NCBI RefSeq assembly: GCF_018977255.1
Contig: NW_024704742.1
Location: 31,312,001-31,376,000, forward strand
Length of the DNA: 64,000 nucleotides
Reading direction: 5' to 3'
DNA from: Callorhinchus milii
Lineage: Eukaryota
The notes below the pieces were generated by a model. That model had not been told where the DNA came from. It was given only the letters and a program-made list of their open reading frames with translations, and ran no database searches. A program made the position numbers and the translations under genes. Numbering within the stretch: position 1 is the stretch's first letter; each line of letters opens with the position of its first letter. Shown here piece by piece: positions 1-64,000 of this stretch.

Positions 1-346
1 TGGTTTGGAACAACCGGGAAAAAGGATAGAAACTGAATGGAGAGTGAAAGAGTGGAAAATGCAGGAAAGTGAAAAGAGGTGGTGAGTTGGTGAAATGGAT
101 TTGTGTGACAGGGGTGCCTAAATATGACTAGGGATACTCACATCTGAAAGTTTTAGGAGAAATAGCAATACAACAATTCCACCTCGGCTCAGTGCCACAG
201 GTCTAGATGCATTTGAATAATATATTAATATGATGTATTCTGACCAATGTTTTATGAGTTTCTCCCGGTGTCCTAGCCAACAATCCCCAAAGTATAATGG
301 TCATCCATTTTTTTCACTGGGACGTGGCTGTGTATAAATTAGTTGC

Positions 347-571
347 AAACAAAAACAGAAGTTGCTGGGAACATTCAATAAGTCAGGCAGCATCTATGGA
401 GAAAGAAAAGTGAGTCAACATTTCGGGTCCACGACCCTTCATCAGAATGTGGACCCAAAGCGTTGACTCACTTTCCTTTCTCCATAGATGCTGCCAGACC
501 TGCTGAGTGTTCCGAGCGACTTCTGTTTTTGTTTTCAGATTTCCAGCCTCTGCAGTATTTAGTATTTGTTT
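347..571. mobile_element. Palindromic non-autonomous element (Penelope-like terminal-repeat derivative) with 14-bp TSD
   Basis: Arms 347-432 and 449-534 are imperfect reverse complements; tataaattagttgc at both 333-346 and 572-585. Confidence 0.8.
412..448 (-). ncRNA. Minimal hammerhead-ribozyme-like motif, probably decayed
   Basis: Minus strand reads CUGAUGA-A-GGGUC-GUG-GACCC-GAAA-UGUUGACU: both core boxes flank a 5-bp stem II. Confidence 0.6.
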
Positions 572-1024
572 TATAAATTAGTTGCGTTCGCCTACAAACT
601 GCACAGTCACTACATATTACAGTAAATCTTGTGAAACGCTTTGAGACATCCTTCCAACATGAAAGACGCTGTATTGATTGCAAGGATTATCTTTTTTTTC
701 TCATTAAAATCCACTTGCCCTTCCTTGGCCCAACCACATCATTTGTGCAGATATTTTCAGTGTTAATAGTGTCTCTATACAGTAGTTACCTGGGTACATA
801 GCTTGTTCAGCCCTAATGATATCTACTAAATGTATCCTCCATATATTGTAGTAACATAACAGCAAGACCATTCATTCTTCTGCTGGTAGCACTCTCACTC
901 TGAGTCAGAAGGTGGAAGGTTCAAGCTCCAAATTTACAAATCAGACTCTTTAAAGCCTTCGCAATACTGGAAGTTTAATTCCACTTAAAGTGCTTTTACG
1001 TGGTCACAAAGAAATATGGAACAC

Positions 1025-1576
1025 CTCAAAACTGTATTCTTGGCCTTAAGACAATTGTCTTAACCTCTCCAATCAGCGGGCTCCGGCCTGCTCCATGTTT
1101 CCCGTCCGGCTCACCCACTATCGGCAGTCAGACCTTTAGCCTATCTGCCCCTACTCTATCCCACAGTCCCTTCGCCTCGCTCCCTCCCTTGCCTCCCTCA
1201 AGGCCTGTGTCAAGACCTTCCTCTTTGACCACGCCTTCAGTCACCTTCCTACCCATACTCTCCCTGCCCTTCACACCTACTGATCCCAACTCCCTGCTCA
1301 GGTCCAAATCCCTGACTGCCCAGTGCCTTGGGACATCCTTCTGAGGTGAAAGGCGCCATACAAATTAATTTATTGTTGTTAACATTTAAGATTGTGCAAA
1401 ATATTGTAAAATTCTTATATTCTGATATTCTTATATCAGTTTCGATTTGGAAACAGACTATTTTTTAATAATACTTTGGAAAACCGACTTCCAAATTTAA
1501 GAATTGTTGAGAGTTCTGCACAAGGATCGATGTTAAGATGACAGACTTAAGGCTAGGACCCTGAGAATTTCAGGCC
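1025..1576. mobile_element. Palindromic MITE (PIF/Harbinger-like ends) interrupted by L2
   Basis: ggccttaagacaattgtcttaac (1042-1064) pairs with gttaagatgacagacttaaggct (1532-1554); pairing continues after the L2 is removed; ends gaatttcaggcc. Confidence 0.55.
1065..1378 (+). mobile_element. L2 LINE 3' fragment
   Basis: L2 ORF2 C-terminal remnant, 3' stem-loop and (TTG)n tail; TSD ttaac at 1060-1064 and 1379-1383. Confidence 0.9.
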
Positions 1577-2198
1577 TCGGGCTGTTTCAATGTGGGCAGG
1601 AAATAATTGCTGAAATCATGGTAATGGAAATTAACTAGCACATTGCGTCGAGGCACTAACGCTTGGAATAAATAGGGCTTTTTTAAAAAAAAGCTGTTGT
1701 CATGACGTCACTCTCCCCCCACCCCCCCACCAAAAGCAGGGGAGCACTGCCACCTTTTACCAGTCTTTATGCAGCACTAAAACAGAAATGTCAAAATATT
1801 GCCCCTCTTCTTTATTTTCCTATCTCACCATCATTTATTAACATTATCGCTTGATTTAACCCCAGTGCTGCTCAAGGTGGCAGACAAACAAGCGTCAGTA
1901 CTGTTGAAGCACTCTCAACATTCCTGCTTCTAGCTGGGCTGTTCAAACCTGCTAAGGAAACAGCTCTGGAAGGACCTCTGGCCTAAGCTTTTACCATATG
2001 CTCCCATATTTTTGTTCCCTGCATTAGCCGAGCAATACTCACGCTGGTAGTAGCTGTGCTCAGACAGTGTCTGTCACAACCACTGTGGTGGGTCTTGGCC
2101 AATTGGACTTCCCATTATTCCAGGACCCCCAGTGCTGCTCTGTTGACCCAGCCAAGCTACTGCTAATTTAGTGAGGGGGTGGTGGGGGGAAATATATA

Positions 2199-2742
2199 CA
2201 GTGTTCACAAAGTCCTGTTACCCCCATGTTTTTTTTCTACAGTGCACTGACTAACAATTGAAGTATGTGGAAGAATGATGATAATTGTATTTAGAAGTAC
2301 TTCATTGTATTGAGTACAAGCACAAAAGAATAATAATTTGGTCATTCAATCCAGGACTCTTTGTGGGACAATAATTGTCCCCCTTGTAGGACAATTTGTG
2401 GGACTGTACAAAGTATACAGTCAATTCACTTTACATTATATCCTGTAAAGCGCTTTGAGATGTCTCGTAGACGTGATAAATCGCTACATCAAATGCACGG
2501 ATTATTATTATTATTAACTGCATTTAGACGTCCATAGGATCGGTGTGAGCTCCATCATTTTCTTGACAGATAATGATCCATCCCCATGTTCGGTGTGACA
2601 TCTTCCGCAACATGAATAGAGTGACGGGGAAGTTACTTGTATCAGACATTGTTACACTCGACTCATCTGCAACAGAAAATAAAAAATCGTTGTAAGAAAA
2701 AATACAGGAGGGAGGGGGTAACAGGACTTTGTGAACACCCTG
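2199..2742 (-). mobile_element. Internally deleted Tc1/mariner element, copy 1, with a SINE inserted at about 2325-2514
   Basis: TIR cag(gg)tgttcacaaagtcctgttacccc at 2199 and inverted at 2715-2742; TA on both sides; minus strand encodes ...RKMSHRTWGWIIICQENDGAHTDPMDV*, resembling a mariner transposase C-terminus. Confidence 0.8.
2325..2514 (+). mobile_element. tRNA-Ala/Deu SINE, 3' half
   Basis: ggtcattcaatcc...cagtcaattcactttaca...aaagcgctttgaga...(ATT)n. Confidence 0.85.
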
Positions 2743-2828
2743 TACACTCTAGTGGAAAAGAGCTCGCTGATGTACAGATTGTTCATAAATTCCTGTTACC
2801 CTGCCCTCCCCCACCCCCACTCTGTTTT

Positions 2829-3259
2829 ATGGCGCTCACCCTGATCCTCTGGACATCTAAATAATAATAATCCTTGAATTTGATATAGCGCTTTTCACGT
2901 CTTCTAGACGTCTCAAAGCCCTTCACAGAATATGCTGTAAAGTGAATTGACTGCAGTTTTGTGGGCGAAGCGCGGCAGCCAATTGCACTCAGCAGTGTCC
3001 CACAAACAGTCGTGGATTGAAGTGACCAAATAATTATTGTTTTTTTTCTTGAGGGATTATTATCAGGCGTGTGGAGTAAGGAAACTTGCTCAAGGTTTCG
3101 TTCTGCTGGGAATTGAACTCAGGTGAATAGAGTAAATACTTGTATTGAATACAATTAAGTTCTTCTAACTACAATTATCATCATTCTTCCACATGTTTCA
3201 GTTGTTGGTCAGTGCACTATGTGAAAAAAATGGGGTAACAGGACTTTGTGAATACCCTG
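2829..3259 (+). mobile_element. Tc1/mariner element, copy 2 (3' part, inverted relative to copy 1), split by a SINE
   Basis: 2829-2860 encodes GAHPDPLDI*; 3137-3259 is the reverse complement of 2199-2322, including the TIR at 3232-3259. Confidence 0.8.
2862..3123 (-). mobile_element. tRNA-Ala/Deu SINE, short form, 5'-truncated
   Basis: (AAT)n tail, Deu-like body, B-box remnant. Confidence 0.9.
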
Positions 3260-4329
3260 CACATGTAAGTGTGACTGTCCTGATGGGTTTGCACAGAGCA
3301 AGGCCAGGATCTCTGTCTGTTCCCACCAGCTGCTGTTTGCTCTTGTTTACACATTGTCCACTAACACATGTGGCCCTGACTGGTATCTTATTCTGTTATC
3401 ACCAGCCACCTGCAAGGGCTCCCTGCAATATAGTACTTTTGATCCTAGCCTCCGCTCTCTCCCTTTCATGCCCCCCCCCCCCACCCGCACTCTCACCCAC
3501 TCTGCCCCCCACCCCGCTCCCCCCGCCCCGTTGCCCTATGATCTGCAGCATTTTGAACACTGTCCTGTAGCCCAGGTTGTATTCCACAGAATAACAAGTG
3601 TATCTCTTGCAGCCAGGCAATTGTTATCGATGTTATTGCTGCGACAAATTCATCCTTTGTGCTAATACAATTGACTTGTCACGCAGTTCACAGCCAATTA
3701 GCTCTTTAGTAGATGAGGCAACTGTCAGGGGTCAGTTGATAACTCATGTTGTTAAATTGAGCGTAAATATACCATGCAGTTGTGTGTAATTGCTGCCTGC
3801 GGTAACAATACCATTCAATTAATAATAGGTTGATTGGTCTATTTACACTACATGTTTGGGAAGCAGCATATGCTTTCCCTGAGGTGGAAACAGAGTATTT
3901 ATTTAGCCTTGGAACTATGTGCTAAGGGACCTGCACACAGTGCAAAGCTCTGACACTGACTCAGGGTCTTGAGAAATAATTATTTGATAAGGAAAACATT
4001 CTCTGGATTTCTTTAGCAATATATTCAACAGAGAGACGCAATGGTAAATGCTTAGGTGTGACATAAAAATAATAATCCTTGCACTTGAAGCAGTGGAAGG
4101 ATGTCTCAAAGTGCTTCACCCCGTAATGTGTAGTGACTGTATTTTCCCAATGTTTTACATGATCCCTTCTCTTGCATTTCCTATTTATATTTATGCAGCA
4201 CCATTCATGTTAGAAGGATGTCATGGTTGGGGGATGGGGGCGGTGGGGAGTAGGGGCGCATGACTGGGGGAAGGATACAAAGCCGGGGGGGTGGCACCTA
4301 TGTAACAAAGTGGAATGATCAGCATGAGA

Positions 4330-4442
4330 ATTGTCTCACTTTGGCCATTCCTGTCATTGTAAATTAGTCAATCCTGTGAAGCACTTTGAGATGTCCTCCT
4401 GACGTGAAAGGCGCTATATCCAATACAAAGATTATTATTATT
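4330..4442 (+). mobile_element. Deu SINE 3' fragment
   Basis: tgtgaagcactttgagatgtcctcctgacgtgaaaggcgctatatc...attattatt. Confidence 0.75.
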
Positions 4443-4606
4443 GACCTGAAGCAGACATCCATACCAAAATAACTGAAGTAATTCTGATTAAGATGGATGG
4501 AAAGAACAATGTATATACACACAGTGGGTGACAAATCTGACATGTGATCACATCAAATATTTCATTTTTCAACCAAATGTAATTTGCACTGAACTAATTT
4601 GATTTT

Positions 4607-5497
4607 ACATAGATTTTACAGCACCAACTAAGGGCATTCTGCCCAGGTAGTTCTTACAAAGATTACAAAGACCATACAGCATGGAAACAGGCGACACAGC
4701 CCAACCAGTCTGTGTTGGTGTCTATACTCCATTCAACTCTTCACCCATTCCTTTACTGCCTCCCATACCCTCTATCCCCCTCTCCCTCATGTGAAGGTCA
4801 AGCTTCCACTTGACGTATCTGATTCAACCACCGCTTTAGGCAACGAGTTCCATAGTCTCACTAAACTCTGCATGAAGTATTTCCTCCTAACCCCCTAGTT
4901 GCTATTTTATATTTGTTTCCCCTGGTTATGGACTCCCCAACCAGTGGAAACAGCCAATTTATGTTAATCTAATTGAACTGTTTTATAATTTTAAACACTT
5001 CTATAACCCCCCAACCACCACCCGCCCCCTCACCCCCCTGCCCAGCCCTGCGCCCCCCCTAAATATCTCTTCTCTTGCAAAAAAAAATCTAAGCTATCCA
5101 GTCTATCCTGATAGCAGCAACCTGGGATTATCCCAGACAGACCTGTGATTATTCTGGTAAACCTGCAAAGTACTCTTTCCATCGCTATTATATCCTTATA
5201 GTGTGGAGACCAGAATTGGTCTCAATGCTCCATATGTAGTCTAACCAAAGTTTTGGACAAATCAACATCACCTCCGCACTTGTATATTCTATCCCTCTGG
5301 ATATAAAGCCCATTGACCTTTTTTTTATCTTATCTATCTGTGTAGCTACTTTTAGAGATTTGTGGATCTGAATCCTCAGATCTCTTTGCTCCTCTATTCC
5401 TCTTGGGTTCCTTCCATCTGGACTACTAGACTATAGACAGCTTCTTTATATTTCCTGCCAAACTGAATTACTTCACCTATTCATACAATAAACTACA
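4607..5497 (-). mobile_element. CR1 LINE 3' fragment, old, with a second CR1 tail nested at 4607-4650
   Basis: Antisense remnants of the CR1 ORF2 C-terminus and CR1 3'UTR hairpin. Confidence 0.8.
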
Positions 5498-5498
5498 T

Positions 5499-5775
5499 GT
5501 GGAGTCCTGTAGCTTAGTGGTTAGAGCGCTTGCTTTGCAAGTGAGAGGACCTGGGTTTGATTCCCGGGTTTGATTTTTATTATTAAAAAAATAATAATTT
5601 GGTCACTCAATCCACAACTGTTTGTGAGACACTGCTGTGCGCAATTGGCTGCCGCATTTCACCCACAAAATATCCGGTCAATTCACTTTACAGTAGATTC
5701 TGTGAAGTGCTTTGAGACATCTAGAAGACTTGACAAGGCACTATATCAAATGCAAGGATTATTATTATTTATTAT
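5499..5775 (+). mobile_element. tRNA-Ala/Deu SINE with internal deletion
   Basis: gtggagtcctgtagcttagtgg (A box), TGC anticodon arm, ggtttgattccc (B box), Deu-like body, (ATT)n. Confidence 0.9.
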
Positions 5776-6842
5776 TGCATTGTATTAGAATGTATCTAGC
5801 TCCCTGTCTATCTGCAACATGCACAGAATCCATAAGTGCCACCCTGGTTATGTTGTGCAACATTCCCATGAATGGCAGCAGCTGAGCTTGTTTTTTGTCA
5901 GCGCCTGATGGCACTGATACATAATCAGCCTGCTTTCCAGTGCTGTTACAGAGGTGCTTAGACCAGCCGCTCATTTATTCTGGCTTCACCAGATTCGGTG
6001 ATGAAGAAGCACTCTTGGTTAATCTAGTGCAGGGAGCACAGTCAGGGCATACAATCAACACTGATGCTGAAATGTACACCAGGGGATAGGAGGCTGCACA
6101 CTTTAGTAACCTCTCAGATTAATTGTCTGAGTTAATTGTCTACAAGAGCATCCGAGATTCAAGAAAGCTGAAAGAACAGAGTGATTCAATGAAATTGAAG
6201 CTTCACTGGGGACGTGTGGGTGTCTGGGGTATAAGAACAGCTATTGGTTTTCAACCAAATCTGGCGGCTTTGATGCAGTTGCCTGTTAAAATGCAGATTT
6301 GTTGTCCAGTGTATGGACATTATCTGTCTTAAAGTAAATATTGGTTGCCAGAAGTGCCCCGAATTGATATTGCCTGTGGCAGGCATTACGCTCGCTGGAG
6401 CCTAGTGGTGATCTCAGCATTGTCAGTGCGGGCAGTTTGGTACTTCATTTAAAGAAATATCCTTTGGCACTCTGCTAATGGTCTCCTTAGATGAGACAGC
6501 AGAAGTCGTGGTGCCTCAGCCCCACTGCTTGCTATGGTGCAAACTTTTGGAGTATTTTTTGCGGATGTTATAACACGAAAAAGCGCAACAGAAATTGTGT
6601 TTCTCATTATACTTTTGCGAGATTCAGGGTAAAATTAAATGCCACAGTTTTGCGCTAAAATATTATTAATTTTTTAAATATTGGAACAGATTCAAAAATG
6701 TTTGCTTTCTGCATCACTTGAAGAAACAAACAAAAGGAATCCCTTTCTTAATCAGTGAGTGTCTTACTGCACAGCAAAATAGGACCAATTCCCAGTTATT
6801 TTCTGCTTGACTAAGATTTGTGTGTAAAGCAATTCCTTTGGA

Positions 6843-6984
6843 ACTACAAGAAAATTAAATTTGTAAGATGACTTTTACGTCAGGAGGATGTCCCAAGGCG
6901 CTGAACAGTCGTGGATCAGGACCCGAGCATGGGGGTGCAGGTTGGGATGAGGGAGGGCGGAGAGGTAGTTGGGCGGCTGAAAGC
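6843..6984 (-). mobile_element. L2 3' end fragment
   Basis: Matches the 3'UTR of the L2 copies at 7984 and 24424. Confidence 0.8.
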
Positions 6985-7049
6985 ATCTCTGTCTATCTTT
7001 AAATAGTTCCACGCCGTGAGTTGGAACTCATATAGTCATACCCCCAGCA

Positions 7050-7230
7050 CCTGCATTACACTCCAGCACTTAGGTGCTGGAGGTACGTTGAATAATCGGA
7101 GGTGTGGTCCTTCAGATAAGATGTTAAACTGAGGCCCTGTTGCCCGGTAAGTGGACGTTGCAGATGCCATGGCACTATTCACAAAGAGAAGGGTGTTTCT
7201 TCTGGTGTACTGACCAACAATCTCCCGAAT
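7050..7230 (+). mobile_element. SacSINE1-like SINE, middle fragment
   Basis: cggaggtgtggtccttcagataagatgttaaactgaggccc...gatgccatggcactatt. Confidence 0.75.
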
Positions 7231-7554
7231 AAAATCCCACTCACTTATGGGATAATACTAAAACCCTTTCTCTCTGACTCCACTCCCTTGTCTGTAGAGT
7301 TCCTGTAAAGCACTCTGAGAATCCCAGTTCATGATGTTGGCAAGGGGAGACCTCCAAAGCCTGAACACCAGGGAAACACTAGAAGTGAGATTTGTGATCA
7401 CAAATCTATTGAAACCTGTGGAGCTGTGTTTATTTTTCATGCTGACAAGTGTCGTAACAGGTTACATTTCCAAAGCGTGATGGACACTCCTATTGAATGC
7501 GTTTGTGAGTATGGGCTATTGCCCAGGGGAGAATTTGGGAGGTACTTGTTTTGG

Positions 7555-7790
7555 ATGACAGAATTTAATGTGGATAAATGTTAGGCAATGCCTATTACTC
7601 CATGAAACGTGAAAGATATAAAATAATAGGGCAGTGTTTGTTGGCAAGCAGAAAAAGAATTGGGTGTGATTATCATCCATAGACTGAAGCTATTTAATTA
7701 TAATGTAAAGCGGGTTATTCTAACTCTGTATAAAACCCAATGGTAAATCCATATTAATACTACTTGCAGTTTTTGAGAATCCCTACCTTC
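7555..7790 (+). mobile_element. Very old CR1 fragment
   Basis: atgacagaatttaatgtggataaatgt... resembles the CR1 segment at 59175-59440. Confidence 0.45.
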
Positions 7791-7829
7791 AAATGAGAAG
7801 ATTGACATCTGGGTAACTTCTTTATGCAT

Positions 7830-8625
7830 AATAATAATAATCCTTGCATTTGATATAGTGCCTTATTATGTCTTCGAGACATCTCAAAGCGCTTCACAGA
7901 ATATACTGTCAATTATATATTTTCTGGGTGAAACGCAGCAGCTAATTGTGCACAGCAATATTGCACAAACAGTTGTGGATTGACAACAACAACAACAAAA
8001 TTGCATTTATAGAGCGCCTTTCATGTCGGGAGGACGTACCAAAGTGCTGAGCAGTCAGTTGTCGGGACCCGAGCATGGGGGAGGGGTGGTGTAGGGGTGA
8101 GGGAAGGCAGAGAGGCGGGAGGGAGACCAAAGGCACGGTCGAAGAGAAGGTTCTTGAGACCGGCCTTGAAGGAGGCAAGGGAGGAAGCGAGGCGAAGGGA
8201 CTGTGGGATGGAGTTCCAGAGTGTGGGGGCAGAGAGGCTGAAAGCCCGGCCACCAATGGTAGGGGGGGGTTGGGCGGGAGACATAGAGCAGGACGGAGCC
8301 TGATGAACGGAGGGAGCGGGCAGGTTGGTAGGGAGTCAGCAGGTTAGAGAGGTAGGAGGAGGCAAGGCCATGGATGGCCTTAAAGGTGAGGACGAGGATC
8401 TTGAACTCGATCCTTTGAGTGACGAAAAAATTATTATTTTTTGAAGGAATTATTATCCCCGGAAAAGCAATCCACCAAGCGACTAACAACCAGGTTCCTA
8501 CTTACTGCTAAGTAAGCAGAGGCATGTGGAGTAAGGAAACTTGCCCTACGTTTCACTCTGCTGGGAATTGAACCCAGGACTCTCGCTTGCGAGGAGAGTG
8601 CTCTAACCACTAAGCTACAGAACTC
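7830..8625 (-). mobile_element. tRNA-Ala/Deu SINE, long form, split by L2 (7984-8414)
   Basis: Tail 7830-7983 and head 8415-8625 join at gga-ttga-gtgac. Confidence 0.9.
7984..8414 (-). mobile_element. L2 LINE 3' fragment
   Basis: QRIEFKILVLTFKAIHGLASSYLSNLL...GGRAFSLSAPTLWNSIP; (TTG)n tail. Confidence 0.95.
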
Positions 8626-8734
8626 TAATGGTGGTGAGAATGTGTAACTCACTGACTGAACTGTAACAACAACAACAACTTGCATTTGTATAGCATCCCT
8701 CACACAGGGCAGCGTCCCAGAGCGCTTCAACTGT

Positions 8735-8920
8735 AGTTGAATCAGAAAACATCAATGTATTTAAGAGGAAATTTGAGGCATACATGAGGGAGAAGAGAAT
8801 AGAGGGGGTATAAAAGAGATCTTCAGGGGTGGTGGAGGCTCGTGTGGAGTATAAATACTGGCACGGACTAGTTGTGCCAAATGGCCTGTTTCTGTGCTGT
8901 AACGTTCTGTGTAATTCTAT
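8735..8920 (+). mobile_element. CR1 3' end fragment
   Basis: ggcacggactagttgtgccaaatggcctgtttctgtgctgtaacgttctgtgtaattctat tail. Confidence 0.75.
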
Positions 8921-9283
8921 TCAAGTAATACATTTCGATAGATTTGATGGATGGATGGAAGTAGCCTTTTCTGATGTTTTGTTGGGATCTAAAGTGCTAA
9001 TGAGTTACATTTAGAAATGTGTAATGAATCAGTTGGGGATTACCTGATGTGCAAAAGGCAATAACACCCCACCCCACACACTTCTGCTACTATACTCTCA
9101 TTGCTCACCTTCTTGAAGCCAGGTTGTGTATTTCATCTCCAGTTGCCAGGATTGTGGGATTACTGATGGTGATTTGGGATTACTTCATTCAGTGCTCAAT
9201 TTGGGCCCAATTAGTATACGTCAACTTTGAATGTCCCATTTATTAAAACAAAGCATTGTCTCTCATGAGAAGAGAAACAAGAT

Positions 9284-9604
9284 AATAATAATAATAATAA
9301 TCCTTGCATTTGATATAGTGCTTTTCACGTCTGGAGGACGTCCCAAAGCGCTTCACAGAACACACTGTAAAGTGAATTGACTGTATATTTGTGGGCGAAC
9401 GCGGCAGCCAATTGCGCACAGCAATGTCCCACAAACAGTCGTAGATTGAAAATGACCAATCTATTATTGTTTTTGGTTTTGGAGGGATTATTATTAGGCG
9501 TGTGGAGTAAGGAAACTTGCCCAAGGTTTCGCCCTGCCTGGAATTGAACTCAGGTCTCTCGCTTGCAAAGCAAGTGCTCTAACCACTGAGCTACAGGACT
9601 CCAC
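9284..9604 (-). mobile_element. Full-length young tRNA-Ala/Deu SINE, short form
   Basis: Complete head with A/B boxes, body and tail; TSD acaagat at 9277-9283 and 9603-9609. Confidence 0.95.
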
Positions 9605-10184
9605 AAGATGATCCTTAGTATGTGGTTCACCTACAAATACAGTCACTACACTTTACAGTAACTCCTGTGAAGGTTTGAAATGTTCAAAGACTTGATAAGC
9701 CATTCTATGAAATGCAAGTATTATTAGTATTACAGACCAGCTGCCACCCTGACTGTAATGGATAACCATGGTCCTTATTTTCTACATGGCATTTGTCTGT
9801 AACAAAGTTTGGGGTATTTTTATTCTTGCTTTACTGTATTCAAAATTTGAGAATGATGATGAGATTCCACATGAGTCAGACACCTGGCTAACAAAAAAAC
9901 GTTGAGTTTTCCCCAGCTCTAATTGTTCTTTTGGTTAGTGGGTATTGGAGAGGGTGGCCTGGTACTGGAGGTCTATCATTAAAATTGCCGCCAAAGCTCT
10001 TCAGGGGCAGATTTGAAAATACCAGAGTTCATTCTGACAGCCTAACTATATTGGTGCTGAGGGCCATCATTATGTTATTACAGTAACATCCTTTGAAGCC
10101 ATCTCAACAAAGCTATAAGGTACTATATCAAATGCAATGACTTTGTGACTTGCAATCACATCTTCTAAGCCGATGCTCAAATGC

Positions 10185-10535
10185 AGTCCTGGTAGTGGCG
10201 TTGCTACATTGTCGGAAGTTCAGAAGTACCGTCCTTTGGATGAGATGTTAAACCAAGGTCTTGTCTGCCTGTTCAGGTGGACTTTAAAGGTCCCATGGCA
10301 TTATTTGAAAAGAGAAGGGAATTTCTCCCGGTTTCCTGGCCAACAATCCCCCCCAAAAAATTGGTCACTCACTCCATGGCAGCTTGTGGGACATTATAGT
10401 GTGCACACTGACTGTCAAGTTTCACCCACAAAATACGCAGTCGATCCACATTATAGTATATTTTGTGAAGCATTTTGAGACAACTTGATAAGGCTCTGTA
10501 TCAAATGCAATGATTATTATTATTGTTATTATTAT
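10185..10535 (+). mobile_element. SacSINE1-like SINE, 5'-truncated
   Basis: gtcctttggatgagatgttaaaccaagg...cccatggcattatttg...tcaaatgcaatgattattatt. Confidence 0.85.
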
Positions 10536-11073
10536 CAGTAGAAAGAGTGTTGTTAATTCTTGCAAGAACAAAAGGTTTTACTAGTTACTAATCTCCAACA
10601 CTTCCTTAAATTGTCTGGGGAAGCATAATAATTTGTTAAGGTTCCGAGATTATAAATCAGGCGAATATCTTCCTTGTGTGAATAACCAGCGAATGCTAAG
10701 GAGGAGATGAATAAAAAGTGATAGAAAGTTTGGTGTAGAAAGAGTGGCCCTTCTCAACGCTAACTGCATAATGATCAGTGAGTGCATTGTAATGGACTTT
10801 GTTTTCAAGGGTATTGTTTACTGTTTCTAAATTCACAGACAAAAAGCTATTTTTTTAAACAGCACAACAAACTGTGCTGTGTAGAAGGAAGAAAACACCT
10901 GGTTTATACTCTTGTGATAAGCAAAATGTAATGATAAAATAATAGTTTTTAACAATTAAATGAAGTATGAAGATCCTCTTTCCTCCCCTTGCCAAAGCAA
11001 ATAAATAAACAAACAGACAAATAGGGGAAGAAGATTAACCCCTTGTGTAAAAATTCACCTGGATCAAAATGGT

Positions 11074-11435
11074 GTGGAGTTCCGTAGCGTAATGGTTAGT
11101 GCACTCGCCTCGCAAGCGAGAGGGCCTGGGTTCGATTCCCAGGTGGAGCGAAAACTTAGACAAACTTCCTTACTTCAAGCGCCTCCGTTATACCTAGCAG
11201 TAAGAGAAACCTGGTTGTTAACCGATTGGTGAATCACTTTCCAGGGGTAATAATCCCTCAAAAAAATTTGGTCACTCAAATTTGTATAGGACACTGCTGT
11301 GTGCAATTGGCTGCCACATTTCACCCACAAAATACACAGTCAATCCACTTTACAATATATTCTGTGAAGAGCTTTCAGACATCTCAATGATGTGACAAGG
11401 CGTTATATCAAATGCAAAGATTATTATTATTATTT
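11074..11435 (+). mobile_element. Full-length tRNA-Ala/Deu SINE, long form
   Basis: gtggagttccgtagcgtaatgg, ctcgc-ctCGCaa-gcgag anticodon arm, ggttcgattccc, Deu-like body, tail. Confidence 0.95.
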
Positions 11436-11651
11436 ATTCCATTTTCAGGGTATTGTAAAATGTTAAGAAATTTGGCAAATTCAGAAATTTAGCCTTAGTC
11501 AGATGTTAGCCTGGCTCAGTTGATAACACTCTTTTCTGTGGTCAGAATATTGTCGTGTGATGGTGATTCTAACTTTGCATAGAAAGGTGGTTCAGCAAGA
11601 ACCCCAGCGACATTGTGCTGCTTAGCCTTTGTCACAGCTATTGATTCATCC

Positions 11652-11865
11652 TATAGCTGAGTGGTTAGAGCACTCGCCTCACAAGCGAGAGCACCTGGGT
11701 TTGATTCCCTATTCCACACACCTCTGTTTACCTAGCAGTAACAAGGAACCCTGTGGTTAGTTGATTGGCGGACTGCTTTTCAGTGGTAATAATCCCTTCA
11801 AAAATTAAAAAAAAAAATAATTTGGTTACTCAATCCACAACTGTTTGTGGGACACTGCTGTGCAC
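11652..11865 (+). mobile_element. tRNA-Ala/Deu SINE, long form, lacking the 3' tail
   Basis: Head and middle match the copy at 11074. Confidence 0.85.
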
Positions 11866-14199
11866 GTTGTTATTGTATTTTTTTAATTTTGGATCAACCT
11901 TCAGATATCGACATATTTTTTAAAACAAAATGTGATATTGCATCACTCCCCATGTGAGAACTAATAGGTCCTATAGGTTATTTTATGTTTTCCTATCATG
12001 TTGATTGCAAATATTGAACAGCAAAGTCTTTCAGAAATATTTGTGCTTCAGCTGCATTAAATTGGGTGGAAAACACTCGCCAGTCATAAAACTTCCTGAA
12101 GGGAATACATAAAAGTCTTTGGACAACGCACTAAAACTATTATTAATGTACACATTATTGGGACCTCAGGATTGTGTGACTCCCTTTAATTGCCTCCTAG
12201 CTTGTTATTTTTGTACCAGATGCAACCTTCATCTCTATTCATGGGAGGTGTTAAATGAACCTGATTCACAGAACCCACAAGTTCTTTCTGAGCGAGTCAG
12301 AGCGAGAGTAAATTATAAACGTCACAATTCAATGGCGAGTATTACAATATGATACATGCAGTGAGGTGTTAGGATACCTCGTATAGCATGAATAAAGAGG
12401 CTCAAGTACTATTTTTCCTTATTAAGGAATCCTGTTAACAAATGCTGCAGGTAAGAATCTTCATGATGGTATATTTTATACTAAGACACTGTATTACAAG
12501 ATCATTATCTCCAGTGATGTGGCCAGAAATAATATTTTTGCAGCAATCAGATATCAGATTATTATTATTATTACTTTGCATTTATTATAATAAAATCTGA
12601 CAACAACAATTTACACTTATATAACGCCCTCCACGCAGGGTAGCATCTCAGGTTCCAACCCTGTTGCACCTTTCAAAAAAGACAGACTTTATCTTGTGAA
12701 AATAAGTACACTATCTCTAAGTTTTATTGTTGAATACCATTCACTAATACTCTATTAGGGGACATATAGAAACTAACGGAACAAGTTCAGAATTTCCAGG
12801 TTCAGCAAAAATAATCTCGGAATAAATTGGAAAGTGATTGTGAAAATCTATTTTGTCTTTTAATGCTGAACCCAGGTTTTAGTGCAGGGGAGTGTGAAAG
12901 CGCAATGCCTGGAAAAGCTGGTCAGTCTTCTTAAATTTTATAATTTCACTCCATAACCATCAGTGGGTGGCACCAAATGGCTTGTGTGGATTGACCTCTT
13001 GCGACTTGATTAAATATTTATTTTTTTCAATATAAATTAAAGGGCAGTGGCCTCCACATCATAAAACAAATGAATTGTGCGTATAAGCACAATTATTCAA
13101 CTTGTTAACCTTTGCAGATCTCAGACCAATTTGAAATTTGTGCTTACGCTAAAGGATCCCGTGGAGTAAATGTGATTTAACAAGGATTCAATATACACCG
13201 GGTTCCACTTAAATGTATTTATTTACAATGACTGCGTAAATATGTATTGACTGAAAATGGGACAAGAATTGAGATGAATTCATCTGTCGGGTCAAAGAAG
13301 ACAATGTTACTGTCGTCCTTGATAGAGACGGTTTTCTGCTGACTTTGCGGGGAAAAAAATAACCATTCCATTCCATGCCATCCATTTTCACTATTTCCTG
13401 AACAATTGATTTATTCCACATTATTAATGAACTTTGTAGCAGTTCCACTTGTCAGGCCCACTCTGCGAGGGTCAATAATGAGAGGAAACCTGATGTTAGT
13501 GGATTCAGCTTAAGTGATTCTGTCATGCTAATGATTCAATATATCAGGACAAATGTCATCCCGTTCCAATATGTTAATTCCTGTGTTACTATTTGCATAA
13601 ACTACAGTCAATGAAGTACAAATGACTCTTTGAGGAAGAAAGCATGTTAGGGAATGATAAACAGTCATATTAGTTTCAACTTATTGTTGTTTCACATGCA
13701 TGGATATCTCCCTCCCCCACCCCACCCCCACCCCCTCGCATGTCACCAATATATAGTCAAGTGAAGCTTCAGCATTTTCTCCATAGCTCCAGCAAACAGA
13801 GCACCTGAGCTGCTATCCCAGAAGGGAACTTATACACTATTAGAAAAACACTGTGCCTTTTCTTGCTGAATCATTCTCTATTAACTAAAGGCGAGTATGA
13901 TGTTGATATAAGAGGTCAAGCCATGACCAAATAGCCACTTCAATGAGTTTGATACAGGTTCCTTGTAAAATAAGCTCATCGAGATGTCTGAATCCAAATT
14001 TTCTTTTCTTTTAACAAAGACCTTCCTTGGAGCTGTGCCACATTCCCACGAGGGCTGATGATGCTGGAGGGTGACTCTGCGGTACAGACCTGGCTTTGTA
14101 TTTGGAGTCCGTGGGTCAGCTCAGCTAAATTGAAATGCAAGTCTTGCTTTGTTCAACTGTAAGTTCAAATCGTCAGAAGTCATAATCAACCTATGCAGT

Positions 14200-14730
14200 G
14201 TTCTGGTCAGGCCATGTGTACTGCACGCCTTTCTGATCACCATAGCATAAGTGGGGGCTGCCAGGTCCCTAGGAGCAATGTAGAGAAGAGCAACAGCGAT
14301 GATCCCCAGTGATAGAGGAATTAGCTATGAGCAATGACTAGACAGCCTAGGACTCTTCAGTCTTGAATGGAGATCTCTCAGATGGGACTTTATAGAGGCA
14401 TATCATATTTTAAATTGGATTGAGAAAGTAAATCAAGAACAATACTTTAAGATGCACCAAGAGAGTAGAACAGAGGAACAAGAGAATAAGGAAACTTGAT
14501 TGTGAGGCGAGTGTGCTAACCACCCACCATGCTACAGGACTCCACGTTTATGCATTCCTTTACTATTACTGTCACTTACCATCTAGGGAACTCAATATTT
14601 AAAAGGGGTAATGTTCAGGTGTATGGAGGAAATGGCAGATAAAGGGGTCAGAATGGATTGTTCTTTCAAACAGCCAATATGGGCATGATGAACTGAATGG
14701 CTTCTATCTATACACTTCTGTGGTTCTATG
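14200..14730 (+). mobile_element. Old CR1 3' fragment with an antisense SINE head at about 14487-14545
   Basis: ctaggactcttcagtcttgaatggaga (LGLFSLE-like); CR1-type tail gaactgaatggcttct...ttctatg. Confidence 0.7.
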
Positions 14731-15769
14731 CCACGCTTACTAAAACAGCATGCAGCCTGGTTTGGATTTGCCTCCCACAGTGAGGTTTAAGTGAGAAATG
14801 GTGCCTGAGTATGTTGCAAAGAAATGATGTAGTAGAAGAGCATTAAGGTTTCACTCAGACCTCTGGTGCCTGGCTGCGAGAACAGTAAAGCCCCAGTTGA
14901 ACAGTCTGAGGTGACTAAATTGCTACTAGTTGCTGTCTTCGGCTGATGAAATCACTCTGATAGGTTTTCAAGAAGAGATTTAGTTGCAAATGGCAGAGGT
15001 CAGTGTATTGTGTATTCTATGTAGTCAATAATAAAGTCAGGACTTATGCAGACTGAATGTTAATCAGAGATCACAAGGACCTTGGAAAGTCATTTAAGAG
15101 TGGTGATTTGCTTTGTAATATTCTTTCAAGCAGACTCATGAGACTGTTCTTGAAACTTCTTAATTACAGACTAAACCGCATTATTTGGGATGTTTCACAA
15201 GCCCGATATTAATTCAATGTGGCAGTTGCGATGTTGAACAGCCACTCAACGATGGAGCGGAAACACAGTAAACATACAAATTCAAGCAAGTCACTTTATT
15301 TTTTTGGTGGGTGGGGAGGAAATAGTGAAATAGTTTTACGTTTAGATTTCTGATTGTCCTATTGACTAAATTCTGAGGTGTGCTCACTCATGCTCCTTTT
15401 TCGTAACACTGTAGATTGGGTTTGCACATTTTGGTTAACGGCAGCACCATACCATTAAGCAGCACAACGAGAGGTGCGTGAAATAGTCCAACGATTGTAA
15501 CATGTTGGTAAGATAACCAGCTCCCATTATACCATCTAATATGATAGCAATTTAGTAAACTACATTTCCCCTATAAACAGAAGGTAAAGTATACAGCAGT
15601 TGTTTGTTTTTGAAGAGATTCTCCATGAAATGTGCCACATAAATCCTGTCAAACAGAGATATATTTAATACAATCACACTGAAAAGTTATTTACAATTAA
15701 TACCATATTTATACATTTCAATGAGGTGTAAATTTAGTAGGTATCTGCTTAAACAGAATGTACACTTAA

Positions 15770-15993
15770 GGCCCCAAATTCTATCTAGCCTTAACTTGTT
15801 AAGACCCTTCAGTCTTACATTTTAGATGGAACATAATTATGCAAAAACGTTACTTTCAACCTGAATTTGGAAGCCGTTTTTCTGCATGTCTTCCAAATTA
15901 AGAATTAATTTATGAATTTTCCACAATTCTGCGCAATCTTACATTTTCAGACTAATTGCTCTTACTGGCTAAGACTAGGCAGAAATTTGGGCC
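15770..15993. mobile_element. Palindromic MITE (Harbinger-like)
   Basis: ggccccaaattctatctagccttaa...aatttggaag pairs with cttccaaatt...ctaagactaggcagaaatttgggcc. Confidence 0.65.
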
Positions 15994-16344
15994 ATTGTTG
16001 CTGTCACTTAGCTTTGACTGCGCACCTCCCAGCTTGTGCAGTGATATTAGGAAGTGTGTAGTATAAATTGAGGTTAGACAGTACAAATAGTACTGGAGGC
16101 TTTTTCATGAGATTACATAGAGGAGGTTGAGGAGTTGCTGTGTGTTTCATCCCTCTACAGTATAAACACAGCAGTTGCAGATTGAATTGTGCTCCATTCT
16201 CCAATGGCCCATTGAAAGCTTTCAGGGGTCCAATATAATACCCCAATCAATTTTGAGAGACCATTGCTTGATGCTAATGAGACATTAAACTGAGGCCCTG
16301 ACTGACCGTTCAGATGGACTTAGAAGATTCCATGGCACTACTTG

Positions 16345-16635
16345 ATAATAATAATAATAATCCTTGAATTTGATATAGCGCTTTTCACGACTTCTAGACG
16401 TCTCAAAGCGCTTCACAGAATATACTGTAAAGTGAATTGACTGTGTATTTGTGGGAGAAACGCAGCAGCCAATTGCACACAGCAGTGTCCTGCAAACAGT
16501 CATGGATTGAGTGACCAAAATTTTTTTTAGGGTTTATTATCCCTGGATAAGCGATCCGCCAATCGACTAACAATCGGGTTCCTACTTACTGCTAGGTAAA
16601 CAGAGACGTGTGGGGAAAGAAAACTTGCTCAATAT
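16345..16635 (-). mobile_element. tRNA-Ala/Deu SINE, long form, 5'-truncated, next to older SacSINE1-like pieces (16283-16344, 16660-16855)
   Basis: Tail, body and long-form insert present. Confidence 0.9.
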
Positions 16636-17142
16636 TTTGCCTTGTTATGGTATAAGAAAGGATTTTCTCTCAGTGACCTGGACAACAATCGCTCAAATAA
16701 AAATTGGACATTCATTTCAACGCTGTGCCCAATTTTTTCTGCTGCATTCTCTTCAAAATGCATGGACACTGCACTTTACAGTATATCCTATGAAGTGTTT
16801 TTAGATTTCTCCAGATGATAAAAGAGGCTATATCAAATGCAAGGATTATTATTTATTTTTATTTATTATTATTATTTATTATCCGAAGTACAGATTTCTA
16901 TGCATCTCTCTCTTTCCACTCTTGAATAGGATACAAGAACATACAGTATTTGTAATCTTATAGCTGATCCTTCTCCCACATTTAGATTCCAATCGTTGTA
17001 CCTTATTAATAACACAATGAACATTGTTCTGCTGAAATCTTCTCAAGCTTCAAATTCACCAGCATCCTCCTCCTCCCTGTAATTCTAATTGCGTGGAAAT
17101 GGAAACTGATCTCAGCATCTCCCACTCTATATTCTTTCCCAG

Positions 17143-17174
17143 GACATCCAGATGAGGTGCAGTGTGATAACCAG
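17143..17174 (+). other. Candidate 32-nt micro-exon
   Basis: attctttcccag|G...CAG|gtaagt consensus splice sites; no recognised protein. Confidence 0.25.
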
Positions 17175-17394
17175 GTAAGTGTGGTAAGAAAGTACAATTT
17201 GATAACCAGGTACAAAGTGAGCTAAGATCTTTTGTTTCTCCACTTTACTTCTCCCAGCCATCCCTTTGTATGCTTTGCCTCTCCTCTCACTGCATTCTCT
17301 CTCTCTCTCTGCCTCTCCTTCCCTCCCTCACCCAACCCTTTTTCTTCTCTTCATTCTATAATCAATTATAATTCAAACTTGGCACCAACCCATT

Positions 17395-17790
17395 TTTCCT
17401 ATACTGCATTGTCAGAGATGTTGTCCTTCGGATATGACTTTAAAACAGGGCCCTCTCTGCTTGTTTTGTTGGACATAAAACATCCCATTATTCAGAAAGA
17501 GAAGGCAGGTTTGCTGTCTCATGTCCTGGCCAAAAAATCCAGATAAGTTAGTCATTCACTTTGAGGTGCTTTGCTGTGTGCAAATTGCCACTGCATTTTC
17601 CTAAAAAATACAGTCACTACACTTTACAGCAATTATTGGATTAGATTTTAGATATATCAAATACAAGGATTGTTAGGTGTATTATTATATCAAATACAAG
17701 GATTATTATTTTCTAGTATTACATCAAATATAAGGATTATTATATTACTATTATTATATCAAATACAAGAATCAGTATATTATTATTATT
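17395..17790 (+). mobile_element. SacSINE1-like SINE with tandemly amplified tail
   Basis: Body 17395-17635, then four units of atcaaata(c/t)aag(g/a)at... Confidence 0.8.
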
Positions 17791-17864
17791 ACATATTGTA
17801 GCACCAGATTGCACAGGTATAAGTAGTAAACAGTAGTTTCCTGTGAGCTGTAGATCAGTGGATC

Positions 17865-20110
17865 CAACAACAACAACTTGGATTTATTTAGTGCCCACAA
17901 TGCCGGATGGCGTCTCAGAGCGCTTTACAGTAACAGATCCTGGGACTGAGTCAGGGGGAGGGGTGGGAAGGTGACCAAAGGTGCGGTTGAAAAGAAAGGT
18001 CTTCAGCAGAAACCTGAAAATGGGAAGGGAGGGAATGAGACGAAGAGAGCGAGGAAAGCAATTCCAGAGCCTTGGGGCATAGTGGCTGAAGGCACGGCCG
18101 CCGAGGGTGGAGCGGAGGACTCGGGGGATGAGGAGGAGGCCAGGCCCGGAGGAACGAAGGCAATGGGTACTGTTTTGAGGAGAGAGGAGGTCAGAGAGGT
18201 AGGGGGGTGCAGAGGAGTGCAGGGACTTGAATACAAGGGTGAGGATCTTGAAATCGATCCTCTCTGGGATAGGCAGCCAGTGCAGTCTGGCAAGGACTGG
18301 GGTGATCGGGGAGCGGAGTTTGGTGCTGATGAGAATGCGGACGGCAGAGTTTTGAATGATTTGGATTTTATGGATGGTAGTGGAGGGGAGACCGGCGAGG
18401 AGGGCGTTAGAATAGCCCAGCCGAGAGGTGACAACGGCATGGACCAGGGTTTCAGCGGCTTTTGGGGAGAGGTATTGGCGGAGATGGGCGATGGATCGGA
18501 GGTGGTAGAAGGCGGTGCTGGTGAGGGACCGGATGTGGGGGAGGAACGATAATTGGGGGTCGAACCTGACGCCTAGGTTGCATACGGGTTCGGAGAGTTT
18601 TAGGGGGAGGTTGGGTAGGTGGAGGAGGTGAGAGCCGTGAGATTTTAGATATTAACGAGAGCCAAAGAGTATGGCTTCTGTCTTGTCAACATTCAGCTGA
18701 AGGAAGTTTGCGCTCATCCAGCCCCTGAGATCTGACAGCCAGGCTGACAGAACATCAGGGGACTGGAGGTCGCAAAGAGAGGTGGAAAAATAGAGTTGGG
18801 TGACATCTGCATACATGTGGAAATGTACCCCATGTTTATGGATGACATCACCAAGAGGGAGCATGTAGATCAGAAAGAGGAGGGGGCCAAGGATGGATCC
18901 TTGGGGTACCCCACAGGTAACCGGGTGAGAGCGGGAGGAGAAGCAGTTTGTGCTGATATACTGCTGGCGGTTTGTGAGGTAGGACTCGAACCAGGCGAGT
19001 GCAGTTCCACTGAGGTGGATTACGGAGGAAAGGTGGTGGAGGAGGATGGCGTGATCGACTGTGTCGAACGAGTGGAGAGGTCCAGGAGGACAAGGAGGCA
19101 GAGGGATCCCTGGTCACAGATAGAGAGGATGTCGTTGTGACTTTCACAAGCACAGTCTCTGTACTGTGGGCAGGGCGGATACCGGACTGGAGGGGTTCGA
19201 AGAAGGAGTGGGAGGAGAGGTGTGTGCGAAGTTGGTTGGCAACAACTCGTTCTAGAATTTTTGAGAGGAAGGACAGGTTAGAAATAGGGCAGTAGTGGCT
19301 GGGGTTTGAGGGATCTAGGGAGGGTTTTTCAGGAGGGGTGATGACAGCAGTTTTGGGTGAGACAGGGACTGATCCAGAGGAGAGGGATTGGTTGATGATG
19401 TCAGCCAGTAGTGGGCAGAGGAGGGGTAGCTGGGTGACCAGTAAGTTGGTGGGGAGGGGGTCGAGACAGCAAGTGGTGAGTTTCATGGAGGTGATGGTGG
19501 GTGAGAGGGAGGAGGGAGAGATGGGGAGGAAGGAATGTAGAATGGGGATGGTGGTATGAGCAGATGATGAGGAAGGTGAAGGGGACAGAGAGGGCGCGGT
19601 GGTGGGTGACAAGGTACAGGTGGATGAGACTGCCTGGCGGATGTTAAGTATTTTAGAAGAAAAGAAGTCCATGACCTCCTCGCACTTGGCATTTGATACG
19701 AAGATTGAGAAGGCCTGAGGGGGGACATGGAGGAGGTAGTGTGTGGTGGAAAAAAGGATTTTAGGGTTGTGTTTAGCCTCCAAGATGATGTTGGAGTAGA
19801 AGGCCGTTTTTGTACAAGTCAAAGAACGGCAGTAGCTGTGGAGATGCTCAAGCCACAGTTGGTGGTGGACTGTCAGGCCAGTTTTCCGCTATCTGCGCTC
19901 GAGCAGACGGGTTTGAGTGTTTTGGCGGCGGAGATTGTTGTACCAGGGAATCGGGTGGGTTTGGAGATGGTCCTAGATTTCAGGGGCACGAGGGAGTTGA
20001 AGGTGGAGAAGAGGCGATCATGGAGCAGCTGTACGGCTGCTTCAGGATCTCCACACGTAGAAGGCCAGAGGGATAGGTTATTTGATGATGAGAGGGCTTT
20101 GTGACGGTCT
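17865..20110 (-). pseudogene. L2 LINE, about 2.25 kb, 5'-truncated, frameshifted ORF2 (reverse transcriptase)
   Basis: [54 protein letters not shown] (YADD mutated), (TTG)n tail. Confidence 0.95.
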
Positions 20111-21833
20111 GTTCCAAGGACTGTAGAGGACTGAATTGTCCCCTTACTGTGCATTGCCATGCATGGTTCCTTGAAGTTTCTCCACCAGGTTTCAGAAGCA
20201 AATTAGAATTCTAATGTTGCCCCTCAGTGGCCTCCTTTTTAGATCATGAAAGCCATTGGAAGATATACCGTTGGGCCCCATCAGGATAGTTAATATACAC
20301 AAGATGACGCCACTATTTATCCAACCTCCTAATTCAGCATGATCTTTCCAAAATAAAGGTTTCAACAATTATCTAGCTTAATTTATTGATAATTATTATA
20401 GCCATAGTCAATTAAATCATTTTGGTCAATTATTCATTCCAGTGTCGTTCAGGGCCACAAAGTCTTGGAAATGAAAGCACTTTATAAGACTGCTTAATTT
20501 ACATTGTGTAGTTTTTCTGCCATTTACATTGCTCAGTCTAAGCTAATGGGAGGGCATTTACATTACAAATTCCACTAGATAATGTCAGATGCATTATTAA
20601 ACCCAGGACGATGGGGCATAAAACAGCTGGTAAATGGAAATTAGGAGCCGACCAATGATTCATTATTTATCATCATTCTGGGTCAGCCCATTAGAGCAGT
20701 GAGAGGCAAATGATTTGTTTAGTTTGCAAAGTAAAATAGAAACCTCTGTTTCAGCTGACGCACTGTGTTCAATAGCTGCTACAAGGACGATGTGCACACA
20801 TGAACTTTCATTGAGTGTGGGCACTTCCATTGGCATTAATCAGCGTGTATTACTGTGACTTTTTTGTGTGAGTTTGCGAGCTTGAAGGTTGACGAGCTCT
20901 ACAAGCTCAGTACAATACTTGCATCCAGATCAGCTTAAGGATCCCTGGCGTGAATATTCGTAAAAAGGAATTGAGGTCAGTTTAGTTTGACATTTAGTGC
21001 ATTGAATGCACATTAATCTGCATTCTCGCTATCCTTCCTCCATCCCACTACCCACATCACCACATGGTTTCGCCCACATTGCTTTTGCCCATTTTACAGT
21101 ATATCCTGTGAAGCGTTTTGAAACGTCTCATGCAAAGATTATTATTATTTATTGTAGACTTCACCATTGAGAATGGGATATGTGTATGTTTTATGTGGGG
21201 CTAATCTATGACACACCCATCTAGATCTTTTCAATGTGCTGAGTACTGAATGGACCACTAAATTAACCCCATCCATAGAACACATGGCATGGAAGAGCTG
21301 GGACCATGATTGGTGTTAGGCTTCAAAGAGGCTCTAAACAACAACAACAACAAAATTACATTTTCACGTCACGTCAATCATTGATTGATAAAAATATCAA
21401 TCTTTTCTGCAGATTTGTACAATAGAAAATCGCAATACCCTTTCACAGTCAGCTCAGTTTTGAGTCTAAATCAGACCGAATAATGGAAGTCATCTCAGTT
21501 TAACTTCTTCACCTTTGAGTGTGAAAATTGTGACATGGGATAATTATCACATCACATGGCAAGATTTTCAGCTGCTTTACCACAACATCAATTATGTCAA
21601 TAGCCCCTTGAAATATAAAGATATCAAAGAGTTTGGGGAAAGAGTAAGTAAATGGAATAAGAGTAAATAGCTCCAGTTGATAATGGTTATCACAGCACAG
21701 GCAGGATGGGCTGAACGGATACACCCCATGCTGAAAACCTTGTGATTTTATGGTGTAGTTTGCTTTTCGATCTGTTTTGTAATGACATGTTGTATTGAAA
21801 TGGTTTATAAAATGAGCTAAATGATAAGATATG

Positions 21834-22161
21834 ATAATAATCCTTGCATTTGATATAGCACCTTATCATGTCTTCACAGATTATACTGTAAAGTGAATTG
21901 TCTGTATATTTTGTGAGCGAAATGCGGCAGCCAATTTGCACACAACAGTGTCCCACAAACAGTCGTGGATTGAGTGATCAATATTTTTTTAAAAGAATTA
22001 TTACCCCTGAACAAGGATCCTCCAATCGACTAACATCCGGGTGCCTATTTACTGCTAGGTAAACGATTGAAGAAACTTGTCCAAAATTTTGTCCTGCTGG
22101 GAATTGATTCCGGGTCTCTCACTTGCGAGGCGAGTGCTCTAACCACTGAGCTACAGGACTG
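21834..22161 (-). mobile_element. tRNA-Ala/Deu SINE, long form
   Basis: Head, body and tail present. Confidence 0.9.
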
Positions 22162-22294
22162 CAATCAGGGCTATATGGGAACTTCTCCAGTCAGTGCTTC
22201 AAATCTCTGTCTTTCAAGAGTTGAAAATTACCCAAAGAGGTAGAATTTCCATGCTCACCATTTTGAATGAAAAATAATCATAATAGTTTTCATA

Positions 22295-22600
22295 TTTGAA
22301 GCATGACACCTCCGACAATGTAGCACTCACACTCTGCAGCACTGGAGCATCAAATTGGACTATGGGCTCAATTTGGAATATGAGACTCGAACTCAGAATA
22401 TTTTTGACCCAGAGGCAAGTGTGCTACCAATGTTGTCAGCCTGACAACCTATGTACCATTATTATTATTATACTTGATTTCATGTCATGCCTTCCATTAC
22501 GGAAGTACTTCAAAGTAAAGTACTTCACAGGATTTCACTGTAAAGTGTAGTGACTGTAAATTTCATAGGCAATTCGTGAACAGCAATGTCCAACAAGCAA
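22295..22600 (-). mobile_element. SacSINE1-like SINE pieces (5' part 22295-22445, 3' part about 22460-22600)
   Basis: gacacctccgacaatgtagcactc...tgacccagaggcaagtgtgctaccaa. Confidence 0.7.
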
Positions 22601-23477
22601 CCATTAAGTCAACATCCCATGAGTGTCTTCCTTTAAAAGCACAGGGATCATTTTGTTCCCCATTTTCTCACTCACTTTATTTCCTTGAACAGTGACAGTA
22701 TATTATTAGTATATTAGTCCCTTTCCCCTTCACTGCTCCCCATCCACCCCCAGAATAAAGTGTGCAGCCTGAAGACTGACGATGCTCCCTCTGAGCCCTG
22801 GAAGGTGGGCTGGAGTGAGTCATATGCAGACTTGCTCTTAAACACAAAGGATGCTTCATTCGCATATTGCAAGGAGTAATGAGTTCTCCTGCACAGAGTT
22901 CACAATGTCATCCCTCCACGATGGGGAAAAAAAGTTTCCATCCAAATTAAATTTTACGTTATACCCTCTGCTGAAAGGGTACATCAATCAAAATATTTCC
23001 AATTTGCATGGTTTAGTGCTGTACAAGTCTGTCTCATGCAAGTATTAACCCACAGCCATTTGGGAGTGAGAGAACAAGGTAATCAAGATTTGAAATAAAA
23101 TAGGTGGGTTATCTCATTCTACCCAGACCAAAAATAAAATCAGCTGGACACTGGTTAGTTTAATTCAACTGCATATAAAAAACAGGTGAATAATTTAATT
23201 CAATGCAATGTGACGGTGGGTATAACTCCCGATATAATATGAAAAACAAGTAAATGCAATGTAAAATGTACATAGTTTAATTTCCAATGCTCCAGTGTCA
23301 GGGTTTTCATTAAGTAGTGAGAATAAATTACATTCCTATCCTCCCCTTTTGGATTGGAGAACCACCTTTATCAATGCTGTAGGATTGTATTTATAGAAGG
23401 GTTCACTACCTACAGGTTTCTTATTAGTTGGTTCAATTCAAGCTACAGTTGTCATCCAGTCAGTTCTTTGTCCTAAA

Positions 23478-23770
23478 CATAACAGCATTCATATAGCACC
23501 TTTCATGTAGGATAAATCTCCCAAAGCACTTCAGAAGAAGGGTAGGAAGTATGAACCAGGAATGGGAATTTGTAACAGTGGTGATCAACTGCACAGTGAA
23601 AGACAATCCTTTTTTAGCAGGTTCTGAAGGCAAAGAGAGATGGAGCAAGGCAAAGGCGATTTGGAGAGAGAATTCCGGAGAGCAGGAGTTACTTAAGGAT
23701 TGGTCACCAATGGTAAAATGGAATTACTAAGGAACGAACAGTAGACCAGATTTGGAAGAGTTATAAAGTG
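23478..23770 (-). mobile_element. Older L2 3' fragment
   Basis: gcattcatatagcacctttcatg tail; ggagagagaattccggagagcagg matches antisense L2 C-terminus. Confidence 0.6.
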
Positions 23771-24187
23771 AAAGCTGTGCAGAAGTTCTAGTCCTGCCTT
23801 ATGCTTCTGAGGTTAAAAAAAGTCTTTTGTTTTGCAATGAAAAAAATAAAAATCAACTGCAAATATAGGGTGAAAATTGCAACGTGATAATTATAATAAT
23901 AATAATCCTTGCATTTGATATAGTGCCTTATCACGTCCTTGAGACACATGGCTGACCAAAAAAAAAGTGATAATTAATCCCACATTGTCATTTGTGTTAT
24001 TGTTTAACAAATTGGTTTTTATTTAAAAAATGTGGTTCCAATGGTCACACTGCAGTGTTAGAGGGATTATAAAAATACCATCAGAGTTCCACTAATGGCC
24101 TTTAATTCATTGCAGATTCTAGACTGGTGCAATATAGACATTTCATTATGTGCGTTATCTATACAGCACATTTAAAAGAGAAACAGT

Positions 24188-24345
24188 AGGTTGAAAGATT
24201 GTGGGTTCAAGCCACACATCGGGATTTTGAGCTCATAGTCTAGGCTGACACTTCAGTGCAAATACTGAGGGAATGCTGGAATGTCAGAAGTGCCGTCCTT
24301 CAGATGAAACATTAAATTGAGGATCTGTCTGCCTGTTTTGATGGG
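24188..24345 (+). mobile_element. SacSINE1-like SINE, 5' part
   Basis: ttgtgggttcaagcc...tctaggctgacacttcagtgcaaatactgagggaatgctg. Confidence 0.8.
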
Positions 24346-24423
24346 TATCAACCTTTCATGTACTAACTAATATCAGGTTGAAAACTTTGCTTTTCCTGAG
24401 TTCCCCCTATATCCTGTTATGAG

Positions 24424-25340
24424 ACAACAACAACAAAATTATATTTGTATAGTGCCTTTCATATCGGGAGGACATCCTAAGGTGCTGAACGGTCACGGAT
24501 TAGCACCCGAGCGTGGGGGTGCAGAGTTGGGATGAGGGAGGGGAGAGAGGTAGGAGGGCGGCTGAAGGCACGGTCAAGAAGGAAGGTCTTGAGTCGTGCC
24601 TTAAAGGAAACAAGGGAGGGAGCAAGGCGAAAGGATTGTGGGATGGAGTTCCAAAGTGTGGGGGCAAAGAGGCTGAAAGCCCGGCTGCCAATAGTGGGGC
24701 GGGTCGGGTAGGAGACCTGCTGAATGGAGGGAGCAGACACGTTGATAGGGGTTAGCAGGTCAGAGAGGTAGGAGGGGGCAAGGCCGTGGAGAGCCTTGAA
24801 AATGAGGATAAGGATTTTGAATTCTGTCCTCTGAGGGATGGGGAGCTAGTGGAACCGGGCGAGGGTGGGGGTGATGGGGTCTCGGAGCCTGGTGCAGGAA
24901 AGGACACGAGCTGTAGAGTTCTGGATGACCTGCAGCTTGTGGAGGAAAGAGTTGGGGAGGGTGACAAGGAGGGAGTTTCTGTAGTTGAGCCTTGAGGTGA
25001 CGAATGCGTGTATGAATGCGGAGGCAGTGGCGGAGTTGGACAATGTTGTGGAGGTGGGGGAAGGCAGAGCAGGTCATGGCATGGATATGGGGGGAAAAAG
25101 GACAGTTGAGGGTTGAACAAGATGCCTAGGTTCTTGACTGGCTTGGTGAGGTGGAGTGTGCATTCGTGGATGCTGATGCTGCCAGCGCCTGAGGTGCAGA
25201 GGCGCTGGCGTGAGCCAATCAGGAGAGCCTCGGTCTTGCTGACATTCAGCTGTAGAAAGTTGGCTCTCATCCAGGACTTGTTGTCTGACAGACATTCTGT
25301 CAGGACGTCAGTTGTTCTGGAATCGAGGGTGGAGGCCGAG
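24424..25340 (-). mobile_element. L2 LINE 3' fragment
   Basis: [53 protein letters not shown]. Confidence 0.95.
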
Positions 25341-25509
25341 AGATGGACAAATTTAATGCACAGCTGGCTTTGGGGCCAACTATTGCATTGGAGTTGATGT
25401 TAATGGTATTAATTAACATATCACCAGTCACAATTTTGATACCTTGGAAAAAAGGCAAAAACAGTGCTTAAAAGATTGGAATAATAATAATAAGGGGTCA
25501 AGTATATCT

Positions 25510-25660
25510 GGGGGATTGCTGACTAGGAAGAATCTCACTGGAAGAATCTCCCTTCCCTTTTCGAATAGTCCCATGGGATCTTTAATGTCCACTTGAACAG
25601 GCAGATGGATCTCAGTTTAATGTCTCATCTGAGAGTACAACAAGCTCCCCCAGCACTCCG
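25510..25660 (-). mobile_element. SacSINE1-like SINE, middle fragment
   Basis: aatagtcccatgggatctttaatgtccacttgaacaggcag. Confidence 0.75.
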
Positions 25661-26424
25661 CTGGTCAGCCTAGCTCAGAGTCCCAATGTTCTAATGCCAT
25701 CTCCTCTTGCACTGCTCACCTGCAGCTTTCTTCCGTATTGTGGAGTTTGATGGGGAAAGACGGAGAGAGGCAGGCTGATGAACTGCTACAAACCTGAACC
25801 ACTCAGTTGTCCACATTGTTAAGCTAATAGCAGGCAGTTGCCTTTTGTTGGTACATTTTGCTTTTGCCATGTCATGATGCGGGAGGAGAAAAAATAGAAT
25901 GTTTCATCTCTTGTTCACCTAAGCATCTGGCCATTTTTATTCCGGGAGAAGGAAGCATGCTGTAATTTGAAATTGGTCTGCCGTCCCATTAGGAATCTAC
26001 TGATCAATACCAAGTGAATTAGAGTTTCAGTGATCTGATTAACTCCCCATTATTTCCTACACCGACTGATTTAGAATGCATGATGAGACAATATCTCAGT
26101 ATCTTTGCTTTATTTTGGTTGAAATGACATATGGATGTCCGCTGAGAACAGTGCTTGCCCATTCGATTCCAGCTGTATGGAAATAGATGCAGCAGTGCTG
26201 TGGGGGAGCTGGCCTGCTTGTTAGTAGCTGGACTGACACAGGACACTCGAAGGGTAATGTGATGCGTATCTATCTTGGCATTGATACCCGGCTCGCAAGG
26301 AGTGGAAGCAATCACTTGTGAAACATTTACCCTGACGCTCAGCTCAACTTGCCCTCCAACAGTTTAATTGTTGTTTGTCTACCGGCATGATCCAGTGCTC
26401 ACTGGATCATTGTTCCCCATGAGC

Positions 26425-26612
26425 AGAATTGCTCATTTCACTTCATGGCTGTTTGTGGGACGTCGCTGTGTACAAATCGGCTGCCACATTCGCCCAAAAA
26501 CACAGTCACTGCACTTTACAGTGAATCATGAAAAGCTCTTTAAGACGTCCTCCTGACATGAAAAGGACTATATGAAATGTACAGATTATTATATCAAATG
26601 CAAGGATTATTT
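26425..26612 (+). mobile_element. Deu SINE 3' half with duplicated tail
   Basis: ctgtttgtgggacgtcgctgtgtacaaatcggctgcc; two tail units. Confidence 0.8.
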
Positions 26613-27119
26613 AAGGGGAGAACAATAGGCGTCTGGGAGCAACTTGAAAGGAACTAGTCAGGTGCAGGGTTTATATTGTAGTAATTAATTCAAATAATAT
26701 TTATTATTAAGAATATCCAGAGGTGAAAAATCCAATATTTAATATAACCGGTTTAACCGAATTATACAAGTTGAGTTGACTTTAAAAGTCGAGCTAAGCT
26801 GGTATGCCACAAACCGGGTCTGAGATGCAAAGGCAGTGCATTGGATGCTGTAAGCAATTTTGGGGCCCAAGCAATTTTATTATTAGTAATAATAATAATT
26901 CTGATGTCCAGTCTTATTATAATAATTACAACAGTTCATCACACGCAAGAAATAGCAAACAGGTACTGAACTCGACATCCAGTTGCCAAGGGATAGCTGA
27001 TTCCACACATTTGTATTGATGTGTAACACCGATGGAATGGCAACCTGCTGAAGATAGGAATGCACCAATACTGATCTAAAATGTCTGAAATATGAAAGGC
27101 AAAACTTGTGAGGAACAAC

Positions 27120-27310
27120 GGGGTAAATTTTTGCAATTCTTGGTAATTTTTAGTAAATTTAGCTGCACTTCAGGAACATGATACTGACTGAACACTTTAA
27201 CTGGAATGTGAATAGTCATCTGCCAGTGCTCAAATCTGACAAATTAATCTACTTCTAACTGTTCCGCAGTGCAGTTAGTAAAAGTACTAAATCATTAGAG
27301 GTAAAAATGA
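27120..27310. mobile_element. Palindromic MITE-like element
   Basis: tttagtaaatttagctgcacttcaggaaca pairs with tgttccgcagtgcagttagtaaaagtactaaa; starts ggggtaaatttt. Confidence 0.5.
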
Positions 27311-27516
27311 TATGAATCATTTTGCTATCAATTACCAAAGCATTGTATTGTATTGGAGAATTTCATACCTTTAGCTGTAGTTATTTTTAGGGCTCACACC
27401 CAATACCAAATATAATACAAAATTACATTTGTATAGTGTCTTTCACGTCGGGAGGACGTCACAATGTACACATACTGGAGTTGAGAAATCTGTCTGCAAA
27501 ATTAACACCAGAATAA

Positions 27517-27611
27517 TGTATGTGACACTCACCACATGTATGTCACACTGACCATGTGTATGTCACACTGACCATGTGTATGTCACATTGACCATGTGTA
27601 TGTCACACTGG
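27517..27611. repeat. 20-bp minisatellite, about 4.7 copies (tgtatgtcacactgaccatg)
   Basis: Direct tandem units with no spacers. Confidence 0.95.
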
Positions 27612-28024
27612 CTACTGGAGCTGCAGTTGAGTTTTCGGACATTGCACATAGGGTCATCTGCATTAGAGGTGCTTTATATTCCGAGATCAGTCCTGCCGAC
27701 AAGTATTTTCTCAACCCCATTGAGACATTATTACAGTTAAGGTCAGACGAATAGAGGCTCGAAGCTGCAATAGCCTAGCTTCACAACAAACCACTTGACA
27801 TGTGCAATAGTCTGCAGGTCTAACGAAAACTATTAGCTTTGAACAAAAAAATTCAAACCTGTAACCTTACGCTGGCTGGACCTGGGATTGCAGATATTCA
27901 TATCTCTAGACCATCAGTGGAGCAACCACACAACTTTATACATTTATACTTGCTGTGAAATAGAATAGTGAATGAAAATAATAATAATAAATAACAATAA
28001 TAATAATTAGTATTATAATACTAA

Positions 28025-28678
28025 TCTTTCCTCCCCCGCATCTGGTCCCTGACCAGTACCACCTTCTTCCACCTCCGCCACATTGCCTGCCTCTGACCAT
28101 ACCTTACCCCAAATGCAGCTGAAACCTTCTTGCATGCATTTGCCACCACCCGCAAGGATTACTCCAATGCACTCCTTACCGCTCTCCCCAGCTCCACAAT
28201 TCACAAGATCCAGCTCATTCATAACTTTGCCGCCCGCATACTGACCCGGACCAAACTCCGTACCACATCTCACCAGTTCTGCCCAGGCTTCACTGGTTTT
28301 CCATCACTGAGCAGTTCGACTTCAAGATTCTCACTCTCGTATTCAAATCCCTTCATTCTCTGGTACCACCCTACCTCTCCGACCTCCTCATTCCACAATC
28401 CACCACCTGGTGCCTCCGCTCGACTGGCATCGGCCTCCTGTTCATCCCTCGCACCCTCCACTCCACCACCGGAGGTCGCGCTATCAGCCACTATGTCCTG
28501 AAACTCCCGCCTGAAAACCTTCCTCTTCAACTGTGCCACCTCCCCTTCACCAGCTTAGAGACAGGCTCTGCCACTGTTAAGTGCTGTGAGACACTACCCT
28601 GCACGAAAGGCATAATATAAATGCAAGTTGTTGTTGTGCAATACAATACACTATACAAATGTAATTATTATTATTGTT
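28025..28678 (+). mobile_element. L2 3' fragment with two successive tails
   Basis: HAFATTRKDYSNALL...IHKIQLIHNFAARIL; tails end at 28637 and 28678. Confidence 0.85.
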
Positions 28679-30100
28679 ATACTATGAAAACACATTACTG
28701 TGAAATAGAACAGTGAATGGAAATAAAGGAGTTTACCAAGGGAGGAACAAGCAATATTTATGTAAATACAAGATAAACCTATAATTAGGCTGGACTGCAT
28801 TGTAGCATAAATACTCTGTGAATAATATGACTATAAATAAACCTGCCTATCATAGAAATGAAATATTTTTGTATATAATTTTAACATGGTGAAAAAGACA
28901 AAACTGTTGAGGCAGATAGTTAGGACCTGTAACAGACTGAACTAGTTTTGATGGTCAGTTTAGATAACAATTAATGGAGTGACACTATATACTGTTAAGA
29001 CAAAGAGGACTAATACATTTCTTGGTGTCTTGAACTCAGACACATAACTGATTAGATTTGTGCAATTTGAGTTTTTGAGACTTTCCTTAACACAGAGTCC
29101 TCTTCAGAAAGGGATGAAAGCACTTTTGCAACACCGAATTATGGGATTACTCAGGCACGGAAATGGTTGCAATTGCAATATCACTCTGAAGGCAGTGCAG
29201 GTGAACGGGCTTTCGGCTGACTAAAGAGATTACAAATTTGGAATTTAATCTCCGCAAAAGTTACTCTGCTCCAGTTTAGTAATGAAAAGTCACCTTTTCG
29301 GTTCATATCACTGGGGGAAAAAGCTTTTGATTTCATGAAAACGCACTAAATCATTTTGGACAGGTGCCATGTGAGGGGACTTTATTCTTGATTAGTGTTG
29401 TTTGAGTTTTTTCAATTTAATAAAAAGAATAAATTGGGACACCTTTATGGCTCCTTTTTTTTGCTCCTTGCTTTTTTATTTAATTACATTTCTGTAAATC
29501 CTTCTGTAAAGCCTTCCTGATTTAAAAGTTGATATATTTATGTGGCGCTGAAAAATGGAAAAAAAAAACTGCAAAAGATATGGAAGAAAATGATTTTATT
29601 TGTTATTTTACTGTCTGCTGCCATCTGTATATAAATGCCATGGAAAACTGGTCGCCAGGGACCAACTGGGATATAGAGCCCAAAGCATCGCACTAGCATT
29701 CTGTGAGCAATCTCCTGCTTACTTCTTTCCTTGTGTGGGTACAACAACAACAACAAAATTACATTTGTATAGCGCCTTTCACGTCGGGAGGACGTACTAA
29801 TAGTAGTTAATGTTAAGGTACATTAGGTAAGGTATTTTGCACAAGAAGTAACAGATATGATTACACAATGATACATATATCAGTAAATTAATCAGATGAG
29901 TAAAACAAATCTAGGTGTAATATTTGATCAAGTAATAGAAATATTATCACAATATATGGCTATGGTTGGAAGACAAATGTGAATTCAATCAGAACCTTTC
30001 AACTCTTAGAAAGTGATGTCTTTAAAATATCATGAAAAACAAGTGAAACAACTATTGACCAATCTGTCCTCCTCCACTGCCTCTCCTCTCACCTCAACCT

Positions 30101-30378
30101 AGAGCACTCGCTTTGCAAGTGAGAGACCTGAGTTCAATTCCAGGCAGGGCGAAACCTTGGGCAAGTTTCCTTACTCCACATGCCTAATGATAATCCCTCC
30201 AAAAACAATAATAAATTGGTAATTTTCAATCTACGACTGTTTGGGGGACATTGCTGTGCCGCGTTTGCCCACAAATATACAGTCAATTCACTTTACAGTG
30301 TGTTCTGTGAAGCGCTTTGGGACGTCCTCCCGACGTGAAAAGCGCTATATCAAATGCGAGGATTATTATTATTATTAT
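30101..30378 (+). mobile_element. Young short-form SINE inserted in L2
   Basis: Closely similar to 9284-9604; TSD aacct on both sides. Confidence 0.9.
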
Positions 30379-30850
30379 AACCTTCATAATTCTGTCCTTA
30401 AATGGTTCAGATCCTACCTCTCACATCATCTCTACTTCATCTCCACGAATGATTTCTCCTCTAGCCCCCGCACTGTCTTGTGTGGTGTTCCTCAGAGCTC
30501 TGTCCTTGGTCCACTTCTCTTCAATATCTATATGCCCCTCTTGGTGGCATCATCCACAGACATGGGGTCAACTTCCACATGTATGCGGATAACACCCAAC
30601 TCTATCTCTCTGCCTCCATCCTCAACTCCAGGACTGCTGCTGTCCTGACAGAATGTCTGTCAGACATCAAGTCCTGGATGAGAGCTAACTTTCTACAGTT
30701 GAACGTCCACAAGACCAAGTCTCTCTGATTGGCTCCCATCAGCGCCTCCTCACCTCAGGCACTGAAGGGCATTAGCATCCAAGGATGCACACTCCACCTC
30801 ACTGAGTCAGACCGAAAAATTGGCATCTTCTTTGACCCTCAACTATCCTT

Positions 30851-31162
30851 TAATAATAATAATCCGTGCATTTGATATAGCGCTTTTCATGTGTTCTGGA
30901 CGTCTCAAAGCGCTTCACAGAATATACTGTAAAGTGAATTGACTGTATACTTTGTGGACGAAACACAGCAGACAATTACACACAGCAGTGTCCCACAAAC
31001 AGTCGTGGATTGAAGTGACCAATTTATTATTGGTTTTTTTCTTGAGGGATTATTATCAGGCGTGTAGAGTAAGGAAACTTGCCCAAGGTTTCACCCTGCT
31101 GGGAATCGAACCCAGATCTCTCACTTGCCAGGCAAGTGCTCTAACCACTGAGATACAGAACT
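30851..31162 (-). mobile_element. Short-form SINE inserted in L2
   Basis: Nearly full length; tccttt on both sides. Confidence 0.9.
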
Positions 31163-32564
31163 CCTTTCCACCCCATGACCCGCTCTGCCTTCCCCCACCT
31201 CCGCAACATCGCCCGGCTCCACCACTGTCTCACACTGCAGGCTGCCGAGACCCTCATACATGCATTCATAACATCCAAGCTTGACTATGCAAACTCCCTG
31301 CTTGTCGGCCTCCCCAACTCCTCTCTCCATAGGCTGCAGATCATCCTGAACTCTGCAGCCCGTGTCCTCTCACGCACCAGGCTCCGTGACCTTATCACAC
31401 CCATCCTGTCCGACTCCACTGTTTCCCATCACACAGAGAATGCAGTTCAAGATCTTGGTCCTCACCTTCAAAGCCCTCCAAGGCCTTGCTCCTCCCTATC
31501 TCTACAGCCTTCTCACCCCTATCAATCTGCTTGCTTCCTCTGCTCAGCGGGCTCCGGCCTTCTTCACGTACCCCGCCTCACCTGCCCAACCATTGAAGGG
31601 TGGGACTTCAGCCATTCTGTCCCCACCCACTGGAACTCCATCCCTCAGTCCCTCCACCTCTCCCCCTCCCTTGCCTCCTTCAAGATCCGTCTCAAAAACC
31701 TGCTCTTCGATCGTGCCTTTGATCACCCTCCTTCCACCTCTGCCCTCCACCCTCCCCGATCCCGAAGCCCAGCTTGCATCCAAAACACTGATTGTCCAGT
31801 GCCTTCGGACGTCCTCCCAACATGAAAGGCGTTACACAAATGTAATTTTGTTGTTGTTGTATCATGTCCTTCCTGTACTTAACAAATAGACAGAAAGCGA
31901 TCTGAGACACTACCCTGCGTGAGGAGTGCTATATAAGTGTAAGTTGTTATTGTAGACAGAAGCAGTGGAAAGCATTCAGAAAATCAAATGATAGGGTTTT
32001 GCTGAGAAAGGTTCCCCTAAAGTCCTTCAAAAGGTCTGAAAGAAACTTGCCGACCGCTAAACAGCCTGTGCTGGTGTTCCAGTCTGTGTTTTCCTTGTAG
32101 GGTTTTTCCCAGCAAATTTGTCCTGCGATTTTAGTCGTAAACCCAGAAGTCATGTTTCTGAACAACAGTGATTGTTATTTTCCGATGCTGCATTTTTGAC
32201 CCCAACAACTTCAGGTCATGTGGAAATTTTCAAGGCTGGCTTTCTGCCATAATGCAAAGATCACACGATGACATTACAATGGGGTAAAGCTTTCCACACA
32301 AGCTCGCAGAGCAGGCGATGTCCCTTTAAAGGAGAAGTGGTTCCATGCATAAGTGTTTTGTAAACTTTCCATGCGCAAATTGTATTGGAAGCGTTTTTGT
32401 GTCACCAGCGAACACCATCACAAAATAACGGGGGGGTTTCTACTATGGGTAGAGAATTTGTCGGTGGCAGCTTCTAATGGAAAATCTTGTTCTGTGCATT
32501 CAGTTTTGGAAACTGCACCTCAGGAAAGATATATTGGCCCTGGAGTGGGTACAGTGCTGATTCA

Positions 32565-33028
32565 CCAGAATGATACCAGGGCTTAAAAGGTTAAATTATG
32601 AGTACAAGTTTCATAAACTTGGTCTCTATTCCTTGAGTTCAGAAGGTTGAGAAGTGATCTAACTGAGGTGTTTAAAATGATGAAGGGGTTCGATCAGGTA
32701 GATGCAAAGAACCTATTTGCTCTGGTGGGGAATTCAGAACAACGGGACATAATCTTAAAATTAAAACTAGGCCATTTACAAGTTAAATCAGGAAGCACTT
32801 TTTCACACAAAGGGTAGTGGAAATCTGGAATTCTCTCCCCAAAAGGCTGTAGATGCTGGATCAATTAACAATGTCAAGACTGAGCTTAATAGATTTTTGT
32901 TTGGTAAGATTATCAAGGTATATGGAACCAAGACGGGTAAGTGGGATTGAGGGACAGATCAGCCATGATTTAGTAGAATGGCAGAACAGGCTCGAGTGTT
33001 GAATGGCATATTCCTGTTCCTATGTTCT
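32565..33028 (+). mobile_element. CR1 3' fragment, distinct subfamily
   Basis: KLGLYSLEFRRLRSDLTEVFKMMKGFD; tail gaatggcatattcctgttcctatgttcta. Confidence 0.9.
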
Positions 33029-33093
33029 AAGACAAGTAAAAGGAACACAATAGGGACCAATGTGGCTTCTCTTCTGGATTTTCTCCCTCCCAG

Positions 33094-33124
33094 AACAATA
33101 AAAGGTTTGCTGAACACTTTTAAG
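33094..33124 (+). other. Candidate 31-nt micro-exon
   Basis: ttttctccctcccag|...AAG|gtgagt. Confidence 0.25.
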
Positions 33125-34714
33125 GTGAGTTAATATCCCTTTAACATGAGAGGGGACGTTTATTAAACGATGTACTGTAGGGGAACATGGGGAAATGATT
33201 CACTTCGGCATCTCCTTTTAATGTCCATACAGATAGGAGAAAGTGCTGACGTTGAATCATTTCCCCATGTTCCCCTACAGTGCAGCTGAGCTGTTGTGGG
33301 TACACCATCTGTTTTGTGCCGAAAGCTACATCACTTCCCAGTTTACATAAGGCAACTGATTGAATAGCGACTGTGTTTGACTGTACTGTGCTGTAAATAA
33401 CACAACAGACTTTTCTGGTGTCAGCTGAATCAAGAGAGTAGCATAGCATAACAAGACAATGTTATATCGCCCTTTAATGCCTCATGTTGAATGATGCTGT
33501 AATGAACTTGCGTTTATATTTCTGATGATTTGTAAGCGTGAATGTTTCTGCAATTGATTCATTAAAGAATACACACTGATTAATTATTATTAATTAGTTT
33601 TAGATTGCTCAACTGTGTGATCGAGCTCTCTGTCTCTCATACACTGCAGTCAGTTCTATTGCTGTTTAACAAGCTATAGCCTGTCGCCTTCAAACCAGTA
33701 TATCATTTGTGGGGCGGGCAGCAATCCACCCCTGAATGGAATTCACTGTGAAAAGGAAAAATGTTTCTGTGGGTTGATATTTTGATTTCCATTTTCAGCA
33801 GCTTTTAAAGTCATTTACTCACACTTGAGCCACTTTGACAAATAAAGCTCTGCTTTGTGAAGCTCTTCAAGACATTGCAGAGCGTGAAAGACACTGTATA
33901 AATGCAAGTTGTTGTTGTTGCTGTTTTTGTTAAGTATTAGTACTGTTAACAGTCTCACTTGCAGTGATACAGTGAGTTCTTATAGATGCTGCAAAGATTC
34001 CATGACTGGGTCAACCTTGGGCCTTATTAAAGGCTATTAGTGAAGATTGGGTGATATATGCTATTGTATTTAGTCAACGCAGTTCTGGATCTCCACTGGT
34101 GGGAAGTGTCAGCTCGCTTGATCTACGTTTCCATTTCGCCTAAGGCTGGTACATGACAGAAACACCAGCCGAGTCCATTTGTTCAGTAGCAGCAGTAACA
34201 GCTGCTTCATTGATACAACATAAATAATGGATAATTAAAACTGGCCCAGTTAATGGGAGACCAAGTGGTAAAAGAACATCAGTTACAATATTTTTATTAC
34301 CCTTTGGAGACAATTACAGGGCATACGCTCATCAACTACCCTAACTGAAGACCATTAGAGATCCCCAGATGGAGCTGATGTGAACGGCTCATGTAGAGTG
34401 CAGCTGCTGAGATGGTGGATTTTTTTTCAAGCAACTGGCCATTAAAGTATCATATGTTTAAATAATAAATTTGTCTTAAATAGATTTGCATCATTTATTC
34501 GATGGCCGTGAGGATTATCGCTATTTCATGCTATTTCAGGAATAAAAATGATATTCCACATGTGTGAAATAACCTCACAGCTGGGCTGGCCTTAAATGGG
34601 CCGGTCACTTTGTTCTCTGGTTGTTATCAATCCTCACAGTTTTGTGGGGGAGAAATGTGGTTTGTTTTTATTGACATGACAGGGCACATGTATATTGTGT
34701 GCATTATTCACTTA

Positions 34715-34927
34715 TTCCCTCCCACAACCTTGTTCCCTCCCTCAATTTTTTCAAGGTCCATCTCAAGACCTACCTCTTTGAACTTCCTCTTTGGTCAACT
34801 TTGCCTTCCCCATCCTCCTCAGCTCCCAACCTCAGCTCGGGTGCCAAACCAGTACTGTTAAGCTCCTCGGGAAATCCTCTTGTCATGAAAGGCGATATAT
34901 ACAGTACATGTAAATTTGTATTGTATT
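34715..34927 (+). mobile_element. L2 3' fragment
   Basis: ttcaaggtccatctcaagacctacctcttt...catgaaaggcgatatatac. Confidence 0.8.
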
Positions 34928-35143
34928 AATGAATCCTTTCTCCTTGAGTGAGAGTTGTTAGGACTGGAGAAAGCAACATTTTGGACACTTGCCACATGAA
35001 TGCCAGCATCAAGCTCTCACAGGTTAGCTATAACCTGGCTGAGATGCAGAATAAAGGTCCTTCCGCTGTGCTGTAATTTTTGTTTGTTCAGTCAGGTGTC
35101 TGATATAATGCAACATAATATATATAGTCCAACACCATACATA

Positions 35144-35413
35144 TTTCCAGGCAGGGCGAAACCTTGGGCAAGTTTCCTTACTCCACACGCCTAATAATAA
35201 TCCCTCCAAAACCAAAAACAATAATAAAAAAAATTGGTCACTTTCAATCTACAACTGTTTGTGGGACATTGCTGTGCGCAATTGGCTGCCGCATTCGCCC
35301 ACAAATATACAGTCAATTCACTTTACAGTGTGTTCTGTGAAGCGCTTTGGGACGTCCTCCCGACGTGAAAAGCGCTATATCAAATGCAAGAATTATTATT
35401 ATTATTATTATTA
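35144..35413 (+). mobile_element. Young short-form SINE, 5'-truncated
   Basis: Closely similar to the copies at 9284, 30101 and 60292. Confidence 0.9.
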
Positions 35414-35658
35414 TACTTATAAGTATCCTAACCAGACTGAGAGTTCTACATATCTGTGCCAGCTAACATGAAAATTTTCGCTGTGCCTGGAATGGAATTC
35501 ACTCTACCCCTGGAGGGATACAATACACCCTACTAATTTAATCCTACATGTTAACAAGAGCCAAGCCTTGGGGACCCAAGTGCTGGAGTTTAACCAGTTA
35601 AAACCACATTTGGTTGCCATGAGAGCATTGTCTGGCAAGCTTCTTGCTTGCCAAAAAA

Positions 35659-36790
35659 ATTTCAATGAAGTGACTGAGAGGGTGGATGAAGGTAGTGCAG
35701 TAGATATAGTTTATCTAGATTTTGAAAAGGCATTTGACCAAGTGCCACATAAGAGACTTATAAACAAAATAGAAACCCACGGTATTAAAGGGACTGTGGC
35801 AACATGGATCCAGAACTGGCTAGGAGACAGAAAGCAGAGAGTGGTAGTAAACGTTTGCTTCTCTGACTGGAGGGAGGTGTGTAGTGCTGTCCCTCAGGGA
35901 TCGGTATTGGGACCACTGCTCTCTCTGATCTATATTAATGTTTTAGACCTGGATATAGGGAGCACAAATTCCAAATTTGCAGACGATACTAAGCTAAGAG
36001 GACTTAGACAGATTGGTAAAATGGGCAGAACCGTGGCAGATGAGATTTAATGTGGAGAAATGCGAAGTGTTGCATATTGGTAGGAAGAATGAGGAGAGGC
36101 AGTATAAGCTGATGGTACAATCTTAAAGGGGGCAAATGAACAGAGAGACCTGGGGGTCCACATAAGCAAATCTCTGAAGGTGGCCGGACAGGTAGATAAA
36201 GCTGTTAACAAAGCATATGGAATACTGAGTTTTATAGATAGGGGCACCGAATTCAAAAGTCAGGAGGTTATGTTGAATATTTATAAATGCTGGTTAGGCT
36301 TCAGTTGGAGACTCCGTTCAGTTCAGGAATGAAGGACCTTTGTCATGAAGAGTGGTTAGTGAAACTAGGATTATTCTCCCTAGACCAGAGAAGATTAAGA
36401 GGGGATTTAATAGAGGTTTTCAAGATCATGAGATGATTTGATAGGTTGAACCGGGAAAAACTGTTTCCACTGGTATGTGGGTCTGTAACCTGAGGACACC
36501 AATTTAAGATAGTTGTTAAAAGAAACAGAGGGGAGGTTAGGAACATTTTTTTCACCCAGCGAGTTGTTTGGATCTGGAATGCATTACCTGAAAGGGTAGT
36601 GGAAGCCGATTCAATAACAACTTTTAAGAGAGAAGTAGATGGGTATTTGGGGAGGACAGGATTGCAGGGGTATGGAGAGAAACCGGACTAGGGAGATTGA
36701 GTTGGATTGCTCTTTTAGGAGCCGGTGCAGACGCGATGGGCCGAATGGCCTCTTTCTGTGCTGCATAATTCTATGATTCTACGATTTCAT
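35659..36790 (+). pseudogene. CR1 LINE ORF2 3' fragment with internal deletions
   Basis: [37 protein letters not shown]; tail gggccgaatggcct...attctatgattct. Confidence 0.95.
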
Positions 36791-37626
36791 GCTGCTTGTC
36801 CTGCTGGGACAGCCATACCAATCAGGGGTTTGACTTGCAGGGTTAACAGGAGCTGAGTGAGAAGATTCCCTGATCTCAGTGACTGATCTGATCCTCCTGC
36901 CGATGAGCCAGGCTGACTGATCTGTCATGACCAGTGCCTTGGAGTACTGCTGAGGAACTGGATTACTGAGACATCTACAGAGGAGTGGTTCAATTCTTAC
37001 ATTCCATTGCCAAGCACATCACTTTTGAGCCAATGCAGGCAAGGAGACCCCATTCAACTTTCATTGAATGATTAAAAATCCACCAACATGCTTTTTCTAC
37101 TCCACCCTTTGCTAATTGATTCCCTTCAATTACATACACATGTCCCCTATTCTTTGTTTTAATGTACATTAACTTTTATTTATTTATCCATATTAAAATG
37201 CAGCTGCCTTTCCATCTGCCGATTTGGTCCAGATATTTAAGGCAACCTTTCTCCTTTATATTATTTGAATTGGGGGATTGTTGGTCAGAACTTTGTTCAT
37301 CAAGTCTTTATTTTCTTGAGCTTGAGAGCTTGAGATCACTTGGACTTGAGATTCTTGAGATTCTTTTATATAACTGTGGTGGGCAAGTGGGTCCCACTTG
37401 CCCACCACATCACGCCCCCCACCACCCCCCTCTTCCCAGAAGTGAATTCTCCTCTTCACTGTCTAGCCTTTCTTAATGCCATGCCTGAAGATACAGTCCA
37501 GAGCAATGCTATCGTAAGAATGTCCTGATCACTGATGTGTTTCCCCAACAAAGCAAAGTATGACCATGTGATTTTGCATCAGATCATCACGTTCATCAAA
37601 ATATGGATCAGAAGCCCTAACTAGAT

Positions 37627-38055
37627 GTCAGCCTTGGATCAGTTGGTAACACTCCCATCTTTGAATCAGAAGGTTATGGGCTGACTCCCCACGTCAGACT
37701 TTGAATTCATGTTCTCGGCTGACACACCAATACTGTGCTCCATTGTTGGGGGGTGTGTACCATCCTTCAGCTGAGAGTTAAATCAAAGTTCTGTGTGTCT
37801 CTTCAGATGTATATTAAAGATCCCATGGCACTATTTGAAAAGACGAGTTTCTCCGAATGTCCTGGCCAACAAATGCCCCAATAAAAAAATGTCACTCATT
37901 TCATGGCTGTTTATGGTTTATTATTGCTGTGCATAAATTGGCTGCTGTGTTTGCCTACAAAATACAGGGTCACTACAAAATCACAAAAAAACTTTGTGAA
38001 GAGCTTTGAGACATCCCAATGTGCTAGATTCTCTATCACATGCAAGAATGCTTCT
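37627..38055 (+). mobile_element. Near full-length SacSINE1-like SINE
   Basis: gtcagccttggatcagttggtaacactc head, middle, Deu-like domain and tail. Confidence 0.85.
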
Positions 38056-38469
38056 TCTTATAACTACCTTTTGAACTAAATTAATGGCAAGTAAAAATTT
38101 CACAACTGTTTTGACAAATTGATCCTTTGAACAATAAAGCTGCATTTTGAGGTGGTTGCTTTGTAGAAGAGCAGGAAATATTACTGAATGAGAAGATATA
38201 AGTAAGCAAAAGAGCAGCATTATAACATGGTTTCACTAGTCATGTCGGACTTCCAAAGGCCAAAGTGATCAAACAATAAAGCAGGCAGAAATCAGAAGTA
38301 AGCAGTTAATTCTGAGAGAATGTATTTTTGTTCATTGTTAATATTTAACATTGTTACATTAAAAAGGCAAATTTGTATTCCATATTTAGCAAATAATTGA
38401 TTCCCTGTCTTGATGAATTGGATGTAAAAATAAAGAATCTTTGCCTATTTGCTTTGCCTTACATAATCA

Positions 38470-38715
38470 TAATAATAATGATTGTTGCATTTGATATAGC
38501 GCCTTAACATGTTGTTGAGATGTCTCAAAGCGCTTCACAGAATATATCTTGTAGAGTGGATTGACTTTATATTTTGTTGGCAAAACACGTAAATATATAT
38601 ATAGATATAAATAAATATATAAATATATAGACATGAACACAGAGCTGCCCCCCCCCAACCCCCACCTTGTTTGAAATCATCTGTAGCTTTGACTCTCATA
38701 TATATATATATATTT
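38470..38715 (-). repeat. SINE tail (38470-38590) followed by (TA)n-rich microsatellites
   Basis: Direct reading. Confidence 0.8.
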
Positions 38716-41639
38716 TTTCTTATCAGCCCGGCTGTTGCTGAGTGAATGGGTGTCTGGCTCATTGCATGTGGCAGGCTGTCTCTGCTGCACCATGAGAAAA
38801 ATATACAAACTCATATGCCTATGTTGCAAATCAATTCTGTGGTAAAGTGGAAATTACCCCTGTACCAATAAGGAGTGGAGCTATGAAAAAAAATCCCCTG
38901 AATTCAGCTCGCACAAAAAAGAGAGCCTATCAATCATGAGAGAGGGCTTATGGCCCCTGGCTGCCGCTCTGCAGAACAGCCAGATGAGATTGGACAGGAC
39001 TGGAAGATGTGAGGTTGCCTCCTTTCTAAATGCAAACACGTAACCTGGTTAAAGCATGTGGGCTTGTAAAGTTTACTGTCACGCCGGCTAATTCATCACT
39101 TCACAAACCGCTATTAATCATACATTAATGCGATGGGCCCTTCGCTTTGGCAAATACAGGCTCTTTGGAGCCTGCTCTCCCTGGAACCAAAAGAGAGGCG
39201 AGAGCAATGTGCCACTCAATTAATCTTGGATCATCGCGGGCTGTTTGAAATGTGTCCTGCACTGAAAGAAAAGGAGCAAATAGATGCCGCATTTCAAATG
39301 GACCAGTTGTGCAAATTCACGAGCACTTAATCACCCCTCCCTTCATCACTAGCTCAAAAAAACATCCCCTCCTCCCTTTTAATGCACTAGTCAGGTGGAG
39401 ACTTTGCCTGCATTGAAATGGAAGATCACCCTGTCTTCAGAACAATACGTGTACGAAAAAATTAATTCAGACTCGGGGAATATTCAAGATTACCGACTCG
39501 CAGCTGCTATCTGTGTTTTGTGACTTGTTTTCATTAACTCGGCCATTAACAGTGCAAACCCACAGTGTGATTGAAATGTCCTGTGAAATTGCAGTATATT
39601 ACCCAATTCTGAAACCCTCCGCGATTTGGAAGTGTTCTGAGATATTGTTTGTGATTGTGTGGAATAAAATATGGTCTCGATTTGACAAGGAGAGATTAAA
39701 CCATGACAATCCTTTGCCACCCCACCTGGGAGGATGCAAACAAACCAACGTTCAGACATGTAGAAGTTGTTATGGGAGAATGCATGAAAATGACCTTTTC
39801 TAACCTGTTGAATTATATCTCCTCCAACAGTGCCTTTGATTAGGAAACCTTCATCTCTTTCATGATGATTCTTGTATGAAACATTGAGATGAGTTCATCG
39901 GTCCACAGTAGAAATCAGCAGAAACACTCCACTCTGGTTGAGATATAGTGTATTTATCAAGATTCGTGGGTTTACATCTGTGCTCTGTGAGGCTCTACCA
40001 GCCATTTTGGGTAGGAGTGCAAGGAGTGGAGTGATTACAATGGTGTTAATATAATGGGATCAAAAATGTGGCACTCAACAACAACAATTTGCATTTATAT
40101 AGCACCCCTCACGCAGGGTAGGGTCCCAGAGGATTTGCAAATACCGAACCTTGCTGGGACCAGATGTGCATCAAGACAGGAGCTGCATTCCGATGTTCCC
40201 AGAAGGAGATAGAATCGGATGGAGTTCCCGCGGGCCAGAGTAATACACATCTGGTTAATGGCATGATTTGGTATTCCTAGACCCTCAGCCAATCCTGTGT
40301 TTTGTGACTGCTCGATGACATGTTGAGGCGCTATAGCAAATGCAAGGATTATTATTGTCGACCCTGATATTGGCCATTGCGGTGGTGCACTGAACATGAT
40401 GAGGAGCCAACACGAGTCTCAGAGTTGGAATGTGCCAACCGTAAACATTCTGCACTCTTCCACATCACAGCAAATGATCTCAGCACCCTATTTATGCACA
40501 AATGACATTCTGGAACATGAAAACAACGTTAATATTTCACCGGACGATCAATGGCAAACACTTAAAAAAAGCATTAAACTGTTAATGACACTCTTTTTGA
40601 ATGTAGGAGACTTTCAGCAAAATAGGACCCACTTTAACCAGAGTAAAGACCACAACGTTATCAACTGCACTATTTCAAAATAATCTAACAATTGCAATCA
40701 TGATTAACATTCACGTTCTTCTGTTCATTCTTGTCTGTTTCTGTTGATTATTTGCCTTTTTTTTGGATAGTGTTGTTTATCAGCAAGATTAATTTAATTC
40801 CTTTATTGTAAGTTAATACCCTCCCTTCACTCAGCAGGCTCCGATAGTGTAGTGATTGTGTATTTTGTAGATGAACATAATGTAATGCACACACAAATAA
40901 GACAGGTTCAGCAATGTAGGTTCAACCCAAAACCTGCTTCACTGCAATGCCACTTCCACGAATGAGCTGCAACCAGCATAACTGTATGTGCATTAATCAC
41001 ATTGCAAGCATATTTGCATTGCAGCAGGACCATTTTGGAGGATGTGCCTATTAATTGGATCCAAATTAGTGACTTGATTTTCACCCAATTTATCCTTTTG
41101 TGCATTAAAAGCACCCCCTTCCAATTCCGCCCCCCCCTCCCCCCCACCCCACCATCCCATTATTGATGGAAAAATCGATAAATAGAATGAACTTGAGTGG
41201 AATTTCTCTCCAAATATCTGTACCGGTACTAGTTCCTTCATTGTACACGCGCACTCTAATCCCATGCAATCTGTATGTTCAAGAAGCAAAATTGCTTCCC
41301 TTTAATGTATAACAGGATTATGAGAAAGAGTCTGTATCTGGATGAGAGGATACACGGCATCTGAGGGATCACAAGTGCAGAAAACGCTGAGTTGTTGAGA
41401 CACACAAACCACAGGAGAAAAATGAGACTCATGCTTATAGAAGTAGAGACGGGGAGCAGGCGGCTGACATGCCTGTATGTGGTGTCATGGAAGAGAACAG
41501 CTCATTGATTAAGAGGAACACTGGTAATGCACAAATAATGCACAAATAAAATGTCTGGTTTTGGCGTAAGCATCAGTGATTACTTCTGTGGTAATTACTA
41601 TTTACTTCTGTAATTTTCTCCAGCCTTAATCTCATATTC

Positions 41640-41942
41640 GCCTCCTCTATTCGGCAAATTCAGGCCTGCTTTATGTCCCTTGGCCCCTCTGTCATCCCCA
41701 TAATCAATGACCGAGCCTTCAGTCACTACGCATTCTCCCTCTGGAACTCCTGCCCTAAATCCCTCTGCCTTGTCCTCTCTCTATCTGTCTTTNAAAAAAA
41801 CTCTTGAAATCCTACCTCTTTGACTGTGCGGTGTCTGCAATCATCTCACCCTTCCTCCTCTCTCCCTCCTTGGTGTCTGGCAAATGCATCTGGAAAACCC
41901 TTTGAGACATTACACAATGAGCAAGAATGGAAGTTGTGATTG
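41640..41942 (+). mobile_element. Older L2 3' fragment; contains the single N at 41793
   Basis: gagccttcagtcactacgcattctccctctggaactcc (RAFS..LWNS). Confidence 0.7.
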
Positions 41943-43793
41943 TTAGAAAGCAGCCAAAATGGTCTCAGGAAAAAGTGGCCAGTCTTCACAAGATCATAAA
42001 ATTGTTTCACGGAGGAAGGCCCTTCAATCTATTTGATAATAATAATAATAATCCTTCCATTTGATATAGCACTTTCTCACATTGTTGGGATGTCTTGATC
42101 TCATCTTTCCAGAATATCCAGCCTATAGTGCTCCTATTACAGTCTCAAACTGTTTCTTAAACAAGTTCAGCATACTAGCTTGAAGTCGAGAAACCCCTGG
42201 ATTTGGAGGAAGTGTCATTGCCACAGTACCTCAGGCAATTCACTCCTTCTATGCAGTATGCCGTAAGTGTCGTATGTCTATTTGACTACGGAAACCATCA
42301 AAATGGAGAATGACATCGACACATACTTTCCAGCATGGGTTACTGAATAGCCCAGAACTGAGCTTGATAATTCTCCTTCCTAGCCCAGGGATACTGGGAC
42401 CAATTGTAGCACTCCCACATTTCTGATTCAGAAATATAGAATTTTTTCAGCACACAGTTTGTCCCATCGTGAAGCATTGTTGCGTGTATTATCACTTTGT
42501 TATTCATCCCGCTTTCCAGACCACTCCCCAAGCCCCTCAATAGTTTCACAGCTCAGGTGCTTCTCTAGTTACCTCTTTATTTGGGAGTAAATGTTTTGGA
42601 TTACTTGGAAATGATGCCTTCAGGAAAGTTTAAACAGGAGAGACAAGGTCAAGATTGTAATCTAAAAGTTGGAAGGTCTCAATGGTATATGAAGAGGATT
42701 CCCAAAATATAAATCCAGCTGTGGCCAGATGTTCATCAGCCCGACCTAAGGGAACTCCTGGAAAGAGATTGCGTCAGAGTGGAGTTTGGGACGACAAACC
42801 ACTGTTCAGCCGCAGGAATCTTTTTGATTCCTGCTTGCCATTTTAGGACCCCAGTGAATCATTCAATAAAGTAAGAAATACCAGGTTTGGATTTTTGCGG
42901 GAGCACAAAACTATGTTTGTTCCACACAATGACAGGACAATTTTACATTGCTTTTACAACCAGACCTAGAAAATTACAGTGCAGTGCTTTAGCCACAGCA
43001 GCGTAATTATATTTTGGGGGCACTTTAATGCTACTAGACTAGCTCTCTGAGGCTTTTGTGCTGGTCTCAATGGGATCATGGTTTGGTGACACAGAGCACA
43101 GCAGAATCAATGTTTATTTTAGTACTGTGAACAACAACAAGATTGCATTTATAGAGCGCCTTTCGCGTCGGGAAGACGCCCCAAGTGAAGTATAGTAATT
43201 CTTTTTTTGGATTCTATATTTTTCCTACTTTAAATGGGGAATAAGAGAAAGAAACGTGAATCAAGGGAGAGAAAGGTTCCCAGCCTTCCTGGCACTGCAC
43301 AGCTAGTACTGTCTACTCAGTGCTAATGCAATGAATGGTTGCTGTGGTTTGAGCATTGCCTTGGGACCTACACTGCATAAGGACACGATGTATGAGCAAG
43401 TTGCTGTTGTTTTATTGTTCCTTCATTTCAAAAGATATCAAACATGTCACTTTGTGCTTTAGTACACTGAGAGAATTCCTAGTTATATTCATTATAAAGT
43501 ACTACAACAAATCAGGTTCTGTCTCAGTACGTACTTGTGTCCTACTCTCAAGCCAACACCAGGATGGCTGTGGAGTCCGTTAGATCAGCAGTTTGAAGTG
43601 GGGGGGGGAAAGTCTCACCAATTGTCTCTTCCTTTCCATGTGTGATCACTGTGTGATCTGTCTACTGGCACAGACTAGTTGGGCTAAACGCCCTATTTCC
43701 TTGCCGGATCACTATATGCCATATTAGTCTGTGTTTAAAATCTAGACCTGCCTAAATTTGCTTCCAATTAAATCCCATTACAGTATAATATGT

Positions 43794-44062
43794 ATCAGCC
43801 TGGATCAGTTTGCAACGCTCTCGACTCTGAGTCAGCAAGTTATGGGTTCAAGTGCCATGTCAGGTCCTTGAGCTAGTATAGTCCAGGTTAACATTCCAAA
43901 GCAGTACTGTTTTTATTTGCATTGTCGGAGATGCCGTCCTTTGGTTGAGATGTTAAACCAAAGTTCTGTCTGCCTGTTCAATTGGATGTTAAAGATCCCA
44001 TGGAAAAGAGAAGGGAGTTTCTCTTAGTATCCTGGCCAACAATCCTGCAAATAATATTGGTT
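43794..44062 (+). mobile_element. SacSINE1-like SINE, 5' two-thirds
   Basis: tcagcctggatcagtt...ctctgagtcagcaagttatgggttcaagt...gatcccatgg. Confidence 0.85.
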
Positions 44063-44288
44063 ATCCGCTCGGCCAATTCAAAACCCATTCTCACTTTCGT
44101 ACGTTCATCCACATTTGTCCCTGGATGAAAACTATTAAACAATCCCCCTTAGATGTGTGCAAGAGAAAAAAACAAGCCATTTCATCTGATTGTTTCCATT
44201 TAATAAATTATAACTTTAGTCACAAAAGATAACTGAACATATTTGACCTGCAATGGACCTTGAATTCATTCTCTCAGTGCAAATTTAT

Positions 44289-44465
44289 GGGTGGAAATTC
44301 CACCTGGGTCCATGTTTACTCTCATTACGTAGCATTTTAGAATGTCTCAATTGCTGTGGAATTTGCAAAGTGCTAAATTGAAGAAAAACAGCTTCAAAAC
44401 AGGCTGTTTTTAAGAATTTGCCTGCTTCTGAATTGCTACATAAATAGAGTAAATCTAGACCAGGG
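44289..44465. mobile_element. Palindromic MITE-like element
   Basis: ctgggtccatgtttactctcattacgtagcattttagaa pairs with ttctgaattgctacataaatagagtaaatctagaccag; centre aaaaacagc...gctgttttt. Confidence 0.6.
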
Positions 44466-45189
44466 CAATACTATTTTGAACATGTTCATTACCAGCTTTG
44501 GCTTCTCTGCAGCAATATATGCACAACATGCTCATGTGGAATTAGAGCAGACACACCAAAGGGTTAGTCCTGCTATAACATCACCAAATTATCAAGCTAA
44601 ATTTACTGTTGGCGAAAGCTTTTCAATTATTCAGATACTATGTAATTCAATTTTACTCTGTTTTAATAATGTATTTCCCCCCAAATCTATAACTGTCATA
44701 CCGCAGTTCTCACAAGATGTGTGACAGGGCTGTTGAGAAATATGAGTCCTTTTTAACACTTTCATTGAGAAGAATGATTAACTAATGATTAAAGGCACAA
44801 GGTCGCTCTTTGTTGCTCCTTCCAGCCTATAATTCAGGGCAGCCTATAACTCAAAAGGGAAATTTACTTGATAACCTTTCAAAGTCTTTGAGCCTTTGTA
44901 AAATGTTGTCTCTTCATCAATTAAGTTGGAGCTATAATTATAATTAATATCATGCCACCTTTCAATTGATTTTAGAGCATATTTACAATTTCATGTTGAG
45001 GTCAAAATGAGTAAAACGAGTGTGTTTTTAAAAGAAGAGGAGATTCATTATTTTAGGATTGTATCTATTTGTTTGACCTCCATTGTCAGCAAAATGTGTG
45101 CCGTCTATTTAATACTTCTGGAAAGAATCAGATCAAACAGGCCAAAAACCTCTTCATCCAACCCTCTCTTGCAATGATTAAAAAAAATG

Positions 45190-45320
45190 CCTTGCATTTG
45201 GTGTAGCATATTTCACATCGGGAGGATGTCTCAAAGGGTCACAGGATATACAGTACTGTAGAGTGACTGTGTATGATAGACAAATGCAGCAGCCAATTTA
45301 CACACAGAAAGTTGTGAAAA
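45190..45320 (-). mobile_element. Deu SINE 3' fragment (a similar one lies at 45985-46150)
   Basis: Antisense tail and body. Confidence 0.7.
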
Positions 45321-45589
45321 CACACATGAAGCTATATTGCGAAGCTTGGTTCAGCTCAGGACATGTCCAATAGCAACGCATTGCACCATTGCGATGCAGT
45401 GAACAACGCCACGAGAACAGTTACGCATGATCATTATACTGGCTTTGCTGCTCATGATGCTCAGTGATACCGTCGCATTAGAGATGGTAATGTCTCTAAT
45501 GCTGTTTATTTTCTTGCTGGGAAGTCATTCAACAGCATAGAGGGGTTTGCAATGTAATATCCAGCAGGTTATCAGTAAGTCTGCGAGCC

Positions 45590-45728
45590 ATAAAGCAATC
45601 TTATATTGAGGGATGTGTTATAGAGAAAGTGTCTCATATAGTTTCTTTGATAATAAGAGTTCTATAAACAATGCTTATCAGAGGTCATATTATATCAGGG
45701 AATGTTACATTGAGGGGTTAGTGTACTG
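45590..45728. mobile_element. Tigger/pogo-like terminal fragment
   Basis: Repeated ttata(t/c)(c/t)gagg-like subterminal motifs ending ...gaggggttagtgtactg. Confidence 0.4.
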
Positions 45729-46429
45729 ACGTGATGAAATGCCCTACTGTGGTAATATTTAATCAATCAATGCAGGATGGGAGATTTTGAGTGTGCCTAC
45801 AAACAAGAAAAGAGACTTGTTTTGAGTTTAAAACTGTTGATGTCTCTGCAGGAAAGGCAAGCTGATGTTAACGATAACAATTTAGAACATTCTCAATTGC
45901 CAACACATCAATGCCATTGACTCAATAAAATTAGAGGACATAAGATTTCAACATCTTTGAAACGGAAATATCTGGGATAAATAACAATAATAATATTTGA
46001 TATGCCGTCTTGCATGCCAGGAAGACGGACATCTCAAAGCACTTCACGGGATATATTGTATATTGTCGTGACTGTGTATTTTGTAGATGAACACAACAGT
46101 TAATTTGAGCACAGTTATAACGCATAATTTTCATGAAGTAAATGGCCAATTTTAGTTTTTAAAGAGTATCAGGAAACTTTTTTTATATGTCCAAAATGCT
46201 CTAAATGTTCCAAGGAAAACAACAGCAACTTTGAATATTCTGTGCACGGAAGAACATGGGTTAAAGTTGAATAGCCATGCTTACATTGAGACAAAGCATT
46301 GGGTGTGAAGATTTACTCTGAACAGCAGAGAGGCAATACTGCTCTTCTCTTGTCAATATATTGTCCCTTTGCTACTGTTGTGTTAATCCAGTCAGAAAGA
46401 TCTTTTCTGACTGGATTAATCTCTTACAG

Positions 46430-46900
46430 ATCACAAGAGACATTTGGATAAAGAAAGCCCTTCGACCCATTTGATCTCTTCCTTCCAAATACCCATTCCA
46501 CCGTCTTCCCATTACAGCATCAAACTGCTTCTTGAATGAGTCTTTTGTCCAGGCCTTGGCTCCTCTTCCTGGTAACCTGGTCCGGCTGTTGATTGCCATC
46601 TATGTGTAGAAATATTTCTTGAAACAATTAACCCGAAATAGCACTTCACAACCCTAAACCCGTGCCCTCTAGCCCTGCTGACTTGACATCTGAAAGTATT
46701 GTTATGGGTTCACTTTTTTAATTTGATATCTAATATCTCTCTTTTGGTAGTCTCATTTTGAGGCTAAAGAGCTCTAAGAATATCTAGTCATTCTTTACAG
46801 CTCATTCTTCTAACAATGGGGATCAGTCTCAATGCTCACCTTGGGCAGACCCTTTATGTTGTGTGACCAAACCTACATGCAGGACTCCAGGTGAGACTTA
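46430..46900 (-). mobile_element. Old CR1 3' fragment
   Basis: Antisense CR1 tail and C-terminal remnants. Confidence 0.7.
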
Positions 46901-47852
46901 ATAATTTTATCTGTTTACTCCACAGACTCTTCAGTTTAGCAGATACAGAATTTTAAAAAAAAGTCATTACACTTCACGTGTATTCCGTAAAGCGCTTTGA
47001 GACATCCTCCTGATGTGAGAAGCGTTATATCAAATCTAAGCATTATTATTATAATCAAGTAGTCTTTCTGCTATATTATCTGCCCTTCACGCACTCTGTC
47101 AGTGTTCTAGTCCTTCTTGGCTTCCTCAACTGATGAACGCCAAGGTTTCTTCACATGGCCAAATGTTTTTCTAATTTGCATACCCTTTACAGGCCTGTTG
47201 TAGGTTTGCACCAATAAGTACAAGTTTCAGCCTGTGCTGAAATTTGAATTGGTAATGTCAGTCAACTACCATCCAGGATTGCAAAGGAAGCTGATTTGCA
47301 GCAATCACTGGAGAGCTGCTCACTGAAGGGTACCAGCTGAGCAGCACTTTTCTATCTTTAAGTGCCAAAATGGCAAGTCTCCAGGAGACTGTCAGTGGGG
47401 GGATTAAAAGTGATGGTTTCTTCTAACAGGTAGCAGCAAGCCCTCATGAATTCATTATGGATGATAATCATCTGTTATGAAACAAGGCATTTTTCACCCC
47501 GATGTTCCCTATAAAAATTAAGGATTGTCAATTGCGATTTGTGATGTTTTATTTTTCACGGTGATAATTATCACATTTCAGAAGATCTTTGTCAACATCT
47601 GGTCTGAATCAGTTGCCCCCCACCACAAACTTGTTCACATCGAATAGGTCCAAAGTACTTGTGGTCTCCAATTGGACTTGCTGGCTAAGTGGCAAGACAT
47701 TTGAGTATTGGCTCTGAGGATACCAACTTAACTCAACAACAGAGAACACAGTTAAGATTGTTTCCTTGGATCTTCACTCAAATGCTGTTCTCTGCAGCTG
47801 TCAAGTGTAATATGAGGCTTCGGGCTCCATCATTGTGACATGTCAGAGTATT

Positions 47853-48037
47853 CGATTGGCGATCCACTTTCCAGGGATAATATTCCCATCAAAAAAAATT
47901 TGGTCACTCAATCAATGACTGGTAATGGTACATTGCTGTGCACAATTGGCTCCTGCTTTTTGCCCACCTAATGTACAGTCAATTCACTTTTCATGATAAG
48001 GCGCTATATCAAATGCAAGGATTATTATTATTGTTAT
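47853..48037 (+). mobile_element. tRNA-Ala/Deu SINE, long form, 3' part
   Basis: cgattggcgatccactttccagggataat...gataaggcgctatatcaaatgcaagg. Confidence 0.85.
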
Positions 48038-50599
48038 TTCACCCAATGAGTTACTTTGAATGGTTCAGACTCCAGTTATGTAGGCAACAATGATGGCTAA
48101 TATATGCACTAAAGCCTCACTCACAGCAATAAAATAAATGAGAATGAGTAATCGGTGGTTTGGTTCAGCCTTGGATGAGAGCAATATAGGGCCATTTCAG
48201 GTTCTTATAAGGTTCTGACTAAAACACTATTGATTACAATGAGTGACCTTTAACTGTAATGAACAACTGAATGATCAGCTGCTATCAGCCCTAACTGATC
48301 AAATCCAATGATACAGATTCCCTCAGAAAAGGTGCAGCACATTTGAACAGTCAGAATGAAGAACAAATAACGCTGGGCTGGGCTACTCACGGTCCTCCAG
48401 GTGGGAGATATGAGGGAGGCAGTAAAGGAATACAAGGAATCTTGTGTGAAGGGTCTTGTGTGAAGGGCTGTTGGATATGGATGAGTGCATCTGAGATATT
48501 CTGAGCCTCCATTCCTGAATTCCACTGTGTGTTACCTCAGTTACCCAGACCCTGCCGCATTATCAGCCTATTCCTTTAGCAGCTGAACTAGGAGTAAGAC
48601 TGCTTGTATTTTTGCAATCCACAGATATACAATCAACACAGTAAAACTAGTGATATTGTTGTTGTCGTTTGCTATCCCCAAAGTGAAGAGGTTGTTCAGA
48701 GAGACAGCTAAGTACATGTGAATCTAAATGAGTGCCTCATTTCAACCCATCTGCCTGTTCAAGTAGACTTTAAAGATCCTATGACACTACTCGAAAAAAG
48801 AAGGGAATTTCTCCCAGTGTCCTGACCAACAATCCCACAGATAAAAGCAAGACCTAATTAAAGTCTACTTAAAGGTGTGAACCGCATCCCTGACCTAATC
48901 ACAATGCTCTGTACCATTTATGTAGCTATTGAATGGTTGTAGCTCATGGAGCTATTGCACTTGTGGTTTGTGGTGCATGGCAACTGGAGTGATATTTCCC
49001 TGGATACAGTGTGATAAGATACACTTTTTTGTTGTTAAGACGCCATCCTATTTTCCATTGCCTAGGACTCAAATGCAGTGACTCATAAGCGCCGAAACAT
49101 TGATATGTAGCACATGTGTGCGTCTGTGTGTGTTGGGGGAAGTAGAAAAAATTATTATTAATAATTATTATAACAATAATACATACATTATTGGTTGTCT
49201 CAGCTGCCTTTTGTCAATGATGTGGTAATTATCAGTGGCAATAATCACACATCACAATCTGCATCCCATATTATTTCTGGTATTCATTCCAGTTGGAGGG
49301 GATGTGCTTGTCATCTGAGCTGGTCTGGGCTGGTGAAAGGGTGGTGATTTGATAGGTAGGTAGGTAACTAGGAACTCAGGGAATTGATGGGACAGCTTGT
49401 ATTTTTGGATTGTGGGGCTTCGGCTCTGTACCATTTATGTAGCTATTGAATCTCAATGGTCACCCTTAATCCCCACTCACCATAATGCTATACCTGGACT
49501 CAAGCCGATATCATTGAGTAGCCAACTTGAGTTGCTCTGTAGAGTGTATTTTCAGCTTGAAGTAAGTAAGGGTTACATTCATTCCAATCCCTTCCAAATG
49601 ATTATTTTGTCACGAGGTTGTGCTCGTTTAACTAGAAGTAAGAATTATAAAAATTTGCTTGAAACAGACTGAAACGGGGGCTTTGATGTCTTTAAAATGT
49701 TGCCGGCCCATTGTAAGTGGTGTAAATGCAAGGCCTTTAAATCTATCAACCCGCTGTCAGTCCTTCTTCCTGATTAAACTTGCAGATAAATCTGAACAGT
49801 GTTGGCCAGCCCTTCGCATTTAATGATTTTATGCATCGCTTACTGGTGGCTTTGTTCGTGTCCCCTACATCTCTTCTATTCTGTTATCCCATTCTCTCAT
49901 TGGTTTTTTTCATTAATACCAGTACTCCTTACTCGGATCCCTGTCAGTTAGTCCCACATTCACATGTAGATCTGTTTGAAATGTCTCCCTTGTCTAACTC
50001 CGCCACAACATGGGAGCCCATTTGCAAGAACTTGGCATTGAGTTAGGGTCCTCCCCTCCCCCCCCCCTTGTAAAATGCTATCAATTTCTCACAGATACAC
50101 TCCACTGTCACACAGTTAAAGCTATTTGATCAACTTTGGAAACATTTTTAAGTTGTATGTTTAGTCAAAAAAGAACGTTTCGTGGTCACTTTGCCTTTTA
50201 AAAGGGAAACGATTACCGAAAAAATAACATTTTCACTGACAGTTCGGAGTAATTAGTTTCCCAGGGACTAGGTGCTGGTAGTGAGGACTTCACACAGGGA
50301 GCCATTGTGGTTTTATGGATGCTCATCTGTCAACTGTCAGTGCCTTTCAAAGAGGCTCCAGCTACAATGTTTTTCCTCTGCTTCTTTCCCATCGCAGAGC
50401 CTAAATTTGCCTGAATAGTCATTAGTCTTTCTATTTGCCTAGGCTAAGCAGCTCGACTGGCTTTGTACCCTGTGCCACCACTGCAGCTGCAACCAGAAAA
50501 GCAACATGTCATCCACAATGATGCTCTCTCGCATAAAGGTACAGCCATATTTTAGTGCTGCTTTGCTGATAGGCTGAAGATACATTGATACTTTTTGTC

Positions 50600-50716
50600 T
50601 GCGTGTGTGGGCATGTGTGTATGTGTTGTCTGTATCTGTCTGACTATGTATGCATGTGTTTGTGTCTCTGTGTGTGTATCTGTGATTATGTGTGTGTGTG
50701 TGTGTGGGTGGGTGGG
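50600..50716. repeat. Degenerate (TG)n microsatellite
   Basis: Direct reading. Confidence 0.9.
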
Positions 50717-51379
50717 TATCTCTCTCTGATAAAACATTGTTATGGATGTGAATATTGTGGCAAACGATCCAAAGCATTCTTTACCCATAAGAGCATAAAG
50801 GTCAGTTTGACCTCTTGTCTCCTCAATTGGGGGAAGTTGGGCATCATTTGAGAAATTCTGGAATCAACCCACCCCTTCCTCCCCCACCTCCCTCCAACAC
50901 CGGTTGTCACTTGTTCCATCAATCACTAGTTCTGACGCCCTTGTGAATGTGGTCCGTCAGTTGTAAAGAAATCAAATTGCAATGTTGTTAGAACAGTTTG
51001 ATTTCTTTACATACAATAGACTGTTCTCATGTTAGTGTCAGCAAGAATAGCTTATGAAACAAGGGCGGGAGAGCAGTGCAACAAGTAAGGCAGCCTATCA
51101 GCCAAGCAGCCTCAGTAACGGTTCAGACCAGCACAATGTGTGTCGGATATCCGTTGAATAGTCACAGTATGCATTATTTACGACTTAGCACTGTTGCGTG
51201 GCATAAAGATTATTTGAGATCATCCTTGCATTTGATGTACCTATTGTGACAATTGGAAATGCTGAGCAATGGAGACTTGGAATACTCAAATTAATCTAAA
51301 GCTATACTCATCTAGAGGGGATATTACACCTACTTAAATAAAGATTATCTGTATTTAAGCAGCATTGAAGAGGGACCAC

Positions 51380-51497
51380 AATTTGGCAAATTGTTAAATT
51401 CAGTCTTCACTTTGAAACCATTTTCCTGTCATTCTTAAAAGAACTTAAGAGAAAAATGGATTCAAAATTAAAGCTGCATTTCAGAAGTAGCCAAATT
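51380..51497. mobile_element. Imperfect palindrome, MITE-like; may extend to about 51626
   Basis: aatttggcaaattgttaaattcagtcttcactttgaaaccattttcct pairs with agaaaaatggattcaaaattaaagctgcatttcagaagtagccaaatt. Confidence 0.55.
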
Positions 51498-51673
51498 CCG
51501 AATACTGTGAAATGCTGCACAAATAGAATAAATCCAGACTTGGATGAAATTTGTACCCATATATTTCTATTAATCTAGATGGACAATTGTTAATTTGCCA
51601 AAGGCATTACCAAACTTTTGGGGCCTAATGATCTGCTTCATTATTATTATTACTCCACACCAATACACTACAG

Positions 51674-52031
51674 GTGGATTCTTGTAGCATATTAGTTAGA
51701 GCACTTGCCTCCCAAGCGAGGACTTGGGGGAAACGTTAGGTAAGTTTCCTTACTCCACACACCTCTGTTTACCTAACATTAAGTAGGAACCCTGTTGTTA
51801 GTCGATTGGTGGATTGTTTCTCTGGGGGTAATAATCCTTCCCCTGAAAAGTAATAATAATAATTTGGTCACTCAATCCACAACTGTTTGTGGGACGCTGC
51901 TGTGCGCAATTGGTGCTGTGTTTCGCCCACAAAATATACAGTCAATTCACTTTACAGTATATTCTGTGAAGTGCTTTGAGACGTCTCGAAGACATGATAA
52001 GGTGCTATATCAAACGCAAGGTTTATTATTA
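51674..52031 (+). mobile_element. tRNA-Ala/Deu SINE, long form
   Basis: Head (B box deleted), long-form insert, body, tail. Confidence 0.9.
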
Positions 52032-53595
52032 ACAATAATGATGATAATAATAATCATGGCATTTGATATAGAGTAGCATCAGATTGTTGAGACATCTCAA
52101 AATTGACGCCAATCAAGCAAAAGTCTTGTATTTCATTTCCAGTAAGTTGAATACAAGAACAATAATAATAATCCTTGCATTTGATATAGCGCCTTATCCA
52201 ATCTCAAAGCGCTTCACAGAATATACTGCATTTTATATTTATTTTTGAAGATATATCAAGGCCTCTTCGAATTTGGCATGAGATGTTAATGTCGAATCCA
52301 GTTTGTGAATATCATAAATTGGACCAAATACAATACAATTTACATTTAGCCTTTCATGTCGGGAGGATGCCTCAAAGCACTCAAACCGTGGCTAGACCCA
52401 AACCATTTTACTATGAACCCAAAGGAAACCTGCAAAATAATCTGGTGAATAGTTTCAATCACTCTGCACTAAGGAATCTGAAAAGGCCAGCTGAGAACAG
52501 ACATGACTCTAAAAGCTTTTCAAAGAAGTGCCAAAAACCTCCAAAGCAGTTCTTGGAAAACTTGGTAATAATTTGCTCAGGTATATTTTAGCATTAATAG
52601 TAAAATGTCAAGGAAGATTCTCCATTGAAACAACCTAAGTCAGTAAGGTCCTAAATGCCCACTTGAACTGAAGGTGTTTCTACTGAAATGCATTTTACCT
52701 AAATCTCAGGCAAGAATGTATAGTAAACAATTTTTTGTTGAAGAAGCTGTTAAGAGCAAGGAGAAGCTGTGAGGAATTAAAAGTAATCTGTGCTGTGTAA
52801 AGGTAAATAGTGACAAAAGGAGAAGTAAAATGTAAACCGAATGAGAAAGATAAATTTGGATCACACCATGGAATTCCTCAGACCTGAGAAATTAAATTAA
52901 AAAATAAAAATGCTTACAATTAATCTATATATATAAAATATAACGCCTTTCACATTGGCAGGACATTTCAAGGTTCACGTGATAAAGTGGAGTGACTGTA
53001 TTTTGTAGGCAAGTAAGACAACGACAACAACTACTTGCATTTGTATAGCACCCTTCACGCAGAGGAGTGTCCCAGGAAATAAGAATCCAGAATCGCAGCT
53101 CAAAACTAAGCTTTGCTTCTGTCATGCTCCGCTACTGTCAAGCGCTCTGGGATGCTACCATGCATGAGGGGTGCTTTATAAATGCGAGTTGTTGTTGTGT
53201 TTTCAGTCTGATCAGTCCCTGGAACGGTGGCCTAAGGCACTGCCACAGATTTAAAAACTATAAGTTCTTAACAACAAAATGAATGCATTTCTGCATTAGA
53301 ATTGCACCTTAACAACATTTGACTGTAATTCAAAATGTGTTCTTCTGACCTTGTATAGATCTCAGGTGAGGCCACAATTGGGATATTGTGAGCAGTTTTG
53401 AACATTGGCAGATGTCCTTAAGGACATTGAAATATTGGAGAAGATTCAAAGTTCAGGACTTTGCAGGCTTGCGGTCTGCTCCGTAACGCAGTGCTGAAAC
53501 ACCATATATATTTTTCCAAATTTCATTGACTTCACAGCATGCTCTTATTTTCAACCTTTGATTTTTTCCTAGCTATATCAGGAGAAAGATAATTA

Positions 53596-53820
53596 TTAAC
53601 TGTGTTTAGACATCCAGAGTATCGATGTGAGCGCCATCATTTTCATGGCAGATAATGATCCGTTGCCACATTCAGTGCGATATCTTCCGTGACATGCATG
53701 GAGTGACGAGGAATGTACTGGTATCAGACATTGTTACATTTGACTCATCTGCAACAGCAAATACAAATTCATTGCAATAAAACACACAGGGGGGAGGAAA
53801 ATAGCTTTGTGAACATCCTG
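53596..53820 (-). mobile_element. Tc1/mariner element, copy 3 (one TIR plus transposase C-terminal remnant)
   Basis: Colinear with 2514-2742; encodes WQRIIICHENDGAHIDTLDV*; ends ctttgtgaacatcctg then TA. Confidence 0.8.
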
Positions 53821-54504
53821 TAGATCATAGAGTTCTTGCAAGTTAGTATGACAACCTCTAGTTTCTGACAGGTTCACCTTTTTAATTCTCAGAGTATTTA
53901 TTCATGGCTCCTCTATCAAATCACAATTTACACCTCATTGTCTTCTTATTGCATTCATATTCTGGTAAATTCCAGCCATATACAAGAGTAGTTGAAAACT
54001 ATGTGGTATATGTGCTGAATACTAACGGAAGCTAACAGTACATGTTTGAAGAGGTGATAGAGATGGGGAATCCAATGGCCACTTCCCCATTCACTGTTTT
54101 CATGCAAAGATCCCACTGAAATGGGGCTCAACTATGACTCAGCTCAATTGATTTGAACTGCTCACATGTCTGCTGAGGCTTTCAATGGAAGATTTGATTG
54201 ATCTTAGGATGAGTCAGTTAATTGACTTTTTTTAATGCTATATTTTTTTCAGGCTTCAGGTGCCAGACAATACTGCTGTCATGATCTGCCTATACCTTGG
54301 TGTTCTGGGAAAATAGCACAGTCCAAAAGTAATCAAAATAAAGACTTTTTTTAAGGTGATTTTCTAAAACATTGCACAAACTTAAATTTTAAGATAGTGG
54401 TCTTAAGGCCACTGTCGTATCAAATCATTATCATGGGTCATTATTGCCTTGATGATGTGTTCTCCAATGAATATTTTGTTGATGTTGAAATATTTGTGGG
54501 AATA

Positions 54505-54715
54505 AGAAACAGGTCCTTCCTGGTGTCCTGGCCAATAGTACCCCAGATAAAATTGGTCATTCACTTCATACTTATTTGCAGGATATTGCTGTGCTGAAAT
54601 TGGCTGCCCTGTTTGCCAATGAAATACACATTCACTACACATTCACTTACACATTTACAGTAAGTTCTGCAAAGTGCTTTGAGACTCCCCCTGACGTGAA
54701 TAGCACTTGTATTTC
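54505..54715 (+). mobile_element. SacSINE1-like SINE, 3' half
   Basis: cctggtgtcctggccaata...gctgtgctgaaattggctgcc. Confidence 0.75.
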
Positions 54716-54962
54716 TTATAGTAATTGTCCATTTACTCCTCCTACCCTATGTCTCCCTTTCATCTCAGGCTCCCCCTCGGTCTTTATAAAATGTTTTGAG
54801 ACATTCTCTCTTTGGGAAAGGTGTTACATAACTGCAACATGCTGCTTTTGCTATTGAAGTGAAAATCTTTCCTCAAGATGTCTTCCTAGTGGGCAGATGA
54901 CTAACAATTAATGAACAATAATTAGACATGGAAAATAAACATTATCAAATATACAAGATAAT

Positions 54963-55528
54963 AATACAATAATATTCCTTGCATTTGATAGACCATTTTA
55001 TCACATCATTGAGACATCTCAAAGTGCTTCACAGAATAGATTGTACAGTGGATTGACTGTATACTTTCATAGAATATTACATAGAATATTACAGCAGAGA
55101 AGGAGGCCATTCGGCCCATTGTGGCTGTGCCTCACGTTGACGCACGATTTTGTGGGGAAAACACTATAAAATAAAATTGTACTAAAATAAAATAAATAAA
55201 GATGCTATAATATATTATTAACAGTAATGCTAATGTTATTAATGTTTTTCAATTTCAATTATAATTAATAATAATTAATTTTATTATGTATAATAATTAA
55301 CTTTCAATACTAATATAACAATAATAATATAATAATCCTTGCAGTTGATATAATACCTTATTACATAATTGAGACGTCTCAAAGCGTTTCACAGGATAGA
55401 TTGTAAAGTGGATTGACCGAGTATTTTGTGGGCGAAATGCTATAAAATAATAAAATTATAATAAAATAAAAATGCTATAAAATATTATTGACAGTAATGC
55501 TAATGTTATTAATATTTTGCAAATTTCA
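54963..55528. repeat. Local tandem duplication of a SINE tail plus AT-rich flank; copy 1 carries a CR1 tail insertion (55069-55130, minus)
   Basis: 54963-55257 resembles 55325-55528; both share the non-SINE sequence acagtaatgctaatgttattaat. Confidence 0.85.
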
Positions 55529-56101
55529 GAATTACCTTCATTATATAAAGGAATAATTTTACAACTCAACCAAACGTCAGGAAGCAGCAAATCATCTTGA
55601 ACAGGCATTGCTCGGGTATGGCATAACACAAGAGTAGCGTGTGTTAAGGCACAGGTAAACTACAAGTATAGTTCCAATGTAGCAATGAACATGGCTTAGG
55701 TGTAGCAAAGGTGCAACACAAGTAACAGGGGCTGATTTCCCAGTGCATCTTCAATTGCTGAAGGACGACCTTAAATCTTTGTGTCTGTTCACTCCTAGAA
55801 TCATTCTGTATCCTATGTTATTTCTGCTGTTGGCTATGAACCACTATTTCAACCTGAGACCTGACCCCCTTGTGCACCAGTGTGGTGTTTTCATTCCCCA
55901 CACTCTTTACTCCTGCCATCTCTGACACTTCAATCATACTATGAGATTGCATTTGGTTACAACCAGGAGTACCTGAATTGACTGTGACCCCGGAGTGCTT
56001 GCGCAATCCTCCGATTTAAGTTCCTGTGCCAGAAAGTATTAAAGCATCAGCCTGATCCGAGCAGTGTTTATTCAGTTTCCTTTAATTTGCCAAAGGAAAG
56101 G

Positions 56102-56645
56102 GAGCCCCCAATGTCCAAGGTTTCTCACAGTCCTATGCTTTAAGATCACTGTCTTAAAACTTGTCAGAATTTTTAAAAATGTTTCATTATAGTGTGAGCT
56201 GCTTTTCTACTATTCTTCTAAAGTGCTCTCCAGATTCATAGTCAGAGAGCCTGACATTCCACCAATCTTTGTCTTAATAATAATAATAATCCTTGCCTTT
56301 GATATAGCGCTTATCACGTTTTCGCGACGTCTCAAAGCATTTCACACAATATACTGTAAAGTGAATTGACTGTATATTTTGTGGGCGAAACGTGGCAGCC
56401 AATTGCGCACAGCAGTGTCCCACAAACAGTCATGAATTGAATGACCAAATATTATTATTATTTTAAAAAAAGTGCCTTGGAATGTAAATTTGTATCGTAA
56501 TAAGGAAAATTCTAAAATCTGTTCTTAGTTTACAAAGTGATTCAAGTTTATACTTGGTTTATGAATTTTCCACAGCTCTGGGAAGAATTTTGAGTTTTAA
56601 AACAAAATAGTCTTGCAAGCTAAGTCTGGGTGGAATTTAGGGGCA
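56102..56645. mobile_element. MITE related to 15770-15993, with a SINE (56276-56460, minus) inside
   Basis: Shares tttatgaattttccaca and gctaag(a/t)ct(a/g)gg...gaa(a)ttt..gggc end; weak pairing with the left end. Confidence 0.5.
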
Positions 56646-56816
56646 CAGAATTAAATAGTGTTGTCAGAAGGATTGACTCCACACTCTGATTGTAACTGTA
56701 TATGTTTGCTGCTGACTGCTCTATTTGTTCACACCCATTAGTTAAATGCTCTTATGAGCTATTATAAAATAGGAAAGTGAAAATATAGTTATATAAAATA
56801 AAATAAAATGAGAGAT

Positions 56817-57130
56817 ACAGTAGAAACCCGTTATAAAGTGTCCTTTTATAATGTTGGTTAGCTTATAAGCATGTCCTGTTGCTTCAGCACCCTGCTTCCC
56901 TCACACCAAACGATAGCTGACTTCTGGATCATCAAGTTGCTGTCAATATCACGTATTGTACACACGTGCTTTGTGCGGAAATGATGGTGGTAGTGACCTG
57001 ATGACCCGAAAGTCAACATTGATTCCTGTTAATACACAGGAAACCAGCCAGCTCTCTGCCCACATGTGCAGCGATGTGATCCGCGAAATCTATAGGCAGA
57101 AACTGGTAACCACGCCCCGTTATAATGAGA
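56817..57130. mobile_element. Tigger/pogo-like terminal fragment
   Basis: TA followed by cagtagaaacccgttataa (TIR-like start); repeated cccgttataa motif. Confidence 0.5.
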
Positions 57131-57750
57131 ATCTTTGCATTTGATATAGTGTCAATAACATGGAAAGTGTCTCAAGGCGCTTACCAAAGTTCTGTACAGT
57201 GTAATGACTGTATACTTGTAGGCAGATAGCCTCGGATTCCTCACATCGACCCTGCTTCACCATTATTCAATGGCAACTCTGTCAATCCATTTGCTCTCAG
57301 GACCCTGACTTTGGCTGGGGTTCTGTTTCACAGTCACAACCGATGCCCCTGGTTTAGTGAGAACATCTTTTTATAAGTAGTCTTGTCAGCTGTGTGATAC
57401 GTATTTGTGTGTGTGCATGGAGGGAATGTCACGGTAAGATAAATTAGTGACCATCTGATGTTGCTTGAGTATTAAATTAGAACAGATTTGATAATAATGA
57501 TTGAGATCTGTTATGAAGCATCACGGTTTTCACCCCACTGTTTCATAAAGAGTTTAGCAGTGACATATTGCAATAAAACAAAGAATAAAACAAAGAATAT
57601 AAACGAAGAAATTGCCAAACAAGCAGACCACTCTGAGTCTGACAGACAAATCTTCTGGAAAATGCCATTGATTATCTTTAAAAATAAATAGATTATATAA
57701 ATATTATACATATATCTATACATATATTACATATAAACATATACAGAAAA

Positions 57751-60000
57751 AGTCATTAGATTCAGAGTGCATATGAAAAGAGACAAGGAACCATCTAAGG
57801 TAAAGATACTCAACTGGAAGAGGGCAAATTTCAATGAGGTAAAAAGGGACCTAGCCAAGGTGGACTGGAAAGAAAGATTGGCAGGTAAAACAACTAAGGA
57901 GCAGTGGGAATTCTTCAAGGATGAGATAGCTTGGGGACAGAATAAATACATTCCCACAAAAGGGAAACGTAGGGCATCCAAACCTCCCTGGATGACAAAG
58001 GTAATTGGGTCTAGAATGAAGCAGAAAAAGGAAGCGTATGACAAATGTCAAACACAAGACACAGAAGACAACCAAATAGAATATAGAAAGTGCAGAAGAG
58101 GTTTGAAAAAGGAAATAAGAGGGGCAAAAAGATTATATGAAAAAAGGTTAGCGGGTAACATTAAAGGGAATACTAAAATATTTTACAAACACATCAAGAA
58201 AAAAAGGTTAGTCAAAGGTAGGGTGGGGCCAATTAAGCAGCAAGACGGAAATCTTATTGTGGAGGCAGAGGGCATGGCTGATGTACTGAATGAGTACTTT
58301 GCATCTGTCTTCACAAAAGAAGTGGAAGCACCAAATACCGCAGTATCGGAGGAGAGGGTAGAGGAAATGGATAGGATAAGTATAAACAGAGAGGAAGTAC
58401 TGAAAAGGTTGACTGGGCTGAAGGTAGATAAGTCGCCTGGTCCGGACGGGATGCAACCAAGGTTACTATGGGAGGCACGGGTACAAATAACGGAGGCTTT
58501 GGCTACAATTTTTCAATCTTCGTTGGACACAGGGGTGGTGCCAGATGACTGGAGAGTGGCCAATTTGACTCCCCTGTACAAAAAGGGACAGAAGGACAAA
58601 CCTGGGAACTGCAGGCCAGTCAGCCTAACATCAGTAGTGGGGAAACTCCTGGAGACTATAATCCGGGACAGAATAAATCTTCACTTAGAAGAATATGGGT
58701 TAATTAGGGACAGCCAGCACGGATTTGTTAAAGGCAGATCTTGTCTAACAAATCTATTAGAATTTTTTGATGAGGTAACAGAGAGGGTGGATAGAGGTAG
58801 TGCAGTTGATGTAGTTTATGCGGACTTTCAAAAGGCACTTGATAAAGTGCCACATGAAAGACTTGTAAGAAAGATAGAAGCCCATGGTATAAAAGGGACA
58901 GTGGCAGCATGGATCCAGAACTGGCTGGGAGACAGAAAGCAGAGAGTTGTGATGAACGGCTGCTTTTCTGACTGGAGGGAAGTGTAGAGTGGTGACCCCA
59001 GGAATCGGTATTACGACCACTGCTCTTAATATACATAAATGATCTGGACTTGGGTATAGCAAGTACCATTTCCAAGTTTGCGGATAACACAAAGTTAGGT
59101 AGGATAGTAAACAGTGAGAAAGATAGTAGCCAACTGCAGGAAGATATAGACAGAATGGTAAAATGGGCAGACACATGGCAGATGAATTTCAATGTGGAGA
59201 AATGCGAGATAATGCATTTTGGTAGAAAGAATGAGGGGAGGCAATATAGGCTGGTAATACAATCTTAAGGGGGTGAAAGAACAGAAAGACCTGAGGGTGC
59301 AGGTAAATGAATCATTGAAGGTGGCAGGACAGGTAGATAAAGCTGTAAAAAGGGCATATGGGATACTAGGCTTTATAAATAGGGCCATAGAGTACAAGAG
59401 TCAGGAGGTTATGATTAACCTATATAAAATACTGGTTAGGCCTCAGTTAGAATATTGCGCCCAGTTCTGGGCACCACACTATAGGAAGGATGTTAAGGCA
59501 TTGGAAAGGGTGCAGAGGAGATTTACGAGGATGGTACCAGGAATGAGGGACCTTGATTATGAGGAAAGGCTAATGAGGTCGGGATTATTCTCATTGGAGC
59601 AGAGAAGGTTACAAGGAGACCTAATAGAGGTCTTCAAAATCATGAGGGAATTTGATAGGTTAGAAAGGGGAAAACTGTTTCCACTGGTGGCTGCGTCGGT
59701 GACTCGAGGTTACAGATTCAAAATAGTATCTAAGAGAAGCAGAGGGGAGGTGAGAAGAAATTTTTTCATGCAGCGAGTTGTTCGAATCTGGAACGCATTG
59801 CCTGAAAGGGTGATCGAGGCCGATTTGATAACTACTTTTAAAAACGAGGTGAACGGTTATTTGAGGAGGACGGGTTTGCAGGGTTATGGGGAAAGGGCTG
59901 GGGAGTGGGATTTACATTACATTGCTCTTCTCAAAGAGCCGGCACTGACTCGATGGGCCGAATGGCCTCTTTTTGTGCTGTACGAATCTATGATTCTATG
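57751..60000 (+). pseudogene. CR1 LINE, 2.25 kb, 5'-truncated; ORF2 (RT) open for 406 aa, then frameshifted
   Basis: KSPGPDGMQPRLL, RPVSLTSVVGKLLE, QHGFVKGRSCLTNL, DFQKALDKVPH, KFADNTKL, LVRPQLEYCAQFWAPH; tail atctatgattctatg. Confidence 0.97.
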
Positions 60001-60087
60001 AAGTATGTGTCTATGCTTCCATTTTGTTTGGTAGTAAACCCAGGTTTTGCACTGGTTTAAATAAATCCCAGATTTATTTAAACTAAT

Positions 60088-60730
60088 GGAATTGAGGGTG
60101 GAGGAAGAGAGGTAGAGTTGGGTGTCATCCGCATATGTGTGGAAGTTGACCCCATGTTTGCGGATAATGTCACCAAGAGGGAGCATATTGATATTGAAGA
60201 GGAGGGGACCAAGGACAGAGCCCTGAGGAATGCCACACAAGACTGTAGGGACTGGAAGAGAAACCGTTGGCGGAGACAAATTGGAGACGATAAATAATAA
60301 TATTTGCATTTGATATAGCGCTTTTCACGTCGGGAGGACGTCCCAAAGCGCTTCACAGAACACACTGTAAAGTGAATTGACTGTACATTTATGGGCGAAC
60401 GCGGCAGCCAATTGCGCACAGCAATGTCCCACAAACAGTCGTAGATTGAAAATGACCAATTTCATTATTGTTTTTTTGGTTTTTGGAGGGATTATTATTA
60501 GGCGTGTGGAGTCCTGTAGCTCAGTGGTTAGAGCACTCGCTTATCTCTCACGATGTAAGAGATCAGATCTGAATTATTCAAGGACAGAACCTTGAAGGTT
60601 GAGGTGAGAGGGGAGACAGGGGATGAGGAGACAGGGGATGAGGATGGAGTGGTCCACGGTATCGAAGGCAGCAAAGAGGTCGAGGAGGATGAGGAGACAG
60701 AGGGATGCTGGTCACAGATGGTCATTGCTG
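60088..60730 (-). mobile_element. L2 RT-region fragment split by a SINE
   Basis: LILLDLFAAFDTVDH (about 60650-60700) and [13 protein letters not shown]...YADDTQLY (60100-60240). Confidence 0.9.
60292..60549 (-). mobile_element. Young short-form SINE with inverted 5' head
   Basis: Body on minus (60292-60512), head on plus (60506-60542); TSD acgat at 60287-60291 and 60550-60554. Confidence 0.9.
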
Positions 60731-60831
60731 ACACAATCAGTGTTGAATTGGCAATGAACTGTGATATTCCTGAGATGAGGTGCACTGGTAGCAGGCCTCA
60801 GTTGTATATGCTCTATGTAAAGACTATGTAG

Positions 60832-61080
60832 GTAGGATGACCATATTTTGTGAACCAAATTTGGGGACACATATAAAAATAATGTAGCTCACCACAATTG
60901 CTGATGCTCTCAGTACTGGAGAAGCTTGTTGGATTAATGACTGTGGTTCTCTGTTGAGTGTATCTTGTTTACAATGTTATTGTTCTTGCTGAGCTTTTTG
61001 ATGAACTAAAGACCGGGCAAATTTGGCCCCAGGGATACAATACCCCATCCAGGGACTGTCTCCAGAAATCGGGGATATTG
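60832..61080. mobile_element. hAT-like non-autonomous relic
   Basis: Starts taggatgaccata (TAGGGTGACCA-type TIR); several gggaca/ccggg subterminal motifs; second TIR not recognisable. Confidence 0.4.
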
Positions 61081-61141
61081 TATAGATTACTGATTGGAAT
61101 AAAATTTGTGGATTTTTAAACAAGTTTCAGCCCTTATTTCA

Positions 61142-61530
61142 TAATAATAATAACAATAACAATAATAACAATCCTTGCATTTGGTGTAGGATCTTTCCCA
61201 TTGGGAGGATACCTCAAAGCCGCTTCACAGGATTTACTATGAAGTGAAGTGACTGCGTAGTTGTAGGCGAATACAGCAGCCCATTGCGCATAGCAATGTC
61301 CCACAAACAGCCATGAAGTCAATGACCAATTTTACTTTGGGGATTGTTGGCCAGGATACTGTTAGAAACTCCCTTTTCTTTTCGAATAGCGCCATGGGAT
61401 TTTTAACTTCCAACTAAATAGGCAGACGGGACCTCGGTTTAATGTCTCATCCGAAAGATGGCACCCCTGACAATGCAGCACACCCCAGCAATGCACTGGA
61501 ATATCACACATCATATGAGTTCTAAGTCCT
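61142..61530 (-). mobile_element. SacSINE1-like SINE
   Basis: Antisense tail, Deu-like domain and middle region. Confidence 0.85.
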
Positions 61531-61555
61531 GATTTAAGGAACATGTTTAGGATCA

Positions 61556-61568
61556 CCAGCAGGTGGCA
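61556..61568 (+). promoter_or_regulatory. CTCF-like motif
   Basis: ccagcaggtggca matches the CCASYAGRKGGCR consensus; binding not shown. Confidence 0.35.
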
Positions 61569-62449
61569 ACACCTTGTTGATAAATGCTTTGTTCCATTTG
61601 GTTGGAGTGCCACCATTTTGTTTTTACTTTGAGGTGAGCAATTATATTTTATAAATCTTAATAAATCTACACCATGATTTTTTTCTTTAATTTTTCTTTC
61701 ACAGATTTTGGTTTTGCTTATCTAACTCGAAGGTCTGAAATCACAACCTGAAATCAACCAGGTTAAAAGATTAACGTTTAACTAATTGCTAAAAGTTAAC
61801 TTTTAGGTGGAGGAAAGTGTGAATTTCAGTCCTCCTGATCATATAAACCTGGGAAAACAACATTCAGAAGCATAAAAAATTAACATAGAGCCTGATGGAG
61901 GGTCTATAATTAACAAAGCAGGGTTGCTTGCCTTTGGATAAAAACATGGCTGCACAACAACAACAACTTGCATTAATAAAGTGCAATTCAAGCAGGATAG
62001 CTACTCAGAATGCTGTACATTGGATAGGTTGGATGCTGATAAATGGAGAAGGGGAGGGAGAGATGACCATAGCGCAGTCAAAGTGGTACGTCTGTGAGTG
62101 GAGCAAAACTTGCTGAGTGGTGTCCCCCTCTTTTGTCCTAAGCATATTCTTCAAATAAAGGATGGAATTCATTTAGTAATAATAATTCTTGCATTTGATA
62201 TAGAGTTGTAAAATAAAGTGGATTGTCTATATATATTGTGGGGGAAACTACTCTTTTCAGAGTTAGGAATTTTACTGCATATTTCACCCCATAAAAAGTA
62301 ATTATAGATTTTATAGTCTGTGTATAGAATGCATATAGCCTTTATAGGCTGTAGAGACAAGAGTCTACATAGGCTATAGAGGGAGGGGAGTACTGCCCAT
62401 ATTGACTGCATTGGCTGTATCGATACTACAGTCATGTCAACCTGTTCAC

Positions 62450-62590
62450 TCCCTCTTCGGCCACCCTATTACCCTCCCTGCCCTCTCTGATTTCAACCCC
62501 CCTGCTCGGGTCCAAATTCCTGACTGTCCAGAAACTTGGGACATCCTCCCTACGTGAAAGGTACTATATAAATGTAATTTTGTATTGTAT
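62450..62590 (+). mobile_element. L2 3' end inside a degenerate tatag/ctgta-rich repeat (62305-62690)
   Basis: ctgctcgggtccaaattcctgactgtccag...acgtgaaaggtactatataaatgtaatttt. Confidence 0.8.
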
Positions 62591-62914
62591 TTTACAGTGT
62601 TGTACGGCTGTGTATGGACTATAAAGGGCCTGTATAAACTGTAGACTATACAGGCCGTGCTTAGACTGTAGATAGACTATACAGGCTGTTTATTTGGTAT
62701 AATTAGGCAGAGTAGGACTTATAGGTTCTGGGTAAGGAAAAGTTTAGCTCAGGTAATAGGGGGATGAGTCTGCACCCAAGCTCTGGAAAGAGGATGATTT
62801 GACAAGGGCTGAAAAACATGCTTCTGTTTGGAAATGTGTTTTAGTGATAATTGTCAGGAATTTGAACTCAGCCCAGGTAGTGCTGGGGGTGGGGGTTTGA
62901 GGATGGTGTACTGA

Positions 62915-63297
62915 ATATCAGACATGCCGTCGTTCAGATGAAACATTAAACCATCTGTCTGCAGATCCCACTGGCCCACTGTTTCTCCTGGTGTCCTGGC
63001 CAACAATCCCCTAGATACAATTGGCAAACACTCCATAGCTGTTTGTGAGACATTGCTGCGAGCAATTTGGGTGCCTTGTATGTCTACAAAATACACAGTT
63101 ATCACACTATACAGTAAATCCTGTGAAGCATTTTTAGTTCTTTTGATGACATGATAAATCCATACAACAACAACAAGATTACATTTGTAAAGCGCCTTTC
63201 ACGTGGGGAGAACGACCCAAGGCGCTGGACTGTGTACAGCATTTCAGTGTACATATACACCATATATCAAATGCAAGGATTATTAATATTATTATTG
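62915..63297 (+). mobile_element. SacSINE1-like SINE interrupted by an antisense L2 tail (63164-63228)
   Basis: Body, then caacaacaacaagattacatttgtaaagcgcctttcacg, then resumed tail. Confidence 0.75.
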
Positions 63298-63664
63298 AAA
63301 TACAATGAGTCAAGGGAAAGTCAGAAGCTCTAGGCAGGAGGCTAATGCTCAGCTACAGTTGTGCTGTATGCCTCTTCTGACACAGCTCCTCAATTGAGGC
63401 ACAGAGGACACCTGAAACCAGTACAGCTCTCCAGGAGTTATGGTCTGCTGCAGAAATTCCTTTCTCTCCAGATGTTTACCTTCCAGTTCTCTCTGATGAC
63501 AGCTACAATCAATCTTAGGGACCTATCAGGAACACCCCCCCCCACCATACTGAGACCTGTGAGACAGCCACCCCTCCCCTCATCCCCATTCCACACCGTT
63601 ACAGCACCTTGAGACTTCCTCCCGATGTGAGAGGCGCTGTACATGTAATTTGTTGTTGTTACCT

Positions 63665-63780
63665 CTGAGGAACAGAACCTCCCCCTCACCATGACCTGTG
63701 AGAGAACTTCCCCCACTCCTCCTCACAATGACCTATGAGAGACCCTCCCGCCTCACCGTGACCTGTGAGAGAAACTCCAG
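63665..63780. repeat. Short imperfect tandem repeat, 3 units of ctcac(c/a)(a/g)tgacct(g/a)tgagaga, after an L2 tail (63575-63660)
   Basis: Direct reading. Confidence 0.8.
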
Positions 63781-64000
63781 CCCCCGGGGTGATCTATCAG
63801 GGAAGTCCAGCAACCTGTCAGAGAGGGTGGTGTAGCAGGTGCAGGCCTCTGTAGATCTGAGCAGGACTAAATAGCCGGCGTCCTGTAGGAGTGGGTGGTG
63901 AACACTGCGAGCAGTCGGCTGGAGTGAAAAGGCCTCGATTGCTCTCACTGATGGACAACAGTCGATAATCACACTGGGGGGCAAAATAGTGACTTGGGCT

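Follow-up and report, generated by a model that had tools for sequence, protein, structure and literature searches.

A fold-back insert with a decayed minimal hammerhead motif in Callorhinchus milii, a probable product of the Penelope-like element machinery

The analyzed window, a 64,000-nt stretch of Callorhinchus milii contig NW_024704742.1, contains a 225-bp fold-back insert (positions 347–571) that is probably a minimal noncoding product of the integration machinery of a Penelope-like element (PLE), with its reverse transcriptase (RT) and GIY-YIG endonuclease; the insert consists of two head-to-head copies of a short PLE segment. The insert lies in a SINE-like repeat and is flanked by an exact 14-bp target duplication. 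Its minus strand carries a minimal hammerhead motif that, judged by its sequence, is a decayed relic. An earlier sequence-only reading of this DNA had described a noncoding, ribozyme-bearing hairpin retroelement; this was essentially right. The arm of the hairpin lies 3′ of RT and GIY-YIG frame remains at four of seven loci examined.

Results

Anatomy of the insert and its insertion site

The features of the insert and of the repeat that hosts it are as follows.

250..332, no strand: host SINE-like repeat, upstream part (aligns with two uninterrupted paralogous copies)
333..346, no strand: target-site duplication, left copy, 14 bp (exact repeat; the paralogs have a single homologous copy)
347..448, minus strand: left arm, an inverted PLE terminal unit without tail (inverted repeat)
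433..448, no strand: hairpin tip, 16 nt (part of the left unit without right-arm counterpart; the center varies among copies)
449..534, plus strand: right arm, the terminal unit in direct orientation (starts 15 nt after C3)
535..571, plus strand: one-sided "tail" extension, 37 bp, past the no-tail end point
572..585, no strand: target-site duplication, right copy (exact direct repeat)
586..712, no strand: host SINE-like repeat, downstream part (genome repeat matches and paralog alignment)

Both copies of the 14-mer TATAAATTAGTTGC, described earlier as an exact duplication flanking a 225-bp insert, were found as an exact direct repeat at 333–346 and 572–585. The inverted arms, put at about 86 bp around a 16-nt loop, measured 89 nt each (344–432 and 449–537) with 87% complementarity and 16 nt between them, which is close enough. 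The placement of the insert inside a SINE is likewise borne out. The right-flank repeat gave 2632 first-look candidates in the animal's own genome (40 scored, 79–88% identity), and two paralogous copies of the repeat run uninterrupted over the insertion point with a single homolog of the duplicated 14-mer. A paralogous empty site thus exists for the window insert, as read from these alignments, and the single 14-mer homolog in the read-through paralogs indicates a true insertion with target-site duplication.

The insert is noncoding, containing neither RT nor GIY-YIG, and represents a PLE derivative rather than an autonomous member. Folded as RNA, its 225 nt form one long hairpin of −135.8 kcal/mol (z = −17.6; 200 shuffles). 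The reverse complement of the left arm (347–448) aligns to the segment 3′ of the RT/GIY-YIG frames at L082, L085, L086, and other loci, and the outer end of this arm is the "no-tail" start point. The right arm (449–534) has no CUGANGA box, and its GAAA is mutated to AAAG.

A family of hairpins with variable target duplications and a one-sided tail

The animal's own assembly (991.5 Mb in 1762 contigs) yielded 4345 first-look candidates for the hairpin, and all 40 that were scored proved near full length, at 86–91% identity. Forty copies, chosen for their likeness to the window copy, were aligned with 60-nt flanks. Two of them (L018 and L020) have identical flanks and are therefore duplicates, so that the alignment holds 39 independent copies. 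Homology among the 40 ends sharply on both sides. In the majority sequence, complementarity between the two arms is perfect, and GACCCGAAACGTTGACT, which the sequence-only reading had restored by combining the two window arms, is the majority sequence in the 40 genomic copies. Divergence from the majority averages 5.5% (range 1.6–10.5%; 7.3% for the window copy), CpG transitions account for 55 of 412 differences, and pairwise identity among copies has a mean of 90%. When sites with an intact motif were sampled regardless of context (n = 8), three were hairpins and five were single arms. The hairpin at L087 represents the other sequence subtype of the unit, and hairpins are present in both.

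Target duplications of 6–18 bp flank all 40 copies, as found by an automatic search that allowed one mismatch and may over-extend by 1–3 nt; among the 39 independent copies, the median length is 13 bp and the most frequent 14 bp. The duplications are A+T-rich (71%, compared with 59% in the window and 60% in the outer flanks). A 37-bp extension, TCAGATTTCCAGCATCTGCAGTATTTTGTGTTTTGTTT in the majority sequence, is present at the end of one arm only, and every one of 43 hairpins has exactly one such tail. PLE copies terminate at ...CTTCTGTTTTTGTT or 37 bp beyond it, after the tail.

A minimal hammerhead motif at the inner end of the unit

The minus strand of positions 421–445 carries CTGATGAAGGGTCGTGGACCCGAAA, which has a single occurrence in the window (0 expected; 100 shuffles). 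Its parts were assigned by comparison with traits reported for PLE minimal hammerheads (PMC4209133), with the partner strand of helix I taken from PLE copies.

413..448, minus strand: decayed minimal hammerhead motif
448–446, minus strand: 5′ remnant of helix I
445–439, minus strand: CUGAUGA
438, minus strand: bulged A
437–425, minus strand: helix II, GGGUC-GUG-GACCC
424–421, minus strand: GAAA
420–417, minus strand: positions 15.2–17, UGUU
416–413, minus strand: 3′ strand of helix I, GACU
between 417 and 416, minus strand: predicted cut (GUU|GAC)

The string CUGAUGA-A-GGGUC/GACCC-GAAA noted earlier is present on the minus strand. This CUGAUGA is not the ancestral box: the family majority reads GTT-CTGACGA-A-GGGTC-GTG-GACCC-GAAA-CG-TT-GACTCAC. 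The majority box is CUGACGA, with N7 a C within a CpG, which makes the CUGAUGA of the window a CpG-decay form. On the evidence of this alignment, the ancestral core box is CUGACGA, and position 7 is the variable position of the core. Conservation of the motif in the consensus, which was at issue in the sequence-only reading, is upheld: the majority retains CUGANGA (as CUGACGA), GAAA, and stem II. The intact motif has 434 exact matches in the genome (224 forward and 210 reverse), and the reversed control has 0; a count over the first 100 of the 434 gives C at N7 68 times, T 29 times, G twice, and A once.

Copies with a longer center (L015, L032, L033, L037, and L093) contain the whole motif in both arms, which indicates that a hairpin is built from a single unit, present twice in opposite orientations, whose inner end holds the motif. 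Only nine of the 40 copies retain both boxes (CUGANGA and GAAA) together with a perfect GGGTC/GACCC helix on one strand or the other; with so few intact, the motif decays like neutral DNA after insertion. The window copy retains two of the four pairs of helix I (AUU against GAC), and its C15.2 has become U, where the majority has GAAA-CG-UU. Upstream of the core, PLE copies continue as ...CTCTCCCTCCCAACATGCCCCAGTT, and this sequence supplies helix I, in which AGUU pairs with GACU over 4 bp. This AGUU/GACU helix is found in PLE copies and in L093, so that a helix I of 4–5 bp is a trait of the family and not of the window copy. The bulged A, the G10.1-C11.1 pair, and the palindromic CG at 15.2/16.2 are all there in the PLE copies.

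Metazoan PLE minimal hammerheads, in the excerpted account of Cervera and De la Pena (2014, PMC4209133), have G10.1-C11.1, a palindromic 15.2–16.2, and a helix I of 4–5 bp; act as dimers and cleave poorly in vitro; and mostly occur as solitary dispersed copies, with some opposite-strand pairs, 100–700 bp apart, in Schistosoma. Compared with that account, the ancestral motif, as reconstructed here, has all the sequence traits of a PLE minimal hammerhead. The likeness extends to both boxes (CUGANGA and GAAA), the base left unpaired between A9 and 10.1, and G10.1-C11.1, and likewise to the palindromic 15.2/16.2, the missing loop 3, and the 4-bp helix I of the family. It also covers the site in PLE terminal repeats and the massive solitary dispersal. 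Helix II differs, having 5 bp and a 3-nt loop here and 6–8 bp in the examples given there (PMC4209133). The Schistosoma pairs lie 100–700 bp apart, whereas the hairpins have either a spacing of just ~50 nt between their two motifs or a deletion of one of them. The present assignment is by sequence traits, and the window copy is degenerate.

Folded in isolation, the natural motif of L088 can form helices I and II at a predicted −8.8 kcal/mol, compared with a minimum free energy of −9.6 kcal/mol. Within the hairpin RNA, the motif would be buried in the predicted stem of ~90 bp. An Rfam scan at E ≤ 10 returned seven matches, none of them a hammerhead and all of them sub-threshold microRNA-like hairpins. 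Rfam hammerhead models contain a helix III hairpin, which minimal hammerheads lack. We read the Rfam miss as a limit of the models for a loop-less helix III rather than as a refutation.

The arms share a sharp inner limit

Both strands of 43 hairpins (the 40 copies together with L087, L091, and L093) were aligned to a natural PLE copy that included 80 nt of upstream sequence. Counted from C3, none of the 86 arms reaches past −7. In 41 of the 43 hairpins, the start of the longer arm falls between −7 and +1 (in the other two, at +5 and +6), and a start at +15, on the shorter arm, is found in 19 of the 86 arms. The 5′-truncated single copies L088–L090 extend further upstream, which makes the inner limit specific to hairpins. 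Nor does the predicted cut (GUU|GAC) define this limit, because it lies ~32 nt inside the arm. Roughly 25 forms of the center junction were counted by eye in the 40 copies. No diagnostic substitutions were tied to the +15 junction outside the center and the fuzzy 3′ edge, and sharing of the +15 start fits descent from a hairpin master and a hot spot equally.

Penelope-like partner elements

The Pfam GIY-YIG model, run over the animal's own genome, gave two matches (L041 and L042), which pass the cutoff and both have an RT-related frame upstream on the same strand. That there were only two matches indicates that the model is insensitive to PLE endonucleases. A 401-aa RT-related frame used as query gave 99 genome matches, among them 3-kb head-to-tail arrays that contain 825-aa open frames and lie on unplaced contigs (L075). 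The L075 frame matches RVT_1 at E = 9e-12 and has a visible GIY-YIG-like C terminus; a PDB sequence search with this 825-aa ORF gave 0 hits. The tandem family to which it belongs (L075–L079) shares no arm sequence and was rejected as the partner of the hairpins. This family has a motif of its own ~70 nt before the ATG, TTTTCAC-CTGAGGA-C-GGCTGC...GTGGCC-GAAAC-GTC-GTGAGAA, which keeps the core, the bulge, and the CG palindrome of the arm motif and differs from it in both helices. The same architecture with different helices in an unrelated family supports the arm motif as a true PLE minimal hammerhead.

Among seven loci around distant RT matches, the arm is present in six (L080–L083, L085, and L086; not L084). 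The earlier reading had proposed looking for this arm at the ends of RT plus GIY-YIG Penelope ORFs, and it was found there, 3′ of the frame remains: RT, GIY-YIG, and arm follow one another on one strand at four of the seven loci (L082, L083, L085, and L086). GIY-YIG was placed by tblastn (E = 2e-8 to 7e-4), with the GIY-YIG frames of other loci as queries. All RT and GIY-YIG frames in the arm-bearing loci are broken; Pfam, applied to nine frames from these loci, reported one RVT_1 below cutoff and never named GIY-YIG. At L082, an inverted arm without tail (6844 to 6753) is followed by ORF remains (5925 to 3819) and an arm with tail (3821 to 3685), which is the plan of the hairpin with a full-scale body in between. 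None of the seven loci of this search holds a complete partner element whose ORF is open and whose two ends both carry the unit. Four of 12 contig sets of uncertain RNA status were compared at 85% likeness; they contain thousands of family contigs, some of which continue past the arm, either into sequence upstream of it in PLEs or into the tail.

Discussion

The anatomy of the insert can be accounted for by the following sequence of events. The unit would begin just ahead of the minimal hammerhead motif, by a few bases, and end where PLE reverse transcription starts. Staggered cuts in an A+T-rich target would give rise to the 14-bp duplication, and both target strands would prime cDNA synthesis, as they do in vitro for an Anolis PLE. 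The right-hand copy would start at the outer start point and so carry the 37-bp tail, the inverted left-hand copy would start at the inner one, and the far ends of the two cDNAs would then be joined. A discrete RNA 5′ end may underlie the sharp inner limit shared by the arms, which would in that case be run-off cDNAs of a short RNA beginning at CCAGTT; the hammerhead motif of the window copy would be an inactive passenger. Generalized to the family, the fold-back copies would be the in vivo footprint of two-sided target-primed reverse transcription of a leader RNA that starts at CCAGTTC, 4–7 nt upstream of the hammerhead. We advance this generalization tentatively, as plausible rather than probable. 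CCAGTTC (or CCAGTT) presumably resembles the initiator element consensus. In a bolder variant, the mirrored arms may place an RT entry site on both strands and thereby constitute the smallest self-sufficient template for PLE proteins.

Inversion within a single insertion also has a counterpart in L1 twin-priming, in which the opposite strand of the target primes as well, leaving an inverted segment inside one insertion with one duplication. L1 inversions involve another RT and endonuclease class and poly(A) tails, and they are not perfect fold-backs of a 3′ unit. PLE insertions themselves, as excerpted from Craig et al. (2021, PMC8557442), show an inverted, 5′-truncated copy adjacent at the 5′ end, heavy 5′ truncation, and a tail of 30–40 bp that is often at one end only. 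The hairpins share with this canonical form the adjacent inverted truncated copy, the heavy 5′ truncation, and the one-sided 30–40-bp tail; they differ from it, within that excerpt, in that the body here is the terminal unit, with ~90–120 nt per arm, present as a bare hairpin at very high copy number. In vitro, the Anolis Poseidon PLE, PAc, cuts and extends both target strands (Frangieh et al. 2024, PMC11167929). Its reverse transcription has two adjacent internal start sites, the interval between which equals the tail, and its targets are A+T-rich; its hammerhead needs protein to cut, and insertion in vitro proceeds without it (PMC11167929). The family resembles PAc in the two start points that bound the tail, the A+T-rich target, and a hammerhead ~70–110 nt upstream of the starts (PMC11167929). 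The PAc starts, however, sit in an AC-rich stem-loop inside the ORF, and the PAc data are biochemistry on another species and element, whereas the present data are a genomic footprint only (PMC11167929).

The closest competitor of two-sided priming is a self-propagating, nonautonomous hairpin lineage, in which PLE proteins act in trans to copy the whole hairpin RNA transcribed from one or a few fold-back masters. The mirroring of the arms would place an RT entry site at the end of each strand and thereby define both ends, and the variable center would stem from skipping or deletion at the hairpin tip. Such a lineage is a serious possibility that we would stop short of calling probable. It would suit a copy number that is very high relative to the few broken partner copies, the identical +15 start common to 19 of 86 arms, the perfectly complementary arms of the majority sequence, and the tight pairwise identity (mean 90%). 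It is harder to reconcile with ~25 center junctions in 40 copies, with the lack of any diagnostic substitution that sets the +15-junction copies apart outside the center and fuzzy 3′ end, and with hairpins in both subtypes of the unit (L087 being of the other subtype). L082, which has the same inverted plan with a long body, and a stem of ~90 bp, which is a hard template, also argue against it. De novo formation is slightly ahead of descent from master copies. The mobilization in trans that the sequence-only reading proposed is thus one possibility, and the hairpins may instead be dead-on-arrival by-products of PLE integration, not a replicating lineage.

An element that uses its ribozyme, with hairpin RNA or dimers self-cleaving at the hammerhead within the life cycle, as proposed for retrozymes and circular RNAs, appears improbable. 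The ancestral motif does have all the core boxes and the traits of PLE minimal hammerheads, the L088 motif can form helices I and II at an energy (−8.8 kcal/mol) near the minimum (−9.6 kcal/mol), and the Anolis PLE hammerhead cleaves with protein assistance (PMC11167929). Yet intact boxes with a perfect helix II remain in only nine of 40 copies, and the window copy, mutated at 15.2, keeps two of the four pairs of helix I. The core lies within the arms, so that their inner ends are off the predicted cut site; the hairpin of −135.8 kcal/mol would sequester the motif; the copies are not in tandem; and cleavage is dispensable for insertion in vitro (PMC11167929). Animal non-LTR retrozymes are, like the family, noncoding elements that carry hammerheads and have a presumed origin in the terminal repeats of PLEs (PMC7229834; Li et al. 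2026, preprint 10.64898/2026.07.22.740005, both as excerpted), whereas the retrozymes of the excerpted account form head-to-tail tandems with type I hammerheads and circular RNAs (PMC7229834), and the family has a single head-to-head pair with target duplications. A hairpin RNA gene whose fold is under selection, as a precursor of microRNA or siRNA, is very unlikely: the fold is very stable, and Rfam gives sub-threshold matches to plant and animal microRNAs (the best, MIR1507, reaches 37.2 bits, where the gathering score is 73), but such matches are far under gathering scores and on both strands, as for any long hairpin, the copies decay neutrally, and the element is an insertion with target duplications. 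MITEs and foldback DNA transposons have duplications of fixed length and symmetric termini. The family is like them in its small size, long inverted arms, and abundance, and lacks both the fixed duplications and the symmetric termini: its duplications vary from 6 to 18 bp across 39 independent copies, and the 37-bp tail at just one of its ends makes the termini unequal. A cut-and-paste MITE is excluded by this asymmetry and by the variable length of the duplications, both of which fit target-primed reverse transcription, the mode of insertion that the sequence-only reading had preferred. Since, in addition, single arms and 5′-truncated longer copies occur and the arm matches the sequence that lies 3′ of RT/GIY-YIG frames, an origin as a transposase-moved MITE or foldback element retains next to no probability.

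To our knowledge, the integration mechanism of PLEs is poorly understood, and their inverted repeats, their one-sided tail, and the purpose of their hammerhead are all unexplained. The pieces brought together here (minimal hammerhead, inverted adjacent copy, one-sided tail, and two start sites) are all published, and the published structure of PLE insertions explains the anatomy of the window insert; taken alone, the finding agrees with those accounts and introduces no principle beyond them. The bare hairpin, at its very high copy number in this genome, may be new, as may the reading of it as a footprint of two-strand priming. A description of a high-copy fold-back mini-PLE was not found in a shallow search of literature listings. 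The hairpin family offers a convenient natural data set for mapping where RT starts, where the RNA has its inner limit, and how the cuts are staggered. If two-sided priming is true, the family would record vertebrate PLE RT starts, the RNA 5′ end, and endonuclease stagger at base resolution, and two-sided priming would account for the long-puzzling inverted repeats of PLEs. In annotation, such hairpins are easily miscalled as MITEs or, as the sub-threshold Rfam microRNA matches suggest, as microRNA precursors.

Hairpin copies and their SINE-like surroundings

The SINE-like repeat that carries the 225-bp fold-back insert (window 347-571) shares a core segment with sequence farther along the window.

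Window 638-669 and 1325-1356: 32-nt SINE core segment, two diverged copies with 78% identity, 687 bp apart

Because the segment recurs at 1325-1356, a short distance downstream of the insert, the window holds a second SINE-like copy there. Elsewhere in the C. milii assembly, four hairpin copies, each two head-to-head arms of the Penelope-like element (PLE) terminal unit with one 37-bp tail, lie in copies of one SINE-like repeat, each at the same point (loci L002, L003, L010, and L027). Their flanks are homologous, and their duplications are alike, at ~13-15 bp. Either the A+T-rich part of the SINE-like repeat contains an insertion hot spot, or a SINE-like repeat already carrying the insertion was amplified. 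A further pair of loci, L018 on an unplaced contig (G000:C43) and L020 on contig 1 (G000:C1:32602058-32602674), is identical in both hairpin copy and flanks, reflecting either segmental duplication or a duplicate in the assembly.

Features of the hairpin unit

Both hammerhead motifs are intact in the hairpin copy L093 (G000:C1:125631737-125632220), which has an additional partial repeat of the CCCCAGTT segment at its center, between the arms. This extra repeat resembles junctional filler or the product of a template switch. The right arm and tail (window 485-571) correspond to a part of the family majority sequence, built from 40 aligned genomic hairpin copies, in which an ATG lies within the unit, in CCATAGATGCTGCC; read by eye, the majority sequence is stop-free in this frame up to the end of the tail. 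RT start sites of the Anolis PLE are located inside its ORF (PMC11167929).

The long hairpin also accounts for a set of Rfam matches in the insert.

Window 378-504, both strands: sub-threshold matches to microRNA precursor families

The MIR1507 match scored 37 bits, relative to an Rfam gathering score of 73, and the further microRNA families were likewise sub-threshold. Matches of this origin are likely to give rise to false microRNA calls in the hairpin repeat family.

A second PLE family in tandem arrays

A second Penelope-like family forms ~3 kb head-to-tail arrays on unplaced contigs (L075, G000:C1063:1-10000; C888, C162, C269, and C235). Its 825-aa open frames encode RT plus a GIY-YIG-like C terminus, preceded by the family's own minimal hammerhead motif ~70 nt upstream of the ATG, and a CAG-rich microsatellite lies within the spacer of the arrays. 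The family looks young.
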